This document shows, one piece after another, positions 1-64,000 of a DNA stretch of 64,000 bases; positions within the stretch are counted from its first letter, which is position 1; every line of letters starts with the position of its first letter. Source of the DNA: Anaerolineae bacterium (GTDB lineage: Bacteria; Chloroflexota; Anaerolineae; Anaerolineales; UBA4823); assembly GCA_003327455.1 (NCBI GenBank), contig QOQU01000002.1:231963-295962 (forward strand), given 5' to 3'. The translations under genes were made by a program, and so were the position numbers. Below the pieces are notes generated by a model. The model was not told the DNA's origin and did no database searches. It saw only the letters and a list, made by a program, of their open reading frames with translations.

Positions 1-1
1 A

Positions 2-3000
2 GCCTTGACCATATTCACCCGTTTTTATCTGCTGGGTGTACGAGTGATGAGCCATGATGAAACCTCTCATGTATATTTTTCCTGGCTGCTATCGCAAGGG
101 AAAGGCTATCGTCATGATCCTATCACGCATGGACCGCTTCAGTTTCACTTAATCGCCTTGAGTTATTTCCTGTTTGGCGATAATGACTTCACCGCGCGGG
201 TACCGGCTGCAACCTTGAGCGTTTTAACAGTAGCCTTCCTCTGGTATTATCGCAAAATTCTGGGAAGGTTCGGATACCTTGTTGGCGCCTTTTTGTTGCT
301 GATCTCCCCCTATATCCTTTATTATGGGCGGTATGCTCGAAACGAAGCCCTGATCGGCTTATTTGCAGTTCTTCTATGGTGGGGAATGATAAATTATCTC
401 ACTACTCGACAACCGCGATATCTGCTCTGGGTAACGATAGCTTCGGTTTTACATTTCATCTCCAAAGAGACCGCTTTTATCTATACCGCCCAGGCATTGA
501 TATTTCTAGCTATTTATATCTTATCTGCTTTATCAAAGAAGCCCTGGCGCATCGAGTCCTACCGTCCGCTTTTCTTGAGCATCCTGATTGCGTCATTAAT
601 ACTTCTTGCCCTGGCAATAGGGATAACCCTGATTGAGAGAAATCCTCAGCCTACCTCCCAACAGCTCAATCTTCCATCCGAGCAGGAAACATCGCTTCCC
701 ACCTTTTCAACAGCCTCTATCGCCATGATAGCGGTTGCCATCCTGGGCATCCTGGCGTGTATTTATATCGTCATCCGAGGATATTCCTGGTCCGCACTTC
801 TCAATGAACCCTCATTTGATCTGGCAATTCTTATAGGTACCCAGGTTTTGCCGATGCTTGCCCCATTCCCGGTAAAGTTTCTGGGGCGCGATCCAATTGA
901 CTACTCTTCAACTCAAAACATTTTGTTCGTAGCTAGTTTTGTAGTTCTTTTGAGCCTATTCGCCATTGGCATAGGACTGGCCTGGCGTCCGAAAATCTGG
1001 TTGATTAACACGACTGTTTTTTATTCTATCTTCGTCCTTTTTTATTCTACGGTTTTCACGAATGGTTTTGGAATCTTTACTGGGTTGGTTGGTTCGCTGG
1101 GATACTGGCTAGATCAACATGGTGTCAACCGTGGAAGCCAACCCTGGTATTATTACGGCCTGATCCAAATTCCCATTTACGAATATCTCCCCCTGTTGGG
1201 AGTATTTTTTGCCATCCTCTATGTGCTCTGGAAAAACCACCGCCAGTCAACAATTGTTAACAAAGCGACTCATGAATCAGAACAACCAGAGCGTTCCATC
1301 CAGACCCTAAGGCAAGGATTTGCCCCTCACGATCGACTTACTTTTATTTTCTTTCTATATTGGTCAATCACCAGTCTGATTGCTTTCTCAATAGCAGGCG
1401 AAAAAATGCCCTGGCTCACCTTTCACATCACTTTACCTATGATTCTGCTATCTGCTTGGGCAATCGGTAAAGTGCTGGAAGCCATTCGATGGAAATCTTT
1501 CATCCGCCGTAAAGGGTGGCTGCTTGCTCTGGTCTTTGGTGTGTTTTTGATTTCGATCTCCATGACCTTTATCCTGGCACTTGGGGCTACCCCTCCATTT
1601 CAGGGAAAGGAACTCAACCAACTCCAGGCAACCACATCTTTTTTAAGCGCCCTGTTATTCACCCTTCTCTCCGGAGGCTATCTATACCATGCCTTCCGCA
1701 CCTGGCAACCGCTTGAAGCCCTGAAGGTTTGCATTGTCACCGTTTTCATCATCCTGGCTATCCTCACCGTGCATACAAGTGTTTTAGCCTCTTTTGTCAA
1801 TTATGACAACGCTACCGAATATCTGGTCTATGCTCATTCTGCCCGAGGACCGAAGGATATACTCGAACAAATTGAAGAAATCTCTCGGCGCACAACGGGC
1901 GGGCTTGCCATTCAGGTCGCCTATGATGACGAAACCACTTATCCTTACTGGTGGTATCTTCGCAACTATCCTAACCAGCAATATTATGGAGATACGCCAA
2001 CGCGCGAGCTACGTAACGTGCCTATTATTCTGGTTGGTGAAAAGAACTACGGAAAGATCGAAGCGGTTGTAGGACAGGCATATTATCGTTTTGACTATAT
2101 CCGTTTATGGTGGCCCAATCAGGATTATTTTGATCTCAACTGGCAAAGGATTCGCGAAGCTATCAGCAGTCCAGAGATGCGCCAGGCACTCTTTGAAATC
2201 TGGTTAAACAGAGATTACACCCGCTATGGCCAACTGACCGGCAAAGACATGAGCCTGACAAACTGGTATCCTTCCAGTCGGATGAGACTCTACATTCGCA
2301 AAGACATCGTCGCTTCTCTGTGGAATTACGGGAGTATGCCAGCGGAAGTGAACATACCGGCTGACCCATATGAAGGCAAACAGGCTAAAGTGCAGCCCGA
2401 TAAAATTATCGGAGGCAGCGGTACCGAACCGGGCCGCTTCCAACGCCCGCGTGATCTTGCCGTCGCTCCTGATGGAACTCTCTACATTGTCGACTCGGAA
2501 AATCAACGCATTCAACATCTGGATGCAAATGGTAATGTTCTCCATATCTGGGGGTCTTTTGGCGATGCAACAACCGGAGAAGCTCCTGGCGGTACCTTCA
2601 ATCAACCCTGGGGCATTGCAGTCGATCAGGATGGTTTCGTGTATGTGGCTGACACATGGAATCACCGCATACAAAAATTTACTGCAGATGGACAATTTAT
2701 CACCCAATGGGGATATTTCGGACAGGCCGAATCCCCAACTGCTTTCTGGGGTCCACGAGATATTGCCATCGATTCTCAAAACCGACTCTTCATCACCGAC
2801 ACTGGCAATAAACGAATAGTTGTTTTCGACAATGAAGGCAACTATCTCGCCTCATTCGGTCACGCGGGTCTTCTACCAGGCGAGTTTGACGAGCCGGTTG
2901 GTCTGGCTTTCGGTCCGGATGGTCGGCTCTATGTCGCCGATACCTGGAATCAACGCATCCAGGTATTCTCAATTGACGCACAATTAAATTTCATCTACCA

Positions 3001-3274
3001 AAACAGTTGGGAAATCTTTGGCTGGTATGGTCAATCCCTGGACAACAAGCCTTATCTGGCTGTTGATGCTCAAAATTATGTCTATTGCACCGATCCAGAG
3101 GGATTTCGTATCCTCCAATTCAACGCGAATGGAGATTTTGTGCAGTACTGGGGAGAGGCTGGACAGGGGCCTGGTAGTTTTTCACTACCTGCATCCCTCG
3201 CAATCGATCCCAGTGGTGGAATCTGGGTAACCGATGCTGGTAGTGGTCAAATTCTACATTTTTCAATCCCATAA
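2..3274 (+). CDS. Polytopic GT-C-type (TIGR03663 / ArnT-PMT-like) putative glycosyltransferase fused to a C-terminal NHL-repeat beta-propeller; 5' end probably cut by window edge
   Basis: The ORF is open to the window edge: codon 2-4 precedes the TTG that the ORF track uses as M. The first ~780 aa contain many hydrophobic helices. The motif MSHDETSH...HGPLQFH is typical of this GT-C family. Residues ~795-1089 carry repeated NHL units (RPRDLAVAPDGTLYIVDSENQRIQHL, QPWGIAVDQDGFVYVADTWNHRIQKF, EPVGLAFGPDGRLYVADTWNQRIQVF). Confidence 0.75.
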   Translation, partial: ALTIFTRFYLLGVRVMSHDETSHVYFSWLLSQGKGYRHDPITHGPLQFHLIALSYFLFGDNDFTARVPAATLSVLTVAFLWYYRKILGRFGYLVGAFLLLISPYILYYGRYARNEALIGLFAVLLWWGMINYLTTRQPRYLLWVTIASVLHFISKETAFIYTAQALIFLAIYILSALSKKPWRIESYRPLFLSILIASLILLALAIGITLIERNPQPTSQQLNLPSEQETSLPTFSTASIAMIAVAILGILACIYIVIRGYSWSALLNEPSFDLAILIGTQVLPMLAPFPVKFLGRDPIDYSSTQNILFVASFVVLLSLFAIGIGLAWRPKIWLINTTVFYSIFVLFYSTVFTNGFGIFTGLVGSLGYWLDQHGVNRGSQPWYYYGLIQIPIYEYLPLLGVFFAILYVLWKNHRQSTIVNKATHESEQPERSIQTLRQGFAPHDRLTFIFFLYWSITSLIAFSIAGEKMPWLTFHITLPMILLSAWAIGKVLEAIRWKSFIRRKGWLLALVFGVFLISISMTFILALGATPPFQGKELNQLQATTSFLSALLFTLLSGGYLYHAFRTWQPLEALKVCIVTVFIILAILTVHTSVLASFVNYDNATEYLVYAHSARGPKDILEQIEEISRRTTGGLAIQVAYDDETTYPYWWYLRNYPNQQYYGDTPTRELRNVPIILVGEKNYGKIEAVVGQAYYRFDYIRLWWPNQDYFDLNWQRIREAISSPEMRQALFEIWLNRDYTRYGQLTGKDMSLTNWYPSSRMRLYIRKDIVASLWNYGSMPAEVNIPADPYEGKQAKVQPDKIIGGSGTEPGRFQRPRDLAVAPDGTLYIVDSENQRIQHLDANGNVLHIWGSFGDATTGEAPGGTFNQPWGIAVDQDGFVYVADTWNHRIQKFTADGQFITQWGYFGQAESPTAFWGPRDIAIDSQNRLFITDTGNKRIVVFDNEGNYLASFGHAGLLPGEFDEPVGLAFGPDGRLYVADTWNQRIQVFSIDAQLNFIYQNSWEIFGWYGQSLDNKPYLAVDAQNYVYCTDPEGFRILQFNANGDFVQYWGEAGQGPGSFSLPASLAIDPSGGIWVTDAGSGQILHFSIP

Positions 3275-3336
3275 AGCTATAATATAACTACAAGGGAGTT
3301 CATCGGAAATATTATGACCCAAACGGAGAAATCTTG

Positions 3337-4479
3337 ATGAAACTACATGAATACCAATCTAAACAAATCTTTTCACGTTACGGGATACCCATCCCTAAAG
3401 GCCGTGTCGCATCAACAGCAAACGAAGTAAAACAAATCGCTGAGGAGCTTGGCGGCAAGGTGGTGGTAAAGTCCCAGGTTCTCGTCGGTGGGCGCGGGAA
3501 AGCTGGCGGTATTCGCCTGGCAAAGAATCCAACTGAAGCAGAAGAAGTTGCCACACAAATCCTTTCAATGGAGATCAAAGGATTACCTGTCCGCAAAGTT
3601 TTAGTTGATGAAGCAGCCAATATCAGCAGTGAAATTTATTTGGGAATCACCAATGATCGCGCTGCCCGGAAACCAGTTATCATGGCTTCCTCAGCAGGGG
3701 GAGTAGATATCGAAGAGGTAGCTCAAGTCTCCCCCGAGAAAATCATTAAAGTTCACATCGACCCTTTGCTGGGTTTGCGGGATTATCAAGCCCGTGATGT
3801 TGCAGCCGGCATTGATCTTGCCCGCGAACACTGGAAAGCTTTTATCTCAATCACTCATGGGCTCTGGAAGGTTTATACAGAATGCGATGCAACGCTCGCC
3901 GAAATCAACCCCTTAGTGATTACTGCTGAGGGTCAGCTTCTTGCGCTGGATGGCAAAATGATCATTGACGATAACGCCCTCTTCCGTCACCCAGAGTTTT
4001 CAGAGATGCGTGACCTGGATGCTGAAGCTCCATCAGAAATCGAAGCCAGAAAATATGGATTGTCTTACATAAAGCTGGATGGTGATATTGGGTGTATGGT
4101 TAATGGCGCCGGTTTAGCGATGACCACCATGGACATCATCAAATTGTTTGGCGGCAATCCGGCAAATTTTCTAGATATCGGCGGCGGTGCAAACGCAGAC
4201 AAAGTAGCTGCTGCCTTTCGGATTATTCTTAGCGATCCTAACGTAAAAGCAGTTCTTTTAAATGTATTTGGCGGCATCACCCGCTGCGATGAAGTAGCCC
4301 ATGGCATTGTCGCAGCCATGCAGGAAGTCAAACCCAAAGTCCCAATGGTGGTTCGCTTGGTGGGAACAAACGCAGAAGAAGGACGTGAAATCCTGGCAAA
4401 TGCCCAAATGATCACGGCCGAAACCCTCGTTGACGCTGCACAAAAAGCTGTTGCCGCATCGAAAGGAGAACTTAAATGA
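3337..4479 (+). CDS. sucC: Succinate--CoA ligase (ADP-forming) beta subunit
   Basis: The N-terminus [18 protein letters not shown] and the ATP-grasp layout match SucC. A GGAGA Shine-Dalgarno lies 7 nt before ATG 3337; the track's TTG at 3334 is less likely. The stop overlaps the sucD start (ATGA). Confidence 0.95.
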
Positions 4480-5354
4480 GCATATTGATTGACAAAAACA
4501 CCCGTCTGCTTGTTCAAGGAATCACGGGAAATGAAGGTATGTTTCACACCCGTCAGATGGTCACCTACGGCACGAATGTCGTCGCTGGCGTCACCCCAGG
4601 CAAAGGCGGCGAGTGGGTGTTAGATGGCAAAATCCCTGTATTTGACTCTGTACGAATAGCTGTAGAAGCTACTGGCGCCAATACCAGTGTCATATTTGTC
4701 CCAGCTAGGTTTGCCTCAGATGCAATTTTCGAAGCAGCAGATGCGGGAATCCCATTAATTGTGTGTATCACTGAAGGTATCCCCGTCCAAGACATGATGT
4801 GCGTACGCAACTACCTCGATCAGAAAAAATGTCGCCTTATCGGCCCAAACTGCCCTGGCTTGCTCTCCCCCGGTCAATCAAAAGTCGGTATCATCCCCGG
4901 CGATATCTCCATACCAGGAAATGTAGGTATTGTTTCCCGTTCGGGGACACTCACCTATGAGGTACTCTATGCACTCAAGCTACGCCGTATTGGCGTGAGT
5001 ACTTGCGTTGGCATTGGTGGCGATCCCATTAATGGCACAAATTTCATTGATGTCTTGACGATGTTTGAGGACGATCCTCATACGGATCAGGTCGTACTGA
5101 TTGGCGAAATTGGAGGGAGCGATGAAGAAAAAGCGGCCGAATTTATCGCCAGCCGCATGACCAAACCGGTTGTAGGATTCATTGCGGGTCAAACCGCCCC
5201 ACCGGGAAAAAGAATGGGACACGCTGGAGCCATTATCGAAGGTGGGTCAGGCTTAGCCAGGGACAAAATCCGCGCCCTACAGGATGCTGGGGTGAAAGTC
5301 GCCCGCCATCCTGAAGAAATTCCTGACTTACTGAGTAAAATTTCGATGGATTGA
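4476..5354 (+). CDS. sucD: Succinate--CoA ligase alpha subunit
   Basis: Contains the motifs [19 protein letters not shown] and the phosphohistidine loop GHAGAII. It is translationally coupled to sucC. Confidence 0.95.
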
Positions 5355-5362
5355 TAAAAAAA

Positions 5363-5397
5363 GGGCTGTCCAATGTTCAATTCAAAAAGGACAGCCC
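5363..5397. terminator. Bidirectional hairpin terminator between convergent sucD and acpP
   Basis: A 9-bp stem pairs GGGCTGTCC (5363-5371) with GGACAGCCC (5389-5397). An A-run lies upstream and GCGTTTTTT lies downstream. Confidence 0.6.
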
Positions 5398-5420
5398 AGA
5401 GCGTTTTTTGTTGACCGTGC

Positions 5421-5663
5421 TTACTGATTTCCCATGTGCTCTTCGATGTACTTGACCGCTTCCCCCACCGTAGTGATCTTTTGGGCATCTTCATCAGAAA
5501 TCTGCCCCCCAAACTTATCTTCGAACTCCATAATGAGTTCAACCAGGTCGAGAGAATCGGCTTCTAAGTCCTCGCGGAATCGAGCTTCAGGAGTCACTTT
5601 TGCCTCATCAACCCCAAGCAACTCCACAATGATGGCTTTGACCTTTTCGTATGTATCGGACAT
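5421..5663 (-). CDS. acpP: Acyl carrier protein
   Basis: The sequence [23 protein letters not shown]...[17 protein letters not shown] carries the DSLD phosphopantetheine-attachment motif. A GGAGGAA Shine-Dalgarno precedes ATG 5663, so the 27-aa N-terminal extension in the ORF track is unlikely. Confidence 0.93.
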
Positions 5664-5692
5664 GGATACTTCCTCCAAAAAGAATTTTGGGT

Positions 5693-5720
5693 ATTGTATA
5701 CCCAGGTGTAAATCTGTCAA
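5693..5720 (-). promoter_or_regulatory. Sigma-70-type promoter for acpP (TTGACA-16-TACAAT)
   Basis: On the minus strand, the -35 TTGACA is at 5715-5720 and the -10 TACAAT is at 5693-5698, with a 16-nt spacer. This sits about 30 nt upstream of the acpP Shine-Dalgarno. Confidence 0.5.
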
Positions 5721-5779
5721 GTTTTCAAAAAAGAATCTTAACAAATGGCTGTCATCTTCTCTAACAGGAACACCGCCCT

Positions 5780-6808
5780 ATGAAGAAAGTTACGCATATT
5801 AGCCAACGGAAATCCGATCACATCCGCATCAATCTGCGAGAAGATGTTCAATCAGCTCTTACAACCGGCTTGGAAAACTACCGCTTTGATCATCAAGCCC
5901 TGCCGGAATGTAATCTTGAAGACGTGGATACGCGCACAGTTTTTCTCAATAAACAACTTGCAGCCCCTATCTTAATCTCCTCCATGACGGGTGGCAGCGT
6001 CGAAGCGGCTCAAATTAATCTTACCCTGGCTGAAGCAGCAGAACAGACCCAGATTGCAATGGGGCTTGGTTCGCAACGCGCTGCCATTGAACATCCAGAA
6101 TTTGTTTATACCTTCCAGGTGCGTCAGGTAGCCCCTTCTATTCTGTTATTCGCCAATCTCGGAGCAATCCAGTTAAATTATCGCTATGGGGTTGATGAAT
6201 GCAAAAAAGCAGTGGATATGATTGAAGCAGATGCGCTTATTCTCCACCTGAATCCCCTGCAAGAAGCCCTCCAGCCAGAAGGAGATACCCGTTTTGAAAA
6301 TTTAATCGATAAAATTGCTTTGGTCTGTCAATCCCTGCCCGTACCGGTAATTGTCAAAGAGGTTGGCTGGGGTATCTCGCAGCGTGTCGCCAAACTCCTC
6401 ATCGAAGCTGGAGTTTCTGTGATTGATGTTGCTGGAGCAGGAGGCACATCCTGGTCGCAAGTCGAGATGTATCGCGCCCAATCCGAAAGCGCTGCGCGCA
6501 TAGCTGCGAACTTTATCGATTGGGGCATCCCAACGGCTGAATGCATCAAGAACGTGCGGGCGATCCATCCCACCATCCCAATCATTGCCTCGGGTGGGCT
6601 GCGGAACGGTATTGATATTGCCAAATGCCTGGCTTTAGGTGCCAACCTGGGCGGTATGGCTTCTCCCTTTCTTAAGGCGGCTGCTCGTTCCGTCAACGAA
6701 ACCATTGAAACCATTCATGAAATTCAACGCGAAATTCAAATCACCATGTTCGCCGCAGGTGCAAAAACAATCGCTGAACTGCAGAATACCCCTCTCAAGG
6801 AAATCTAA
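5780..6808 (+). CDS. fni: Isopentenyl-diphosphate delta-isomerase, type 2 (FMN-dependent)
   Basis: The N-terminus [11 protein letters not shown], the SSMTGG motif and the TIM-barrel FMN motifs ([15 protein letters not shown]) are characteristic of IDI-2. Confidence 0.9.
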
Positions 6809-6810
6809 TC

Positions 6811-7827
6811 ATGGACTCTCCCGATGCGCTTCTCCAAACCTTTAAAACAGCTCTAGAAAAAGAACTTCAATCCCAACTCAACGGTCTAGCTATCCCCCCC
6901 TACCAGCTTTATCATGAGATGCTCGCATATCACATGGGTTGGATCGGTGAAGGAGCAGGTCCACAAGCCACAGGCAAGCGTATCCGACCACTGCTTTTAC
7001 TCCTCTGCACGGAAGCAAGTGGAGGAGATTGGCAAAAAGCACTCCCCGCCGCCGCTGCTGTGGAATTCGTTCATAACTTTTCGCTTATCCATGACGACAT
7101 TGAGGATGATAGCCAGTATCGGCGCGGAAGGTTAACCGTTTGGGCAAAATGGGGTTTATCTCAGGGTGTCAATGCTGGGGATGCTTTATTCACATTGAGT
7201 CACCTTGCCATTCATCGCTTATCAGTCTTCTTTTCTCCAGAGACAGTTCTGCACGCTTGCAGACTCCTCTTAGAAACCTGCCTTCAATTGACCCAGGGTC
7301 AATTCCTGGATATATCCTTTGAAGACAAAACAGACGTCTCTTTAGACGATTATCTTACAATGATTGAAGGAAAAACTGCCGCTCTCTTCGCAACCTGCAC
7401 TGAATTAGGTTCACTTTTAGGACAATGCGATCCTATTCGCCAAAACCATTACCGCCAGTTTGGCAGGTATCTCGGATTAGCTTTTCAGGTTATTGATGAT
7501 CTATTGGGTATTTGGGGAGATGAGTCGCTGATTGGAAAATCCACGGCGTCTGATTTAGTCAGCGGCAAAAAAACCTATCCTGTTATCCTCGGGCTTCAAT
7601 TAAACGGCTCTTTCGCCAGGCGTTGGCGTCAAGGCAATATAAAACCCGAAGAAGTCTATGGACTGGCAAAACAATTGGAAGATGAAGGTGTCAGAACTAC
7701 AACCCAAGCCGAAGCATACCGTCTTACGCAACAAGCGCTTGCAGAACTCAACGCTGCCCAGGCTGATGGGGTGGCTTTCCAGGCTCTCTATCAGATGACT
7801 CATCAAATGAGCCAACGCATCCAGTAA
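6811..7827 (+). CDS. Polyprenyl (geranylgeranyl/farnesyl) diphosphate synthase
   Basis: Both aspartate-rich motifs are present (FSLIHDDIEDDSQYRRGR and FQVIDDLLGIWGD). The start lies 2 nt after the fni stop. Confidence 0.9.
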   Translation: MDSPDALLQTFKTALEKELQSQLNGLAIPPYQLYHEMLAYHMGWIGEGAGPQATGKRIRPLLLLLCTEASGGDWQKALPAAAAVEFVHNFSLIHDDIEDDSQYRRGRLTVWAKWGLSQGVNAGDALFTLSHLAIHRLSVFFSPETVLHACRLLLETCLQLTQGQFLDISFEDKTDVSLDDYLTMIEGKTAALFATCTELGSLLGQCDPIRQNHYRQFGRYLGLAFQVIDDLLGIWGDESLIGKSTASDLVSGKKTYPVILGLQLNGSFARRWRQGNIKPEEVYGLAKQLEDEGVRTTTQAEAYRLTQQALAELNAAQADGVAFQALYQMTHQMSQRIQ

Positions 7828-7833
7828 AGCAAT

Positions 7834-9018
7834 CTAGACAAACTCCAGAAAGGCTTGATTCGCCAACAACTGACCGAAACGGGTTAGCCTTAATCTGGGC
7901 TGATCGGTTGCGATCCATTCAACCAATCCTTTTCTAAGTAACTTCGTAATTTCTCGAGGAAAGACCTCCTTTAACCTTACGCCAAAGCGCTGGTAAAAAT
8001 CTTCATCGCCCACTCCATCCTGTACCAGGCGCAATCCCAACATAACAGTGTCTTTCATCTCTTCCTCGCGATCAACTCCACGAGAATTATCTGTTGCTGG
8101 GGTGAATGGAAAATCATTGTTTGACGGCGCGCTCAATTTCTGGATATATTGGATCGGGTGCAGAACATTTGCCAGGCGAAAACCACCTACAAAACCATGC
8201 GCTCCAGCCCCTAAGCCAACATATTCTCGATTTTTCCAGTATTGCAGATTATGACGGCAGAAGTTGAGTCCGTATTCGCCAGGCTTTGCCCAATTCGAAA
8301 TTTCATAGTGGATATAACCGTATTGGGCAAGCATTTCACGAGCTAACTCATAGCAATCGGCAGCAAAATCTCCGTCTGGATATGGCAATTTCCCTCCTCT
8401 AATCCATTCATCCATCAACGTTCCCTCTTCAATCGTCAGACTATATAATGAGAGATGTTCGACTTGTAGAGAAAGTGCAACCTGAAGAGTGTTTTTCCAA
8501 TCTGCCAGCTTTTGCCCGGGCAAACCGTAGATCAGGTCGAGGTTTAGATTCCGAACACCAGCCAGACGAGCGATCCTGACAGCTTCAACCACATCCTCTA
8601 GGGTGTGAAGACGACCTAGAAGTTGTAATTCACGCTCATTTGCCGCTTGAAAGCCAATACTGAGACGATTGACACCCACTTCACCATATCCCTCGACCTT
8701 TGCCAGATTTAATGTGCCTGGATTGGCTTCTAGAGTGATCTCCAGATCGGATGTAAATCCAAAATGCCATTTGAGGAAAGTCAAAATAGCCTTAATCTCC
8801 TCGGGACGAAGCAAGGAGGGTGTTCCACCGCCAAAATATATTGTATGTACTTTGTTCCGATAGGAATCGGGTAATTTCTTCCCTAAAATCTCAATTTCCC
8901 TGCAAAGCGCCTGAACATAAGTTGAGATAATATTTTCCAGGCCGGCGTAAGTATTGAAGTCACAATAACTACACCGCTTCGTACAAAAAGGAATATGAAG
9001 GTAAATACTGAGGTTCAT
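7834..9018 (-). CDS. hemW: Radical SAM heme chaperone HemW / oxygen-independent coproporphyrinogen-III oxidase-like protein
   Basis: MNLSIYLHIPFCTKRCSYCDFNTY contains the CxxxCxxC radical SAM motif, and the sequence is HemN-like throughout. The start could instead be 9045. Confidence 0.88.
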   Translation of the reverse strand: MNLSIYLHIPFCTKRCSYCDFNTYAGLENIISTYVQALCREIEILGKKLPDSYRNKVHTIYFGGGTPSLLRPEEIKAILTFLKWHFGFTSDLEITLEANPGTLNLAKVEGYGEVGVNRLSIGFQAANERELQLLGRLHTLEDVVEAVRIARLAGVRNLNLDLIYGLPGQKLADWKNTLQVALSLQVEHLSLYSLTIEEGTLMDEWIRGGKLPYPDGDFAADCYELAREMLAQYGYIHYEISNWAKPGEYGLNFCRHNLQYWKNREYVGLGAGAHGFVGGFRLANVLHPIQYIQKLSAPSNNDFPFTPATDNSRGVDREEEMKDTVMLGLRLVQDGVGDEDFYQRFGVRLKEVFPREITKLLRKGLVEWIATDQPRLRLTRFGQLLANQAFLEFV

Positions 9019-9092
9019 TTTCAATGAGTATATCATTAGCCTCAAAATGTTTGCCCTTTACGTCTTCCTGGACGCTGGTATAATCCCCCTGC

Positions 9093-10265
9093 GTGAATCA
9101 AATCGAACAAAATATGGCTATGACAAGCGATACACCCTCCAAACCAACTCGAATCTGTCCAACCTGCGGTAGCCGCATCTCTGAACAAGCTCAACGCTGC
9201 CTTGTCTGTGGTACAGTTTTAAAGCCTCAAGCACAATCTGCCCCATCTGAAAAACCCATTCAGGGCTCGCGTATGCCAGAAATTACCTTAACCTTGCCGG
9301 CGGCTATCGGTTTTCTGGCCTTATTTCTGGCAATTGGAGCAGGCTTGGTTTACTTCGCCCTACAACAAACCGGGCAGGTTGCCGAGCCAACGTTAACTCC
9401 AACCTTGACCACCACACCTACTGCCACCTTTACAGCCACCCCTCTCACACCGACACCAACCAACACCCCTGAGCCCAGTCCAACTCCCCTGAGTTATAGA
9501 GTAGCGGCGAATGACACCTGTTCATCCATTGCCTTTGCTTTTGGCGTCTCGATTCAAAGCATTGTGCTGTTGAATAACCTGCCAGCCACCTGTGACACGC
9601 TCTACATCGGTCAAACGCTTTTAATTCCCCATCCAACCCCCACACCAACCCCCTTCCCTACTGCAACCCTCAGCCCTGCCGAAGCAACCGAGGCAGCCTG
9701 TACAAAGATCGAATACATCGTCCAGGACAACGATACTCTCAGCACGATTTCTGCCAACTACAATGTCCCCATTGCGGTGTTGAAATCCTATAACGGATTG
9801 GTAAATGATATTGTTCGCTCAGGTCAACCCCTCATTATCCCCCTTTGTGAACGGCGTGGAACACCTGGACCAACACCGACCAATACCCCTCCACCCCCTT
9901 ATCCGCCACCAAGTCTGTTATTACCTCAAGATGGTGCCCCTTTCACTCTAGCCGATCAAACCATCACCCTACAATGGGCTTCAATTGGAGCTTTACGGGA
10001 AAATGAAGCCTATCAGGTAAATATCGTGGACATTACGGAGGGTGGTGAACGCAAAATTGTTGATTATGTCATCGACACCAAGTACATTATCCCAACCAGC
10101 TTCCGTCCCACCGACTCAAAGCCACATGTCATTCGCTGGTGGATAACAACCGTTCGTCAAGTCGGTACCGACGACAACGGCAATCCAATTTGGGAACCGG
10201 CTGGTGCTAACAGCGAACAGCGAGTGTTTACCTGGAGCGGCGTGATCGGAACGCCAGCTCCCTAA
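9093..10265 (+). CDS. Membrane-anchored protein: N-terminal zinc ribbon, one TM helix, Pro/Thr linkers, two LysM domains, C-terminal domain of unknown function
   Basis: The zinc ribbon is CPTCGSRISEQAQRCLVCG. It is followed by a hydrophobic helix (LPAAIGFLALFLAIGAGLVYFAL). The two LysM-like units are YRVAANDTCSSIAFAFGVSIQSIVLLNNL...GQTLLIP and YIVQDNDTLSTISANYNVPIAVLKSYNGL...GQPLIIP. The start may be ATG 9114. Confidence 0.75.
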   Translation: MNQIEQNMAMTSDTPSKPTRICPTCGSRISEQAQRCLVCGTVLKPQAQSAPSEKPIQGSRMPEITLTLPAAIGFLALFLAIGAGLVYFALQQTGQVAEPTLTPTLTTTPTATFTATPLTPTPTNTPEPSPTPLSYRVAANDTCSSIAFAFGVSIQSIVLLNNLPATCDTLYIGQTLLIPHPTPTPTPFPTATLSPAEATEAACTKIEYIVQDNDTLSTISANYNVPIAVLKSYNGLVNDIVRSGQPLIIPLCERRGTPGPTPTNTPPPPYPPPSLLLPQDGAPFTLADQTITLQWASIGALRENEAYQVNIVDITEGGERKIVDYVIDTKYIIPTSFRPTDSKPHVIRWWITTVRQVGTDDNGNPIWEPAGANSEQRVFTWSGVIGTPAP

Positions 10266-10271
10266 TCAATT

Positions 10272-11645
10272 TTATCCACAGCCCCTTTCGTGTGCGTAGG
10301 CTTCGTGTAAGGGGATAACCGTTCCACTTTGTTCGGCAGCGATGTTTTCTAACATACGGGTAGTGACCGATTTGGGACGTTCAATTGGGGCACCCAATGC
10401 CCTCGCCCATACCGTATTCGCCGTTACCCCTAAAATGCGGCTCACTCCAAAGAGAACGGTATAAAATCCGCCTCGATCGTTCTCCTGGCTATCCATTACT
10501 CCAAAATATCTTTGAAGGACCCCACTGATTGCATCAACATTTGGCCAGGGGTCTTTCGCCTTTCCTTGCTGGCGAAGTACCTCTGGCACGACTTCATAGA
10601 CCAATTTAGCCAGGCGGAATAGATCATAATCAGGCATCACTTTTTCGCCATATTCGAGCTGAGCGGTGAAGCGTGGATCAGTAATGCGCAAAATGGCATG
10701 ACCATAACCCGGGATCACTTTTCCAGAATTTAGCGTTTCCCAGGCATATTCAGCCATTTGCTCTCTGGTAGGTACTCCTTGATACTTCTGGTAAACCTCT
10801 AATAACCACTCCATAGCTTCCTGATTGGCGCGACCATGTAACGGACCGGCCAGTCCATTTAAACCTGCAGAAACAGCGTAGTAGACATCCGAGAGTGTGG
10901 AAGAAACCAGATAGGTGGTATGTGCGCTGACATTACCGCTTTCATGATCAGAATGAATAATAAAATATAGCCTGGACAGATCATAATACTGCTGATTTTC
11001 TACCCCTATCATGGTTCCGAAATTTGCTGCCCAATCCAAATCTGGTTTTGGTTTGACGATTTGTCCCTCTCGAAATTTATAGTTATATATGAAGGCTGCA
11101 ATTGCGGGAGCCCGCGCAGTTAAGTCAAGGCTATCCTCCAAAGTAGGTATCCAATAATCCTCTTTTCTCAAGCCACGATCATATTCCCTGGTAAAGTGCG
11201 ATTCTCGCTCCATTGCCAGGATTGCCTGTGAGAACAAGGCCATAGCACTCGTATCCCTTGGCATGGCTCGAATAACGTCGTAGACATATTCAGGCACGTT
11301 TTGCCTTTTCTTCCATTCTTCTTCAACTTCCATCGCCTCTTCATAGGTCGGGATTCGGCCCACTAACAGCAAATAATACAATCCACCGAGAAACGGCATC
11401 TCATCGCCCGCTTGTTTTGGGAGCAGTTGCAGCAATTCGGGAATCGTATAGCCTCTCAAACGAATTCCTTGATTGGGATCAACGCAGGAAATATCCGTAA
11501 CCAGCGCCTTGACGTCTCGAATGCCGCCAAGGATTTGAGCGATATTGATCTCGGCAACTTTTACATTCCCATACTCCGTAATTAAACGCTTCAAGCGGGC
11601 TTTCCATCCAGGAAGTTGATCTTCGATCTGTTTCTTGAGATTCAT
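10272..11645 (-). CDS. gltA: Citrate synthase (eukaryote-like / type I long form)
   Basis: Contains the motifs GGIRDVKAL, HSDHESGNVSAHT and GYGHAILR. ATG 11645 has a GGAG Shine-Dalgarno. The track's TTG at 11672 overlaps the mdh stop. Confidence 0.9.
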   Translation of the reverse strand: MNLKKQIEDQLPGWKARLKRLITEYGNVKVAEINIAQILGGIRDVKALVTDISCVDPNQGIRLRGYTIPELLQLLPKQAGDEMPFLGGLYYLLLVGRIPTYEEAMEVEEEWKKRQNVPEYVYDVIRAMPRDTSAMALFSQAILAMERESHFTREYDRGLRKEDYWIPTLEDSLDLTARAPAIAAFIYNYKFREGQIVKPKPDLDWAANFGTMIGVENQQYYDLSRLYFIIHSDHESGNVSAHTTYLVSSTLSDVYYAVSAGLNGLAGPLHGRANQEAMEWLLEVYQKYQGVPTREQMAEYAWETLNSGKVIPGYGHAILRITDPRFTAQLEYGEKVMPDYDLFRLAKLVYEVVPEVLRQQGKAKDPWPNVDAISGVLQRYFGVMDSQENDRGGFYTVLFGVSRILGVTANTVWARALGAPIERPKSVTTRMLENIAAEQSGTVIPLHEAYAHERGCG

Positions 11646-11668
11646 GCTCTGCTCCACTTCTTGATGAT

Positions 11669-12595
11669 TCAATATTTCAATTTTGCAATGTTCTCCATAA
11701 CACTCGCCGCCGATTTTCGCAAGGCTTCTTTCTCGCTCTCGGTGAGTGAATATTCGATGACCTTTTCCACACCATTTCGTCCGATTTGGGTCGGTACGCC
11801 AAAGTAAATATCGCTTAGACCGTATTCTCCCTGGAGATAGGCAGAGATCGGCGCAATCAGATGCTTATCGCGCAGCACTGCTTCGACCATTTTTGCAACA
11901 GCCACCCCTGGGGCATAAAAAGCGCTACCCATCTTCAAAAGGCTGACAATTTCCCCCCCACCCTTCCGAGTTCTATCCACAATTGCTGCCAACTTCTCAG
12001 CGGGCAAGATCTGGTCAAGCGGTACACCTGCCACGTTAGAAATGTGGGTTAGAGGAACCATTTCGTCTCCATGCCCCCCCAGCACATAACAATGGACGTT
12101 CTCTACGCTGACCTTTAATTCCTCCGCCACAAAGGTTGCCATCCGCGTTGAATCCAATATTCCTGCCTGCCCAAATACACGGCTAGAGGGCAAACCGGTC
12201 ACCTTCCAGGTAAGATAGGTCATAACGTCTAAAGGATTGGTCAAAATAATATAGATTGCATTCGGCGAATGCCGGATCGTATTTAATGCCGCTTGACGAA
12301 CGATATCTGCATTTGCAGCCAGCAGATCATCACGACTCATGCCTGGTTTGCGAGGTAACCCTGCAGTAATCACAATCACATCCGAATTTTCGGTCAGTGA
12401 ATAGTCCGTTCCGCCAGTAACTTTGACATCCTTTCCTACAACGGGCATGGCTTGTTGAAGGTCTAAAGCTTTGCCCTGAGCCAGGCCTTCGACGACATCG
12501 ATCAATACAATATCCGCAATCTCAAGTTCTGCCAGCCAATGCGCAGTTGTCGCCCCGGTCATTCCCGCCCCAATGATAGACACCTTCGATCTCAT
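11669..12595 (-). CDS. mdh: Malate dehydrogenase (LDH-like family)
   Basis: MRSKVSIIGAGMTGATTA is the Rossmann motif, and the sequence also carries the PRKPGMSRDDL and GGHGDEMVP motifs. A GGAGG Shine-Dalgarno precedes ATG 12595. Confidence 0.93.
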   Translation of the reverse strand: MRSKVSIIGAGMTGATTAHWLAELEIADIVLIDVVEGLAQGKALDLQQAMPVVGKDVKVTGGTDYSLTENSDVIVITAGLPRKPGMSRDDLLAANADIVRQAALNTIRHSPNAIYIILTNPLDVMTYLTWKVTGLPSSRVFGQAGILDSTRMATFVAEELKVSVENVHCYVLGGHGDEMVPLTHISNVAGVPLDQILPAEKLAAIVDRTRKGGGEIVSLLKMGSAFYAPGVAVAKMVEAVLRDKHLIAPISAYLQGEYGLSDIYFGVPTQIGRNGVEKVIEYSLTESEKEALRKSAASVMENIAKLKY

Positions 12596-12608
12596 TTTTC
12601 CTCCTTGC

Positions 12609-13601
12609 TTAGGCATTGACCTTTTCGGTCATTTGTTCCTGCAGGTAGTGAATCGCGCGCATGGCGGCTGCTGCTCCCATCCCAGCCGATGTGATTACCT
12701 GACGGAAATGCGGATCGGCTGCTTCACCCGCCGCAAATACACCCGGAATACTGGTCTGCATTAGATGGTCGATAACCAGATAACGACCGGCATCCATTTC
12801 GAGTTGACCCTCAAAAAGTTGGGTATTGGGTGAATGGCCTATAAAGATAAAAACACCATCCGTCTCCTTCAACCACGTCTCGCCGGTTTGGACATTTTTC
12901 AAACGCACCTGTTTGACAGAATCTTCACCGATAATTTCAGTTACAATCGTGTTGTAGAGAAACGATATTTTTGGATTTTCCATCGCTCGTTTTTGTAAAA
13001 TAGCCCCAGCCCGCAGAGAATCTCGGCGATGAACAATTGTGACACTCCGGGCATACCGGGTGAGGAAAATACTCTCCTCCAAAGCAGAATCACCGCCTCC
13101 AACGACAATCACATCTTTATCCTTAAAGAACCATCCATCACAGGTTGCACAGTAAGACACTCCCTTCCCGGTCAGTTCTTTTTCACCAGGAACGTTCAAA
13201 TGGTTTGGAGTGGCTCCTGTGGCAATAATCAAGGTATCTGCCAGGTAAGTTTTTGAGTATGCCTTCACCACAAAAGGACGCTCACTTAGATTAACTTCGG
13301 TGGCAAGGTCGAAATCGATTCTCGCCCCAAAGCGTTCGGCTTGTTTTTGAAATAACTCTACCAGTTCCTGTCCACCAATACCATCGGGGAAGCCAGGGTA
13401 ATTTTCCACGGTGTAGGTCAATGATACCTGCCCCCCCAGCTCCATGCCAGCCAGGACAACGGGATTGGTATCAGCCCGGGCAGCATACAGTGCCGCTGCC
13501 AACCCGGCTGGTCCAGATCCCAGCACCAGCACCTTTACACGTTCGACTTTTGAATCCTCGGTAGATGATATAGGCGAAACGCCACTGAAACTAATTTTCA
13601 T
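12609..13601 (-). CDS. trxB: Thioredoxin-disulfide reductase
   Basis: Contains the FAD motif VLGSGPAGLAAA, the redox-active CATCDG motif and the NADPH motif VVGGGDSALEE. Confidence 0.93.
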   Translation of the reverse strand: MKISFSGVSPISSTEDSKVERVKVLVLGSGPAGLAAALYAARADTNPVVLAGMELGGQVSLTYTVENYPGFPDGIGGQELVELFQKQAERFGARIDFDLATEVNLSERPFVVKAYSKTYLADTLIIATGATPNHLNVPGEKELTGKGVSYCATCDGWFFKDKDVIVVGGGDSALEESIFLTRYARSVTIVHRRDSLRAGAILQKRAMENPKISFLYNTIVTEIIGEDSVKQVRLKNVQTGETWLKETDGVFIFIGHSPNTQLFEGQLEMDAGRYLVIDHLMQTSIPGVFAAGEAADPHFRQVITSAGMGAAAAMRAIHYLQEQMTEKVNA

Positions 13602-13692
13602 GGTCTTTCCCTTTCTTGTAAAGCGGATTTTTGCACAATGTTAGATGCGATTTTGTAAGTAATTGTTACAATTTCGGATAACAGCGCTCAAT

Positions 13693-13721
13693 ATTATACC
13701 GTTCCGATTAACTGTTTTGAA
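13693..13721 (-). promoter_or_regulatory. Candidate promoter for trxB-mdh-gltA (TTCAAA-17-TATAAT)
   Basis: On the minus strand, the -35 TTCAAA is at 13716-13721 and the -10 TATAAT is at 13693-13698. It would give a 5' UTR of about 85-90 nt that contains the palindrome AATTGT-T-ACAATT. Confidence 0.3.
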
Positions 13722-13795
13722 AGTTATTTCGCTTGACTTTTATGGTATGTTAATGCAGAGCAAGCTGAAATTGTGTGCAGCAGGGTTAACTGGTT

Positions 13796-16522
13796 ATGGT
13801 CTCAACAAAATCGCCTTCCTTCCAATCCTGGCTAAGGTTTGTTTCGCCTCCAGTAGACGATAGATTTAGAAACGCTGTGCGAGAATTTTCCCATTCCCTG
13901 GGGAATATCGACAATTTTGTCGATTTTTATCGCTTGCTTGAAGCAACACTTGCGAAGACCGTTTCGCCGCAATTTTTCTACCTTTTCCTATGGAAAGAGG
14001 AAACAAGTAATTATGTCCTTTATTCGCCAGGTAAACTCTCGTCGGAAGAAATCTCCTTTCCCGAAAACTCTCCTTTCGTAGACCTGCTCAGAAAAAGAGG
14101 GCGTAGCATCGCTCTCTTTGCTGATGAAACGATACCCAAATTATCCCAAAATGACCGCGCCAAATTAACCCTTCTGGAAATCAACCTCTGTTTTCCATTT
14201 CTGCGTACGAATCAATTAATCGGTTTTCTTGGTTTAGGAGGGCAGTCTCAAAAGCTTAAATATACTCGTCAAGAAGTGGATTTTGTCGACGAATTATGCC
14301 GGATATCGGCGCTCTTAATCCATCATTTGCTGGATAAGGAGCAGGTCCAGCAACAAATCCAGCAAATGGAAATCATCAATCGGCTTGCTCAAGGAATTAA
14401 CGTCACTTTACATTTCGATGATCTACTGGAGTTGATCTTTACCCAAACAGAAAACATCCTGCCCTTAACCGATTTCTGGTTATCTACCTACAATTCAAAC
14501 GGGCCACTATTTTCCTTTGCCATTGTGGTCGAAGAGGGCGAACGCCGCTTCGAACAAGAAAATGTTCTCCTTGATGTCAATGAATACTTAGAAAAGGTAG
14601 TTTTACAAAAAGCTAAACCTCTACAGACCGATGATTACAACCAAACCGCCCGGCTGCATGGTATTCCTCCAAAGTATCCGTATCTGCAATCCTGGATGTG
14701 TGTCCCCCTGCTTTCAGGCAAAGATACTTTAGGCACAATCAGCATCGGACATCGTTCGATTGGAATTACTTATTCAAGAAAGCAGCTTCAGATACTCCAG
14801 GCAATAGCAGATCAAACTGCAGCGGCTCTGATCAAATCCAGGCTATTACAGACCACTCAGACTCAAGCTCAGAGAATGACTGCCCTGAACGACATTGGAC
14901 GCAGTTTAACCGCCTCGCTAGAATTGGAGAAGATTTTAGATATCGTTCAAAAACAAGGGCAACCACTGATTCCCTGTGATCAGTGGCTTGCATTGATTTT
15001 CGATGAGACCAGTGGCGATTTTTTATCGCCAACCCCGAATGGTTTACAAAAAATCCAATTAGATTCCCGCACCTTTGAAGCTATCCAAAAATCTATCCAA
15101 TCTGGACAAACTGTAATTCAACGAATTGAACCAACCGATGAGAACGAACATGTAAGACAACTCTTAATCAACCCTCTCTTTATCGAAAAACGCTTGATTG
15201 GACTGCTTTTATTAACCAGATATTCAAAAACACAACCTTTCATTCAAGATGATCAAGAACTCATCACCACCCTGGGAAATCAGGTCTCCATTGCTCTGGC
15301 TAACGCCCTCAAGTATGCTCAGACCGATCAGGCGTTGCAATCAAGGCTGAACGAACTGGCGACCTTACAACAGATCGATCGCGAACTCAACGCCAGTCTG
15401 CAAATCGAGCGAACACTTGAAATTACCATACACCATGCACTCCGTCAATCACAAGCCGAAGCCGGCGTCATCGGCTTGATCAAGGAAAATCAATTTCACA
15501 TAATCCACTCAATTGGCTATGCAAAGAATCCATCTGCGACATATCCACTAGAGGACTTACCCTTTGATTGGTCAACCGTTGATGCTCAAATAACCTCACA
15601 GAGCACTTTCTTAGAGAATGGACAAAAGACCGCGATCTTTCCCCTGGTCAGAGAAGAACGCATCATTGCCCTGCTCATTTTAGAAAGTCAACGGAACGAT
15701 TTTTGTCCCTCAGATACACAATCCTTTCTTACTCGTCTTTGCTCGCACGCGGCTATAGCTTTATCGAACGCAATCTTATATTCAGAAGTCCAACAAGCCA
15801 ATACCGCGAAAAGTGAATTTGTTTCACTCGTCTCTCATGAACTCAAAACGCCGATGACGGCGATTAAGGGATATGCGGATCTGATCGCTCAAGGGGCTGT
15901 CGGGCCAATCAACGAAGTGCAGGCAAATTTCCTATCCACGATTCGCGCCAATGTGAACCGGATGGCAAATCTTGTTTCGGATTTAGCCGATATATCCCGG
16001 ATTGAAGCCGGTAAATTACATTTAGAGTTTGAGTCCGTCTCAATTCACGATGTACTTCAAGAAGTCATTCGTACAATCTCAACACAATTGGAAGAAAAAA
16101 AGCAACAAATCATTCTAGATCTGCCTTCAGACCTGCCCTCTGTATGGTGTGATCGCAATCGATTAATCCAAATTTACAACAACTTAATCAGCAATGCGAT
16201 CAAGTATTCACCTGCCGAAACAAAGATCGAAGTCCGCTGTATTGAATCAACCAACCCAAAACAGGAACAGGCCCAACAGCGAGTAATCTTATCTTCCGTC
16301 CATGATCAAGGGGTAGGAATTTCGCCCGAAGATCAAGCGAAGATCTTCCAGAAATTCTTTCGCGCTGAAGATCCAAAAGTACGTGAAAATCCAGGCACCG
16401 GTCTTGGGTTGAATATAACGAAATACCTGGTCGAAATTCAAGGTGGACAAATTTGGTTCGAAAGCCAGTTAGGAATTGGCACAACCTTCTACTTCACCAT
16501 CCCAATTGTTTCGGTTGATTAA
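13796..16522 (+). CDS. Multi-GAF-domain sensor histidine kinase (no adjacent response regulator)
   Basis: The C-terminus has a HisKA H-box (SHELKTPMTAIKGY) and HATPase N, G1 and G2 boxes (NLISNAIKYS, DQGVGI, GTGLGLNI). The preceding ~650 aa consist of repeated GAF-like modules. The start codon is uncertain. Confidence 0.85.
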   Translation: MVSTKSPSFQSWLRFVSPPVDDRFRNAVREFSHSLGNIDNFVDFYRLLEATLAKTVSPQFFYLFLWKEETSNYVLYSPGKLSSEEISFPENSPFVDLLRKRGRSIALFADETIPKLSQNDRAKLTLLEINLCFPFLRTNQLIGFLGLGGQSQKLKYTRQEVDFVDELCRISALLIHHLLDKEQVQQQIQQMEIINRLAQGINVTLHFDDLLELIFTQTENILPLTDFWLSTYNSNGPLFSFAIVVEEGERRFEQENVLLDVNEYLEKVVLQKAKPLQTDDYNQTARLHGIPPKYPYLQSWMCVPLLSGKDTLGTISIGHRSIGITYSRKQLQILQAIADQTAAALIKSRLLQTTQTQAQRMTALNDIGRSLTASLELEKILDIVQKQGQPLIPCDQWLALIFDETSGDFLSPTPNGLQKIQLDSRTFEAIQKSIQSGQTVIQRIEPTDENEHVRQLLINPLFIEKRLIGLLLLTRYSKTQPFIQDDQELITTLGNQVSIALANALKYAQTDQALQSRLNELATLQQIDRELNASLQIERTLEITIHHALRQSQAEAGVIGLIKENQFHIIHSIGYAKNPSATYPLEDLPFDWSTVDAQITSQSTFLENGQKTAIFPLVREERIIALLILESQRNDFCPSDTQSFLTRLCSHAAIALSNAILYSEVQQANTAKSEFVSLVSHELKTPMTAIKGYADLIAQGAVGPINEVQANFLSTIRANVNRMANLVSDLADISRIEAGKLHLEFESVSIHDVLQEVIRTISTQLEEKKQQIILDLPSDLPSVWCDRNRLIQIYNNLISNAIKYSPAETKIEVRCIESTNPKQEQAQQRVILSSVHDQGVGISPEDQAKIFQKFFRAEDPKVRENPGTGLGLNITKYLVEIQGGQIWFESQLGIGTTFYFTIPIVSVD

Positions 16523-16545
16523 TTCCCTGCCTTACCCTAAAAAGA

Positions 16546-16581
16546 AGTTGGTTCAAGGAGCTTTGGCTCCTTGAACCAACT
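16546..16581. terminator. Bidirectional hairpin terminator between the convergent kinase gene and trpB2
   Basis: A perfect 15-bp stem pairs AGTTGGTTCAAGGAG with CTCCTTGAACCAACT around a 6-nt loop. It is flanked by an A-rich run upstream and a T-rich run downstream. Confidence 0.7.
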
Positions 16582-16609
16582 TTCTCAATTAAGCGTCATT
16601 GCTTCGTAT

Positions 16610-17983
16610 CTAAGCGGCAAGCTGAACTTTTGGTAAGTACTCCATCGCCTTCTTCACTTCTTCCTCTGGATAGGAATAATCTTCGAGCTTGCCATCCAGA
16701 TAAGCCTGGTAAGCAGACATATCAAAATTGCCATGCCCGGAAAGGTTGAACAAGATGATGCGTTCTTCTCCTTTCTTCTTTGCATCGAGAGCCTCATCAA
16801 TCGCCGCGCGAATCGCGTGGGCGCTTTCCGGAGCTGGAATGATTCCTTCTGCTCTCGCAAATTGTAACGCTGCTTCGAAGGTTGCCAATTGTTTAACCGC
16901 TACAGCCTCAATATATCCGGCATCATAAAGGGCACTCACCGTTGGCGCCATACCGTGATACCTTAAGCCGCCGGCGTGAATCGGGGCAGGCATAAATGTA
17001 TGTCCCAGCGTATGCATCTTAACAATCGGTGCCATTCTGGCAGTATCTCCATAATCAAAGGTATAAACACCTTTTGTTAGAGAAGGCGTTGCTGCTGGTT
17101 CAACAGCCACAATGCGGGTTTTCTTTCCTTCCAATAAATTCAAACGCAGAAATGGAAAGGCAATCCCGGCAAAATTTGAACCGCCACCAACACAACCAAT
17201 CACGACATCTGGGTATTCCCCCGCCATGTCCATTTGTTTTAGAGCCTCTTCGCCTATCACCGTTTGATGGAGTAAGACATGGTTTAGAACACTACCCAAA
17301 CTGTATTTCTTTTTACCCCCCGAAGTCGCAGCCACTTCCACGGCTTCTGAGATTGCGATACCAAGTGAGCCGTTCGAGTTGGGGTCTTTTTCTAAAACCG
17401 AGCGACCAAACTGGGTGAGATTGGTCGGAGAGGCGTAAACCTTTGCCCCATAACTCTCCATCATAATCCGCCGATAGGGCTTTTGGTGGTACGAGACTTT
17501 AACCATATAAACTTCCAGGTCTAGATCAAAAAAGTTACAAGCCAGGGCTAACGCAGACCCCCATTGTCCAGCACCGGTTTCAGTTGTCAGGGCATGGGTT
17601 CCAGCAATTTTATTATAGAAAGCCTGTGCAATTGCCGTATTCGGTTTATGGCTGCCAGCCGGAGAAGCTCCTTCATATTTATAGTAAATATGGGCAGGAG
17701 TTTGAAGGGCTTTTTCCAGGCGCCGAGCGCGGATCAGAGGAGTTGGACGATAAAGCTTATAGATCTCGCGCACCTCTTCCGGAATTTCTATGTAACGTTC
17801 TGTGCTGACTTCTTGAAGAATTAACTCCATCGGGAAAAGCACAGACAAAAAATCCGGAGTAACTGGTTCTAAGGTTTGCGGGTGCAAAACTGGTGCAGGA
17901 GCGACCGGCATATCGGCATTGATGTTATACCAATACTTCGGTAAATCGCTCTCACTAAGTAAAAAACGGGTTGTCTCAGACAT
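16610..17983 (-). CDS. trpB: TrpB-like tryptophan synthase beta chain, type 2 (TrpB2), stand-alone
   Basis: The N-terminus [13 protein letters not shown] and the overall length (~457 aa) are typical of TrpB2. PLP-fold motifs are present ([14 protein letters not shown]). A GAGGAGG Shine-Dalgarno precedes ATG 17983. No trpA or other trp gene is nearby. Confidence 0.9.
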
Positions 17984-18023
17984 GTTCAGCCTCCTCATTC
18001 AATTAGATTTAACTACTTGAAAT

Positions 18024-18353
18024 AAAAAACGCGCTCATCCCACGATGGGGACGAACGCGCTGTCCGCGGTGCCACCCCGGTTAGGCAGCCTCTTAATTAA
18101 AAATCCCGTTGGTGTTGCAACGGGAAAAAACAGGCCAGCCTCACTCATTACGGGTACAGGCCAATCATGACCGATACCCTTTCCCATGATAACGGCGGTT
18201 GCGCCGGCATAGGCTACTTGGGACGACCCTTTCGCCTTGCACTCAGAGGCCCATTCAGCTACCTCGTGCTTGCAAGGATTCCACCTTCCCTTGCTCTCTG
18301 AAAAGCCGTAAGCAGCTTACTTTTCCTCGTCAACGTTTTCGGGTAGTGAATTG
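18024..18353 (-). promoter_or_regulatory. T-box riboswitch leader with Trp (UGG) specifier and intrinsic terminator
   Basis: Read on the minus strand:
- Stem I carries the elements CAGAGAGC...GGTGGAA.
- The specifier loop GAA-UGG-G (codon at 18251-18253) is closed by GAGG/CCUC.
- The conserved T-box sequence GGGGTGGCACCGCGG is at 18064-18078.
- A 12-bp terminator stem plus U6 spans 18024-18059, about 40 nt before the trpB2 ATG. Confidence 0.85.
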
Positions 18354-18359
18354 TGCGTC

Positions 18360-18387
18360 ATTATATGCATTTTCCTTATTCTGTCAA
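18360..18387 (-). promoter_or_regulatory. Consensus promoter for the Trp T-box/trpB2 transcript (TTGACA-16-TATAAT)
   Basis: On the minus strand, the -35 TTGACA is at 18382-18387 and the -10 TATAAT is at 18360-18365, immediately upstream of T-box Stem I. Confidence 0.6.
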
Positions 18388-18470
18388 GGAAAAATGCGGA
18401 CAAATCCTAAATTTTACAGGAGATAAAAAGTTTTATCTCTCAGCCAATCAGGAGCATAACAAAAGAATTG

Positions 18471-18983
18471 TTACGACAAGATGGGAGGTTTCCGCCTGAC
18501 ATAATCTATAAATTGAAATGCAAAAGCATGTCTCTCATCGACCGGATGGTCGAATCGGTAAACAATCTCCCATTCACTCTCATCCCAGGGCGGAAAAAAT
18601 GTATCTGCTTCTACGATTGTCAAGACCTTGGTCAAATACATCTTGTCGGCAACAGGCAAGGCCGTCTTGAATACCTCTGCTCCTCCAGCAATGAAAACCT
18701 CATTCTCCTTAGCCTGGCGGCAGATATCTAGCGCAGATTCTAAATTTTTGGCCATCAACACATCTGGTTGGGAATATTCTCGTTTGCTTCTAGAAAGAAC
18801 AATCATTTTGCGTCCTCTCAGAGGTTGCCCAATTGACTCATAGGTCTTTCGACCAACGATCAAGTAGTGCCCCATGGTCAATTGCTTGAATCGTTTTAGA
18901 TCATCCGGTAAATGCCATGGTAAACGGTTTCTCCATCCAATTCCCCCTCGCTCATCCATAGCGACAATGATCGAGAGTTTCAA
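18471..18983 (-). CDS. folA: Dihydrofolate reductase
   Basis: The N-terminus is [52 protein letters not shown]. The start overlaps the thyA stop by 4 nt. Confidence 0.93.
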
Positions 18984-19774
18984 ACAGCTACCTCAGCAGG
19001 GATATGAGGATGAGAACGATAGTTGACCAATTCAAAATCCTCATACCTGAACGCAAAAATATCCTTAACTTCAGGATTAATTTTCATTTGGGGCAGAGGA
19101 TACGGTTCACGGCTGAGTTGCAATTTCGCCTGCTCAATATGGTTGAGATAGAGGTGAACATCTCCAAAAGTATGAACAAACTCTCCAGCCTGCAATCCGG
19201 TGACTTGTGCCACCATCATGGTCAAAAGCGAATAGGAAGCAATATTGAACGGAACCCCTAAAAAAACATCCGCTGAACGTTGATAGAGCTGACAGGAGAG
19301 GCGACCATTCGCAACATAAAATTGAAACAGGCAATGGCAAGGCGGTAATGCCATCTTTTCCAACTCGGCAACGTTCCAGGCGCTAACGATCAGCCGTCTC
19401 GAATTGGGATTATGCTGAATATCATGCACTACCTGAGCAATTTGATCTATCGTCTTTCCATCCGCTCCCCGCCAGGATCTCCATTGTGCACCGTAAATCG
19501 GGCCTAAATCGCCATTCTCGTCTGCCCATTCATTCCATATTCGCACGCCATGTTCCTGAAGGTAACGCACATTCGTATCTCCCTGCAGGAACCAGAGCAA
19601 TTCATAGATTACAGACTTGAGATGGATTTTTTTCGTGGTCAGGATTGGAAATCCGTCCTCCAGGTTGAACCGCATCTGATATCCAAACACTGATAATGTC
19701 CCCACGCCGGTGCGATCTTGCTTCTTAACCCCATTGTTCAAGATGTGGGCTAATAAATCTAAATAGGCTCTCAT
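18980..19774 (-). CDS. thyA: Thymidylate synthase (ThyA type)
   Basis: Contains DRTGVGT, the active-site motif [12 protein letters not shown], and [15 protein letters not shown]. Confidence 0.95.
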
Positions 19775-19782
19775 TTTTCACC

Positions 19783-20727
19783 TCAGTCCTTTTGTTCCGG
19801 AACCATTGAACTGAGTACTTGCCGAGCTTGTAAAATGTCACGCTGGATTTGCTCCACCAAAGCATCTTTCGATGGAAAACGTCTCTCATCACGTAAACGG
19901 TCTAGAAATTCCAGGGCTAAGACTTCCTGATATAAATCTGCCTCAAAATCTAATAGATGAGCCTCTACTCGAGGGGCTACCGGCTCACTCTCAAAAGTAG
20001 GCCGCACACCCACATTCACAACAGCCCCATATCGTTGATGGTTGACGATTGCATAACAGACATAGACGCCATGCAATGGAACAGCGCGCTCAGCCAGGAT
20101 ATCCAGATTAGCAGTTGGGATTCCCAAACTTCTGCCACGTCCATCTCCTGGGATAACTTTGCCACTCAAGAAAAACGGCCTTCCCAACAGAGCGTTTACC
20201 TTAGCGATATTCCCTTCGCCTAAGAGAGAACGCAGGTAACTCGACGAAACGATTTCACCATTGACACGAACCGGCGGTATCACATGCAACTCAAAATCCA
20301 ATTCCAGACCAAGTTCAGCCAGGTGCTGCACTGTTCCCTCTCGTTTTTTCCCCAAAGCGAAATCATACCCCACAACCAGTTCACGAAAGGCAATTTTCTC
20401 CTTCAAGTTAGTCAGGAATTCTCTAGCTGAGAGATTTGCCACCTCGAGGTTGAAGGGGTGCGTCACAACTATATCTACCCCCAAATTCGCGAGGATATCC
20501 GCTTTCTCTTCGGGAGTGGAAAGATAAAAACGCCCTTCTTTCTTCCCCAACACCCGATCAGGATGAGGGAAAAAAGTAACAACGATTGCAGGCAATCCTG
20601 TCTGATTTGCTCTGGTCACCAATTGGCGGATGATCTCCTGGTGGCCCAGGTGCACTCCATCAAAGGTACCAATAGAAACACAAGACCCTTCCAGGAAGAG
20701 ATCATCCAACGACCAGATATGGCGCAT
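19783..20727 (-). CDS. ribF: Bifunctional riboflavin kinase / FMN adenylyltransferase
   Basis: The N-terminal motif is GTFDGVHLGHQ. The C-terminal riboflavin kinase motifs are GRSLGIPTANL and GVYV...NVGVRPTF. Confidence 0.93.
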   Translation of the reverse strand: MRHIWSLDDLFLEGSCVSIGTFDGVHLGHQEIIRQLVTRANQTGLPAIVVTFFPHPDRVLGKKEGRFYLSTPEEKADILANLGVDIVVTHPFNLEVANLSAREFLTNLKEKIAFRELVVGYDFALGKKREGTVQHLAELGLELDFELHVIPPVRVNGEIVSSSYLRSLLGEGNIAKVNALLGRPFFLSGKVIPGDGRGRSLGIPTANLDILAERAVPLHGVYVCYAIVNHQRYGAVVNVGVRPTFESEPVAPRVEAHLLDFEADLYQEVLALEFLDRLRDERRFPSKDALVEQIQRDILQARQVLSSMVPEQKD

Positions 20728-20740
20728 AGAAATTCATCAA

Positions 20741-21649
20741 TTATTGAAAAAATACCTTCCGAGGTTGCCACTCACCCGTTTCAGCATCATACTCAAGGAG
20801 TGCAACCAGATCGCCTTGTTGACTTACACCGCGTGCCCAGCCTTTTTCGTTGGGTTCGCCGGGAATACGATGTCCATGCCGCACGAGTTCAACCTGGTCA
20901 GCATCCAATTCGACCATCGGCCATTCTGCCAGAGCTTCGGCAGCTGGAATTAAGTAACGATACCAAGTGCCGGTTTCAAATGATTCCTGCAATTTTCGTA
21001 AGGGGATAGCATCTCGAAGCGTGAATTTACCGCTCTTTGTGCGCCTCAAGCCGATAAGATGCGCCCCGCAACCCAATTCTTTGCCGAGATCGTTTGCCAA
21101 CGACCGGACATAAGTTCCCGATGAGCAATAAACGTCAATGACCACTTCAGGGGGAGCCCATTCCAGCACTTCCAGATGATAGACCTGAATAATTCTCGGC
21201 GTTAACTCGACCTCTTCACCCTCTCTTGCCAGATCATAGGCTTTTTTACCCTTGACCTTAACAGCCGAATAAGGAGGAGGCACCTGTTCGATTTCACCGA
21301 CAAATTTTTGTAACACACGATTGAATTCTTCTTCGCTAATATTCTCCCACGCATTGGTTTCAGTGACTGAGCCTTCAGAGTCGTAGGTGTCAGTGGAACT
21401 TCCCAATCGAATGGTAGCTTGATACCGTTTGTCAGACGCAGCCACATATTCGCTCAATCGCACGGCAGGTCCTATTAAGACGACCAGGACTCCCGAAGCG
21501 CGCGGATCGAGTGTTCCCGTATGACCCGCTCGCCGAATTCCCGTCCCTCTCCGGATGATTTGGACAACATCATGCGAAGTCAACCCAATTGGTTTATCAA
21601 CAACCAATACTCCAGAGACAATATTTTTAATGTTTTGATCTGAATTCAT
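20741..21649 (-). CDS. truB: tRNA pseudouridine(55) synthase
   Basis: Contains GVLVVDKPIGLTSHDVV, the catalytic-Asp motif GHTGTLDPRASG, and a PUA-like C-terminus. Confidence 0.93.
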   Translation of the reverse strand: MNSDQNIKNIVSGVLVVDKPIGLTSHDVVQIIRRGTGIRRAGHTGTLDPRASGVLVVLIGPAVRLSEYVAASDKRYQATIRLGSSTDTYDSEGSVTETNAWENISEEEFNRVLQKFVGEIEQVPPPYSAVKVKGKKAYDLAREGEEVELTPRIIQVYHLEVLEWAPPEVVIDVYCSSGTYVRSLANDLGKELGCGAHLIGLRRTKSGKFTLRDAIPLRKLQESFETGTWYRYLIPAAEALAEWPMVELDADQVELVRHGHRIPGEPNEKGWARGVSQQGDLVALLEYDAETGEWQPRKVFFQ

Positions 21650-22644
21650 AGTCTCACCCTGTGTTCCTTAGAATTTTCAGAATGCTTTTGATTTTCCTTT
21701 AAGTGTAGATAGGTTTTTTCAAGAACAATTTCGGAAAGATTTTGAATATCTCCGCTCAGTTCTGCACCAGCAGCAGCCGGATGACCGCCACCTCCAAACT
21801 CAGAAGCGACCTGAGAGACATCTACACCAGGAATCGCTCGCCAGCTTATCTTCACCTTTCCATTTGGTTGTTCAACAAAGACGATACTAATTTTTACATC
21901 TTCGATCGCGGTCAATAGATTGATCATATCCGCGTCGTCTTTACCTGCATAACCAGCCATTTGCCGATCCTGGTTTGTCAAGACAGTCCAGATAATACCA
22001 TCTCTCCGTTGCAATCGAGATAGTCCGCTTCCCCACATTTTTACCGCTTCAAAGGGTTTTTGGTAAACATTCCGCGCGTAAAGCTCAGGGAGGTTTGCCC
22101 CGCTGTCCATTAATTCCGCGGCCAGTCTGAGCACTGAGGAGCGCATATTATAGGTTCGAAAACCGATGGTGTCCGTTAAGATACCCATCAAGAGGGCATT
22201 TGCTACCGCTTTACTAATTTTGAAACCCCAACCCTCCAGATTGGTTGCTATGATTTCAGCCGTAGCAACTGCTTCGGGTTCGATCAGGTTGATTTGAGCA
22301 TAACCGGTATTCGTGACGTGATGATCAATATTGATATTCCACATATCCAGCTCTTGACCAAATCTCCCCAGCCTGGACCTGTCGGAACAATCCAAAGCAA
22401 TCGCTAACTCAAAGTCTGCTTGAATCGTCCTTTGGATCATCTCCGAACCAGCCAGGTGCTGAAATTGAACGGGGACATGATCATCAAGAACCATCTGGAC
22501 AGATTTTCCCGCTTCCAATAAAGCCAGACCCAACCCCAGGAGGGAGCCAATTGCATCGCCATCAGGACGAATATGGGTTACCAATAACAAACGCTCAGAA
22601 TCTTGCAGTGCCTCACCAATCAGAGTACGTGGATGTCTGCTCAT
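21646..22644 (-). CDS. nrnA: DHH/DHHA1-family phosphoesterase (NrnA-like oligoribonuclease / pAp phosphatase)
   Basis: Contains the motifs HIRPDGDAIGS, DHH (NIDHHVTN) and GGGHPAAAG. It sits in the conserved position between rbfA and truB. Confidence 0.85.
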   Translation of the reverse strand: MSRHPRTLIGEALQDSERLLLVTHIRPDGDAIGSLLGLGLALLEAGKSVQMVLDDHVPVQFQHLAGSEMIQRTIQADFELAIALDCSDRSRLGRFGQELDMWNINIDHHVTNTGYAQINLIEPEAVATAEIIATNLEGWGFKISKAVANALLMGILTDTIGFRTYNMRSSVLRLAAELMDSGANLPELYARNVYQKPFEAVKMWGSGLSRLQRRDGIIWTVLTNQDRQMAGYAGKDDADMINLLTAIEDVKISIVFVEQPNGKVKISWRAIPGVDVSQVASEFGGGGHPAAAGAELSGDIQNLSEIVLEKTYLHLKENQKHSENSKEHRVRL

Positions 22645-23030
22645 CGGTCTTCCTGTTCTTTTGTCTCCTTATCCAAAGGCTTGGACTCCTCTCTCAAGGA
22701 TGCCAGTAACCTTTCAATGCGCTCAGCTCTTTCTGGAGTTGGATCCCAATGAAACCGTAGTTTTGGGAAAACTCGCAACTCAACTGAGCGAGCAAGTTCA
22801 CGACGAAGAAATCCCTGAGCATGTTCCAAACCCTCAAGGATTTCTTTTGCTCGCTCCTGTCCCTCAATGGCAGAGACATAGATATCTGCGTAAGCCAACT
22901 CGCGATCAATCCGCACATCCGTCACGTAAACACCCGTCAATCGGGGATCGGATACGCTGTGTAGCAATAACTCCGCCAACTCTTCTTTTACCCGTTCAAC
23001 GATTCGTTCCAAGCGTATCTTCGATACCAC
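22641..23030 (-). CDS. rbfA: Ribosome-binding factor A
   Basis: RLERIVERVKEELAELL...DPRL..V.VTDVRIDRELAYADIYVS is an RbfA-like sequence. The gene follows infB. Confidence 0.9.
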   Translation of the reverse strand: MVSKIRLERIVERVKEELAELLLHSVSDPRLTGVYVTDVRIDRELAYADIYVSAIEGQERAKEILEGLEHAQGFLRRELARSVELRVFPKLRFHWDPTPERAERIERLLASLREESKPLDKETKEQEDR

Positions 23031-23041
23031 TGAAACCTCAC

Positions 23042-24850
23042 CTATAACACATCCTTACTTGCCTGAGCTTTTTCAATAATGAAACACTCAAGCACATCAC
23101 CAACTTGAAAAGCATCAAAGCCCTTGATGGCAATTCCGCATTCAAATCCTTGCTTGACTTCTCGCACATCTTCGGTTAGATGCTTCAAGGACGACACCGC
23201 CCCCTCTCCGACGGTTTCACCGTTTCTTATTACCCGAATACGCCCATTGCGGCGGATTTCTCCGTCCCGGACATAACATCCTGCAACATTCCCGACTTTT
23301 GAGATGCGAAATATCGCTCGCACTTCTGCATGGCCAAGGATTTTTTCCTTCTCCTCCGGTTCTAACATACCCTTCAGGGCTTTTTCGACATCTTCCGTCA
23401 AGCGATATATAATATCATAAAGTCGGATAGATACACCCTCCGATTCGGCCATATTTCGTGCTGCAACATCTGCTTGAACATTAAACCCAATGATGACAGC
23501 ATTGGACGCCGCCGCTAACATGACATCATTCTCGCTGATATTTCCCGTTTCAGCATGAAGAATGTTAACCGCAATTTCACCTTTACTGAGTTCCTTCAAC
23601 GAATTGACAATGGGCTCCAAAGAACCTTGCACATCCGCTTTAATGATCAAGCGTAATTCGTGCACTTCTCCAGATTTATAACGATCGAACAGTTGCTCTA
23701 ATGAAACCGCTTTTTTCACCGCTGCTTCAGATTGCTTAGAACTCTGCAGGCGCTCCATAACAATATTGCGGGCTTCTCGCTCCGATTCAACCACCTCGAA
23801 CATTTCCCCTGCTTGGGGTACATCATTCAATCCCATGACAGATACCGGAGTCGAAGGGGTCGCTTTGCGAACTTTCTTGCCGGTAAAATCGAACATTGCT
23901 TTGATCCGTCCGTAAGCAGTTCCTGCCAGAACAACATCACCAACCTCTAAGGTGCCATTTTGAACTAACAATGTGGCTAACACACCTTTCGCTCGGTCGA
24001 CTTTTGCTTCAATGACCGTACCGATCACTTTGCCCTTCGGATTGGCGTGAATGTCCATGTTGTCCGCAATCAATAAGATCGCTTCCAACAAATCATCTAA
24101 CCCCTTTTTCTGTTTGGCTGAGATCGGCACCACAATCGTATCCCCATCCCAGTCATCGGGGACCAATCCGATTTCAGCCAGTTGTTGCTTCACCCGGGCT
24201 ATATCTGCATTGGGCTTATCGATTTTATTAATTGCCACCAGAATTGGAACATGAGCGGCTTTTGCGTGAGCTGCTGCCTCTTTGGTCTGCGGCATCACGC
24301 CATCATCTGCAGCGACAACCAATACAACCAGGTCAGCTCCCTGCGCACCTCTTGCCCTCATTGCCGTAAATGCAGCATGTCCTGGGGTATCTAAAAATGT
24401 AATTAACCGCCCGTTATGCTCGACCTGATAAGCGCCTATGTGTTGCGTTATACCTCCGGCTTCCCCTTCCGCCACGTTGGTGTGCCGGATCGCATCCAGT
24501 AAGGTAGTTTTTCCATGGTCGACATGCCCCAGAATGGTCACAACTGGAGGACGCCGCACAAGCTGGCTGGGGTCTTCCGCCATGATAATCCGTCGCCATA
24601 GCGGGATCTCCCCAAAGTCTTCTTTTTTCTCACTCTCATCCGCTTCCAAAGTGGCTTCATAGCCCATCTCTGCAGCCACGATCGCGGCTGTATCGAAATC
24701 GATTTGCTGGTTAATATTTGCCATGACACCATTGGCCATTAATTTCTTAATAATGTCAATTGGGCTGGTATCGATTGCCTTAGCCAGGTCTCGAATGGTA
24801 ATGGTGGCCGGCAATTCAATCTGTTTCACGCTCTGCCCATTATTGCTCAT
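23042..24850 (-). CDS. infB: Translation initiation factor IF-2
   Basis: Contains the G-domain motifs [17 protein letters not shown] and NKID, plus the C-terminal IF-2 domains. A GGAGGTG Shine-Dalgarno precedes ATG 24850. Confidence 0.95.
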
Positions 24851-24939
24851 AATACACCTCCTTTGAGAGGACACTGGATAGCGGCGAGAAGGCAGGCGTA
24901 AAAAAGAAAATAAGCTTGATCTATTCGATCATTTTATTT

Positions 24940-25224
24940 CTATTGAGGTAAAGATCTCGCAAACGCCAGTAATTTTTCTTGCTCTTCCGCCGTTAATTGG
25001 ACTTTCAATGCTTTTGCCAGGCTACCTTTGAGGGCATTTTCCCAACAGGATTTTTGATCATGAAGATACGCTCCTCGGCCTGGCTTTTTTCCACTCAAGT
25101 CCACTTCGACGCCATCGGGTCCTCTCACAATACGAATCAAGGATCTCTTCGGTTGGACCTCCCGACAACCCACACATGTTCGATACGGGATATGCTTCGG
25201 TTTGGAAGGTTTTTTTGCCATCAT
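24940..25224 (-). CDS. ylxR: YlxR/RnpM-family (DUF448) RNA-binding protein
   Basis: Contains RTCVGCREVQPKRSLIRIV...GRGAYLH. It sits in the conserved nusA-ylxR-infB position. Confidence 0.88.
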   Translation of the reverse strand: MMAKKPSKPKHIPYRTCVGCREVQPKRSLIRIVRGPDGVEVDLSGKKPGRGAYLHDQKSCWENALKGSLAKALKVQLTAEEQEKLLAFARSLPQ

Positions 25225-25235
25225 AACAGATTTCG

Positions 25236-27218
25236 TTAAAGATTCCAGTCATCCTCCCAGTCCAATCCGCCGCGTTTGCGTTTCTTTTTGGCAACCGTGG
25301 CAGCCTGGTCTGGATCATACTCATATTCTACATATTTTTTCTTTTTCTTCTTCTTTTTCTTATCCGTCTCAGCTTCCTCGTCATCCTCTTCAGAAACCAA
25401 CGAGTAGTCAATCTCGATTTGATCGGGAGACCACTTGAATATTTCTTCTAAGGTTGGTTCCTGACTTTCCTCTGCCGCTTCTTCCTGCTCGATCTCTTTT
25501 TCCTCAACCGATGCAATCTCAGCAACCGCATCCACTGCACTACTCGCCTCAACCATAGCAGGTTGTTGGACTTCTAACTCATCGCCTAATTCGGCTTCCT
25601 GTACTTCTCCAGCGGCTTCTGCGGCCTCAACAACAACCTCCGTTCGTTCCCGGTCCTCCGCCCTTTCTTCAACGGTCGTTGGCTCTTGCTCAACCATTTC
25701 TTCTTCAGCGGTTTCGGCTTTCGGCAAGGAGAAATTCGCCAATGCTTCTTCGATTGCCGCCATGGCTTTGGCGCCAATTCCTTCCAGAGCTAAGATTTTA
25801 TTCGGATCAAGCTTTAGTTGTAACATCAAATCACCGACCGAGAGATACCCGGCCCCGTTGAGGAGTGTTGTGTATCGAAGCGGTAAGCCAATATCTTCTA
25901 AGGGTATCTCAAAAGCTTCATCCGGAATGTTGGCAGCCGCGATAATCTGTTTCTCTTCATCTGCACGTAAGACCCCTTCTCGTTGTCTCAGAATACCTCT
26001 TTCCACTCGATCGACAAACTGACTCATCAATTGGTATTCCTCTGGAGTAACCGGTCGACCTTCTGCTTTTTTGTTCAAGATTTGCTCAATTTGCGGGATT
26101 ACATCTTTCTCCAGTTCAGCAAAGGTTGCATATTCTGGATCTTTCTGGATTTTATTCAGGGCATCAATGGCAGCTTCCGGCAAGCTCTTGATATCGATCC
26201 GCCAGGAAGTCAGGCGAGCTGCCAACCGTGCGTTTTGACCATCGCGGCCGATTGCAAGGCTAAGCTGATCTTCAGGAACCACAACAGTTGCTGTCTTTGT
26301 TCCCTTCCCACGATTGCTCAGGTAGACGCCGGTAACCCTGGCGGGACTCAAAGCTTTGGCAATATAAATCGCCGGATCTGGATTCCATTCAATAACATCA
26401 ATTTTCTCGTCGTTTAATTCTCGGACAATCGCCTGAATGCGCACCCCTCGCATTCCAACACACGCCCCAACCGGATCAACTCCCGCCTGCAAGGCTGCTA
26501 CCGCAACTTTTGATCGTTGTCCTGGCTCGCGAGCAATCGAACGAATCTCAACCATTCCATGATAAATCTCGGGGACTTCGTTTTCCAGTAATCGACGCAA
26601 GAAATTACGGTGAGCTCGTGAAAGAATGATCTGTGGGCCTTTGCCACTGTCCTTTACTTCCAACAACAAAGCCCGGATGCGCTCATGGACACGATATCGC
26701 TCACCTGGAATCATTTCTTTACGTGGCATGATCCCTTCGGCTTTCATCTCCAGACCCAAAGTCAAGCCATTCTGCGTAATGGCCTGGATCATCCCACTCA
26801 CAATTTCCCCTACCTGGCGCTTGAAGTATTGTAATTGAGCTTCACGCTCGGCTTCTCTAATCCTTTGTTGAATCACCTGACGAGCTGTTTGCGCTGCAAC
26901 CCGACCGAAGTCCTTTGGTGTGCTTTCGACAATGATCATCCCACCAATCTTGGCATTCGGATCGATTTTCAGCGCTTCCTCTAAAGAGACCTCAGTGCGG
27001 GGGTCCTGGACCGTTTCCACAATTTCCTTTTCAGCGTAAATCGTAACGCGCCCCGTCTGCAAGTCAATCTTGGCTTCAATGTGTTGAGCATTCGAGGCGT
27101 TTTCGGCTTTGCGATATGCCGAAACCATTGCATACTCCAATGCGCCCATAATAATATCTTTGGGTAACTGCTTTTCTTCTAAAAGCTCATTGAAAGCCAA
27201 AACAAACTCATTCTTCAT
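25236..27218 (-). CDS. nusA: Transcription termination/antitermination factor NusA with long acidic/lysine-rich C-terminal extension
   Basis: The N-terminal domain, S1 and two KH domains occupy residues ~1-345. One helix-hairpin-helix module follows (LEGIGAKAMAAIEEAL). The last ~160 aa form a Glu/Ala/Val-rich tail that contains a K9 run. Confidence 0.93.
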   Translation of the reverse strand: MKNEFVLAFNELLEEKQLPKDIIMGALEYAMVSAYRKAENASNAQHIEAKIDLQTGRVTIYAEKEIVETVQDPRTEVSLEEALKIDPNAKIGGMIIVESTPKDFGRVAAQTARQVIQQRIREAEREAQLQYFKRQVGEIVSGMIQAITQNGLTLGLEMKAEGIMPRKEMIPGERYRVHERIRALLLEVKDSGKGPQIILSRAHRNFLRRLLENEVPEIYHGMVEIRSIAREPGQRSKVAVAALQAGVDPVGACVGMRGVRIQAIVRELNDEKIDVIEWNPDPAIYIAKALSPARVTGVYLSNRGKGTKTATVVVPEDQLSLAIGRDGQNARLAARLTSWRIDIKSLPEAAIDALNKIQKDPEYATFAELEKDVIPQIEQILNKKAEGRPVTPEEYQLMSQFVDRVERGILRQREGVLRADEEKQIIAAANIPDEAFEIPLEDIGLPLRYTTLLNGAGYLSVGDLMLQLKLDPNKILALEGIGAKAMAAIEEALANFSLPKAETAEEEMVEQEPTTVEERAEDRERTEVVVEAAEAAGEVQEAELGDELEVQQPAMVEASSAVDAVAEIASVEEKEIEQEEAAEESQEPTLEEIFKWSPDQIEIDYSLVSEEDDEEAETDKKKKKKKKKYVEYEYDPDQAATVAKKKRKRGGLDWEDDWNL

Positions 27219-27272
27219 TTCTTTCCGTACTCCGTGTAGAACAACAAAAACCTATCTCCTTAGTTACAAGAA

Positions 27273-27297
27273 GAAAAGTGGGGGAAGCCCACTTTTC
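27273..27297 (-). terminator. Hairpin terminator downstream of the GNAT gene
   Basis: A 10-bp stem pairs GAAAAGTGGG with CCCACTTTTC around a 5-nt loop. On the minus strand it is followed by TTCTTGT. Confidence 0.5.
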
Positions 27298-27337
27298 AGC
27301 AACAACGTATCATGACCCGCTAACGAGTGTCAATATT

Positions 27338-27889
27338 CTACCATGATGTCTTAACTTCCGCAAGGGATTTTTCCCTCGCTAAACACTTCTCCATTCGATA
27401 AGAAGGATCAATGATCACCTGTTGAATTCCCCGATGATCGACATACCTCCATTCACCTTTCTCCTCTGCGACAACAGAGTATCCGCGATGTTCGTAAAAT
27501 TGACGAGCAAGGTCATTATCCTTCGAAACTTTCAATGTTGTCCACTCGAACCCCCGTTTCAATAAATCCAATTCGACGAAATTCAATAATTTTGTCCCCC
27601 ATCCTTTTCGTTGGAAATTCGGCTTAACCCGAAATGAAAATAGATAGGCTCTCCTAAAACCATCGGCTAAACTCTTGTTTTGGCTGTCAAGCTGAACAAA
27701 TAATTGACCGATAATCCCATCCGTAGGGATATCAATAACCCACGGTAAAGTTCGACCCATCTGATATTGTTCATAAACCTCTCGATAAACGCGGCGAAAA
27801 TGAATATATTCTCCTTCCCACTCGAGTGCAGGCAAATCGGAGATTTTGAGCAGACGAATATAATTATTTTGATTCATGATCTCACGCAA
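27338..27889 (-). CDS. GNAT-family N-acetyltransferase
   Basis: Contains the acetyl-CoA-binding motif A, FRVKPNFQRKGWGTKLLNFVE. The start could instead be 27877 (MNQNN). Confidence 0.8.
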   Translation of the reverse strand: MREIMNQNNYIRLLKISDLPALEWEGEYIHFRRVYREVYEQYQMGRTLPWVIDIPTDGIIGQLFVQLDSQNKSLADGFRRAYLFSFRVKPNFQRKGWGTKLLNFVELDLLKRGFEWTTLKVSKDNDLARQFYEHRGYSVVAEEKGEWRYVDHRGIQQVIIDPSYRMEKCLAREKSLAEVKTSW

Positions 27890-30521
27890 CCGATTTGATC
27901 ATTTCATTCAATAATTCCATCTCTTCCTGGGGGCTCTTAATTCGTCCTTCAATCCAGGCTAATTTTAGCTCGCTTAAGATGCGCCGATATGATGGGCCGG
28001 GAGAAATTCCCATTTGTCTTAATAGACGACCATCCGTAGTACATTTGGTCTTGACCCATTTTGTAAAATAGAACCTGATCAATTCCACTAGATTGCCATT
28101 TTCCTCATCCATAAGCCCTAATCCATAGGCAACGGTAGGATCAACACCCTCTAATTGAGCCATAGCAGTTAATCGATCCATCTCTGAAAACTGCTCTCTT
28201 AATGCCCATATACGGTTTGCGTCTCGTAATTTTCTTCTCAAGGATGACGGCAATTTCAGGCGTTCGATAATTGTAAGGCAACTATCCTGATCTATTCGGC
28301 ATAGTAAGAAAAGATAAAACAGATCTCGGCGGACAACAGCTTCAGTGGGCTTAAGGTCAATACCAAACGTTTGTGGCTCATAAATCCACAAACGCCGACT
28401 GCGATCCCGAATCCATTCATCCCATATTAATTGAGGGTGGATATGTTCGAAAATCCCCAATTCCTGAAGTCGGTCAAGCATGGCCAAAACCTGCTCTTCG
28501 ACAAATATCAAATCAAGTTCATGTCGAATGCGATCCCCCGACACTTTTGATAGAAGACTACGGGCATCCATAATAAGCTGAAGGGTTCGCTCTTCGATCC
28601 GAAAATGAAATCTTTGCTCAAAGCGAATTGCCCGTAATATCCTCGTTGGGTCATCCACAAATGAAAGTGAATGTAAAACCCGAATCAGACCTCGCCGGAG
28701 ATCACTCAACCCTCCCCAATAATCATGCAATTCTCCATAGTGTGTGCCATCTAAACGGATGGCAAGCGTATTGATTGTAAAATCCCTGCGGTGTAAATCC
28801 AGTTTTATACTACTGGGCTCTACGGTTGGCAACGCCGTTGGATGGGTATAAAATTCTGTCCTGGCAGTAACAAAATCCAGTGTTGAAGGAATTTCGTCCA
28901 GGAGTGGGGTTAGTTCTCCACCTTCGATATACTTTTGGTATTCCTGGATGATCCTGGGGTGACTTTTATCAATATACCATTTTGCTGTGCGAAAGCGATC
29001 ATGTTTTGTTACTCTGCCCCCATACCTTGACCGCAATGCTTTAGCAAGGGCAATTGCATCGCCTTCGACAACCAGGTCAAAATCCATACTGGGTTTTTCC
29101 AGGAGCAAATCTCGCACAAATCCACCTACAATATAGAGAGCTAAGCGGTTTTCCACAGCAATTTGGGAGACCAGCTTGATTAATATCACCTGGGAGGAGG
29201 GTAAGATTTTTTCCAGGCGACTGGCAAGATTGACTCTGGAAGGCAAACGACTACCAACCGGGAGAGCTTTAATGACATCCGTCCGCGTCACAATGCCGAT
29301 AATTTTGCCCGCCTCATCGACAACCGGTATTTGCCCCCAGCCGCTAACGGTCATCACCGTCTGAACAGATTCCAGGGATTCTTGCGGAGTCACCGTGACC
29401 TGACCAGCTTCCATGATTTGTCTGGCAGTCAGGTTCAATTTATGAGCAATTGCCCGATCCACTGCTCGTCGGGTCACCAGACCAATAACCTGACCGTTTT
29501 CAACAACCGGATACCCTTCGTGACCATATTTCTGCATCAGAGAAGCAATTTCATGGACTCCCATCTCCGGAGGAACCAGTTGAGGATCACGAGACAAGAT
29601 TTGAGCAACAACAATTGCCGGCGTGATAATTTCTTTGAGATATTCAACCAGTTCGTCCTCTAAGGAGTCAATCGAGCGGTCTCTAACTAAACAGGCAGCT
29701 GCGCGCTCATGCCCTCCCCCGCCAAATTTTTGGGCAACCATGGCGACATCTATATCCTCACTGGTCGATCGAGCAATCAATTGTATTCCGCTCTTCGTTT
29801 GCACAAGAACAAACAGGGCATCAGGTTCCAGAACATCCCGCAACTTATGAGCAATGGTTGAAAGCTCTGCCTCCAGATTCCCAATTTCTGCTTTTGCTAT
29901 GACAATTCGGTGACCGTGGATATTAATTGTCCGATAGTTAGATTGCAACTGATAAAAGATTTTCATCTGCTCATCAGATAGAGGATGAAACAAAAAATTC
30001 GCAAGCACGGACAGGCTTGCGCCTTGTTCCAGTAGAAAGGCAGCGGCCTGCAAATCGCGCGGCGTCGTGCGGGTGTAAGTCAGTGCCCCTGTATCCTCAT
30101 AAATACCCAGTAACAACAATGTCGCTTGAACTGGTGTGAGATGGACTTCTTGACCACGAATTAATTCAATTAGTAGAGTAGTATTTGCTCCTGTAGCCGA
30201 CAGAGTGATATTCCAGTCTGTAGGGATATCTTCCCTTAAGGGATGATGATCGATAACCCGCACTTTGGTTTGCGAGGTTACCCCTTTGATCGTCGTCAGC
30301 GTTTGCGTGTCAACCAGCGTTATGGATTCAATTGGTTCTAAAGGCAGGTCTCGCAACTCCACGAAAGGTAACTCAGCGCCATATAACGTCAAGAAACCAC
30401 GCACATTGCGATTGATTTTGCGAGGTAATACGGGAGTACTATTGGGATCTAAATAATATGCTCCCAACAAAGATGCAATTGCATCAAAATCAGCTACTTC
30501 GTGGGTAAGAATAATTCGCAT
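27882..30521 (-). CDS. DHH/DHHA1 - tandem CBS - class II nucleotidyltransferase (CCA-adding / poly(A) polymerase family) fusion protein
   Basis: - N-terminal DHH module: THEVADFDAIAS, VIDHH, GGGHERAAA.
- Central CBS pair.
- C-terminal head domain: IVGGFVRDLLL..DFDLVVEGDA and RRDFTINTLA.
The likely start is MRIILTHE (ATG 30521), not the track's 30578. Confidence 0.85.
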   Translation of the reverse strand: MRIILTHEVADFDAIASLLGAYYLDPNSTPVLPRKINRNVRGFLTLYGAELPFVELRDLPLEPIESITLVDTQTLTTIKGVTSQTKVRVIDHHPLREDIPTDWNITLSATGANTTLLIELIRGQEVHLTPVQATLLLLGIYEDTGALTYTRTTPRDLQAAAFLLEQGASLSVLANFLFHPLSDEQMKIFYQLQSNYRTINIHGHRIVIAKAEIGNLEAELSTIAHKLRDVLEPDALFVLVQTKSGIQLIARSTSEDIDVAMVAQKFGGGGHERAAACLVRDRSIDSLEDELVEYLKEIITPAIVVAQILSRDPQLVPPEMGVHEIASLMQKYGHEGYPVVENGQVIGLVTRRAVDRAIAHKLNLTARQIMEAGQVTVTPQESLESVQTVMTVSGWGQIPVVDEAGKIIGIVTRTDVIKALPVGSRLPSRVNLASRLEKILPSSQVILIKLVSQIAVENRLALYIVGGFVRDLLLEKPSMDFDLVVEGDAIALAKALRSRYGGRVTKHDRFRTAKWYIDKSHPRIIQEYQKYIEGGELTPLLDEIPSTLDFVTARTEFYTHPTALPTVEPSSIKLDLHRRDFTINTLAIRLDGTHYGELHDYWGGLSDLRRGLIRVLHSLSFVDDPTRILRAIRFEQRFHFRIEERTLQLIMDARSLLSKVSGDRIRHELDLIFVEEQVLAMLDRLQELGIFEHIHPQLIWDEWIRDRSRRLWIYEPQTFGIDLKPTEAVVRRDLFYLFLLCRIDQDSCLTIIERLKLPSSLRRKLRDANRIWALREQFSEMDRLTAMAQLEGVDPTVAYGLGLMDEENGNLVELIRFYFTKWVKTKCTTDGRLLRQMGISPGPSYRRILSELKLAWIEGRIKSPQEEMELLNEMIKSVA

Positions 30522-30529
30522 GATGTTAG

Positions 30530-30538
30530 AGTATAACA
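30530..30538 (-). promoter_or_regulatory. Extended -10 element (TGtTATACT) 8 nt upstream of ATG 30521
   Basis: The minus strand reads cgTGtTATACTctaacatcATG. No Shine-Dalgarno is present, which suggests a leaderless transcript. Confidence 0.35.
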
Positions 30539-30624
30539 CGCACCACATAGATGCGTTCATTCTTTGATAAGAATGCATTTGGAATTCTCATTCACTGTCC
30601 GAATAGGAATTACTATAAGAAAGA

Positions 30625-30653
30625 ATTGACGTCATAATCCAACGACCATATAA
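30625..30653 (+). promoter_or_regulatory. Near-consensus promoter (TTGACG-17-TATAAT) ending 8 nt before the MazG-like ATG
   Basis: The -35 is at 30625-30630 and the -10 at 30648-30653. The sequence ccactttt then leads into ATG 30662, with no Shine-Dalgarno, which suggests a leaderless mRNA. Confidence 0.5.
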
Positions 30654-30661
30654 TCCACTTT

Positions 30662-30961
30662 ATGGAAATCAAAGAACTTACCGAACAAATGCATCGTTTT
30701 GTTCAATCCAAGGGCTGGTATGAACAAACAAGCTCTCGCCCTCAGACACTTAAAAATCTTGCAATCTCATTAGTCCTGGAAGCCTGTGAGGTTCTTGAGC
30801 AATTTCAATGGCAAGAGCAACCACCGGATAGTGAGTACCTTGCAGAGGAACTTGCAGATGTATTTCTCTATTTGTTGCAAATTTCCTCTCTGGCAGAGAT
30901 TGATCTCGAAAAAGCTACATTAGAGAAATTGAATAAGAATTATCAAAGAACCTGGAAATAG
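30662..30961 (+). CDS. MazG-like nucleotide pyrophosphohydrolase (small, single-domain)
   Basis: The EACEVLEQFQW and EELADVFLYLL motifs form the EExxE/D metal-binding helices of the MazG/all-alpha NTP-PPase fold. Confidence 0.75.
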   Translation: MEIKELTEQMHRFVQSKGWYEQTSSRPQTLKNLAISLVLEACEVLEQFQWQEQPPDSEYLAEELADVFLYLLQISSLAEIDLEKATLEKLNKNYQRTWK

Positions 30962-30967
30962 ACTTTT

Positions 30968-31765
30968 ATGCCAGTCATTGACCCCACTCGACTTCAAAAA
31001 CAAATTCAACAATGTTTTGCCAATCAATCGGATGCTCGGCTTTTCGTCACGGCGATTAAAGACTTATTGGAGAGCTATTCTGACCATACATACCGTCCTG
31101 GTGAACTGGCAAAGTTACCTTCATCGTTACGGAGTTACCATGTACCCCAACCCCTCCTTCGAGCATTAAAAAGAGAATTCGCATCCTTAAGCCAATCCCA
31201 ACCTCCTCAAGCTCTCACGATTGCAAGGGAATTGTGGGAGCAACCCTACCAGGAGTGTAAAGATCTGGCTATTTCGATCCTGGAAAACCTTCCTTTAGAA
31301 ATGCAAAACGAACTGTTTAAGATTTCCGAACAATGGGTATCCACCTGCATCCAGATTGAATTAATTGATTCCATCGCCCGCGATGCGCTGAATTCGATTC
31401 GGACAAAACAACCTGCAACCCTGATTGAACAGGCTCAAAAATGGATCGTTGACGAACGACTTAACGTGCGCAAGTTTGGCTTTCTTGTTCTCGAACATCT
31501 CAGTCTTTCAATCTCATTTAGTGACCTTCCCCTTCTTTTCAAAATCATTTCACCCTATCTCATTCGTTGTCCGGCTCAAATCTATCCCCACATCGTTTCG
31601 ATTTGTAACAACCTGATAGCAAAATCACCCAAAGAAATGGCTTATCTAATGCATACAGCGTTAATCGAAAATCCAGCGGCAGACGCAAGAAAATTGATCA
31701 AATCATGTTTACAATCATTCCCCAAAGATCTGCAAAATGACTTAAATTCCTCCATAAAGGGCTAA
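30968..31765 (+). CDS. Hypothetical alpha-helical repeat protein (weak HEAT / AlkD-like resemblance)
   Basis: This 265-aa ORF starts 6 nt after the MazG-like gene and appears all-helical. I recognise no confident motif. Confidence 0.5.
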   Translation: MPVIDPTRLQKQIQQCFANQSDARLFVTAIKDLLESYSDHTYRPGELAKLPSSLRSYHVPQPLLRALKREFASLSQSQPPQALTIARELWEQPYQECKDLAISILENLPLEMQNELFKISEQWVSTCIQIELIDSIARDALNSIRTKQPATLIEQAQKWIVDERLNVRKFGFLVLEHLSLSISFSDLPLLFKIISPYLIRCPAQIYPHIVSICNNLIAKSPKEMAYLMHTALIENPAADARKLIKSCLQSFPKDLQNDLNSSIKG

Positions 31766-31822
31766 AAGGCCTCATATTGGATAAGAATATGCATATAGCT
31801 GTTTTAAAGAAAGACAGTTTTA

Positions 31823-31919
31823 TGTTATAATTTCAAACCGTGACTAGGCCATTCCAGGGCTTAATATGCTCTGGAATTGGAGACCTGCACAGGAATTACT
31901 ATTTAGGAGAGCAGAGGTC
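31823..31919 (+). promoter_or_regulatory. rpsO extended -10 promoter (TGtTATAAT) and structured ~80-nt leader
   Basis: The TG is at 31823-31824 and TATAAT at 31826-31831. An imperfect hairpin in the leader spans 31849-31880 (CCATTCCAGGGC...GCTCTGGAATTGG). AGGAGAG serves as the Shine-Dalgarno. Confidence 0.4.
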
Positions 31920-32192
31920 ATGACACTAGATAAGGAGTCAAAACAAAAGTTAATGCAGGAATTTTCCCGTCATAGCAATGATACGGGATCTCCAGAAGTA
32001 CAAATCGCCTTACTAACAACCCGAATTAACCAGCTTACTGAGCATCTAAAGGCTCATAAGCATGATGAGTCATCGAGACGCGGTCTCCTGAAGTTAGTTG
32101 GAAGACGACGTCGTTTACTGGCTTATCTTCGCCGAAATGACTATAACCGGTACACTGCATTAACAGATCGTCTCAATATCCGCCGTAAATAG
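31920..32192 (+). CDS. rpsO: 30S ribosomal protein S15
   Basis: The sequence [70 protein letters not shown] is S15. The start is taken at ATG 31920. Confidence 0.95.
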
Positions 32193-32200
32193 GACAGAAT

Positions 32201-32230
32201 GAGTAGATGAGAACTTTAACTCATCTACTC
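32201..32230 (+). promoter_or_regulatory. Perfect 11-bp hairpin in the rpsO-pnp intergenic region
   Basis: GAGTAGATGAG pairs with CTCATCTACTC around an 8-nt loop, with no U-tract after it. The position matches the pnp leader processing/autoregulation hairpins known from other bacteria. Confidence 0.45.
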
Positions 32231-32292
32231 ACTTCCCATGGACAAAATTGTACGGGGATAATCAGTCATCTTCAAATAAAACAGGAAAGAAA

Positions 32293-34509
32293 ATGAAACC
32301 AGAAAGTGTAATTGTTGAAACCGTAGTCGGAAACAAACGTTTTCAAATTGAAACAGGCAAGATTGCTTCACAGGCAGGTGGAGCAGTAACCATTCGGGTC
32401 GGGGATACGGTTGTTTTTGCAGCCGCAACGATGAGCAGTGAACCAAAGGAAAGTGTTGACTTTTTCCCTCTCACTGTTGATTACGAAGAAAGGATGTACG
32501 CTGGGGGGAGGATTCCCGGTTCGTTTTTCCGCCGCGAAGGTCGCCCATCAGACGAGGCGATTCTTACTGCCCGCCTTGCCGATCGCCCCTTACGGCCTCT
32601 CTTCCCCAAAGACTTGCGGAATGAAGTTCAAATAATTTTATATTCACTGTCTTCAGATGGAGAAAACCCGATTGATATCCTTGCCGTCAATGCTGCTTCT
32701 GCAGCCCTTACGATCTCAGATATCCCCTGGGGCGGACCAATCGGCGCAGTTCGCATTGGGCGAATTGATGGTCAGTACCTGGTCAACCCAACCTTCACTG
32801 AAATCGAGTATTCTGATCTCGATCTACGCCTGGCAGGCACCCGTGATGCAATTTTGATGGTGGAGTGTGGCGCAAACGAGGTCAGCGAAGAAGACATGAT
32901 CGAGGCACTTGCATTTGGCCATCAAGCCCTCCAACCTATCATCGATCTTCAAGAAGAACTGGCAGGAAAAATCGGTAAACCCAAAGCAACTTACCCGGTA
33001 GCGATTGAAAATGAAGCTCTGATAGCAGCCATTCATGAAGAAGCCGCTCCAATAATCCTTCAGGTTTTAGAAAAGCCTTATATCAAAAGCGAACGGAACG
33101 CCGCATTCAAGCAACTCGAGACTTCACTGATCGAAAAATATAAAGATCCATTTTCTGCAACCGAATCGGAGATTCGGGCGGCGCTGGAGGGTTGCTACAA
33201 AGAAATTGTGCGTCGTCGTATCTTAGAACAAGGAATCCGAGCAGACGGACGCCAGCTTGATGAAATTCGCCCGATCTGGTGTGAGGTCAACGTCAGCCCG
33301 CGTGCTCATGGTTCGGGGTTATTTACGCGGGGGGAGACCCAGGTGCTGACCCTGGCAACCCTTGGAACGCCAAGAGAAGCACAGGAAATCGACAGCCTTA
33401 CTCCTGCCGAGAGCAAACGCTACATGCATCACTACAATTTCCCACCGTTCTCGACTGGGGAAGTAAAGGCATTGCGCGGAGCTTCGCGGCGGGAGATCGG
33501 TCACGGCGCTCTGGCAGAAAGAGCGTTGGTGCCAGTCATTCCTCCGGAAAACAAATTTCCATACACCCTTCGCCTGGTTTCAGAGGTTTTGTCTTCCAAC
33601 GGCTCATCTTCCATGGCTTCGGTCTGTGGGTCAACGCTGGCTTTGATGGATACCGGTGTTCCAATCTCTGCCCCGGTTGCCGGTGTTGCGATGGGATTGG
33701 TTAAAGAAGGTGATCGTTATGCCATCCTGACCGATATCCTTGGTTTAGAAGACCATTTTGGAGATATGGATTTCAAAGTTGCCGGCACTCCAAAAGGAAT
33801 TACCGCTCTCCAAATGGACATCAAGATTAAAGGAATATCCTCTGATCTGATGCTTGAAGCTCTCAACAAGGCAAAAGTTGCCAGAGCTTTTATTTTAGAA
33901 AAAATGCTGGAGGTGATTCCCGCACCTCGCCCGGAGTTAAAACCTCATGCACCGCGTATCACCGTTGTACAGATACCGATTGACAAGATCGGAGCTGTTA
34001 TTGGGCCGGGTGGCAAAACCATTCGCAGCATCCAAGAAGAAACCAACACAAAGATCGATATTGGAGAAGATGGATCAGTCTTTATTGCAGCAACCGATGG
34101 GGAATCGGCTCGAATTGCCGTTGAAAGAGTCGAGAATCTAACCGAAACGCCGGTGGTTGGTCGGATATATACGGGAAAAGTTGTCCGTGTTGCCGACTTT
34201 GGCGCGTTTGTTGAAATTCTTCCCAATGTCGATGGACTTGTTCACATCTCCCAGCTTGATTCTGAGCGGGTTAATAAAGTCGAAGATGTTGTTCGCGTCG
34301 GGGACGAAATCACGGTTATGGTCACCGACATTGACAGCCAAGGAAAAATTCGCCTTTCAAGAGCAGCCGTTTTGGAAGGATGGACTGCAGAAGAAGCCCA
34401 GGTGCGCGATCAACGCGGCGGAGCACCTCGATCGAGTGGTGGTTTCCGCCCACAGTCAGGCGGCAAAAAAGATGACAGGCGTCCTGGCGGAGGACACCCT
34501 CGCCGCTAA
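32293..34509 (+). CDS. pnp: Polyribonucleotide nucleotidyltransferase (PNPase)
   Basis: Two RNase PH domains (FFRREGRPS, GEVKALRGASRREIGHG) are followed by KH and S1 domains and an Arg/Gly-rich tail. The start is taken at ATG 32293 (MKPESV), which has an AGGAAAG Shine-Dalgarno. Confidence 0.95.
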   Translation: MKPESVIVETVVGNKRFQIETGKIASQAGGAVTIRVGDTVVFAAATMSSEPKESVDFFPLTVDYEERMYAGGRIPGSFFRREGRPSDEAILTARLADRPLRPLFPKDLRNEVQIILYSLSSDGENPIDILAVNAASAALTISDIPWGGPIGAVRIGRIDGQYLVNPTFTEIEYSDLDLRLAGTRDAILMVECGANEVSEEDMIEALAFGHQALQPIIDLQEELAGKIGKPKATYPVAIENEALIAAIHEEAAPIILQVLEKPYIKSERNAAFKQLETSLIEKYKDPFSATESEIRAALEGCYKEIVRRRILEQGIRADGRQLDEIRPIWCEVNVSPRAHGSGLFTRGETQVLTLATLGTPREAQEIDSLTPAESKRYMHHYNFPPFSTGEVKALRGASRREIGHGALAERALVPVIPPENKFPYTLRLVSEVLSSNGSSSMASVCGSTLALMDTGVPISAPVAGVAMGLVKEGDRYAILTDILGLEDHFGDMDFKVAGTPKGITALQMDIKIKGISSDLMLEALNKAKVARAFILEKMLEVIPAPRPELKPHAPRITVVQIPIDKIGAVIGPGGKTIRSIQEETNTKIDIGEDGSVFIAATDGESARIAVERVENLTETPVVGRIYTGKVVRVADFGAFVEILPNVDGLVHISQLDSERVNKVEDVVRVGDEITVMVTDIDSQGKIRLSRAAVLEGWTAEEAQVRDQRGGAPRSSGGFRPQSGGKKDDRRPGGGHPRR

Positions 34510-36077
34510 CCCGGCAAAAATGGCATAGCTGGACCTGGGATGCCAAGTTGTTCCGCAATTGCACTTTTCAACGCAACACGGTCATCCCAGGTATACTCAA
34601 TCTCCCCAAAACACATCGACTGTTCATGCCCCTTTCCCAGTAAAAGTATCACATCGCCGGCCCTTGCCAGGTGGACAGCCATCCGGATAGCGGCGCGTCG
34701 GTCGGCTATACGAATATAATTTCTTCCTTCAACTCCCCCGGCAGTATCTGCTCCATTTTTCATTTCTAGCAGGATCGCCTCAACGCTTTCTGTTCGAGGA
34801 TCTTCCGCAGTTAAGATACAAAAATCGGCCAGTTTAACCCCGATTTCCGCCATTTGCTTTCGTTTTTCGCGATCCCGTAAACCCGCCGAACCAAATACAG
34901 CGATTATCCTTCCATTGGTCAGCTTTCTGGCGCTGATTAGAGCATTCCTTAAAGCATTTGGAGTATGCGCAAAATCTACAATTGCCAGGTAAGATTGACC
35001 AAGATCAATCCTCTCCATTCTGCCCGGAATGGCACTCACCTGCCTCAGACCCTCTGCAGCCACCTCAGCTTCAATCCCCAAGCCCTCAACCGTTGCGCAC
35101 CAGGCAGCCAGGGCATTGGAGATATTGTACTCACCCATCAGGTTGAGCTGCACAAAAGTCCGTTTTCCTTTGTTTTTTACAAAAAACTGCGGTTTATGGT
35201 TGATAATCTGGATTTCATCTGCGCGCACATCTGCTTCGAGAGATACACCGTATGTGATCATTTTCACCAAAGGATAGAAGGTGACCCGCTCCCGTAGATA
35301 TTCGAAAGCCTGATCATCCCGGTTAAGAACTGCTAGTCGGATATTCCCTTGAACTTTTTGCACTGTATTTACAAGCTCTTCAATTAACTGTGCTTTCGCT
35401 GCCCGATAGTTTTCATAAGTTCCGTGAAAATCAAGATGTTCGTGGGTGATGTTCGTAAATACTCCGATGTCGTACTCACAAGCTGAGACACGGTACTGTG
35501 CTAACCCATGCGAGGTTGTTTCGAGAACAACATGGGTGATCGGGAACGGCTCTCGGGCCGCCATTTTAGCTAATAGATACTGAATCTGAGGAGCATCGGG
35601 TGTTGTTACATGAAATCCAGTGTCGATCGTCTCTTCACCAATCAGCGCACTAACGGTTGAGATCATCCCAACCGAATATCCTGCTGTCTTCAAAATTTGA
35701 TAAATATAATTGCTGGTTGTGGTCTTACCATCCGTGCCGGTAACTCCAATGATCGTCATTTGCCGCGCAGGAAAGCCATACCAGGCTGCGGAAAGTGCAG
35801 CCAAAGCCCTACGTGAGTTGACAACCTGGATATAAGGTGTTGAAATTTCTATGTCTGCCCGTTCACCAACTACCGCAACCGCGCCTTTCTGAATTGCTTG
35901 AACAACATAATCATGCCCATCATAGGTCAGACCTGGGATGGCTACAAAGATACTTCCGGGTTTAACTTGTCTGGAATCGGAGACAATACCTTGAATTTCA
36001 AGATCAATAAAAGGATTTGGAAAATGAGCCAGTAAGTTGTACTCAACAAGAGGTTGAATTAATTGCGATAATTTCAT
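34506..36077 (-). CDS. murE: UDP-N-acetylmuramoyl-L-alanyl-D-glutamate--2,6-diaminopimelate ligase
   Basis: Mur ligase motifs are present: GVTGTDGKTTT, the HVVLETTSHGL region and the DFAHTP region. The stop codon overlaps the pnp stop on the opposite strand. Confidence 0.9.
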   Translation of the reverse strand: MKLSQLIQPLVEYNLLAHFPNPFIDLEIQGIVSDSRQVKPGSIFVAIPGLTYDGHDYVVQAIQKGAVAVVGERADIEISTPYIQVVNSRRALAALSAAWYGFPARQMTIIGVTGTDGKTTTSNYIYQILKTAGYSVGMISTVSALIGEETIDTGFHVTTPDAPQIQYLLAKMAAREPFPITHVVLETTSHGLAQYRVSACEYDIGVFTNITHEHLDFHGTYENYRAAKAQLIEELVNTVQKVQGNIRLAVLNRDDQAFEYLRERVTFYPLVKMITYGVSLEADVRADEIQIINHKPQFFVKNKGKRTFVQLNLMGEYNISNALAAWCATVEGLGIEAEVAAEGLRQVSAIPGRMERIDLGQSYLAIVDFAHTPNALRNALISARKLTNGRIIAVFGSAGLRDREKRKQMAEIGVKLADFCILTAEDPRTESVEAILLEMKNGADTAGGVEGRNYIRIADRRAAIRMAVHLARAGDVILLLGKGHEQSMCFGEIEYTWDDRVALKSAIAEQLGIPGPAMPFLPG

Positions 36078-36180
36078 CCAGCTCTTCCTCTAATGCTTTA
36101 TCCACAGGTGAAAAGTGAACAAGGTGGATACTGAAATTATAATCTTACGCGTCGCAAAATATTTACTCCCCTAAGGTGGT

Positions 36181-36215
36181 CAAAAAGACGGGTCAAGCTA
36201 ATCCTTGACCCGTCT
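36181..36215 (-). terminator. Intrinsic terminator after the atp F0 cluster
   Basis: On the minus strand, a 12-bp stem pairs AGACGGGTCAAG with CTTGACCCGTCT around a 6-nt loop and is followed by TTTTT. It lies 22 nt after the atpF stop. Confidence 0.75.
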
Positions 36216-36237
36216 CTGGTCTTCTCAAATCGCGAAA

Positions 36238-36975
36238 TTACTGAAGCGATTGTTTCAAGGATTCGAGCTGACCAACAACAGATCCATCCAAAATCTTATC
36301 ACCAACTTTGACGATCAGGCCGCCCATAATAGATGGATCAACCCGAAAAGATACAGTGGCTTGCTCACCCATTTTAGACAAAATATCTTTCTTCACCGTT
36401 TCCTGTTCATGAGGCAAAAGCGGCAAAGCGCTAATCACTTCCGCCGAATCACCGCTTAACTCAACATCTTCGAGGACAACGACCTTTCCAGATTTAACCC
36501 CCGAGAAGAACTCTTCCAACAACGCGTGTTGACGTTTTTCATCCAGCGCTTCTCCAATGAGTTTTTGGGCAGCAGCTATTGCCAGCGAAGCAATTTGCCC
36601 ACGCAACTCCAGGAGAATGCGGTCTCTCTCCTGAGCGGCTTCTATGCGGGCTTCTTCGCGGATTTTATTTGCCTGCGCTTCTGCCTGGGCAAGGATCTCC
36701 TTCGCGGCCACATCCGCCCTTTCGGTTGCCTCGCGAACCTTTTGAGCAGCATTGTTCTGGGCTTCAGCTATGATAGCTTTGGCTTCTTTTTCTGCATTTG
36801 CCCTTGCTTCAGCGGCAATCCGCGCATCTTCCAATCCCTGGGCAATTTTATTTTTCCGGTTTTCTAACATTCGAACGATCGGTTTATATGCCAAAGCATA
36901 CATGAGCAAGGCTAAAATCGTAAAGTTGAAAACCTGAAAAAGGAAGAAACCTAGATTGATACCTAATTTCTCCAT
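36238..36975 (-). CDS. atpF: ATP synthase F0 subunit b fused to the C-terminal domain of subunit delta (OSCP)
   Basis: Residues 1-~150 are a TM helix plus a long Ala/Glu/Lys coiled coil, as in subunit b. Residues ~175-245 (AEVISALPLLPHEQETVKKDILSKMGEQATVSFRVDPSIMGGLIVKVGDKILDGSVVGQLESLKQSL) align by eye with the delta C-terminal domain; compare E. coli AEVDVISAAALSEQQ...[30 protein letters not shown]. Confidence 0.85.
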   Translation of the reverse strand: MEKLGINLGFFLFQVFNFTILALLMYALAYKPIVRMLENRKNKIAQGLEDARIAAEARANAEKEAKAIIAEAQNNAAQKVREATERADVAAKEILAQAEAQANKIREEARIEAAQERDRILLELRGQIASLAIAAAQKLIGEALDEKRQHALLEEFFSGVKSGKVVVLEDVELSGDSAEVISALPLLPHEQETVKKDILSKMGEQATVSFRVDPSIMGGLIVKVGDKILDGSVVGQLESLKQSLQ

Positions 36976-36997
36976 TCTTCGCTCCCAAAAGATGGAA

Positions 36998-37240
36998 TCA
37001 TGCGGCGAAGATTATGATGAGAGCCACGGCAAGGGCATAAATTGCGATAGCTTCGGCGAATGCCATGCCCAGGATCATATTCGTTTGGATGATCGGTGCT
37101 GCGTCGGGATTTCTTCCCATTGCCTGAACACCACCAAATGCAGCTAAACCTACCCCAAATCCAGCACCAATGGCACTGATCATCGCCAATCCAGCTCCGA
37201 GCAATTTCAAACCACTTACAAATGCCTCAGGATCATTCAT
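36998..37240 (-). CDS. atpE: ATP synthase F0 subunit c
   Basis: This is a two-helix proteolipid. It has a Gly-rich helix 1 (GAGLAMISAIGAGFGVG), the loop RNPD, and a carboxylate in helix 2 (MAFAEAIAIYA). ATG 37240 has an AAGGAG Shine-Dalgarno. Confidence 0.92.
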   Translation of the reverse strand: MNDPEAFVSGLKLLGAGLAMISAIGAGFGVGLAAFGGVQAMGRNPDAAPIIQTNMILGMAFAEAIAIYALAVALIIIFAA

Positions 37241-37267
37241 CGTCGTTCTACTCCTTTTCAATGAATT

Positions 37268-38308
37268 TTAATGCGCCTCTTCAGCATGATGGCTAACTGT
37301 AGCTCCACTGATAAAGATGGTAGCTAACAGGTAAAAAACGTAAGCCTGAATGATACCAAAAAACACCTCAAAAAAGTATAAGCCAACAGGCACGAGAACA
37401 GCCGTTAATGCCCCTACAATCGAAAGCAACAGAGTACCCGCAAAGATGTTTCCAAATAACCGGAAGCCAAAGGATAGAATTTTTGCAAATTCCAGAATCA
37501 GTTCCAATATACCCACAATGAAATTAATTGCACCCATTGCCCCCCCTTTGATCAACTGGCGAATCGGGAAAAACTTTTCAAAATAGCCGATCCCCAATGC
37601 CCAAACGCCATAAACCTGGGTCATAAGGACAGCAATAAATGCTAAAGCGAAGGGGAAATTCAAATCCGTCGCCGAACCACGGAGAAAGGGAACAATCTCA
37701 CAGGCTTCACAAAGCTTTTCTTCTTCACCATGGCTGTCAGTATGCTCAGCCTCTTTGGCTACGTGTTCTCTTTTTTGTGCCTTATCAATTGTATACAGGC
37801 TAACATTTCCAACTTTTGCAAGCAAAACCGGAGCATAGCCATACCCATGGTGCACTTCTTTAATTCGACCAATGCTTTCAAAGCCGGGCACTAGCTTGAC
37901 TAAATTGGCAACAAAGATGAGCAAGAAGATGGTTGCCGGAACCGGGAAAATCCGATAAGCCCACTTACCGGCTGCACCTTCCACAGTATTCCACAAGAAT
38001 TCCACCAAAGCTTCAAAAGCATTGTAAAAGCCGCTTGGAATTAGATTTCCACTGCGAATAAATTTCCTGACGACGAATACTGCAATAGAGATCAAGATGA
38101 TATCGGCAATCAAAGTTGCCAGCATGGTATTGGTTATATCAAAGCCCCCAATAGACAATCCGGTCGGTTCAGCCGGCAGAACTACAACCGGGCTAACTGG
38201 CTTTAAAATGGAAGGTCCGAGAAAAGCTGCATAGATGCCAGCAAGAATACAAAAGTAGATAATCAGAGTTCTCAGGTTGAAACGCTTCTTTGGTTTTTCT
38301 TCGCTCAC
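37268..38308 (-). CDS. atpB: ATP synthase F0 subunit a (with ~45-aa loop insertion)
   Basis: Contains the conserved motif FGFRLFGNIFAG and the C-terminal helices. At 346 aa it is longer than usual. It uses a GTG start. Confidence 0.9.
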   Translation of the reverse strand: MSEEKPKKRFNLRTLIIYFCILAGIYAAFLGPSILKPVSPVVVLPAEPTGLSIGGFDITNTMLATLIADIILISIAVFVVRKFIRSGNLIPSGFYNAFEALVEFLWNTVEGAAGKWAYRIFPVPATIFLLIFVANLVKLVPGFESIGRIKEVHHGYGYAPVLLAKVGNVSLYTIDKAQKREHVAKEAEHTDSHGEEEKLCEACEIVPFLRGSATDLNFPFALAFIAVLMTQVYGVWALGIGYFEKFFPIRQLIKGGAMGAINFIVGILELILEFAKILSFGFRLFGNIFAGTLLLSIVGALTAVLVPVGLYFFEVFFGIIQAYVFYLLATIFISGATVSHHAEEAH

Positions 38309-38310
38309 CG

Positions 38311-38613
38311 TTAATTTTCTCCTCTCGTTTCTTCAGAGTCTTTCTGCTTAGCGATTGGTTTACCGGTTTGTCGAGTTGCCCGAATGGCAATATAGTAGGT
38401 TAACAACAAAGATAAAGGTGCCGAACCCAGTACCAAAAGGATTAAGATAATTGGCCGTGTACCTAAAATACGATCAAGATATAAGCCTAAGAAGACGGCC
38501 AGTAAAACACTTAACAAAGTCACACAGCCCACCTGACCAGCCACAGCAATCATTGTCATTCCATCGGCTGGCTGGAAACCGCTTCCTTTCGGTGAGTTTT
38601 CCTGTTGGGTCAT
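38311..38613 (-). CDS. AtpZ/AtpI-like small membrane protein of the ATP synthase operon
   Basis: This 100-aa protein has two TM helices (VAGQVGCVTLLSVLLAVFLGLYLDRILGTRPIILILLVLGS). It lies directly upstream of atpB. Confidence 0.6.
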   Translation of the reverse strand: MTQQENSPKGSGFQPADGMTMIAVAGQVGCVTLLSVLLAVFLGLYLDRILGTRPIILILLVLGSAPLSLLLTYYIAIRATRQTGKPIAKQKDSEETRGEN

Positions 38614-38622
38614 GGCTTGCGG

Positions 38623-38652
38623 ATTTTATCACAACCTTTCCCTAAACGTCAA
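38623..38652 (-). promoter_or_regulatory. Promoter for the atp F0 cluster (TTGACG-18-TGaTAAAAT), 9 nt from the atpZ-like ATG
   Basis: On the minus strand, the -35 is at 38647-38652 and the -10 TAAAAT is at 38623-38628, preceded by a TG. No Shine-Dalgarno precedes ATG 38613. Confidence 0.45.
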
Positions 38653-38679
38653 TAATAGAATCTTGACCTGTTTTGTAGA

Positions 38680-40134
38680 TTACCATAAAGCCTTTGCGCC
38701 AAGTGTTCCGATATCAAACCAGGGAGCTGCAATGATACCCATGACGATTACTCCAATGCATAGAACAGCCAGAGCAAGCAAACTTGCCTGTGGAACGGCT
38801 ACAGGGATATGCTCCTCTTCCGATCGATAAAGGTAAACCACTTTCAGAACTGTCAAATAGTAGTACAACCCCACAATAGAGTTCAATACACCGATCACTG
38901 CTAAGCCGATTAAGCCGCGTTGAACTGCAGCAGCAAAAACCGTAAACTTGATGACAAAACCGCCAAAAGGTGGCATACCAGCCAGAGACAAAAATGCCAC
39001 CAGCATCATCATCGCTAACCACGGGGAACGACGACTTAAACCGGCAAAAGAAGCAATCTCACTGGAGCCACTGGTCTTTTCAAATACGGATACTGTTCCA
39101 AACGCTGCCAGATTGGTTAGCAAATACACTATCAGGTAGAAGATCACGCTTGTTGCACCTAACTCAGAAACGGCTACGAAACCGATCAACGCATATCCAG
39201 CATGAGCAATCGATGAATACGCTAATAACCGCTTGATATCTTTCTGTGCAAGCGCCAGAAGATTACCAACGGTCATGGTAGCAATTGAGACGCCCGTCAT
39301 GATATATACCCAATAGGGTTGAATTTCTGGAAAACCAACCCAGAGCACCCGTACCAACACAGCAAAACCAGCCGCCTTTGAGGCAGTGGAAAGGAAACCA
39401 GCAATCGGAGTTGGCGCTCCGCTATATACATCTGGCGCCCAAAAATGGAACGGGAAAGCAGAAATTTTGAATGCAAAACCCACCAGAATAAACGCCAACA
39501 CACCATAAAGAAGGAAGGGTGAAAGTTGATTCTGGGCAACCTGATTGACCAGCTCATAAAGGTTGGTCGTACCCGCTAACCCAAAGAGATAACTGAAGCC
39601 AAACAGCATAATTGCCGAGGTCATCGCCCCAAAGAGTAAGTACTTAAATCCTGCTTCGGTTGATTTATCATCCTCTTTATAAAAACCAGCCAACACATAA
39701 AGCGGGATGGATGTAGTTTCGATTGCCAGGTAGAGCATGATCACATCCGCTGCAGAAGCCATGAGACACATGCCCAGGGTGGATACCAGCATCAATACAT
39801 AAAAATCTCCCCGCTGACCAATTTTTTCCAGATTGCTGCTGAATAAGGCTGTCATTGCTGCCCCAAACATGAAGAGCAGGCTGAAGACAAACCCCAGATG
39901 ATCGAAGCGAATCAGGTTGCCCCAGACAAACTGTGTCTGCTGAGATGGGACTGCTACAATTAAACTTACCACGATGCCCAGGAGAAGTCCTATAGCGGTC
40001 ACCCAACCTAATACCCGGTGTTGATCTTTTGGCAGAGCCAGGTCAAGGATAAGAACCAGGGAAGCTAAAACAAAGATCCATAACTCTGGCAATATTGCCA
40101 GGAACATCGTCGCATTGAAGACCGAGCCACTCAC
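38680..40134 (-). CDS. nuoN: NADH-quinone oxidoreductase subunit N
   Basis: This antiporter-like subunit carries the motif HFWAPDVYSGAPTPIAGFLS. The GTG start has a GGGAGGTG Shine-Dalgarno and lies directly after the nuoM stop. Confidence 0.9.
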   Translation of the reverse strand: MSGSVFNATMFLAILPELWIFVLASLVLILDLALPKDQHRVLGWVTAIGLLLGIVVSLIVAVPSQQTQFVWGNLIRFDHLGFVFSLLFMFGAAMTALFSSNLEKIGQRGDFYVLMLVSTLGMCLMASAADVIMLYLAIETTSIPLYVLAGFYKEDDKSTEAGFKYLLFGAMTSAIMLFGFSYLFGLAGTTNLYELVNQVAQNQLSPFLLYGVLAFILVGFAFKISAFPFHFWAPDVYSGAPTPIAGFLSTASKAAGFAVLVRVLWVGFPEIQPYWVYIMTGVSIATMTVGNLLALAQKDIKRLLAYSSIAHAGYALIGFVAVSELGATSVIFYLIVYLLTNLAAFGTVSVFEKTSGSSEIASFAGLSRRSPWLAMMMLVAFLSLAGMPPFGGFVIKFTVFAAAVQRGLIGLAVIGVLNSIVGLYYYLTVLKVVYLYRSEEEHIPVAVPQASLLALAVLCIGVIVMGIIAAPWFDIGTLGAKALW

Positions 40135-41607
40135 TTAGGCACCTCCCAAAAGGCGAAGTATTTGCTCCACCCCACTTTGAACGAGCGGAACCATCCAACC
40201 GGGAAATACACCCAGGGCAATTAAGATAAACGATAAGAAAACCAACGCAATTTTGTCTAGAACATTTACGTCGTGTACATGTCCTTCGAACTCTTGGGGC
40301 ATTTTGCCATAAAATACACGTCCCACAACGCGGATGATATACGATGCGGTGATCACAATCGAAATCGCTGCAATAATCGCAATCAACGGATAACTCTTCC
40401 ACACCCCCATAAAGATCGGAAACTCGGCGATAAACCCTGAAAATCCAGGCATTCCCATCGAGACCAAACCGCCAATAATAAAGGCGATTGCCACCATCGG
40501 CATCACCTTGCGAAAACCACCCAGCTTTGGAATTTCACGCGTATGCGCCTGATCATAGACCATTCCAACCACAGCAAAGAAGAGAGCCGTCATCACACCA
40601 TGCGAAAACATCTGGATGCCTGAACCGATAAAGCCTTCTCTGGTCAGGGTAGCAAAACCCATCAAGACCAAACCCATATGGGAGACCGAAGAGAAACCAA
40701 TAACATACTTAAAGTCTGTCTGGACACTGGCTATAAATGCACCATAGACCACATTGACGAGGGTCAATAAGATGATCCACCCCATGTGAAACTTGGCTCC
40801 TTCAGGCAACAGCATTAAGCCAACCCGTAAGGCTGCAAATGCGCCAAGTTTCATCAGCACACCCGCATGGAACATAGACACAGCCGTAGGTGCTGCTACG
40901 TGACCATCTGGACTCCAGTTGTGGAATGGGAAAATGCCACCCAGAACTCCAAAGCCAATAAACACAAAGGGGAACCATAAAATTTGAAACTCACGCGAAA
41001 AGCCGGCTTTCTCCAGTTCCAACATATCAAAGGTGCCCAGTCCGGCAGTAAAGTACATCGCCAGCGCCCCGACTAAGGCAATCACCGAACCAACAAACAA
41101 ATATAAAGTAAGTTTCATTGCAGCATATTCGCGAGTTTCCTTCCATCCCCAGATTGCGATCAGCAAATACATTGGAAAGACGGCAATCTCATAAAAGAAA
41201 AACAACATAAATAAGTCAAGCGAAACAAATACGCCAAATACCCCTGTTGCCAGGATGAAAAGAAAGGTAAAAAACTCCCGCGGTCGATCATCGATTCCCC
41301 AGGAAATTAAGACCCCGGTGAACATCACCACACCGGTTAACAAGACTAGTGGTGCGTTCATGCCATCTAAACCAACTTTGTAAGAAATTCCCAAAGCCGG
41401 GATCCAACTCACCTGTTCGACAAATTGATAACCACCCACCCCAACATCATAAGCGAAATAAGCCCAAATGGATAGAACCAGGGCAAATGAGGCGGCTGCC
41501 AGAGCGGCTACTCTTACCTCACTTTTTCGCTCTTCGGGGATTAAGAAAATAATTAATGCTGCTACAATCGGCGTAAATACAATAAAGGATAAAATCGGAA
41601 ATTGCAT
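40135..41607 (-). CDS. nuoM: NADH-quinone oxidoreductase subunit M (divergent second copy)
   Basis: This antiporter-like subunit carries HNWSPDGHVAAPTAVSMFHAGVLMKLG. It is clearly diverged from the upstream copy. Confidence 0.85.
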   Translation of the reverse strand: MQFPILSFIVFTPIVAALIIFLIPEERKSEVRVAALAAASFALVLSIWAYFAYDVGVGGYQFVEQVSWIPALGISYKVGLDGMNAPLVLLTGVVMFTGVLISWGIDDRPREFFTFLFILATGVFGVFVSLDLFMLFFFYEIAVFPMYLLIAIWGWKETREYAAMKLTLYLFVGSVIALVGALAMYFTAGLGTFDMLELEKAGFSREFQILWFPFVFIGFGVLGGIFPFHNWSPDGHVAAPTAVSMFHAGVLMKLGAFAALRVGLMLLPEGAKFHMGWIILLTLVNVVYGAFIASVQTDFKYVIGFSSVSHMGLVLMGFATLTREGFIGSGIQMFSHGVMTALFFAVVGMVYDQAHTREIPKLGGFRKVMPMVAIAFIIGGLVSMGMPGFSGFIAEFPIFMGVWKSYPLIAIIAAISIVITASYIIRVVGRVFYGKMPQEFEGHVHDVNVLDKIALVFLSFILIALGVFPGWMVPLVQSGVEQILRLLGGA

Positions 41608-41643
41608 TCTTCACCTCTGGCTTTGTTGCACTAGGTTTATCCC

Positions 41644-43194
41644 TTAAGATAACAGAGCGATCACTGCTCGATTGATGACATCCAAAATCCAGGCTGGCCA
41701 GACACCAATCCAAAGCATCAGTATCATCAAAGGAGCAATGACAAAAATCTCTCTCGGATTAATTTCCGTGAGATGTCCAATCCACTTCTCGTTCAGCGGC
41801 CCGTGAAGTACTTGCTTAATCCCTTTGAGAATATACGCACCGGTAAACAATAACCCGATCATCGCCAGGGCAGTATATAGGGTAAAGATGGGCCAACTAC
41901 CTCGCACAACTAAAAACTCGGAAATAAAACCATTGAGTCCTGGCAGCCCAAGCGAGGCCATCGATGTAAAGATTAAAATGCCTCCGTAAACCGGCACCAA
42001 TGGGAAAAGACCTCCATACTCATTTAAATCTCGGGTATGGGTGCGCTCGTATATCACGCCAACTAAAAAGAACATACCGGCTGCCGACAAACCATGGTTG
42101 AACATTTGCAAGACAGCACCATTCAAAGCAATCGTTGCATTTTCACCACCCATAGCGTAGGCTGCTGCAGCAATTCCCAATACCACGAACCCCATGTGGT
42201 TGACTGAGGAGTAAGCGACTAAACGTTTGAAATCCGTTTGTCCAAAGGATGCAAAAGCGCCAAAAATAATTGCCATTACCGCCAGGAAAGCCAAAGCCGG
42301 TGCATAGCGTTGAGCTTCCACAGGATAAAGCGGTAACACAAGGCGCAAGAAGCCAAATGCACCCAGCTTCAACAAAACACCTGCCAGGATCATTGATCCT
42401 GCAGTTGGGGCTTCGGTATGCGCATCTGGCAGCCAGGTATGGAACGGCCACACTGGCACCTTGATCGCAAAGGCAATGGTGAACGCCCAAAACGCAATCG
42501 CTTTTACCACCGAAATATCCAAACCGAATAAACTCTTATCCAGGCTTGTCCAGCGCTCGAATAAGGTCGGAATATCAAAAGTGCCCGCAACAACCCCGAT
42601 CATCTGAATAGCTAATAACAAACCCAATGACCCTGCCATGGTATAGATCATGAACTTAAAAGAGGCGTATGTGCGTGCCGGCACCTTAAGGCCTCCCCAT
42701 ATCTCCCGTTCACCTTTCTCACTACCCCACTGGTTGATCAGGAAATACATCGGCACCAGACCAAACTCCCAGAAGACGAAGAAAATCAATAGATCAAGTG
42801 CGAGGAAGACCCCCAACATCCCTAACTCCAGCAGGAAGAAAAGGATCATATAGGATTTGATATTATCTTTGATGCTAAACGAAGCCAAAATTGCCAGCGG
42901 GGTAAGTAATGTGGTGAGCAATACCATACTTAAGGCAATGCCATCGACTCCCACATGATAGGAAGAATTGATCGCCTCATACCAGACAAATTGCTCAACA
43001 AATTGAAAACCGGCTGCATTTTTATCAAACATGAACCACAAAGCCACCGAGAACCCCAGAGGAATTAAACTCAATACAAAAGAGACCCATTTCAGCAATT
43101 TTTCCTGATTCTCGGGGAGAAAAAACAGGATTGCAGCCGCAAACACCGGAGAAAAGAGAATTATGGACAGGATATGGTCAGTAAAAAAGTTCAT
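41644..43194 (-). CDS. nuoM: NADH-quinone oxidoreductase subunit M
   Basis: Carries the canonical NuoM motif HTWLPDAHTEAPTAGSMILAGVLLKLG. Confidence 0.9.
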   Translation of the reverse strand: MNFFTDHILSIILFSPVFAAAILFFLPENQEKLLKWVSFVLSLIPLGFSVALWFMFDKNAAGFQFVEQFVWYEAINSSYHVGVDGIALSMVLLTTLLTPLAILASFSIKDNIKSYMILFFLLELGMLGVFLALDLLIFFVFWEFGLVPMYFLINQWGSEKGEREIWGGLKVPARTYASFKFMIYTMAGSLGLLLAIQMIGVVAGTFDIPTLFERWTSLDKSLFGLDISVVKAIAFWAFTIAFAIKVPVWPFHTWLPDAHTEAPTAGSMILAGVLLKLGAFGFLRLVLPLYPVEAQRYAPALAFLAVMAIIFGAFASFGQTDFKRLVAYSSVNHMGFVVLGIAAAAYAMGGENATIALNGAVLQMFNHGLSAAGMFFLVGVIYERTHTRDLNEYGGLFPLVPVYGGILIFTSMASLGLPGLNGFISEFLVVRGSWPIFTLYTALAMIGLLFTGAYILKGIKQVLHGPLNEKWIGHLTEINPREIFVIAPLMILMLWIGVWPAWILDVINRAVIALLS

Positions 43195-43216
43195 ACTACT
43201 CTCCTACCTGATCATG

Positions 43217-45403
43217 CTATTGCATGCCCATTCGTTGGATAATGAGATAGAACAACCCACTCAATGCAATAAAGCCGAATAACGCCATAATCATATATTG
43301 TTGAATGCGTCCGGTTTGAATAACGCGCAGCGAGCGGCCAGTTGACTTTGTCACATCGGCTACCAGATCTCCAGAGCCATTGACCACAGGTTTATCGATA
43401 TAGTTACGCAGGAATGCCCCGACTCTGATCGACACATCTGCGACAAAGTGAAGAATGCCATCAATGATCTTTCGGTCAATCCACAAATACGTGAATACTT
43501 CTGACAACCAAACCGATGGACGGATAAAGATCAACTGATACAACTCATCGAAGTAGTATTTATTCTTCAACACAGGGTATATTCCACCCAGTGCTCTCTC
43601 TAAAGGATCAGTTTGACCCGCTTTGAGATTGCGGTAAACCAGCCATCCCAGATAGAGGCCACCAAGCGCCACAAGAATTGAAGTGAGTAACGGGATGGGA
43701 TTAAATTCAACGTCTTTGGGCTTTTCCAGCAACGTCTCGCCCACAAATTCATGGAACCAATTGGGAACCATTCCACCGATAATCGGGAAATGCTCCGGAA
43801 TTCCTACCCAGCCAGCCGAGACAGCAAAGATCGCCAGAATGATTAAGGGAACGGTCATCGTCCATGCAGTCTCCTGGGCATGTTCTGCAGCTTTCGAGCG
43901 AGGCTCACCGAGAAACGTCAGGGTGATCTGACGCATCGTATAAAAAGCCGTGAGTAAGGCGGCGAGGGCTAAGGTGATAAACACCCCATAATGGGCATGC
44001 CCAAAAGCATCGGCTAAGATCTCATCCTTTGACCAGAACCCAGCCGTTACCAGCGGAAATCCAGACAAAGCAAAACCACCGATCAGGAAGGTCCAGAAGG
44101 TGATTGGCATCTTTTTTCGCAATCCACCCATATTCATCATGTCTTGGGGATCAACATGGTCATCCGTATGCAAAACGCCGTGTTCCATCCCATGAATCAC
44201 AGACCCCGAACCCAAGAATAACAACGCTTTGAAGAATGCATGCGTAATCAGGTGGAAAGCTGCTGCGATATAGGCGCCAATGCCCAGCGCAGCTACCATA
44301 TAACCTAGCTGAGAAATGGTTGAATAGGCTAGCACCCTCTTAATGTCATTTTGGGCAACCGCGATTGTCGCTGCAAACAAAGCCGTCCCGGCTCCGATGA
44401 TGCTCATCACAATCATTGGCGCCGTTAATGCCCCATGATGACTGCCAGCGGATAACAGCGGGAAGATTCGAATCACCATATAAACACCCGCCGAGACCAT
44501 TGTCGCAGCATGGATCATTGCCGAGACAGGTGTGGGGCCTTCCATGGCATCCGGTAACCAAACGTGCAGGGGGAATTGTGCCGATTTTCCAACGGTTCCG
44601 ATAAACAACAAGATTCCAATCAACGCTGCTGCCGATAGCCCCGCAATATATGATGGAGTGGAGGCGAGGGTATCCAATACTTCCTGGTTATAAAGAATAG
44701 CGCGAAAACTGAGCGTACCTGTTTGTGAGTAGAGGTAAGCAATCCCCAACAGCATAAATACATCCCCCACCCGTGTTGTGATGAATGCCTTGATCATCGC
44801 TGCTCTGGCAGATGGCTTTCCATACCAGAAACCGATCAACAGATAAGAGCATAAACCCATAATCTCCCATCCTACAAAGAGGGTCAGGAGATTGTCAGAG
44901 ACCACCAGCAGGTACATTCCAAACGCAAAGAGACCAATAAAGGCAAAAAACCTTGAATACATCGGCTCGATCGAAGGAACCTTGTGTTTATGACCATGCT
45001 CATCGATCACCGTTGCTCCATGAGGAGGTAAGCCTTTTCGATCATGATCACCCTCAGGCTGCCCGTAGTTGTGATAACCCACGCTGTAGATAAAAATCAT
45101 CAAGATGGTCCAGGCGACAAAGAACAGGGTTGCCGCCCCCAATGGATCGATTAACACCCCTATCGAAAACCAACCCTCCCCCAATGGCAACCAGGGAATA
45201 CTCGATTGGAATGGATGCTTGCCCAATTCATGAGTCTGGATGGCACGCAGAAATACAACCATGCTACCCAGCCAGGAAAGAAATGCAGCCCCAACCGCAA
45301 TAGTATGACTAACGCCTCTGTAGCGATTGGTAAACAGAACAATCAGGAAAAATGCCAAAAGGGGAGGCAAAGGAATTAACCAGATTAATGTTTCCGTCGT
45401 CAT
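43217..45403 (-). CDS. nuoL: NADH-quinone oxidoreductase subunit L
   Basis: Contains HVWLPDAMEGPTPVSAMIHAATMVSAG and a long C-terminal region consistent with the lateral helix. The protein is 728 aa. Confidence 0.9.
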   Translation of the reverse strand: MTTETLIWLIPLPPLLAFFLIVLFTNRYRGVSHTIAVGAAFLSWLGSMVVFLRAIQTHELGKHPFQSSIPWLPLGEGWFSIGVLIDPLGAATLFFVAWTILMIFIYSVGYHNYGQPEGDHDRKGLPPHGATVIDEHGHKHKVPSIEPMYSRFFAFIGLFAFGMYLLVVSDNLLTLFVGWEIMGLCSYLLIGFWYGKPSARAAMIKAFITTRVGDVFMLLGIAYLYSQTGTLSFRAILYNQEVLDTLASTPSYIAGLSAAALIGILLFIGTVGKSAQFPLHVWLPDAMEGPTPVSAMIHAATMVSAGVYMVIRIFPLLSAGSHHGALTAPMIVMSIIGAGTALFAATIAVAQNDIKRVLAYSTISQLGYMVAALGIGAYIAAAFHLITHAFFKALLFLGSGSVIHGMEHGVLHTDDHVDPQDMMNMGGLRKKMPITFWTFLIGGFALSGFPLVTAGFWSKDEILADAFGHAHYGVFITLALAALLTAFYTMRQITLTFLGEPRSKAAEHAQETAWTMTVPLIILAIFAVSAGWVGIPEHFPIIGGMVPNWFHEFVGETLLEKPKDVEFNPIPLLTSILVALGGLYLGWLVYRNLKAGQTDPLERALGGIYPVLKNKYYFDELYQLIFIRPSVWLSEVFTYLWIDRKIIDGILHFVADVSIRVGAFLRNYIDKPVVNGSGDLVADVTKSTGRSLRVIQTGRIQQYMIMALFGFIALSGLFYLIIQRMGMQ

Positions 45404-45438
45404 TCATCCTCCATCCACACAGTACTCAACGTAACAAA

Positions 45439-45747
45439 TTAATATTTCAGCAGGTTGATGTCGTCGGCAACGATAGATTGACGTCGCCGATAGACAGAGA
45501 TTACCAGGGCTAATCCAACCGCAACTTCTGAAGCTGCAACGGCAAAGACAATTACTGCGAATACCTGTCCAGCCATCTGTTCAAACGATAAATATCGCCA
45601 AAATGCCAACAAATTAATGTTGACAGCATTAAGCATCAATTCCACCCCCATCAAGATCGCAACTGCATTCCTGCGACTCAAGACGCCAAAAAGTCCTATG
45701 CAGAATAAAGCCGCAGCAAAAATCAAGTACCATGATAGTGGGATCAT
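45439..45747 (-). CDS. nuoK: NADH-quinone oxidoreductase subunit K
   Basis: This ~100-aa protein has three TM helices (GVELMLNAVNINL...AAAEVAVGLAL). A GAGGAG Shine-Dalgarno precedes ATG 45747. Confidence 0.9.
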   Translation of the reverse strand: MIPLSWYLIFAAALFCIGLFGVLSRRNAVAILMGVELMLNAVNINLLAFWRYLSFEQMAGQVFAVIVFAVAASEVAVGLALVISVYRRRQSIVADDINLLKY

Positions 45748-45757
45748 ATTTTGCTCC

Positions 45758-46270
45758 TCATTTCTTATCCCAGGCAATGATGATCGCCCCAATCAATGCC
45801 GCTAAAAGCAAAATGGAGGCGATTTCAAAGGGAATCAAGTATTGATTTGCCGAAACCAAAGCCACACCGAGTTCTCGCAACGGGTCAAATCCTGCAGGGA
45901 AAGACTCCACCTGGCTGGCTGCTTTTCCCCACCTCTGAATAAAGAAAACGACCAAACTAAAAACGCCCAGGGCAATTACGGCCGCTATCGGCCACGTGGA
46001 ATTGATCTGCGGACCCGGGTCATGAGCTATACGCCGGGTCAGCATGATGGCAAAGATCATCAAAATGGCAATTGCTCCAATGTAGATGATGACCTGAGCC
46101 ACTGCAAAAAAGCCAGCTTCTAACAATACAAAGAGAATGGCAACGCCAAACAAGGTTAAGACTAACCATAGCGCTGCCCGCACCATGTTGCGAGTGGTCA
46201 CAACCATTAAGGCTGCGCCGAGGGTTATTGCACTCACGAGAATAAAGATTACCTGCAGGGGAGACATCAT
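45758..46270 (-). CDS. nuoJ: NADH-quinone oxidoreductase subunit J
   Basis: The membrane profile is NuoJ-like (AQVIIYIGAIAILMIFAIML). A GGAG Shine-Dalgarno precedes ATG 46270. Confidence 0.88.
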   Translation of the reverse strand: MMSPLQVIFILVSAITLGAALMVVTTRNMVRAALWLVLTLFGVAILFVLLEAGFFAVAQVIIYIGAIAILMIFAIMLTRRIAHDPGPQINSTWPIAAVIALGVFSLVVFFIQRWGKAASQVESFPAGFDPLRELGVALVSANQYLIPFEIASILLLAALIGAIIIAWDKK

Positions 46271-46284
46271 GACTTTCTCCAAAA

Positions 46285-47496
46285 TTAAGATGCTTGAGAA
46301 GAAGTGGAGGATCTTACCCGAAAATTAACTTTTACCTTTTCGGGGTCTGCTACCTTCTGCCGCTCCTTGCGAGCGTAGCGGCCTACGGCTTGATAAACAA
46401 AATAAAGGATCACAAGATTGCTAAACAACATCACAAGCACATAAACCCAATACGGTACACCGCTCATTAACTTGTCTAAAATTGCTGTAATGGACAGCAC
46501 CGTCAGGATCAAAGGAGTGAGGAACTTCCAGCAGAAATTGAGCATCTGGTCAATACGTACGCGCGGGAAAGAATATTTAATCCACATAATGACCCAATAC
46601 ATAAACATCGCCTTGATAAAGAAATAACCGATGCCCAAAATTGGATAAGTCTCCGCTCCCCAGCCTCTCCAACCACCCAGGAAGAAGGTCGCAAACAATC
46701 CCCCAAAGGTCAGGGCATGAAGTAATTCACCAGCATAAAACAATCCAAATTTCATGCCGGTATATTCAATGTGAAAGCCCGCTACAATCTCCGATTCGGC
46801 TTCAGAAAGATCAAACGGCGCTCTCCCCAGCTCAGCCTGCGCGCCGATCAAGAAAACCACCGCGGCAATCGGCGCTAAGACGATATACCACACGCTTTGG
46901 CTTTGCACAATATCTGCCAGAGACATGCTTTTCGCCAGGATGACTGGGATTAAGATGGCAATCACCATCGGCACCTCGTAAGAAATCATTTGTGCCACCA
47001 TGCGAAAGGCGCCTAACAAAGCGTACTTGTTATTCGAAGCCCAACCAGCCATAATAATTCCCAGCGTTCCAATGGCACCCACTGCAACGATATATAACGC
47101 CCCGACGTTTATCGTGCTACCCACCACGGTTACCGCAATCGGTATAACCGCCCAAAGAAGGATCACCGTTGCCAAAGCCAGAATGGGAGCAAGGTTATAG
47201 ACAAATTTATCTGCGCCTTGCGGGGTAATATCCTCTTTGAGCAATAGCTTAATGACATCTGCAATCGGCTGAAACAAGCCAAAGGGACCCAGACGATTAG
47301 GGCCGAGGCGATCCTGGAAGCGCGCAACAACCTTTCTCTCAACCCACACGAGAAAAATATCAACTAAAAGAACTGCCGCGGCGAGTACAACAACCCCCAA
47401 AGCTGCCATGATCACAGATATCCACTCGCTGGACAAACCCCAGCCAGCAAGAATACTTTCTAACCATTGCCCAATGAAAGTTACCGGATCAGCCAT
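46285..47496 (-). CDS. nuoH: NADH-quinone oxidoreductase subunit H
   Basis: Contains the motifs VERKVVARFQDRLGPNRLGPFGLFQPIADVIKLL and RAPFDLSEAESEIVAGFHIEY. Confidence 0.93.
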   Translation of the reverse strand: MADPVTFIGQWLESILAGWGLSSEWISVIMAALGVVVLAAAVLLVDIFLVWVERKVVARFQDRLGPNRLGPFGLFQPIADVIKLLLKEDITPQGADKFVYNLAPILALATVILLWAVIPIAVTVVGSTINVGALYIVAVGAIGTLGIIMAGWASNNKYALLGAFRMVAQMISYEVPMVIAILIPVILAKSMSLADIVQSQSVWYIVLAPIAAVVFLIGAQAELGRAPFDLSEAESEIVAGFHIEYTGMKFGLFYAGELLHALTFGGLFATFFLGGWRGWGAETYPILGIGYFFIKAMFMYWVIMWIKYSFPRVRIDQMLNFCWKFLTPLILTVLSITAILDKLMSGVPYWVYVLVMLFSNLVILYFVYQAVGRYARKERQKVADPEKVKVNFRVRSSTSSQAS

Positions 47497-47545
47497 GGAA
47501 AAATTCCTCCAAATTACTTGCTTCTTTGTTAATAATCAGGCGCGC

Positions 47546-47578
47546 GAAAAGGCTGATGAGTTTTCCATCAGCCTTTTC
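47546..47578. other. Perfect 13-bp hairpin in the 91-nt nuoA-nuoH spacer
   Basis: GAAAAGGCTGATG pairs with CATCAGCCTTTTC around a 7-nt loop. No clear U-tract follows the stem on the minus strand. Confidence 0.5.
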
Positions 47579-47587
47579 GATTATTAT

Positions 47588-47944
47588 TTAGAACCATTCT
47601 AAAATCCCCTTGCGCCAAGCATAAATTAACCCGATTACCAGAACTTCAATAAAGAGGATGCCTACAATCACACCATACAGGGGAAGTTGATTAAATGCCA
47701 CAGCCCAAGGGAATAAAAACACAATTTCAACATCAAAAACAAGAAAAACCAGGGCGAAGTTATAATATTGAGCCTTGAATTGAACCCATGTATCTCCGAC
47801 CGTTTCAATACCACATTCGTAGGTTTGAGATTTGAGAGGGCTCGGTTTCTTGGGAGCTAAGATCCTGGGTATGAGAATAGCGCCAATTGGGAAAATCGGA
47901 GCAATGACAAGCATCAGTCCAATGAATAACCAATCACTTAGCAT
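47588..47944 (-). CDS. nuoA: NADH-quinone oxidoreductase subunit A
   Basis: Contains YECGIETVGD...FDVEIVFLFPWA. A GGTGGAGGAA Shine-Dalgarno precedes ATG 47944; the track's TTG at 47971 is unlikely. Confidence 0.9.
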   Translation of the reverse strand: MLSDWLFIGLMLVIAPIFPIGAILIPRILAPKKPSPLKSQTYECGIETVGDTWVQFKAQYYNFALVFLVFDVEIVFLFPWAVAFNQLPLYGVIVGILFIEVLVIGLIYAWRKGILEWF

Positions 47945-47983
47945 AAATGTTCCTCCACCTTTTTTGGTCAAAATGACGGGGAC

Positions 47984-48012
47984 ATTTTACCACACTCTTA
48001 ATGCGATTTCAA
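47984..48012 (-). promoter_or_regulatory. Promoter for the nuo operon (TTGAAA-17-TGgTAAAAT)
   Basis: On the minus strand, the -35 is at 48007-48012 and the extended -10 is at 47984-47992. It lies about 40 nt upstream of the nuoA ATG. Confidence 0.5.
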
Positions 48013-48218
48013 ATTTTTCGGCTATCAACTATTAGGTTTTCTTATCGTTTTAAGAAGCAAATCAAAAGAAATTGAACGATGAGTTGAGGCGACTGCTTCT
48101 AAGAACAGATTTGTCCAAAAACCCAGTACAGTCAAGAAGGTCATGGTACAACCAGTTGGCTCGGACAGACCACCTCTGAAGCGGTTCATAACTGTTGAAA
48201 TAATGCTAGAATAAAATT

Positions 48219-50600
48219 ATGAAGGTCAAATCTATCGGATTAGAAAATCGGCTCAAAGCTGATGGTAGTCTGTCGAACACTCTTGCCTGGGACTGGACCT
48301 CGGTTTTACTCACATGGGTATTGATCTTAATCGTAACCAGGCGCTTGCTCGTCACCAATTGGACGGAAGACCTGTACATAATTGCTTATATTGCCAACCT
48401 GGCTTATATCTTTGGCCTGGCTTTGGGAGCAAGCCATTTCAAGCGCTTGACTGTTGCTTTTCTTTCATTCGTTTATGGTGTTTTCTTCGTGGGCTGGCAA
48501 TTGGGTTTACTGCAAAGCTCTGCTCAGCTTTGGAGCGAAAAACTCTCGACGATCTTTATCCGTCTGTCGCTCATTATTCAACGCCTCTCCGAACGCCAGG
48601 CTGTATATGACAATCTCTTATTCTTGCTGGTAATGATGATCCTTTATTGGATCATTGGGCTGAACACCGCCTATAGTCTTATGCGATCCAGAGACGGTTT
48701 GCGTCTTCTTATCCCTCTATTCATCGCCATAATCTTGATCCACACCTACGATCCACTCGTTCCGGGCCGCAATGCATATCTCTATTTATTTTCCTTTGTG
48801 GCACTAATGTTAATTAGCCGCCTTTATTATCTCCAACAAAAAGAGCATTGGAGCAAAAAACGATTTTACATTCCTCCCCAACTATCTGCCGATGCATTTC
48901 AATTCACTTTGGGGTGTGTACTTGTCCTGGTGACCATCTCCTTAATCCTTCCCTCGAACCGCAACCAATTAGATTTCATCGTACGTGCCTGGGAAAAGCT
49001 GAAAGAACCTTTTGCTTCCCTACGTCAGGACTTCGAAAACGCATTCTCATCTTTGAGGGTAACCATTCAAACCCAACCCGAGCTCTATGAACGAACCCTA
49101 AATCTTGGACGTGGGAATGAACTCAGCGAGGAAGAGATCTTCACCGCTATTGCCTCGGCAAGGCTTCCAGAACAAACCCGCATCTACTGGCGATCGCGAG
49201 TGTATGACCAATATGAAAACGGACAGTGGACGTTATCCAACTTCTCAACTCGTGAATATGAGGCGAATTCTTTTGAAGTGGAAATGCCTTCCTTTCCTGA
49301 TCGTCCTTCTCGTCTACAATCCTTTTCCATTTATCTTAATCAACCACTGGCAACATTAATTCTCCCCGCCCAACCCTATTGGACGAATATAGCAGTGCAA
49401 CTTGAGTATGTGGATAACCCAGATGGAACGGTAGATTTACTGGCTTTTCGCTCGCCTGATCCGCTGCCGGTTGGGAAAGCCTATAACGCCCGCGCTTCCC
49501 CCAGCACAATATCCATCCAACAACTCCGCGAAGCCGGTGAAGAATACCCTGCCTGGGTTGCTGACAGGTATCTCAATCTTCCCGATACGCTCACCAGGCG
49601 CACCAGAGACCTTGCCCTGGAAATAACCCAAGATCTACTAACGCCCTACGACAAAGTCATCGCAATTACCGAATACTTACGCACTCATATTACTTATGTC
49701 GAAACCATCGAAGAACTCCCAGCCAGTCAAGAGTTAATTGACTGGTTCTTGTTCGATTATAAAAAGGGCTTTTGCAACTATTATGCAACCGCTGAAGTAC
49801 TCCTGTTGCGTAGCATCGGCATCCCTGCCAGGCTAGCTGTTGGCTTTGCCGAGGGCACGATGGAAGATCTCCAAACAGCAAATGTCTATGTCGTTCGCCA
49901 ACGCGATGCGCACGCCTGGCCAGAAGTATTCTTTCCAAATATCGGTTGGATCGAATTCGAACCCACCAGTTCTCAACCGGCCATTTCATACCTCCAAGAG
50001 CTTGAAAAGAATGAATCGCAGGCCGAAGATACCACGTCAGAAATCAATCCTCAGGAAATTTATCAAAGACTACAGGAGGAGAAGGGGAATCAACCAGGCG
50101 TCTCTGCTCCCCCTTCAAACAGATTTCCTTTTCTAATCCTGACAATAATACTATTCCTCGTTCTCATATCATTATTGATTTGGATTAAGTTTAATCCCCA
50201 AAAAGTCTCTAAAGCCTACCGTCAACTTCCTGACGTTCTGGAAAACGGCATCCGATCGCTGGGCTTTTCACCTCCAATGATCCTGGTTCAATGGAATCAA
50301 AGCGTAAAACTCTCCCCTATAGAAAAATCCTATCAGCGCATCAACAGTGCCCTGAAGATATTAGGCTGTCCACCTCCTATTCATTACACTCCTTCTGAAC
50401 GCGCTTCAACGCTTCTCAAAGTGCTTCCAGAAGCTGAGCCTGAGATCAACCAACTGCTCGCGCATTATCAGGATATGCTATATGGAAAAGGGGAGACAAA
50501 CCAGGTTGAAACAAAGCAACTCGAACATACGATTTTACGCTTCGCCTGGCAAAAACGGCTTCGTTTCGCGTTGATGAAACTATTCGGCAGGACAGAATAG
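48219..50600 (+). CDS. Transglutaminase-like domain membrane protein (TgpA-like architecture)
   Basis: The N-terminus has multiple TM helices. The central transglutaminase core carries the Cys-His-Asp triad context (KKGFCNYYATAEVLLLRSIGIPARLAVGF...RDAHAWPEVFF). A TM helix lies near the C-terminus. Confidence 0.85.
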   Translation: MKVKSIGLENRLKADGSLSNTLAWDWTSVLLTWVLILIVTRRLLVTNWTEDLYIIAYIANLAYIFGLALGASHFKRLTVAFLSFVYGVFFVGWQLGLLQSSAQLWSEKLSTIFIRLSLIIQRLSERQAVYDNLLFLLVMMILYWIIGLNTAYSLMRSRDGLRLLIPLFIAIILIHTYDPLVPGRNAYLYLFSFVALMLISRLYYLQQKEHWSKKRFYIPPQLSADAFQFTLGCVLVLVTISLILPSNRNQLDFIVRAWEKLKEPFASLRQDFENAFSSLRVTIQTQPELYERTLNLGRGNELSEEEIFTAIASARLPEQTRIYWRSRVYDQYENGQWTLSNFSTREYEANSFEVEMPSFPDRPSRLQSFSIYLNQPLATLILPAQPYWTNIAVQLEYVDNPDGTVDLLAFRSPDPLPVGKAYNARASPSTISIQQLREAGEEYPAWVADRYLNLPDTLTRRTRDLALEITQDLLTPYDKVIAITEYLRTHITYVETIEELPASQELIDWFLFDYKKGFCNYYATAEVLLLRSIGIPARLAVGFAEGTMEDLQTANVYVVRQRDAHAWPEVFFPNIGWIEFEPTSSQPAISYLQELEKNESQAEDTTSEINPQEIYQRLQEEKGNQPGVSAPPSNRFPFLILTIILFLVLISLLIWIKFNPQKVSKAYRQLPDVLENGIRSLGFSPPMILVQWNQSVKLSPIEKSYQRINSALKILGCPPPIHYTPSERASTLLKVLPEAEPEINQLLAHYQDMLYGKGETNQVETKQLEHTILRFAWQKRLRFALMKLFGRTE

Positions 50601-51566
50601 CTTCTCATACTGTTGAGCAAAGATTGCCGGTGTGCCCCCAGTATGCCAGAAAAGCACAGACGCATCGGAGGAGATGATTCCTCGCTTAACCAGGTCAATC
50701 AAGCCCGCAGCTGCCCGACCCGTATAAACCGGGTCTAAAAGAATCCCCTCAGAATCGGCAAATTCGCGCACTGCCTGGATATCTGCTTCCGTCGGAATAC
50801 CATATCCCTTGCCGCGGTACGAATCTTCTACCAGGATTTCAGCACGATGGAACGATAGCGGAAACGAATAGGCATCGATTGTCTCAGCGATAAGCTGATA
50901 AATCTTCTCTTGAAGTTCTTCGGCATTCAGGTCAACGCTAATACCCAGGATGCGCGTAGAAATTCCGCCAATTTTACTGCCCAGGAGCATGCCCGTTTGC
51001 GTACCTCCGGAAGAAGAAGGGAAAATCACCCAATCCACCTCTACTCCTTGTTCCTTGAGCTCTAGCATTGCCTGAGCATAGGCTAACGCCCCCAGCGAAT
51101 TCGAGCCACCATACGGAATAAGATACGGCCGCTTGCCACTACTCCAAAGACTTAGGAACACTTCGTGGATCGTAGCTTCGCGTTGCTCCTTTTGACACCA
51201 TATGAGCTCTGCTCCGAACAAATGATCGAGAAGAAGGTTACCGCTGTACCGCTCAGGAGGCTCACCGGTTAATACCAGCACACATTCAAGCCCAAATTTC
51301 GCCGCCGCAGCTGCAGTTTGACGACAGTGATTGGATTGTGGCGCTCCAGTCGTTATCAATGTTTTTGCACCATTGGCAAGAGCAGCAGCTATTAAGTATT
51401 CCAATTTCCGGGTTTTGTTTCCACCAAATGCCAGTCCGGTTAAATCATCCCGCTTGATCCACAACTCTCTCAGCCCGATTTTCGCTGCCAGGCGGGTTAG
51501 TTTTTCAACTGGTGTAGGCAAATAGGCGATTTTCATCCGTGGTATAGTAGATAGGTAAGTGTTCAT
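50580..51566 (-). CDS. PLP-dependent D-cysteine desulfhydrase / ACC deaminase family protein
   Basis: Contains LPTPVEKL...KRDDLTGLAFGGNKTRKLEYL, which includes the PLP lysine context, and the fold-type II layout. The start overlaps the upstream FemAB stop (ATGA). Confidence 0.85.
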   Translation of the reverse strand: MNTYLSTIPRMKIAYLPTPVEKLTRLAAKIGLRELWIKRDDLTGLAFGGNKTRKLEYLIAAALANGAKTLITTGAPQSNHCRQTAAAAAKFGLECVLVLTGEPPERYSGNLLLDHLFGAELIWCQKEQREATIHEVFLSLWSSGKRPYLIPYGGSNSLGALAYAQAMLELKEQGVEVDWVIFPSSSGGTQTGMLLGSKIGGISTRILGISVDLNAEELQEKIYQLIAETIDAYSFPLSFHRAEILVEDSYRGKGYGIPTEADIQAVREFADSEGILLDPVYTGRAAAGLIDLVKRGIISSDASVLFWHTGGTPAIFAQQYEKLFCPAE

Positions 51567-52741
51567 GAACTTATCCTCCTTTGCATGCGCAAAAAGCCCA
51601 GATATTTTGGTAAGATTTCGTGATAGAGACGGTATTTCCAGGGTGATACCACATAATCCCAGGCACCGATATGTTGGACGGTCTCGCCACCAAACCCGAC
51701 TTTAAAACGGTACACTCCATACATGGCATCCGACTCATCAAAACGATCCGGTGCTCCCCATAGATCATACTCCCTTACGCCAATCTGGCGTAAAAATTGA
51801 ATCGCCCGCCAGTGTAAGAGATAATTAGGCATTTTTTCCCGATGTTGATCGCTAGACATCCCATACATATACCAGGCTTTATCTCGAAAAATAAATAGCA
51901 CTAGAGCCGCAACCGCTTCTCCAGCGTATTCTGCAATCAGAATCTGCGCAAAAGGGTTCTTCAAGTCACCAGGATTTCGATCCTCTCTCAATCCTGATTG
52001 ACGATAACTTAAAAATGTCTGCCAGGCTGTCAAATAATAATCTTCGCTTCGAATTAGAAATCCATCCCGCTGGCTGGTTTCAGCGTACAGCCGATAAAGC
52101 ATCGGGAGATCATCAATATTCCCTTCACGTACCTGAACTCCTTTCCGTTCAGCCAGGCGGATGTTATAACGGGTCTTCTGTTTCATTCGCCGAAGCAGCT
52201 CGTCTTCGGTCAATTCCAGATTCAAGACCACCGTATTGCGAAATTGCACCTGTTCGCGCGAAAACGTCCATCCTCGCGCTCTAAGCGTGCGGACGGTTTG
52301 TTTACCATAACAAGCATCATTGTAATAAGCAGATGCTATATCGATTCTTTGCCCTGATGGCTCATTTTTTACCCAATCCTCACCCGCTTCGCCTCGCCCA
52401 TAGACAACATCTGGATCGATTTTTACCAATATCGCCTTTTCTTCTCTCGCCAGCTTCTCTAAATTTTGTAAACCCTTCTCAACCAAAGCGCGATCTTGCC
52501 AACTTTTTATCAGAGGTCCTTTGGGTACATAGAGCAGACTTCCCCAATTGCCAAAGATTGGCAGAGGCATCTTTCGTTTTAATACAAGGGCAGCTCCCCA
52601 GAGCTCCTGGCCATCTTTCCACACATTCGGAATCATCTCCCAGCCAAATCGTTGCTTAACCGAACCCCATTGCCAGGTTTGTAGAACATGGGTAATTGGA
52701 AAAGAGCTTACAATTTGATTCCACTCTTCAGCGTTTATCAT
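51563..52741 (-). CDS. FemAB-family (aminoacyl-tRNA-dependent) peptidyl/aminoacyl transferase, paralog 2
   Basis: FemAB/MurM-like motifs are present: VLQTWQWG, MKQKTRYNIRLAERKGVQV, DLWGAPD and GVYRFKVGFGG. It is 392 aa and carries insertions relative to paralog 1. Confidence 0.85.
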   Translation of the reverse strand: MINAEEWNQIVSSFPITHVLQTWQWGSVKQRFGWEMIPNVWKDGQELWGAALVLKRKMPLPIFGNWGSLLYVPKGPLIKSWQDRALVEKGLQNLEKLAREEKAILVKIDPDVVYGRGEAGEDWVKNEPSGQRIDIASAYYNDACYGKQTVRTLRARGWTFSREQVQFRNTVVLNLELTEDELLRRMKQKTRYNIRLAERKGVQVREGNIDDLPMLYRLYAETSQRDGFLIRSEDYYLTAWQTFLSYRQSGLREDRNPGDLKNPFAQILIAEYAGEAVAALVLFIFRDKAWYMYGMSSDQHREKMPNYLLHWRAIQFLRQIGVREYDLWGAPDRFDESDAMYGVYRFKVGFGGETVQHIGAWDYVVSPWKYRLYHEILPKYLGFLRMQRRISS

Positions 52742-53775
52742 GAACGGAAGCCTGCTCGCCTGGTGTAGATCTTATACAATTCATAAATCAGCGGAGAAAC
52801 CACGAAATCATACGGACCTGCATAGCGAACTACTTGCCCGCCAAAACCGCGCTTAAAGCGATATACACCCCATAATCCCCCCGTACGCTGTCCAAAGTGC
52901 GTTTCTAATACGGTTTCGTCATAATCTGGAACTCCCCACAAATCATAAACCGTACACTCTCGTTCTCTTGCCCATTGGATTGCCTTCCAATGAAGCAAAT
53001 ACGGAGCCATCACCTCGCGGTGATCATCGAGCGAGGCGCCATAGAGATAAAAGGCGCGGTTGCCATGCATAAACGCCATTAAGCCCGCTATCGGACGACC
53101 CTGAAAAACTGCAATAAAAAGTTTCGCCTGCCCTTGCTCTTCAAATAGACAATACACATGCTTGTAATAATCCCTGGCATGAATCCCAAACCCGTCTCTT
53201 TTCCCTGTTATCAGCATCATTTGATAAAACAAATCAATGTCGTTACTCTGTTCAACTTGAACCCCTTTTCGTTCAGCAAGCCGTATGTTATAGCGCGTTT
53301 TCTGTTTCATGCGCGAGAGAATTTGGGTCTCATCTGAACTGATATCAACCAGAATTGTCCGCAGTGGTTGAATTGCATGAGAGCCAAGCTGAAATCCCTG
53401 CGGACAGTCTTGCGAGTTGACTTGCCCACCCAAGAGAACATCTGGCTCGATTTTTATAAAAGCCACACCTCTCTCAGAGCAAAACGCTTTCAATTGCGTG
53501 CGGATCGACTGGCTAAACCCATCCGCATTCTTTCTTGACAGCCATTGTTCAATTTGACTTTCAAAGCCAACCGGTCCCTTTGGAATGTAACCGAAGCGAA
53601 ACCCTCCCAAGACGTTCTTTACCAGAACTTGTGCACCCCACCCTTGATCAAACAGGTGATAGACCTCCCAACCAAATTGCTCCTTCACTTTTCCCCATGC
53701 ACTGCTCTGCAAGAGATGGACATTTGGGAACTGTGCTAAGAAATCGTCCCACTGAGCGTAATCTTTATGATACAT
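52738..53775 (-). CDS. FemAB-family (aminoacyl-tRNA-dependent) peptidyl/aminoacyl transferase, paralog 1
   Basis: Contains LLQSSAWG, MKQKTRYNIRLAERKGVQV (a 19-aa stretch identical to paralog 2), DLWGVPD and GVYRFKRGFGG. Confidence 0.85.
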   Translation of the reverse strand: MYHKDYAQWDDFLAQFPNVHLLQSSAWGKVKEQFGWEVYHLFDQGWGAQVLVKNVLGGFRFGYIPKGPVGFESQIEQWLSRKNADGFSQSIRTQLKAFCSERGVAFIKIEPDVLLGGQVNSQDCPQGFQLGSHAIQPLRTILVDISSDETQILSRMKQKTRYNIRLAERKGVQVEQSNDIDLFYQMMLITGKRDGFGIHARDYYKHVYCLFEEQGQAKLFIAVFQGRPIAGLMAFMHGNRAFYLYGASLDDHREVMAPYLLHWKAIQWARERECTVYDLWGVPDYDETVLETHFGQRTGGLWGVYRFKRGFGGQVVRYAGPYDFVVSPLIYELYKIYTRRAGFRS

Positions 53776-53789
53776 GGAACCAACAACGG

Positions 53790-55226
53790 TCAGCGTCCCT
53801 TCAAACCGAGGACTGTTGAAGGAGTGCGGAGTAAGATGAGCAGATCAATCAAAAGATTACGGTTCTTGATATAGTACAAATCATATTCTAATTTCACCGT
53901 CGTTTCTTCAATTGAAGCAGCATAGCCATAATTAATCTGCGCCCACCCGGTCAATCCAGGTTTAACAAGCAACCGAGCGCGATAAAACGGTACTCGTTTC
54001 TCAAAGTATTCAACCAATTCCAGCCTTTCGGCGCGCGGACCTACCAGGCTCATTTCTCCTCGCAAGACGTTGATAAATTGAGGCAATTCGTCCAGGTGAG
54101 ATTTTCGCAAGAAGCGTCCAACCCGTGTTGCGCGTTGATCGTTTTCCTGCGCCCAGCGTGGTTTGCCATCCGCCTCGGCATCGCGTCGCATGGTTCGATA
54201 CTTAATAAGCGGATACGGTTTTGCCATCTTTCCTAAACGACTCTGGATGTAGAAGATTGGCAAACCATCATCAATGAGTATCGCTAACGCGATAAAGGGA
54301 AACGTTACTAAAAAGATCATCACCCCAATCAGGCTACCCAAAATATCGAACAAGCGCTTGAGAAGATCATCGAAAATACTGATGGATGTTTCATCAACGA
54401 AAGAGCGCAAAACCCAATCCGCCTCCAGAATTCGAATTGGCACTCTACCTAATAAACGTTCATACATTTTCGGCATTCGGGTGATTTCAACCCCGCTTTC
54501 TTGAGCTGTTATCAACGCCTGAAACATACTGCTGTTCAACGGACCTGAGATCGCAACAATAATATCGGATATATCATGTTTCTTGATGATATCAATTAAC
54601 TCATCGCTTGCTCCGAGAACCGGTATCCCCAGAATGTCCTTACCCTGCTTTTCTGGATCATCATCAACCACGCCAACAATCACAAAAGGCGGTGGAGCGA
54701 TAGACTTATAAACCTCAATCATCAAAGTACCCGCATTCCCACCGCCAACGACGAGTACCCGGCGCATAAACTGCGGCAGTGTGAATATGCGGATGTAAAC
54801 CCACCGCCAAAAGAGAGTCAAGAGAGAGGCTGAGACAAGGAAAGTTGCTACACCTCGGCGTGGCAACAAGGCACGGGGAGAATTGGCATAATAGAAAAAT
54901 AATACAAGATAAGCAACAAAGCCCACTACCGCAGCCGTTGCAATTCCCTTGATGGTAGCACGCCAGTCCGAGGCGCGGTACAAATCATACAACTCAATCA
55001 ACAAGAGCATCCAGATTAATGGAATCAGCCAAAACCACCATGGAACTCTACGCTGAATAAATTCAACCGAGAATCCCAAAAAACGCTCACTCAAAGCCCA
55101 AAAATACAATGCTGCCAGGAACGAAATTGAAGCAGCGATAAAATCCCCTAATAAGAGTAGGGTGCGGCGTTCGTAGAATCGCAGCCGCCAGGGACGCGAT
55201 GGGATTTCTGCGCGTTCATTTGCCAT
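53790..55226 (-). CDS. Polyprenyl-phosphate glycosyl-1-phosphate transferase (WbaP/EpsB-type exopolysaccharide initiating sugar transferase)
   Basis: N-terminal TM helices and a Rossmann-like central region are followed by the C-terminal bacterial sugar transferase motifs (KRLFDILGSLIG..., DELPQFINVLRGEMSLVGPR, PGLTGWAQ). Confidence 0.88.
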   Translation of the reverse strand: MANERAEIPSRPWRLRFYERRTLLLLGDFIAASISFLAALYFWALSERFLGFSVEFIQRRVPWWFWLIPLIWMLLLIELYDLYRASDWRATIKGIATAAVVGFVAYLVLFFYYANSPRALLPRRGVATFLVSASLLTLFWRWVYIRIFTLPQFMRRVLVVGGGNAGTLMIEVYKSIAPPPFVIVGVVDDDPEKQGKDILGIPVLGASDELIDIIKKHDISDIIVAISGPLNSSMFQALITAQESGVEITRMPKMYERLLGRVPIRILEADWVLRSFVDETSISIFDDLLKRLFDILGSLIGVMIFLVTFPFIALAILIDDGLPIFYIQSRLGKMAKPYPLIKYRTMRRDAEADGKPRWAQENDQRATRVGRFLRKSHLDELPQFINVLRGEMSLVGPRAERLELVEYFEKRVPFYRARLLVKPGLTGWAQINYGYAASIEETTVKLEYDLYYIKNRNLLIDLLILLRTPSTVLGLKGR

Positions 55227-56214
55227 TAGCAGTTACTATACTCCATAAAAAAGCAATTCCCCAAACCAGATGCATGGTTGCCATGCTCAAAGGCAAGCCA
55301 ACGAACAGATAGCCTTTCTTTTGCCTTAATGCCTGATGGAAACCAATACTCAATAAAACCAGAAGATAAGAACCAACCACAAAGAGAAGTAGATATCTTG
55401 CCAGGGACATAAACGGTGATAGGAATAGGAGAATCAAAAGAGATAACACGAATAGCGGTGGTAACAACTGACGCCATCGAAGTGTTTTTGGGTAGATCTG
55501 CAACATTCTTGCTTTCCAGTATCCATACCGCCAATATTGTCTGGCTAACTCAACCAGATTTTTGCGCGCAAAATATTTCGTTCGGATTGCTGGATCAAAC
55601 CAGATTTTACCGCCATTCAACCGAATGCGGGTGTTGAATTCATAATCTTCGTTTGTGAGCAAATTTTCATTGAATTTACCAATGCGTTCAAACAGGCTTT
55701 TCCAAAACGCACCAAAAGGAACAGTATCCACATATTGGGCCTCTCCTCCCACCCGATAGCGAGCATCTCCTGCCCCAAGGGGATGAGCAGCCGCCACAGC
55801 AATCGAACGCGCTATCCAAGTTTGAGCGCTGGCTTCAATTTCCCACAGTCCACCCACATTTTCTGCCAGTTTCTGCTCTAATGCCGCAACACATTTCTCA
55901 ATGTAATCTTCTTGGGGAAGGGAGTGCGCATCCAGACGAACAATGATTTCCCCTTGAGCGGCATCAATGGCACGATTGAGCGCTTTCGGAATGATCCGCT
56001 CAGGATTATCTATAACCCGAATAGCCAGATCGGGGTGATCGGCGATAAAAGTTTGAATCACCTGACGAGTATTGTCACTGGACATCCCATCCGCAACGAC
56101 CACCTCAATCCGTTGAAGCGGATACGATTGGTGATAAATTGCTGTTAACAACGAGGCTATTGTCTCTTGCTCGTTGTAACAAGGGATAATAATAGAGACA
56201 ATCGGCTTGGTCAA
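55216..56214 (-). CDS. Family 2 glycosyltransferase with C-terminal TM helices
   Basis: Contains VSIIIPCYNE, the DGMSSD and RLDAHS (DxD/DxH-like) motifs, and two or three C-terminal TM helices. It uses a TTG start. Confidence 0.85.
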   Translation of the reverse strand: MTKPIVSIIIPCYNEQETIASLLTAIYHQSYPLQRIEVVVADGMSSDNTRQVIQTFIADHPDLAIRVIDNPERIIPKALNRAIDAAQGEIIVRLDAHSLPQEDYIEKCVAALEQKLAENVGGLWEIEASAQTWIARSIAVAAAHPLGAGDARYRVGGEAQYVDTVPFGAFWKSLFERIGKFNENLLTNEDYEFNTRIRLNGGKIWFDPAIRTKYFARKNLVELARQYWRYGYWKARMLQIYPKTLRWRQLLPPLFVLSLLILLFLSPFMSLARYLLLFVVGSYLLVLLSIGFHQALRQKKGYLFVGLPLSMATMHLVWGIAFLWSIVTANGK

Positions 56215-56253
56215 TTCAGGGTTGATTATACCCGGTATTGACAGCTAGATTAG

Positions 56254-56637
56254 TTATCGAAACGCAATTGCTTCTATCTCAACTGCTGCATTTTTAGGCA
56301 AGGCGGCAGCTTGAACAGTTGTTCGAGCCGGGTAATTTTGTGGGAAAAATTCTCCGTACACCGCATTCATCTGGCCAAAATCTGCCATATCCCGGAGATA
56401 GACGGTAGTTTTAACCACATTTTCTAAACGCGAACCGGCTGCTTCAAGAATATTCTTGATGTTTGTCAAAGCCTGGCGTGTTTCCGCTTGAATGCCACCG
56501 GCAACGATTTCCCCGCTTTTTGGGTCAATCCCCAATTGTCCTGCCGTGAAGATCAGGTTTCCTATCGCTACACCCATCGAGTAGGGTCCAATTGGTGTCG
56601 GAGCTTTTTCAGTTTGGACAATGTTTTTTTCTGTCAT
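56254..56637 (-). CDS. ridA: RidA/YjgF-family reactive intermediate (enamine/imine) deaminase
   Basis: Contains APTPIGPYSMGV...FTAGQLGIDP...VKTTVYLRDMADFGQMNAVY...PARTTVQAAALPKNAAVEIEAIA. Confidence 0.9.
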   Translation of the reverse strand: MTEKNIVQTEKAPTPIGPYSMGVAIGNLIFTAGQLGIDPKSGEIVAGGIQAETRQALTNIKNILEAAGSRLENVVKTTVYLRDMADFGQMNAVYGEFFPQNYPARTTVQAAALPKNAAVEIEAIAFR

Positions 56638-56675
56638 GCATCATTCTCCTTATGGATTGTTATCTCTTGCCATTT

Positions 56676-59453
56676 TCAAACAACAATGTTTACCAAACGT
56701 CCGCGCACATAAATGACCTGTTTTGGTAAATCTCCGCTCAAGTGCTTCTGGACGATCGGACTTTCTAAAGCTGCCTGTTTTGCTTCTTCTTCGCTGACCG
56801 AAGCCGGTAATTCCAGCCGGTCACGCACTTTGCCATTGATCTGCACGACGAGGGTGATCATTTCTTCTTTTGCCGCTTCTTCATCAACCTGTGGCCAGGG
56901 TTGGACATGGATCGAGTAGGGTTTACCCAACAAATTCCATAGTTCTTCAGCAATATGAGGTGTTGCTGGAGCCATTAATCTCAAGTAAATATCTACCGCT
57001 TCTTCCCATTCAGGCGTTCCAAATGCGCCAGCTTCTTTGGCATTTACCATTCCGTTGAGCAATTCCATCAAGGAAGAAATAACCGTGTTAAACTCAAATT
57101 GCTCGTAATCTCGGGTGACCGAGCGGATAGTCTGGTGCACTTTGCGGCGCAAGGTTCTGAGAGCTTCCGGGGATGGTTGCCTGGTTCCTTTCGGTTCTTC
57201 CAGTATGGTTGCCCAAACCTTTCGTAACCATCGGGCAGTCCCTTCTATACCGCTGGAACTCCATGGAGCTCCCATATCCCAGCGGGCAAAGAACATCAAA
57301 TACGCTCGCACCGTGTCCGCACCATATTTTTCGACCAGTTCATCCGGAGCAATCACATTTCCTCGACTTTTAGACATCTTTTCTGAATCCTCCCCTAAAA
57401 TGACGCCTTGATTGCGTAGTTGGATCATCGGTTCAGGCCCCTTTGTGATGCCCATGTCTCGACAGGCCTTATGGAAAAAGCGAGTATAGATTAAGTGCAT
57501 TGTCGCATGTTCAATGCCACCTGTATAGGTATCCACAGGCATCCAGTAATCATACTCCTGCGGATCAAAAGGCCCTTGATCATACTTTGGGCTGAGGTAT
57601 CGCAAATGGTACCAGGAAGAACACATAAAGGTATCCATCGTGTCCGTTTCTCGTTCAGCCATCGATCCACAATTCGGACAGGTGGTAAAACGCCAGGTAG
57701 GATGCAGTTTCAATGGGCTTTCACCCGTTGGCAACCACTCAACATCGTCAGGTAACAAGACCGGAAGTTGGTCTTCAGGCACCGGCACTACACCACACTG
57801 CTGGCAGTAGATGATTGGTATCGGTGCCCCCCAATATCGTTGGCGAGAAATTAACCAATCACGTAATTTGTAATTAACTTTTGCCTGTCCAAGTCCTTTC
57901 TCTTCCAACCATTGGATGACCTGCTTAATGGCAACCTCTCCCTTTGTGCCGCTAAATTCTCCCGAATGAATCATATCTCCATATTGATCGTGATAGAGTA
58001 CATCGCGATAGTAAGGAATATCCCACAGATACTCCATGGTGGTTCGGTAGCGTTGGGTATTGGCATCCAACTTTTGAATTCGATTGAGGATTTCGCGATC
58101 CGCCTGGATAGTTGACAATGAAAGTAATTGATCAGAAAAGATAAATAACCATTCTGAACCCACAATCTCAACCCAACCATTCCCTTGTAACGCTTGTTGA
58201 GCTTTGTGAACAAATTCCTGGACTTGATCTTTACCGAGAACAACCGCGAGAGTCTCCTTGTCCTCTTCTTGAACAAGGCCTTTTGATCGTATGTATTCAA
58301 TAAATGCGGCGGAGACAAAAGATTTTCTAATTATCGACTTTCGTTGCGCATTGTGCTTCTCAATGACCGGTATGATCGGTAAACCGAACTTATGCGCAAA
58401 CTCAAAATCGCGTTCGTCGTGGGCCGGCACCGCCATAATTGCGCCGCTGCCATAGGTCATCAGGACGTAATCCGCAATCCAGATCGGTATCTTTTCATTG
58501 TTGACCGGATTGATTGCATAACCGCCTGTAAAGACTCCGGTTTTTTCCTTTCCTACCGCTTCACGCTGGATATCGCTTTGCCGTAAAGTAAAGGCAACAT
58601 ACTCCGCCACAGCCGCCTGTTGTTCTGAGGTCGTGATTTTTTCAACCAAGGGGTGTTCAGGCGCCAACACCATAAAAGTTGCTCCCCATAAAGTGTCTGG
58701 GCGAGTGGTGAAAACCTCTAAATCATCCCCCTGTTCAGTCCTGAATCGCACCATTGCCCCTTCTGAACGACCAATCCAATTGGTTTGAAGCAGTCTTACC
58801 CGTTCTGGCCAGTCTAAATTGGAAAAATCCAATAATTCTTCTGCGTATTTTGTGGTGCGAAAGAACCATTGCTCTAAATTCTTTTTGATGACCGGTGTAC
58901 CGCACCGCTCACAATGACGATCCTCACCCCAGACTTGCTCCCGTGCCAAGGTTGTATTGCATTGTGGACACCAGTCCACTGGTGCCATTTTACGATAGGC
59001 CAGGTCACTCTTAAACAGCTTTATGAAGAACCATTGTGTCCAACGATAGTATTCAGGGTCGGAAGAAATGGCTTCGCGTTCCCAGTCAAACATGGCTCCC
59101 ATGCTGCGCAACTGCTTGCGCATTCTTTCGATATTGGAATAGGTCCATTGTTTAGGATGAATTTTATGTTTGACGGCTGCGTTTTCGGCCGGCAATCCAA
59201 AAGCATCAAATCCCATCGGGAACAAAACATTAAAACCGCGCATTCGCATGTATCGGGCGCGAGCATCCGACGGCGCCATGGCATACCAATGGCCAATATG
59301 CAAGTCTCCAGAGGGGTAAGGAAGCATGGTCAGGGCATAATGCTTAGGTTTTGAATAATCAATTAACGAGCGATATAATCCATCTTTTTCCCATCTGGTT
59401 TGCCATTTGGGTTCAATTTCTGCGGGTTGATAGGGTTTAGGATGTTTCATCAT
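56676..59453 (-). CDS. leuS: Leucine--tRNA ligase (with ~110-aa extra segment after the CP1 editing domain)
   Basis: Contains the HIGH motif (PYPSGDLHIGH), the editing-domain motif TTRPDTLWGATF, AHDERDFEFA, and the KMSKS motif. The 925-aa protein uses a GGAGG Shine-Dalgarno. Confidence 0.95.
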   Translation of the reverse strand: MMKHPKPYQPAEIEPKWQTRWEKDGLYRSLIDYSKPKHYALTMLPYPSGDLHIGHWYAMAPSDARARYMRMRGFNVLFPMGFDAFGLPAENAAVKHKIHPKQWTYSNIERMRKQLRSMGAMFDWEREAISSDPEYYRWTQWFFIKLFKSDLAYRKMAPVDWCPQCNTTLAREQVWGEDRHCERCGTPVIKKNLEQWFFRTTKYAEELLDFSNLDWPERVRLLQTNWIGRSEGAMVRFRTEQGDDLEVFTTRPDTLWGATFMVLAPEHPLVEKITTSEQQAAVAEYVAFTLRQSDIQREAVGKEKTGVFTGGYAINPVNNEKIPIWIADYVLMTYGSGAIMAVPAHDERDFEFAHKFGLPIIPVIEKHNAQRKSIIRKSFVSAAFIEYIRSKGLVQEEDKETLAVVLGKDQVQEFVHKAQQALQGNGWVEIVGSEWLFIFSDQLLSLSTIQADREILNRIQKLDANTQRYRTTMEYLWDIPYYRDVLYHDQYGDMIHSGEFSGTKGEVAIKQVIQWLEEKGLGQAKVNYKLRDWLISRQRYWGAPIPIIYCQQCGVVPVPEDQLPVLLPDDVEWLPTGESPLKLHPTWRFTTCPNCGSMAERETDTMDTFMCSSWYHLRYLSPKYDQGPFDPQEYDYWMPVDTYTGGIEHATMHLIYTRFFHKACRDMGITKGPEPMIQLRNQGVILGEDSEKMSKSRGNVIAPDELVEKYGADTVRAYLMFFARWDMGAPWSSSGIEGTARWLRKVWATILEEPKGTRQPSPEALRTLRRKVHQTIRSVTRDYEQFEFNTVISSLMELLNGMVNAKEAGAFGTPEWEEAVDIYLRLMAPATPHIAEELWNLLGKPYSIHVQPWPQVDEEAAKEEMITLVVQINGKVRDRLELPASVSEEEAKQAALESPIVQKHLSGDLPKQVIYVRGRLVNIVV

Positions 59454-59532
59454 CGCCTCCGTTTTTACAAATTAGACTTGGCACAGCCGTTGCATCTATC
59501 CGTCTGGCATGTCTGGTCATTCTGGAGAGTCT

Positions 59533-60120
59533 ATGAAACCAAATCATCATCAAAGATGGCTGTCCTTCTTCCTACACTTATCACAACAAATCGATTCTCA
59601 AGTCACCTATTCAGGTTCACATAGCGCACAAGTAGCTCAGCTTGCTCGAGATACCGCTCGCAAGTTATCGCTTAGCGACGTTGAAGTGAGAAAGTTATAC
59701 TGGGCTTCGCTTTTCCATGATATTGGAAAAGTAGGCGTTCCGAGTGAGATTTTATCAAAAGAAGGACCTTTGGACGAGAAAGAATGGCAACTCATTCGAC
59801 TCCATCCCATCGTTGGTGCGAATTTTCTTCGATTTTGTGGATCACTATCATCAACATATCCAATCATTCTTTATCATCAAGAAAAGTTTGATGGTTCAGG
59901 ATACCCTTTTGGATTAAAAGGCGAATCAATACCAATCAGCTCACGTATTCTTGCCGTAGTGGATGCATACGATGCAATGACCAACCGAAGGGTCTACCGA
60001 CAACCGCTCAGTCCCAAACAAGCCATTGATGAGCTGTGGAAGCACCGCAATAAACAATTTGATCCGCGCATCGTTGAACAGTTCATCAATCTCCTAAGTG
60101 ATTTATCTTTTTCGATATAG
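59533..60120 (+). CDS. Stand-alone HD-GYP domain protein (putative c-di-GMP phosphodiesterase)
   Basis: Contains LFHDIGKVGVP, RLHPIVG and the HD-GYP signature YHQEKFDGSGYPFGL...AVVDAYDAMTNRRVYR. ATG 59533 follows GGAGAG, and the alternative start is 59509. The gene lies antisense to the leuS leader region. Confidence 0.85.
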   Translation: MKPNHHQRWLSFFLHLSQQIDSQVTYSGSHSAQVAQLARDTARKLSLSDVEVRKLYWASLFHDIGKVGVPSEILSKEGPLDEKEWQLIRLHPIVGANFLRFCGSLSSTYPIILYHQEKFDGSGYPFGLKGESIPISSRILAVVDAYDAMTNRRVYRQPLSPKQAIDELWKHRNKQFDPRIVEQFINLLSDLSFSI

Positions 60121-60130
60121 GCATTAAACG

Positions 60131-60375
60131 AAAACCTCCGTCCCACAGGGACGGAGGCAATCTCCGCGGTGCCACCCTGTTTACCTGCATTTGCAGGTCA
60201 ACTCAAGGGTGATAACGGTACCTCCGGCAACAATTACTTGGATTTCACTGTTGCAGATAGTCTCTTAACCGCAGGCGAGTTCAGCTTTATCGTGTTCCGC
60301 AAACACAATGTCTGGCTCACACCTCTCTCTCCAGACTCGCTGGCGGATAGCCTACTACTCCTGCTTCCTTTTCCA
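60131..60375 (-). promoter_or_regulatory. T-box riboswitch leader with Leu (CUC) specifier and intrinsic terminator
   Basis: Read on the minus strand:
- Stem I carries GGAGAGAGAGGTGTGA (AG bulge and distal loop).
- The specifier loop UGAA-CUC-G (codon at 60277-60279) is closed by GCAGG/CCUGC.
- The T-box sequence AGGGTGGCACCGCGG is at 60164-60178.
- The terminator stem CCTCCGTCCC/GGGACGGAGG (60135-60157) is followed by TTTT. Confidence 0.85.
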
Positions 60376-60388
60376 TTTTTCGATTGTG

Positions 60389-60461
60389 TGGACCCAGTGG
60401 GATTCGAACCCACGACCTTCTCAATGCCATTGAGACGCGCTCCCAACTGCGCTATGGGCCC
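60389..60461 (-). tRNA. tRNA-Ala (anticodon GGC), no encoded CCA
   Basis: The 73-nt cloverleaf reads GGGCCCA-TA-GCGC-AGTTGGGA-GCGC-G-TCTCA-ATGGCAT-TGAGA-AGGTC-GTGGG-TTCGAAT-CCCAC-TGGGTCC-A. The G3:U70 Ala identity pair is present. Confidence 0.92.
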
Positions 60462-60495
60462 ATCTATTTTGGGTCGGTTCTCTTTCCCTTCCCAG

Positions 60496-60568
60496 TGGAC
60501 CTGGAGGGATTCGAACCCTCGACCTCTTCAGTGCGATTGAAGCGCGCTCCCAACTGCGCTACAGGCCC
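60496..60568 (-). tRNA. tRNA-Ala (anticodon CGC), no encoded CCA
   Basis: The 73-nt cloverleaf reads GGGCCTG-TA-GCGC-AGTTGGGA-GCGC-G-CTTCA-ATCGCAC-TGAAG-AGGTC-GAGGG-TTCGAAT-CCCTC-CAGGTCC-A. The G3:U70 pair is present. Confidence 0.92.
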
Positions 60569-60585
60569 TTATCAGGCTATTCCCG

Positions 60586-60614
60586 ATTGTACCTGACCGA
60601 ACGAAAGCTGTCAA
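60586..60614 (-). promoter_or_regulatory. Near-consensus promoter (TTGACA-17-TACAAT) upstream of the tRNA-Ala pair
   Basis: On the minus strand, the -35 is at 60609-60614 and the -10 at 60586-60591. The tRNA 5' end at 60568 lies about 18 nt downstream of the -10. Confidence 0.6.
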
Positions 60615-60621
60615 GAAAAAC

Positions 60622-61431
60622 TTGACTCACAATTCGGCTGAAAAACAGGGATATAATTGCCTTGTGCTGATTAAAGATACACATCCTTTTTACTACCCGG
60701 GCAACCAGATCGCCTGCCTGCTTGTTCATGGTTTCACCAGTTCGCCTAGGGAAATGTCTCTCCTGGGCGAATTTCTCGCTGCCCAAGGCTTCACCGTATT
60801 GGCAATTCGCCTCTTCGCCCATGGCACCCGCTACCAGGATATGCCCCGCGCACGCTGGCAGGACTGGATTGCGAACATCGAGGATGGTTGGTACATTCTG
60901 AACGGGGAAAATCGTCCTCTGGTTCTAATTGGTTTTTCGTTAGGCGGCTCGCTTGCCTTATATTTTGCAGCCCATTTCCCTGTTCAGGCAGTTATCGTAA
61001 TCGCTTCGCCTCATCATCTTCCCAAAGACCCTCGACTTCCCTTCTTAAGACTGATCTCTCCTTTTTTTCCTTATCTCTCCAACTCTAAGCCACCCCTCTG
61101 GTATGATCAGAGCCAACGCCATCGGCACATTCGTTACCCCAATGACTCAACCAGAGCACTGGCAGAACTGAACACCTTTTTCTTCCACCTCCAACAATCC
61201 TTGCCAAGGATCACAGCCCCTGCGCTATTGATCTATTCAATGAACGATCCAACCGTAACGATGACGGAACAGCACATGGAAAAAATTACCGCTGCAATCC
61301 AAAGTCCTATAAAGGAGACGCTTATTTTAGAAAACAGTGGCCATATTTTGCCTTTGGATGCTCAAAGGGGACTGGTCAATCAGGCTTGTCTTGAATTTAT
61401 CCAACGCGTGACCAAACACAATGAATCGTGA
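60622..61431 (+). CDS. Alpha/beta hydrolase (carboxylesterase / lysophospholipase-like)
   Basis: Contains the HGFTSSP oxyanion region, the nucleophile elbow GFSLGG, and a C-terminal GHILP catalytic-His context. The start is uncertain: TTG 60622 or GTG 60664, and a TATAAT at 60652-60657 would favour the latter. Confidence 0.8.
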   Translation: MTHNSAEKQGYNCLVLIKDTHPFYYPGNQIACLLVHGFTSSPREMSLLGEFLAAQGFTVLAIRLFAHGTRYQDMPRARWQDWIANIEDGWYILNGENRPLVLIGFSLGGSLALYFAAHFPVQAVIVIASPHHLPKDPRLPFLRLISPFFPYLSNSKPPLWYDQSQRHRHIRYPNDSTRALAELNTFFFHLQQSLPRITAPALLIYSMNDPTVTMTEQHMEKITAAIQSPIKETLILENSGHILPLDAQRGLVNQACLEFIQRVTKHNES

Positions 61432-62623
61432 TTTTGTCATTTTAATCATCTCTCTGATATTATGGGGAATTGGAGAGGGTTCTTTTTTTTCTTTTATTCC
61501 CCTTTATCTCCAGGAACTCGGCGCAAAAGCCTTTCAAATTGGGGGGATTATGGGAGGGTTGAGTTTTGCTGCCATGTTATGTCATCTGCCGGCCGGATAC
61601 CTGGCCGATAAGTTAGGCAGGCGAACACTTATCATTGCCTCCTGGGCAATCGGATTGGTTGCAACAATCCTGATGTTTTTGACGAAGTCCTTACCCCTAT
61701 TCATGCTCTCTCTATTCTTATATGGCGCGACTGCTTTTGTTTTGGCTCCCCTGAACAGCTATGTCGCCCATGCAGCTCCCCATGGCTCTCTAAACCGCAT
61801 CTTGACGATAATCTCTGCCTCATTCAATTTTGGATACATGTTTGGTCCTTTAATTGGCGGCTTCCTTGGTGAAACATTTGGGCTCAGAAATCTTTTCCTC
61901 TTCGCGGCTATTCTATTTCTAATCTCAACTATCCTGGTTTTTGCACTTCGCTCTCAACCGATCACACCATCACCAAAAGGGATGGCATTTTTTCGCTCGA
62001 TATTTAATCTACGGTTCTCGGGTTTTGTTCTTGTCATTGCTCTAACCATCTTTGCTACCTACCTTCCGCAACCCCTGTCTCCAAATTACCTTCAAAACCA
62101 AAAGCTTCTCCCTCTAACTTCAATAGGCTTTCTTTTCTTTGTCAACGGGGGTGGAATTGTGACCTTTAATTTACTTTTGGGAACTTTCGCACCGCTCTTA
62201 GGCATTTTTACCAGCCAGGTATTGGTTATGCTTTTCAGCTTGCTGCTGATCAACACAAACACACTTCCAACGTTTATGCTTGCCTTTTTCATTTTAGGCA
62301 GTTATCGTGCAGCGCATACCGTCAGCGTCGCTCAATTACGTAACTATATTCAACCGGAAAGTATGGGGTTAGCTTACGGTTTTGCCGAGTCGGTTTTTGC
62401 TCTGGCAATGATACTGGCTTCGTTTTTTGCAGGTTATTTATACGAAAATAATCCCACCGCAATGTACTCAACGAGCATTCTTCTCATCCTTGTTGCGCTG
62501 GCATTTACTCTTGGCTTTACTTTCCTTACCCGCTCTAATGCAGAGAAATCCACAAGCAAATTAAACTCTGCAGACAAACAAAACGAGCTTTCTCTTCCGG
62601 AAAGCGAACAAACTTTGTCGTAA
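61421..62623 (+). CDS. MFS transporter
   Basis: There are about 12 TM helices and the MFS signature loop GYLADKLGRR. The start overlaps the hydrolase stop by 11 nt. Confidence 0.85.
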   Translation: MNRDFVILIISLILWGIGEGSFFSFIPLYLQELGAKAFQIGGIMGGLSFAAMLCHLPAGYLADKLGRRTLIIASWAIGLVATILMFLTKSLPLFMLSLFLYGATAFVLAPLNSYVAHAAPHGSLNRILTIISASFNFGYMFGPLIGGFLGETFGLRNLFLFAAILFLISTILVFALRSQPITPSPKGMAFFRSIFNLRFSGFVLVIALTIFATYLPQPLSPNYLQNQKLLPLTSIGFLFFVNGGGIVTFNLLLGTFAPLLGIFTSQVLVMLFSLLLINTNTLPTFMLAFFILGSYRAAHTVSVAQLRNYIQPESMGLAYGFAESVFALAMILASFFAGYLYENNPTAMYSTSILLILVALAFTLGFTFLTRSNAEKSTSKLNSADKQNELSLPESEQTLS

Positions 62624-62627
62624 CAAA

Positions 62628-62658
62628 GAGCGTGTCGGGATTGAAACCCGACACGCTC
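62628..62658. terminator. Hairpin between the convergent MFS and EF-G genes
   Basis: A 12-bp stem pairs GAGCGTGTCGGG with CCCGACACGCTC around a 7-nt loop. On the minus strand it is followed by TTTGTT. Confidence 0.55.
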
Positions 62659-62667
62659 GATGAGTGT

Positions 62668-64000
62668 TTATTCCTCTTTCTTTGCTTCCAATTCTTTCTG
62701 GCGAGCAGCAATGATTTCCTGAGCAAGATGGGCAGGGACAATTTCATAATGAGAGAACTCCATTGTGAAAACCCCTCGTCCACCGGTAATTGATCGCAGA
62801 TCAGCCGTGTAACGTAACATCTCTGCCAGAGGAACTTGAGCTGTCACCACTGAACGTCCTTTTTCGGTATCCATACCTTGTACACGCGCCCGACGGGTGT
62901 TCAAATCGCCCAAGACATCTCCCATGTTCGCTTCGGGAACAATGATCTTGACGTTCATAATTGGCTCAAGCAACACAGGGGCTGCGTCTTTTACGCATAG
63001 TTTGAAAGCTTCTCGCCCGGCGATTTCAAAGGCAACGGGCTTTGAGTCAACCGGATGCTCTTTCCCGTCATAAACCGAGACTTTGACGTTCTTCACCGGG
63101 TAACCAGCCAGGACGCCCTCTTTCATAACCGACTTAATCCCCTTTTCGATCGCCGGCATGAAGCTCGAAGAAATTGCCCCACCAAAGACATCATTAGAAA
63201 ATGCATACTCGCCATCTGGATAGGGTTCAATGCGCATGGCTACCTCTGCAAATTGTCCCGCCCCACCAGTTTGTTTCTTATGGCGATAGGTAGCCTGCCC
63301 CTGTTTGGTTATGGTCTCCAAATAAGGCACTTTGGGTAACTCAATGTGCATTGCGGTTTGGAATTTCGTCTCAGCCTTGCGAATTGCCACATCAATGTGT
63401 TGATCACCCATACCTTGCAAAATAGTCTGATTGGTTGACGGTTCTTGCCTCCAGGACAAGGTCATATCTTCTTCGCACAGACGAGTTAATGTAGGTGAAA
63501 TCTTTGCCGAGTCGGCTTGCGTTTTTGGGAATACCGCCACCTGATAAAGGGCATTTGGATATTCCGGGATGGGTAACTTGACCACTCTTGTCCGATCGCA
63601 CAAGGTATCCCCGGTCGAAGTAACGCTGAGCTTTGGAACTGTCGCAATATCCCCGGCATGGACAATTTTTACCGGCATGGCTTCCTTACCACGCAAGATA
63701 CTCAAAGTGCCCAATCTTTCCTCTGTCTCTTTATTCGAGTTCCATACTTTTGTGTCGGAATTGATTACACCCGAATAGACCCGGAAGTAAGTAATCTTAC
63801 CGACAAAGGGGTCAGCCGTAGTCTTCCACACATAAGCTGCAAAAGGTTCCTGGTCGTTACAGATCACCTCCACCTCTTCTCCATTTGCCCCTACGCCTTT
63901 AGCAGGAGGAACATCTTTCGGAGAGGGGAACAATTCCAGACAAGCATCCAACAAAGGAAAAATTCCGATTTCAGCCGACCCAGCCGCTACAAAAACCGGA
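62668..64000 (-). CDS. Elongation factor G family protein (EF-G paralog), 5' end outside the window
   Basis: Domains II-V are recognisable (YFRVYSGV, GDQHIDV, HKKQTGGAGQFA, PVLLEPI). The reading frame stays open from 63954 to the window end and reads ...PVFVAAGSAEIGIFPLLDA, so the track's M at 63954 is internal. Confidence 0.88.
   Translation of the reverse strand, partial: PVFVAAGSAEIGIFPLLDACLELFPSPKDVPPAKGVGANGEEVEVICNDQEPFAAYVWKTTADPFVGKITYFRVYSGVINSDTKVWNSNKETEERLGTLSILRGKEAMPVKIVHAGDIATVPKLSVTSTGDTLCDRTRVVKLPIPEYPNALYQVAVFPKTQADSAKISPTLTRLCEEDMTLSWRQEPSTNQTILQGMGDQHIDVAIRKAETKFQTAMHIELPKVPYLETITKQGQATYRHKKQTGGAGQFAEVAMRIEPYPDGEYAFSNDVFGGAISSSFMPAIEKGIKSVMKEGVLAGYPVKNVKVSVYDGKEHPVDSKPVAFEIAGREAFKLCVKDAAPVLLEPIMNVKIIVPEANMGDVLGDLNTRRARVQGMDTEKGRSVVTAQVPLAEMLRYTADLRSITGGRGVFTMEFSHYEIVPAHLAQEIIAARQKELEAKKEE

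Follow-up and report, generated by a model that had tools for sequence, protein, structure and literature searches.

A Leu T-box leader separated from leuS by an oppositely oriented HD-GYP gene: a conserved layout in Anaerolineae and the proposed antisense read-through

The minus strand of the window, by which the whole analysed 64-kb stretch of Anaerolineae DNA is meant here, carries, in this order, a promoter, the genes of tRNA-Ala(CGC) and tRNA-Ala(GGC), a Leu T-box, a 677-nt leader and leuS. The sigma-70-type promoter TTGACA-17-TACAAT (60586-60614, minus strand) scored 11/12 in the promoter scan and is conserved in relatives. The tRNA-Ala(CGC) gene at 60495-60568 and the tRNA-Ala(GGC) gene at 60388-60461, both on the minus strand and both found by ARAGORN and the Rfam tRNA model (66.4 and 66.7 bits, respectively), lie directly upstream of the T-box and were absent from the original prediction for this locus. 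The leuS gene (56676-59453, minus strand, 925 aa) encodes a product with the LeuRS editing, catalytic and anticodon-binding Pfam domains, its orthologues in 80 Anaerolineae genomes are 60-92% identical, and its tandem ATG ATG is preceded, at a distance of 2-5 nt, by the Shine-Dalgarno sequence GGAGG. Between the end of the T-box terminator and the leuS ATG at 59453 there are 677 nt, exactly as had been predicted, and this gap holds a complete, oppositely oriented gene of a stand-alone HD-GYP domain (59533-60120, plus strand), which separates the T-box from leuS. The Trp T-box of the same window had been described as close to its target, and this also holds, the leader ending at 18044 and the next ORF starting at 17998, i.e., 45 nt away. 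No second leuS, gene X or ilvE was found in the 64-kb window.

The Leu T-box leader (60144-60377, minus strand) was matched by the RF00230 covariance model over its full length (model positions 1-219), with 71.9 bits and E = 2.7e-15 in a 1.3-kb search. The Rfam gathering score for this family is 93, so that the leader, recovered by the search in E-value mode, was not returned by the whole-window scan at the gathering threshold, in which the Trp T-box and the two tRNAs were the only hits; this shortfall had gone unmentioned in the original prediction. Low scores are characteristic of the lineage as a whole, because all the scored Anaerolineae leuS T-boxes, the canonical-looking ones included, stay under the cut-off (51-74 bits). 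The specifier loop GAA-CUC-G is located at 60282-60276, with the CUC codon at 60279-60277 followed by a purine, as in T-box leaders; the T-box core GGUGGCACCGCG occupies 60176-60165, and the core AGGGUGGCACCGCG is present in the RF00230 alignment. The intrinsic terminator (60125-60158, minus strand), recovered by the hairpin scan, consists of a stem at 60158-60134 with 11 pairs, 8 of them G-C, and of the following UUUUCGUUU, the U-tract of 60133-60125, which ends 4 nt beyond the HD-GYP stop codon of the other strand. The antiterminator of the Rfam alignment shares CUCCGUCCC with the terminator stem, and the two structures are therefore mutually exclusive. An equivalent terminator hairpin is found in the related loci L058, L056 and L001. 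Thus, the minus-strand Leu T-box with its CUC specifier, terminator and U-tract, first read from the letters alone, is real. Its fold has a z-score of -4.2, and 26 of the 70 predicted pairs have undergone double changes that keep the pairing in a 5-sequence clade alignment; by this covariation, the T-box is clearly under selection within the HD-GYP clade.

The leader has about 90 orthologues among the other leuS leaders of Anaerolineae, with the CUC specifier in 90/90, and aligns base by base with leaders that immediately precede leuS in about 30 related species, all with CUC. The possibility raised earlier, that the T-box might belong to a different gene, is answered by this position of the orthologues, and the assignment of the T-box to leuS is supported by the alignment. 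The two ORFs of 76 aa (59637-59867) and 50 aa (59994-60146) were rejected as T-box targets, having no Pfam match and unconserved positions, and no conserved ORF was found across the clade on the leuS strand in 59454-60124. The discriminator-pairing bulge reads UGGC at 60174-60171, with UGGU in 79/90 orthologues. The discriminator base of tRNA-Leu is A73, so that a mismatch with the UGGC bulge is predicted, which counts against a model of read-through into leuS. The same UGGC bulge is seen in L006, L066, L089 and L097, which belong to other lineages and have intact leaders, and no tRNA-Leu gene was found by ARAGORN in the window for comparison with the bulge.

The match to the T-box model opens 11 nt past the 3' end of tRNA-Ala(GGC). 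Measured from the tRNA end, the GGAGTAGTA S-turn is reached after 23-26 nt in 9/9 loci of the HD0 clade and after 14-16 nt in 22/25 loci of the HDX clade, and in L094 the T-box match begins 2 nt past the tRNA. A promoter would not fit into stretches as short as these, and the Leu T-box is fused to the 3' end of a tRNA-Ala gene, probably without a promoter of its own. The promoter at 60586-60614 has identical hexamers at an equal position in L058, L056 and L001, and the motif TTGAC[AGT]-17-TACAAT recurs in an unchanged position ahead of the tRNA(s) in nearly all the HD0 and HDX loci that reach that far. Since the only conserved sigma-70-type promoter stands upstream of the tRNA-Ala pair, the tRNAs, the T-box and leuS look like one unit. 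In most relatives a hairpin stands between the tRNA and the T-box, and it has been lost in both HD-GYP clades; this pattern, in two clades only, hints at an adjustment of the transcriptional flux. In four relatives (L029, L052, L066, L069), the tRNA gene is nested inside the T-box leader, which forces the co-transcription of the two in those genomes.

In 80 related leuS loci, the distance from the T-box core to the leuS ATG is usually 69-150 nt. The order of T-box, antisense HD-GYP gene and leuS is found in 4/80 related species genomes (L058, L056, L001, L023) and in 40/42 informative metagenome loci, with the HD-GYP identity of 43-93%, which brings the layout to about 45 loci of two coherent LeuS clades, HD0 and HDX. 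The synteny comparison called for with the original prediction has thus placed the HD-GYP gene between the T-box and leuS in relatives as well; the layout is not a chance feature, and it is old and stable. The junction of the T-box terminator with the HD-GYP stop codon is kept in both clades, while the other side of the HD-GYP gene varies by the presence or absence of gene X, the HDX loci having X-leuS downstream and an AT-rich intergenic region of about 190 bp. In the neighbour-joining LeuS tree, the HD-GYP loci of HD0 and HDX do not group as sister clades, and the deep branches, on which the choice between one and two origins depends, are short. Long co-directional T-box operons with ilvE, a second leuS and X, ending in leuS, are encountered in related genomes, so that a long read-through to leuS is normal in this class. 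The site between the T-box and leuS is occupied in L052 by an oppositely oriented PemK/MazF toxin gene, and in other relatives by various co-directional genes. The HD homologues situated about 3.5 kb upstream in the Bellilinea-type loci (L012, L014, L018, L049) were considered as displaced orthologues and rejected; being C-terminal domains of larger proteins, they are paralogues.

The HD-GYP ORF, rightly called convincing in the original prediction, matches Pfam HD_5 (PF13487) with E = 1.8e-40, and the motifs HDIGK and HQEK[FY]DG[ST]GYP are invariant across five orthologues. The protein of the window contains DGSGYP and has HQE in place of the usual HHE of V-cGAP3 and PmGH. Its best PDB relative is the cGAMP-specific enzyme V-cGAP3 (5z7c, 5e-32), followed by the c-di-GMP enzymes PmGH (4mcw, 3e-28) and PA4781 (4r8z, 2e-24); the protein is a putative cyclic-dinucleotide phosphodiesterase, with c-di-GMP and 3'3'-cGAMP as candidate substrates. 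The start at 59533 (195 aa), the one adopted in the original prediction, is backed by the orthologue alignment, and the in-frame ATG at 59509 would give 203 aa; the 55-bp gap between leuS and the HD-GYP gene reported earlier is correct up to the latter codon, whereas up to the 59533 start the spacer is 79 bp long.

Inside this 79-bp spacer, a sigma-54-type -24/-12 promoter, TGGCAC-AGCCG-TTGCA, is located on the plus strand at 59479-59494, 38 nt before the HD-GYP ATG. The search was made with the -24 GG and -12 GC elements at exact spacing, TGGCAC-N5-TTGCW, and the element TGGCACAGCCGTTGCA was the sole match in the 64-kb window (0.26 expected). The strict motif gave 3 matches in 1.57 Mb of related loci, all of them orthologous sites, and the relaxed one gave 7 matches against about 2 expected, 5/7 being orthologous HD-GYP sites. 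The motif stands at a fixed distance of about 40 nt from the HD-GYP ATG in 43/46 informative metagenome loci, and the flanks upstream of it are unconserved in the orthologous loci. Sigma-54 has been reported in 'some Chloroflexi' (PMC3162934). The GAFTGA and RpoN-box motifs gave no match in the 64-kb window and a single unrelated one across all the loci, in L136. Judged by motif and position, a sigma-54-type promoter is conserved in front of the HD-GYP gene; it had been missed in the original prediction. A sigma-70-like site, TTGAAT-17-TATAAT at 59351-59379 of the plus strand, was dropped as the HD-GYP promoter in favour of this conserved element; it lies inside leuS and was unreported in the scans of L058, L056 and L001. 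The sigma-54/HD-GYP cassette that occurs elsewhere in L087 and L088, away from any T-box, has a strong intrinsic terminator of its own, whereas the T-box-adjacent cassette has none. The idea that the T-box terminator works in both directions and also serves HD-GYP is not supported, the plus-strand hairpin being followed by CAAUCUCC with no U-run.

On the leuS strand of the window, no sigma-70-like site was found at the scan threshold between the terminator and the ATG, in agreement with the earlier remark that the leuS/HD-GYP gap holds no promoter as good as the consensus ones elsewhere in the window, and no positionally conserved leuS-sense site of this type was found downstream of the terminator in the compared HD0 and HDX loci. 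The scan consensus is E. coli-type and may miss Chloroflexota promoters, so that the absence of a match is not proof. Four of the nine HD0 loci have one sigma-70-like match each, of 9-10/12 and at differing positions, and a weak recurrent promoter-like site is seen just past the sigma-54 motif in a few HDX loci (L092, L100, L110, L111). Most of the 79-bp spacer is occupied by the sigma-54 element, the HD-GYP 5' UTR and the leuS Shine-Dalgarno sequence. No terminator-like hairpin was found on the leuS strand within 59454-60124 of the window, and two weak ones are present in the leader of L001. With its 677 nt left untranslated, the leader could be attacked by Rho, which counts against the read-through; the region 59454-60124 is not biased towards C (G 157, C 132).

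The absence of a conserved promoter between the terminator and leuS, together with the conserved strong tRNA promoter, makes antisense read-through into leuS the most economical reading, and a single long minus-strand unit from the promoter to leuS, with antiterminated transcripts running antisense through HD-GYP in an excludon-like, T-box-controlled manner, is the account towards which the sequence comparison leans. According to this model, transcription would begin at the strong promoter 60614-60586 upstream of the tRNA-Ala genes, and the Leu T-box would sense the charging of tRNA-Leu(GAG) through the CUC specifier. With charged tRNA-Leu, RNA polymerase would stop at 60158-60125, the output being two tRNAs and a short terminated leader; with uncharged tRNA-Leu, the antiterminator would form, and RNA polymerase would cross the HD-GYP non-coding strand into leuS along the proposed read-through leader (59454-60124, minus strand), antisense to the whole HD-GYP gene. 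The sigma-54-type promoter in the spacer would drive the HD-GYP gene in the direction of the T-box, and the two opposing units would overlap completely, like an excludon. Read-through under leucine limitation would then oppose HD-GYP expression by polymerase collision, promoter occlusion or duplex RNA, and activated sigma-54 transcription may in return reduce the leuS read-through. We infer from the sequence the co-transcription with the tRNAs, the read-through reaching leuS and the effect on HD-GYP expression. The original proposal that the leuS transcripts run antisense through HD-GYP is thus favoured by the conserved promoter pattern, and the retention of the layout in dozens of related genomes makes the idea proposed along with it, a link of tRNA charging with second-messenger signalling by way of antisense transcription, probable.

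A further step, tentative and rather to be doubted at present, is to regard the tRNA-Ala/T-box/antisense HD-GYP/leuS arrangement as a selected node of three inputs, in which growth rate would act via the stable-RNA promoter, tRNA-Leu charging via the T-box, and the signal of an enhancer-binding protein via sigma-54, all three meeting on a single stretch of DNA, so that leucine starvation would induce LeuRS and, by antisense transcription under riboswitch control, silence the phosphodiesterase. Alternatively, the conservation of the layout could reflect the trapping of a useful gene in an operon leader rather than selection for coupling. The read-through would then feed leuS, and the overlap would have no selected role; the HD-GYP cassette, landed once or twice and useful in itself, would have been trapped by the operon, with negligible interference and a usually silent sigma-54 promoter. 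This explanation is possible, if improbable on balance, and agrees with the permissive character of the site indicated by the toxin gene of L052 and the co-directional genes found at the equivalent place, with the occurrence of the cassette away from any T-box in L087/L088, and with a survey in which T-boxes were not enriched in antisense orientation (107 versus 15,851 sense-oriented, P = 1.00; PMC9943018). It is opposed by the terminator/stop junction, which stays as it is in two clades despite the changes on the other side, by the lack of an own terminator in the T-box-adjacent cassette, unlike the free-standing copy, and by the loss of the tRNA/T-box hairpin in both HD-GYP clades, which are two clades only.

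Another alternative uncouples the T-box from leuS, so that leuS, or X-leuS in HDX, would have its own unrecognised promoter in the spacer or in the 5' part of HD-GYP, and the T-box would be kept as an antisense-acting riboswitch on HD-GYP and as the terminator of the tRNA-Ala operon. In about 45 loci, a T-box under selection adjoins the 3' end of a convergent gene, as the published definition of antisense-acting riboswitches requires (PMC9943018), an essential gene pays a price for a long leader left untranslated, and the AT-rich intergenic region of HDX has weak promoter-like sites in some loci; however, no such site is positionally conserved in the HD0 clade, the window has none, and its spacer is largely filled. 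An invariant CUC is what one would expect from a lasting match between the sensed tRNA and the downstream synthetase, and the long co-directional T-box operons ending in leuS exist in relatives, which makes the uncoupled state unlikely. The idea advanced in the original prediction, that a recent insertion stranded the riboswitch, now decaying or non-functional, might draw on the score under the gathering cut-off and the bulge UGGC instead of UGGU, but it is scarcely credible given that all the scored Anaerolineae leuS T-boxes are below the cut-off, that UGGC occurs in intact leaders of other lineages, that 26 compensatory pairs keep the structure, and that about 45 loci, among which the HD-GYP identity falls as low as 43%, have this layout.

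Canonical T-box leaders (RF00230) precede aminoacyl-tRNA synthetase genes in Firmicutes, Chloroflexi, Actinobacteria and Deinococcus-Thermus. The leader of the window is similar to them in the Stem I specifier loop GAA-CUC-G, the T-box sequence with the UGGN bulge, the exclusive antiterminator and terminator followed by a U-run, and the cognate synthetase as the next same-strand gene. It differs in scoring under the Rfam cut-off, in abutting a tRNA gene, probably without a promoter of its own, in the 677 nt from the terminator to the start codon instead of the normal tens of nt, and in containing a complete convergent gene with its own promoter. Among the antisense-acting riboswitches are the SAM riboswitch located 3' of ubiG-mccBA in Clostridium acetobutylicum and the B12 riboswitch/AspocR in Listeria monocytogenes; the computational survey by Serrano-Gutierrez and Merino of 2023 counts only two experimentally shown cases, neither of them a T-box (PMC9943018). 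The one T-box example found in the survey text is located 3' of the transposase gene bthu-YBT1518_08170 and precedes a tryptophan transporter gene in close relatives, and the supplements contain no Anaerolineae, HD-GYP or leuS case (PMC9943018). The locus resembles these systems in that a riboswitch with a terminator adjoins the 3' end of a gene running towards it, so that ligand-dependent read-through would give an antisense transcript. It differs from them in using a T-box as the sensor and in the conservation of its layout over dozens of lineages, and the read-through transcript would probably double as the mRNA of the cognate gene.

In the excludons of Listeria monocytogenes, as presented in the papers citing them, a long transcript is the mRNA of one gene and antisense to its divergent neighbour, and their expression tends to be mutually exclusive (Sesto et al. 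2013, cited in PMC9943018 and PMC7154746). The proposed leuS mRNA would likewise run antisense through the oppositely oriented neighbour HD-GYP and, unlike the excludons so presented, would start from a tRNA promoter under the control of a tRNA-sensing riboswitch, with the overlapped gene being putatively sigma-54-dependent. The co-transcription of tRNAs with mRNA is known from the E. coli thrU-tyrU-glyT-thrT-tufB operon. There, as here, tRNA genes with a stable-RNA promoter stand upstream of a translation-component gene, while here a riboswitch is placed between the last tRNA and the mRNA part, and in the four relatives the tRNA is nested in the riboswitch itself. A literature search for a T-box/antisense/leuS case or tRNA/T-box co-transcription revealed nothing specific.

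T-boxes are regarded as switches that act strictly in cis on the next gene from a 5'-proximal position. The locus represents a natural, evolutionarily stable test case of a tRNA-sensing riboswitch that may gate a transcript being both an mRNA leader and an antisense RNA, and this question can be asked since two clades, with about 45 loci, have retained the arrangement. Should the coupling be real, amino-acid charging would be tied to cyclic-dinucleotide signalling in an abundant, poorly studied bacterial class; if the reading with three inputs is also true, it would be the first conserved T-box excludon switch and a direct link of aminoacylation with a second messenger. As the scored Anaerolineae leuS T-boxes are all under the Rfam cut-off, the whole group is missed by standard annotation and published surveys, and the T-boxes so missed include those fused to, or interrupted by, tRNA genes.

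The minus-strand Leu T-box leader of the original prediction was matched by Rfam RF00230 over the full model at 60144-60377 (-), with 71.9 bits and E = 2.7e-15 in a 1.3-kb search, and the elements claimed for it were all located: the specifier CUC at 60279-60277 (-), in the loop GAA-CUC-G, the T-box core at 60176-60165 (-), and the terminator, an 11-pair stem at 60158-60134 (-) followed by UUUUCGUUU. The score is below the gathering score of the Rfam T-box family, 93, and therefore the whole-window scan at that threshold gave only the other T-box (Trp, 18044-18342) and two tRNAs. The fold of the Leu leader was better than that of 200/200 shuffles (z = -4.2), and compensatory double changes occur at 26 of 70 predicted pairs, counted over only five sequences of the window's clade. 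All scored leuS T-boxes of Anaerolineae (the window and the related leuS loci L023, L029, L052, L066, L069 and L094) reach only 51-74 bits versus 93, so that the group escapes standard annotation and the surveys using the Rfam gathering score.

On the minus strand the T-box is followed by leuS (56676-59453 (-), 925 aa, with all LeuRS domains), whose ATG lies 677 nt beyond the terminator, exactly as had been stated. The comparison with the Trp T-box was borne out, the distance from leader end to ORF being 45 nt there. The gap is indeed filled by a plus-strand HD-GYP gene (Pfam HD_5, 1.8e-40); its start was set at 59533 by orthologue alignment, which makes the divergent leuS/HD-GYP spacer 79 bp long instead of 55 bp. 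The catalytic motifs of the protein are kept in this alignment. The motif HQEK[FY]DG[ST]GYP at 59875-59907 (+) is subfamily-wide, an invariant glutamine replacing the second histidine of HHE..DG.GYP in the solved HD-GYPs 5z7c and 4mcw; the closest solved relatives are 5z7c, a 3'3'-cGAMP phosphodiesterase, and the c-di-GMP phosphodiesterases 4mcw and 4r8z. On the leuS strand of the 677-nt leader neither a terminator-like hairpin nor a conserved ORF was found, nor does this leader have a C-over-G bias; the leader of the related locus L001 contains weak hairpins.

The scan with LeuRS, one genome per species, gave 80 loci (L001-L080), 79 of them from Anaerolineae or other Chloroflexota, the outlier being L071 of Moraniibacteriota (41% identity), and the closest L058, L056 and L001 (92%, 87% and 77%). 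Most carry the order tRNA-Ala(CGC), tRNA-Ala(GGC), T-box, leuS, which is conserved across the class Anaerolineae, and about 30 have the T-box core 69-150 nt before the leuS ATG. The leaders all align with that of the window, all have GAACUCGCC, and the specifier is CUC in 90/90, which makes the window leader the ancestral leuS T-box of the class. An opposite-strand gene in the T-box/leuS gap was found only in L058, L056, L001 and L023, where it is the HD-GYP gene, and in L052, where a PemK/MazF-type toxin gene (4304-4672 (-), Pfam 4e-11) has been inserted independently at this site.

When metagenomes were scanned with the HD-GYP alignment, 70 loci (L081 upward) were obtained, of which 42 were informative, having 43-93% HD-GYP identity and enough sequence past the stop codon. 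In 40 of the 42, a convergent Leu T-box (core and/or CUC) stands just past the HD-GYP stop, with tRNA-Ala(GGC) before it; in the two exceptions, L087 and L088, the HD-GYP cassette lies elsewhere and has its own strong terminator. More distant homologues (≤44% identity; L126, L129-L150) have nothing of the kind. The HD-GYP gene adjoins leuS in the window, L058, L081, L082, L056, L083, L084, L001 and L085 (layout HD0), and in L023 and about 30 contigs leuS lies about 1.7 kb further, behind a gene X (layout HDX), which is absent from the window; the HDX leaders L094 and L023 were confirmed by Rfam with 53.2 and 51.1 bits. Each layout forms a coherent clade in the LeuRS tree, which leaves one versus two origins undecided. 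The proposal that a recent insertion had stranded the riboswitch is rejected, since the layout (40/42 loci), the T-box structure (the 26/70 compensatory pairs) and the HD-GYP catalytic motifs are all conserved. The discriminator-pairing bulge of the T-box at 60171-60174 (-) is UGGC in the window and 6/8 HD0 relatives, versus UGGU in 79 of the 90 orthologous Leu leaders; the discriminator of tRNA-Leu is A73, with which UGGC is predicted to mismatch unless the tRNA changed too.

Upstream of the T-box, on the same strand, is a pair of genes that the original prediction did not mention, tRNA-Ala(CGC) at 60495-60568 (-) and tRNA-Ala(GGC) at 60388-60461 (-), with 11 nt from the end of the latter to model position 1 of the T-box. 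The Stem I S-turn follows the 3' end of tRNA-Ala(GGC) at a distance of 23-26 nt in 9/9 HD0 loci and, for HDX, of 14-16 nt in 22/25, which leaves no room for a promoter between tRNA and T-box; in L094 the T-box match starts 2 nt from the tRNA end. Most other relatives have a spacer of 36-190 nt with a stable hairpin, often followed by a T-run; this hairpin is usual in canonical-layout lineages and missing in both HD-GYP clades. Just upstream of the first tRNA-Ala gene lies TTGACA-17-TACAAT at 60614-60586 (-), by consensus the only strong sigma-70-type promoter on the minus strand within 59300-60900, and almost all loci extending so far have TTGAC[AGT]-17-TACAAT at one constant position ahead of the tRNA(s). 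The suspected lack of a good leuS promoter in the gap was upheld, as far as consensus-based calls go: on the leuS strand of the HD0/HDX loci, from the terminator to 260 nt past the sigma-54 motif, no positionally conserved sigma-70-like site was found, with isolated 9-10/12 matches, one each and at differing positions, in 4/9 HD0 loci and a weak site common to a few HDX loci. The simplest reading is that tRNA-Ala and T-box would be co-transcribed in the window.

On the HD-GYP strand, the spacer contains a sigma-54-type -24/-12 site, TGGCAC-AGCCG-TTGCA at 59479-59494 (+), which belongs to a block that all HD0 genomes share. The strict motif has this single match in the 64-kb window (0.26 expected) and only three in 1.57 Mb of related loci, all at orthologous sites; a slightly relaxed motif gave 7 matches versus about 2 expected, 5/7 being HD-GYP sites. 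Of 46 informative metagenome loci, 43 have the relaxed motif, about 40 nt ahead of the HD-GYP ATG and with no conservation upstream of it. Sigma-54 has been reported from some Chloroflexi (PMC3162934). Another candidate directed towards HD-GYP, TTGAAT-17-TATAAT (10/12) at 59351-59379 (+) inside leuS, is probably a chance match, since it is absent from the scan results for L058, L056 and L001.

The best-supported model, built on sequence comparison, would be an excludon-like arrangement with the T-box as gate, in which the promoter, two tRNA-Ala, Leu T-box, 677-nt leader antisense to HD-GYP and leuS form one minus-strand unit. Charged tRNA-Leu would cause termination at 60158-60125, and uncharged tRNA-Leu read-through over the HD-GYP gene, itself convergently transcribed from the sigma-54-type promoter, into leuS. 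That this read-through feeds leuS is held with moderate confidence; Rho could act on the 677-nt leader. Leucine limitation would be expected to interfere with HD-GYP expression, and it is rather doubtful that the coupling of tRNA-Leu to HD-GYP is a selected function.

Antisense-acting riboswitches are a recognised class with thin documentation, comprising one computational survey and two cases shown by experiment, the SAM riboswitch of C. acetobutylicum and the B12 riboswitch of Listeria; the survey counted 107 antisense-oriented T-boxes versus 15,851 sense-oriented ones, without enrichment, its text yielded a single T-box example, located 3' to a gene for a transposase, and its supplements contain no Anaerolineae, HD-GYP or leuS case (PMC9943018). 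The window locus combines known kinds, namely T-box, antisense-acting riboswitch and excludon, and departs from the documented cases in four respects: the arrangement is conserved over many lineages, the T-box keeps its cognate synthetase gene in line downstream, the overlapped HD-GYP gene has a predicted sigma-54-type promoter, and the T-box, predicted to lack its own promoter, is fused to a tRNA gene.

In four relatives a full-scoring tRNA-Ala(GGC) gene is nested in the Leu T-box leader itself, at 4184-4256 in L029 (leader 3998-4315), 4675-4748 in L066 (4491-4816), 4354-4425 in L069 (4171-4488) and 4104-4179 in L052 (3919-4275), the last being an ARAGORN tRNA matched in Rfam within the tmRNA clan (40.7 bits). 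It occupies the loop of the helix directly 5' of the T-box sequence, with complementary arms on both sides; the nested tRNAs score 64-69 bits wherever the best Rfam match is tRNA, and the T-box matches across them are full-length, with 67-74 bits. Co-transcription of tRNA and leader is therefore unavoidable in these loci, and processing of the tRNA would split the leader in two. Literature searches on antisense T-boxes and on tRNA/T-box co-transcription gave no precedent for a riboswitch containing a tRNA gene. In L053 (4909-4980), L054 (4909-4980) and L042 (4785-4980) leuS follows the tRNA-Ala pair at 70-195 nt and neither a T-box core nor a specifier is detectable; here the riboswitch has apparently been lost, with the tRNA-leuS linkage kept.

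Longer T-box-to-leuS gaps elsewhere hold co-directional genes, such as an ilvE-like gene, a second 830-aa leuS paralogue, a zinc-ribbon ORF, and the methyltransferase fusion X, or are only apparent, owing to a Lys/Ala-rich LeuRS N-terminal extension of about 100 residues with a histone-H1-like look (L025, L027, L028, L030, L036). Gene X (1173-2723 in L023, about 2300-3950 in L094) combines a SAM-dependent methyltransferase domain with an N-terminal domain for which Pfam has no match; in L002 the two parts are encoded by separate neighbouring genes immediately ahead of leuS. Tandem leuS paralogues of 830-900 aa and 925 aa stand behind one T-box in L006 (1930-4428), L008 (1063-3768) and L010 (1296-3785); relative to the short paralogue, the window LeuRS carries about 105 inserted residues (roughly 386-491), with flanks 45-50% identical.
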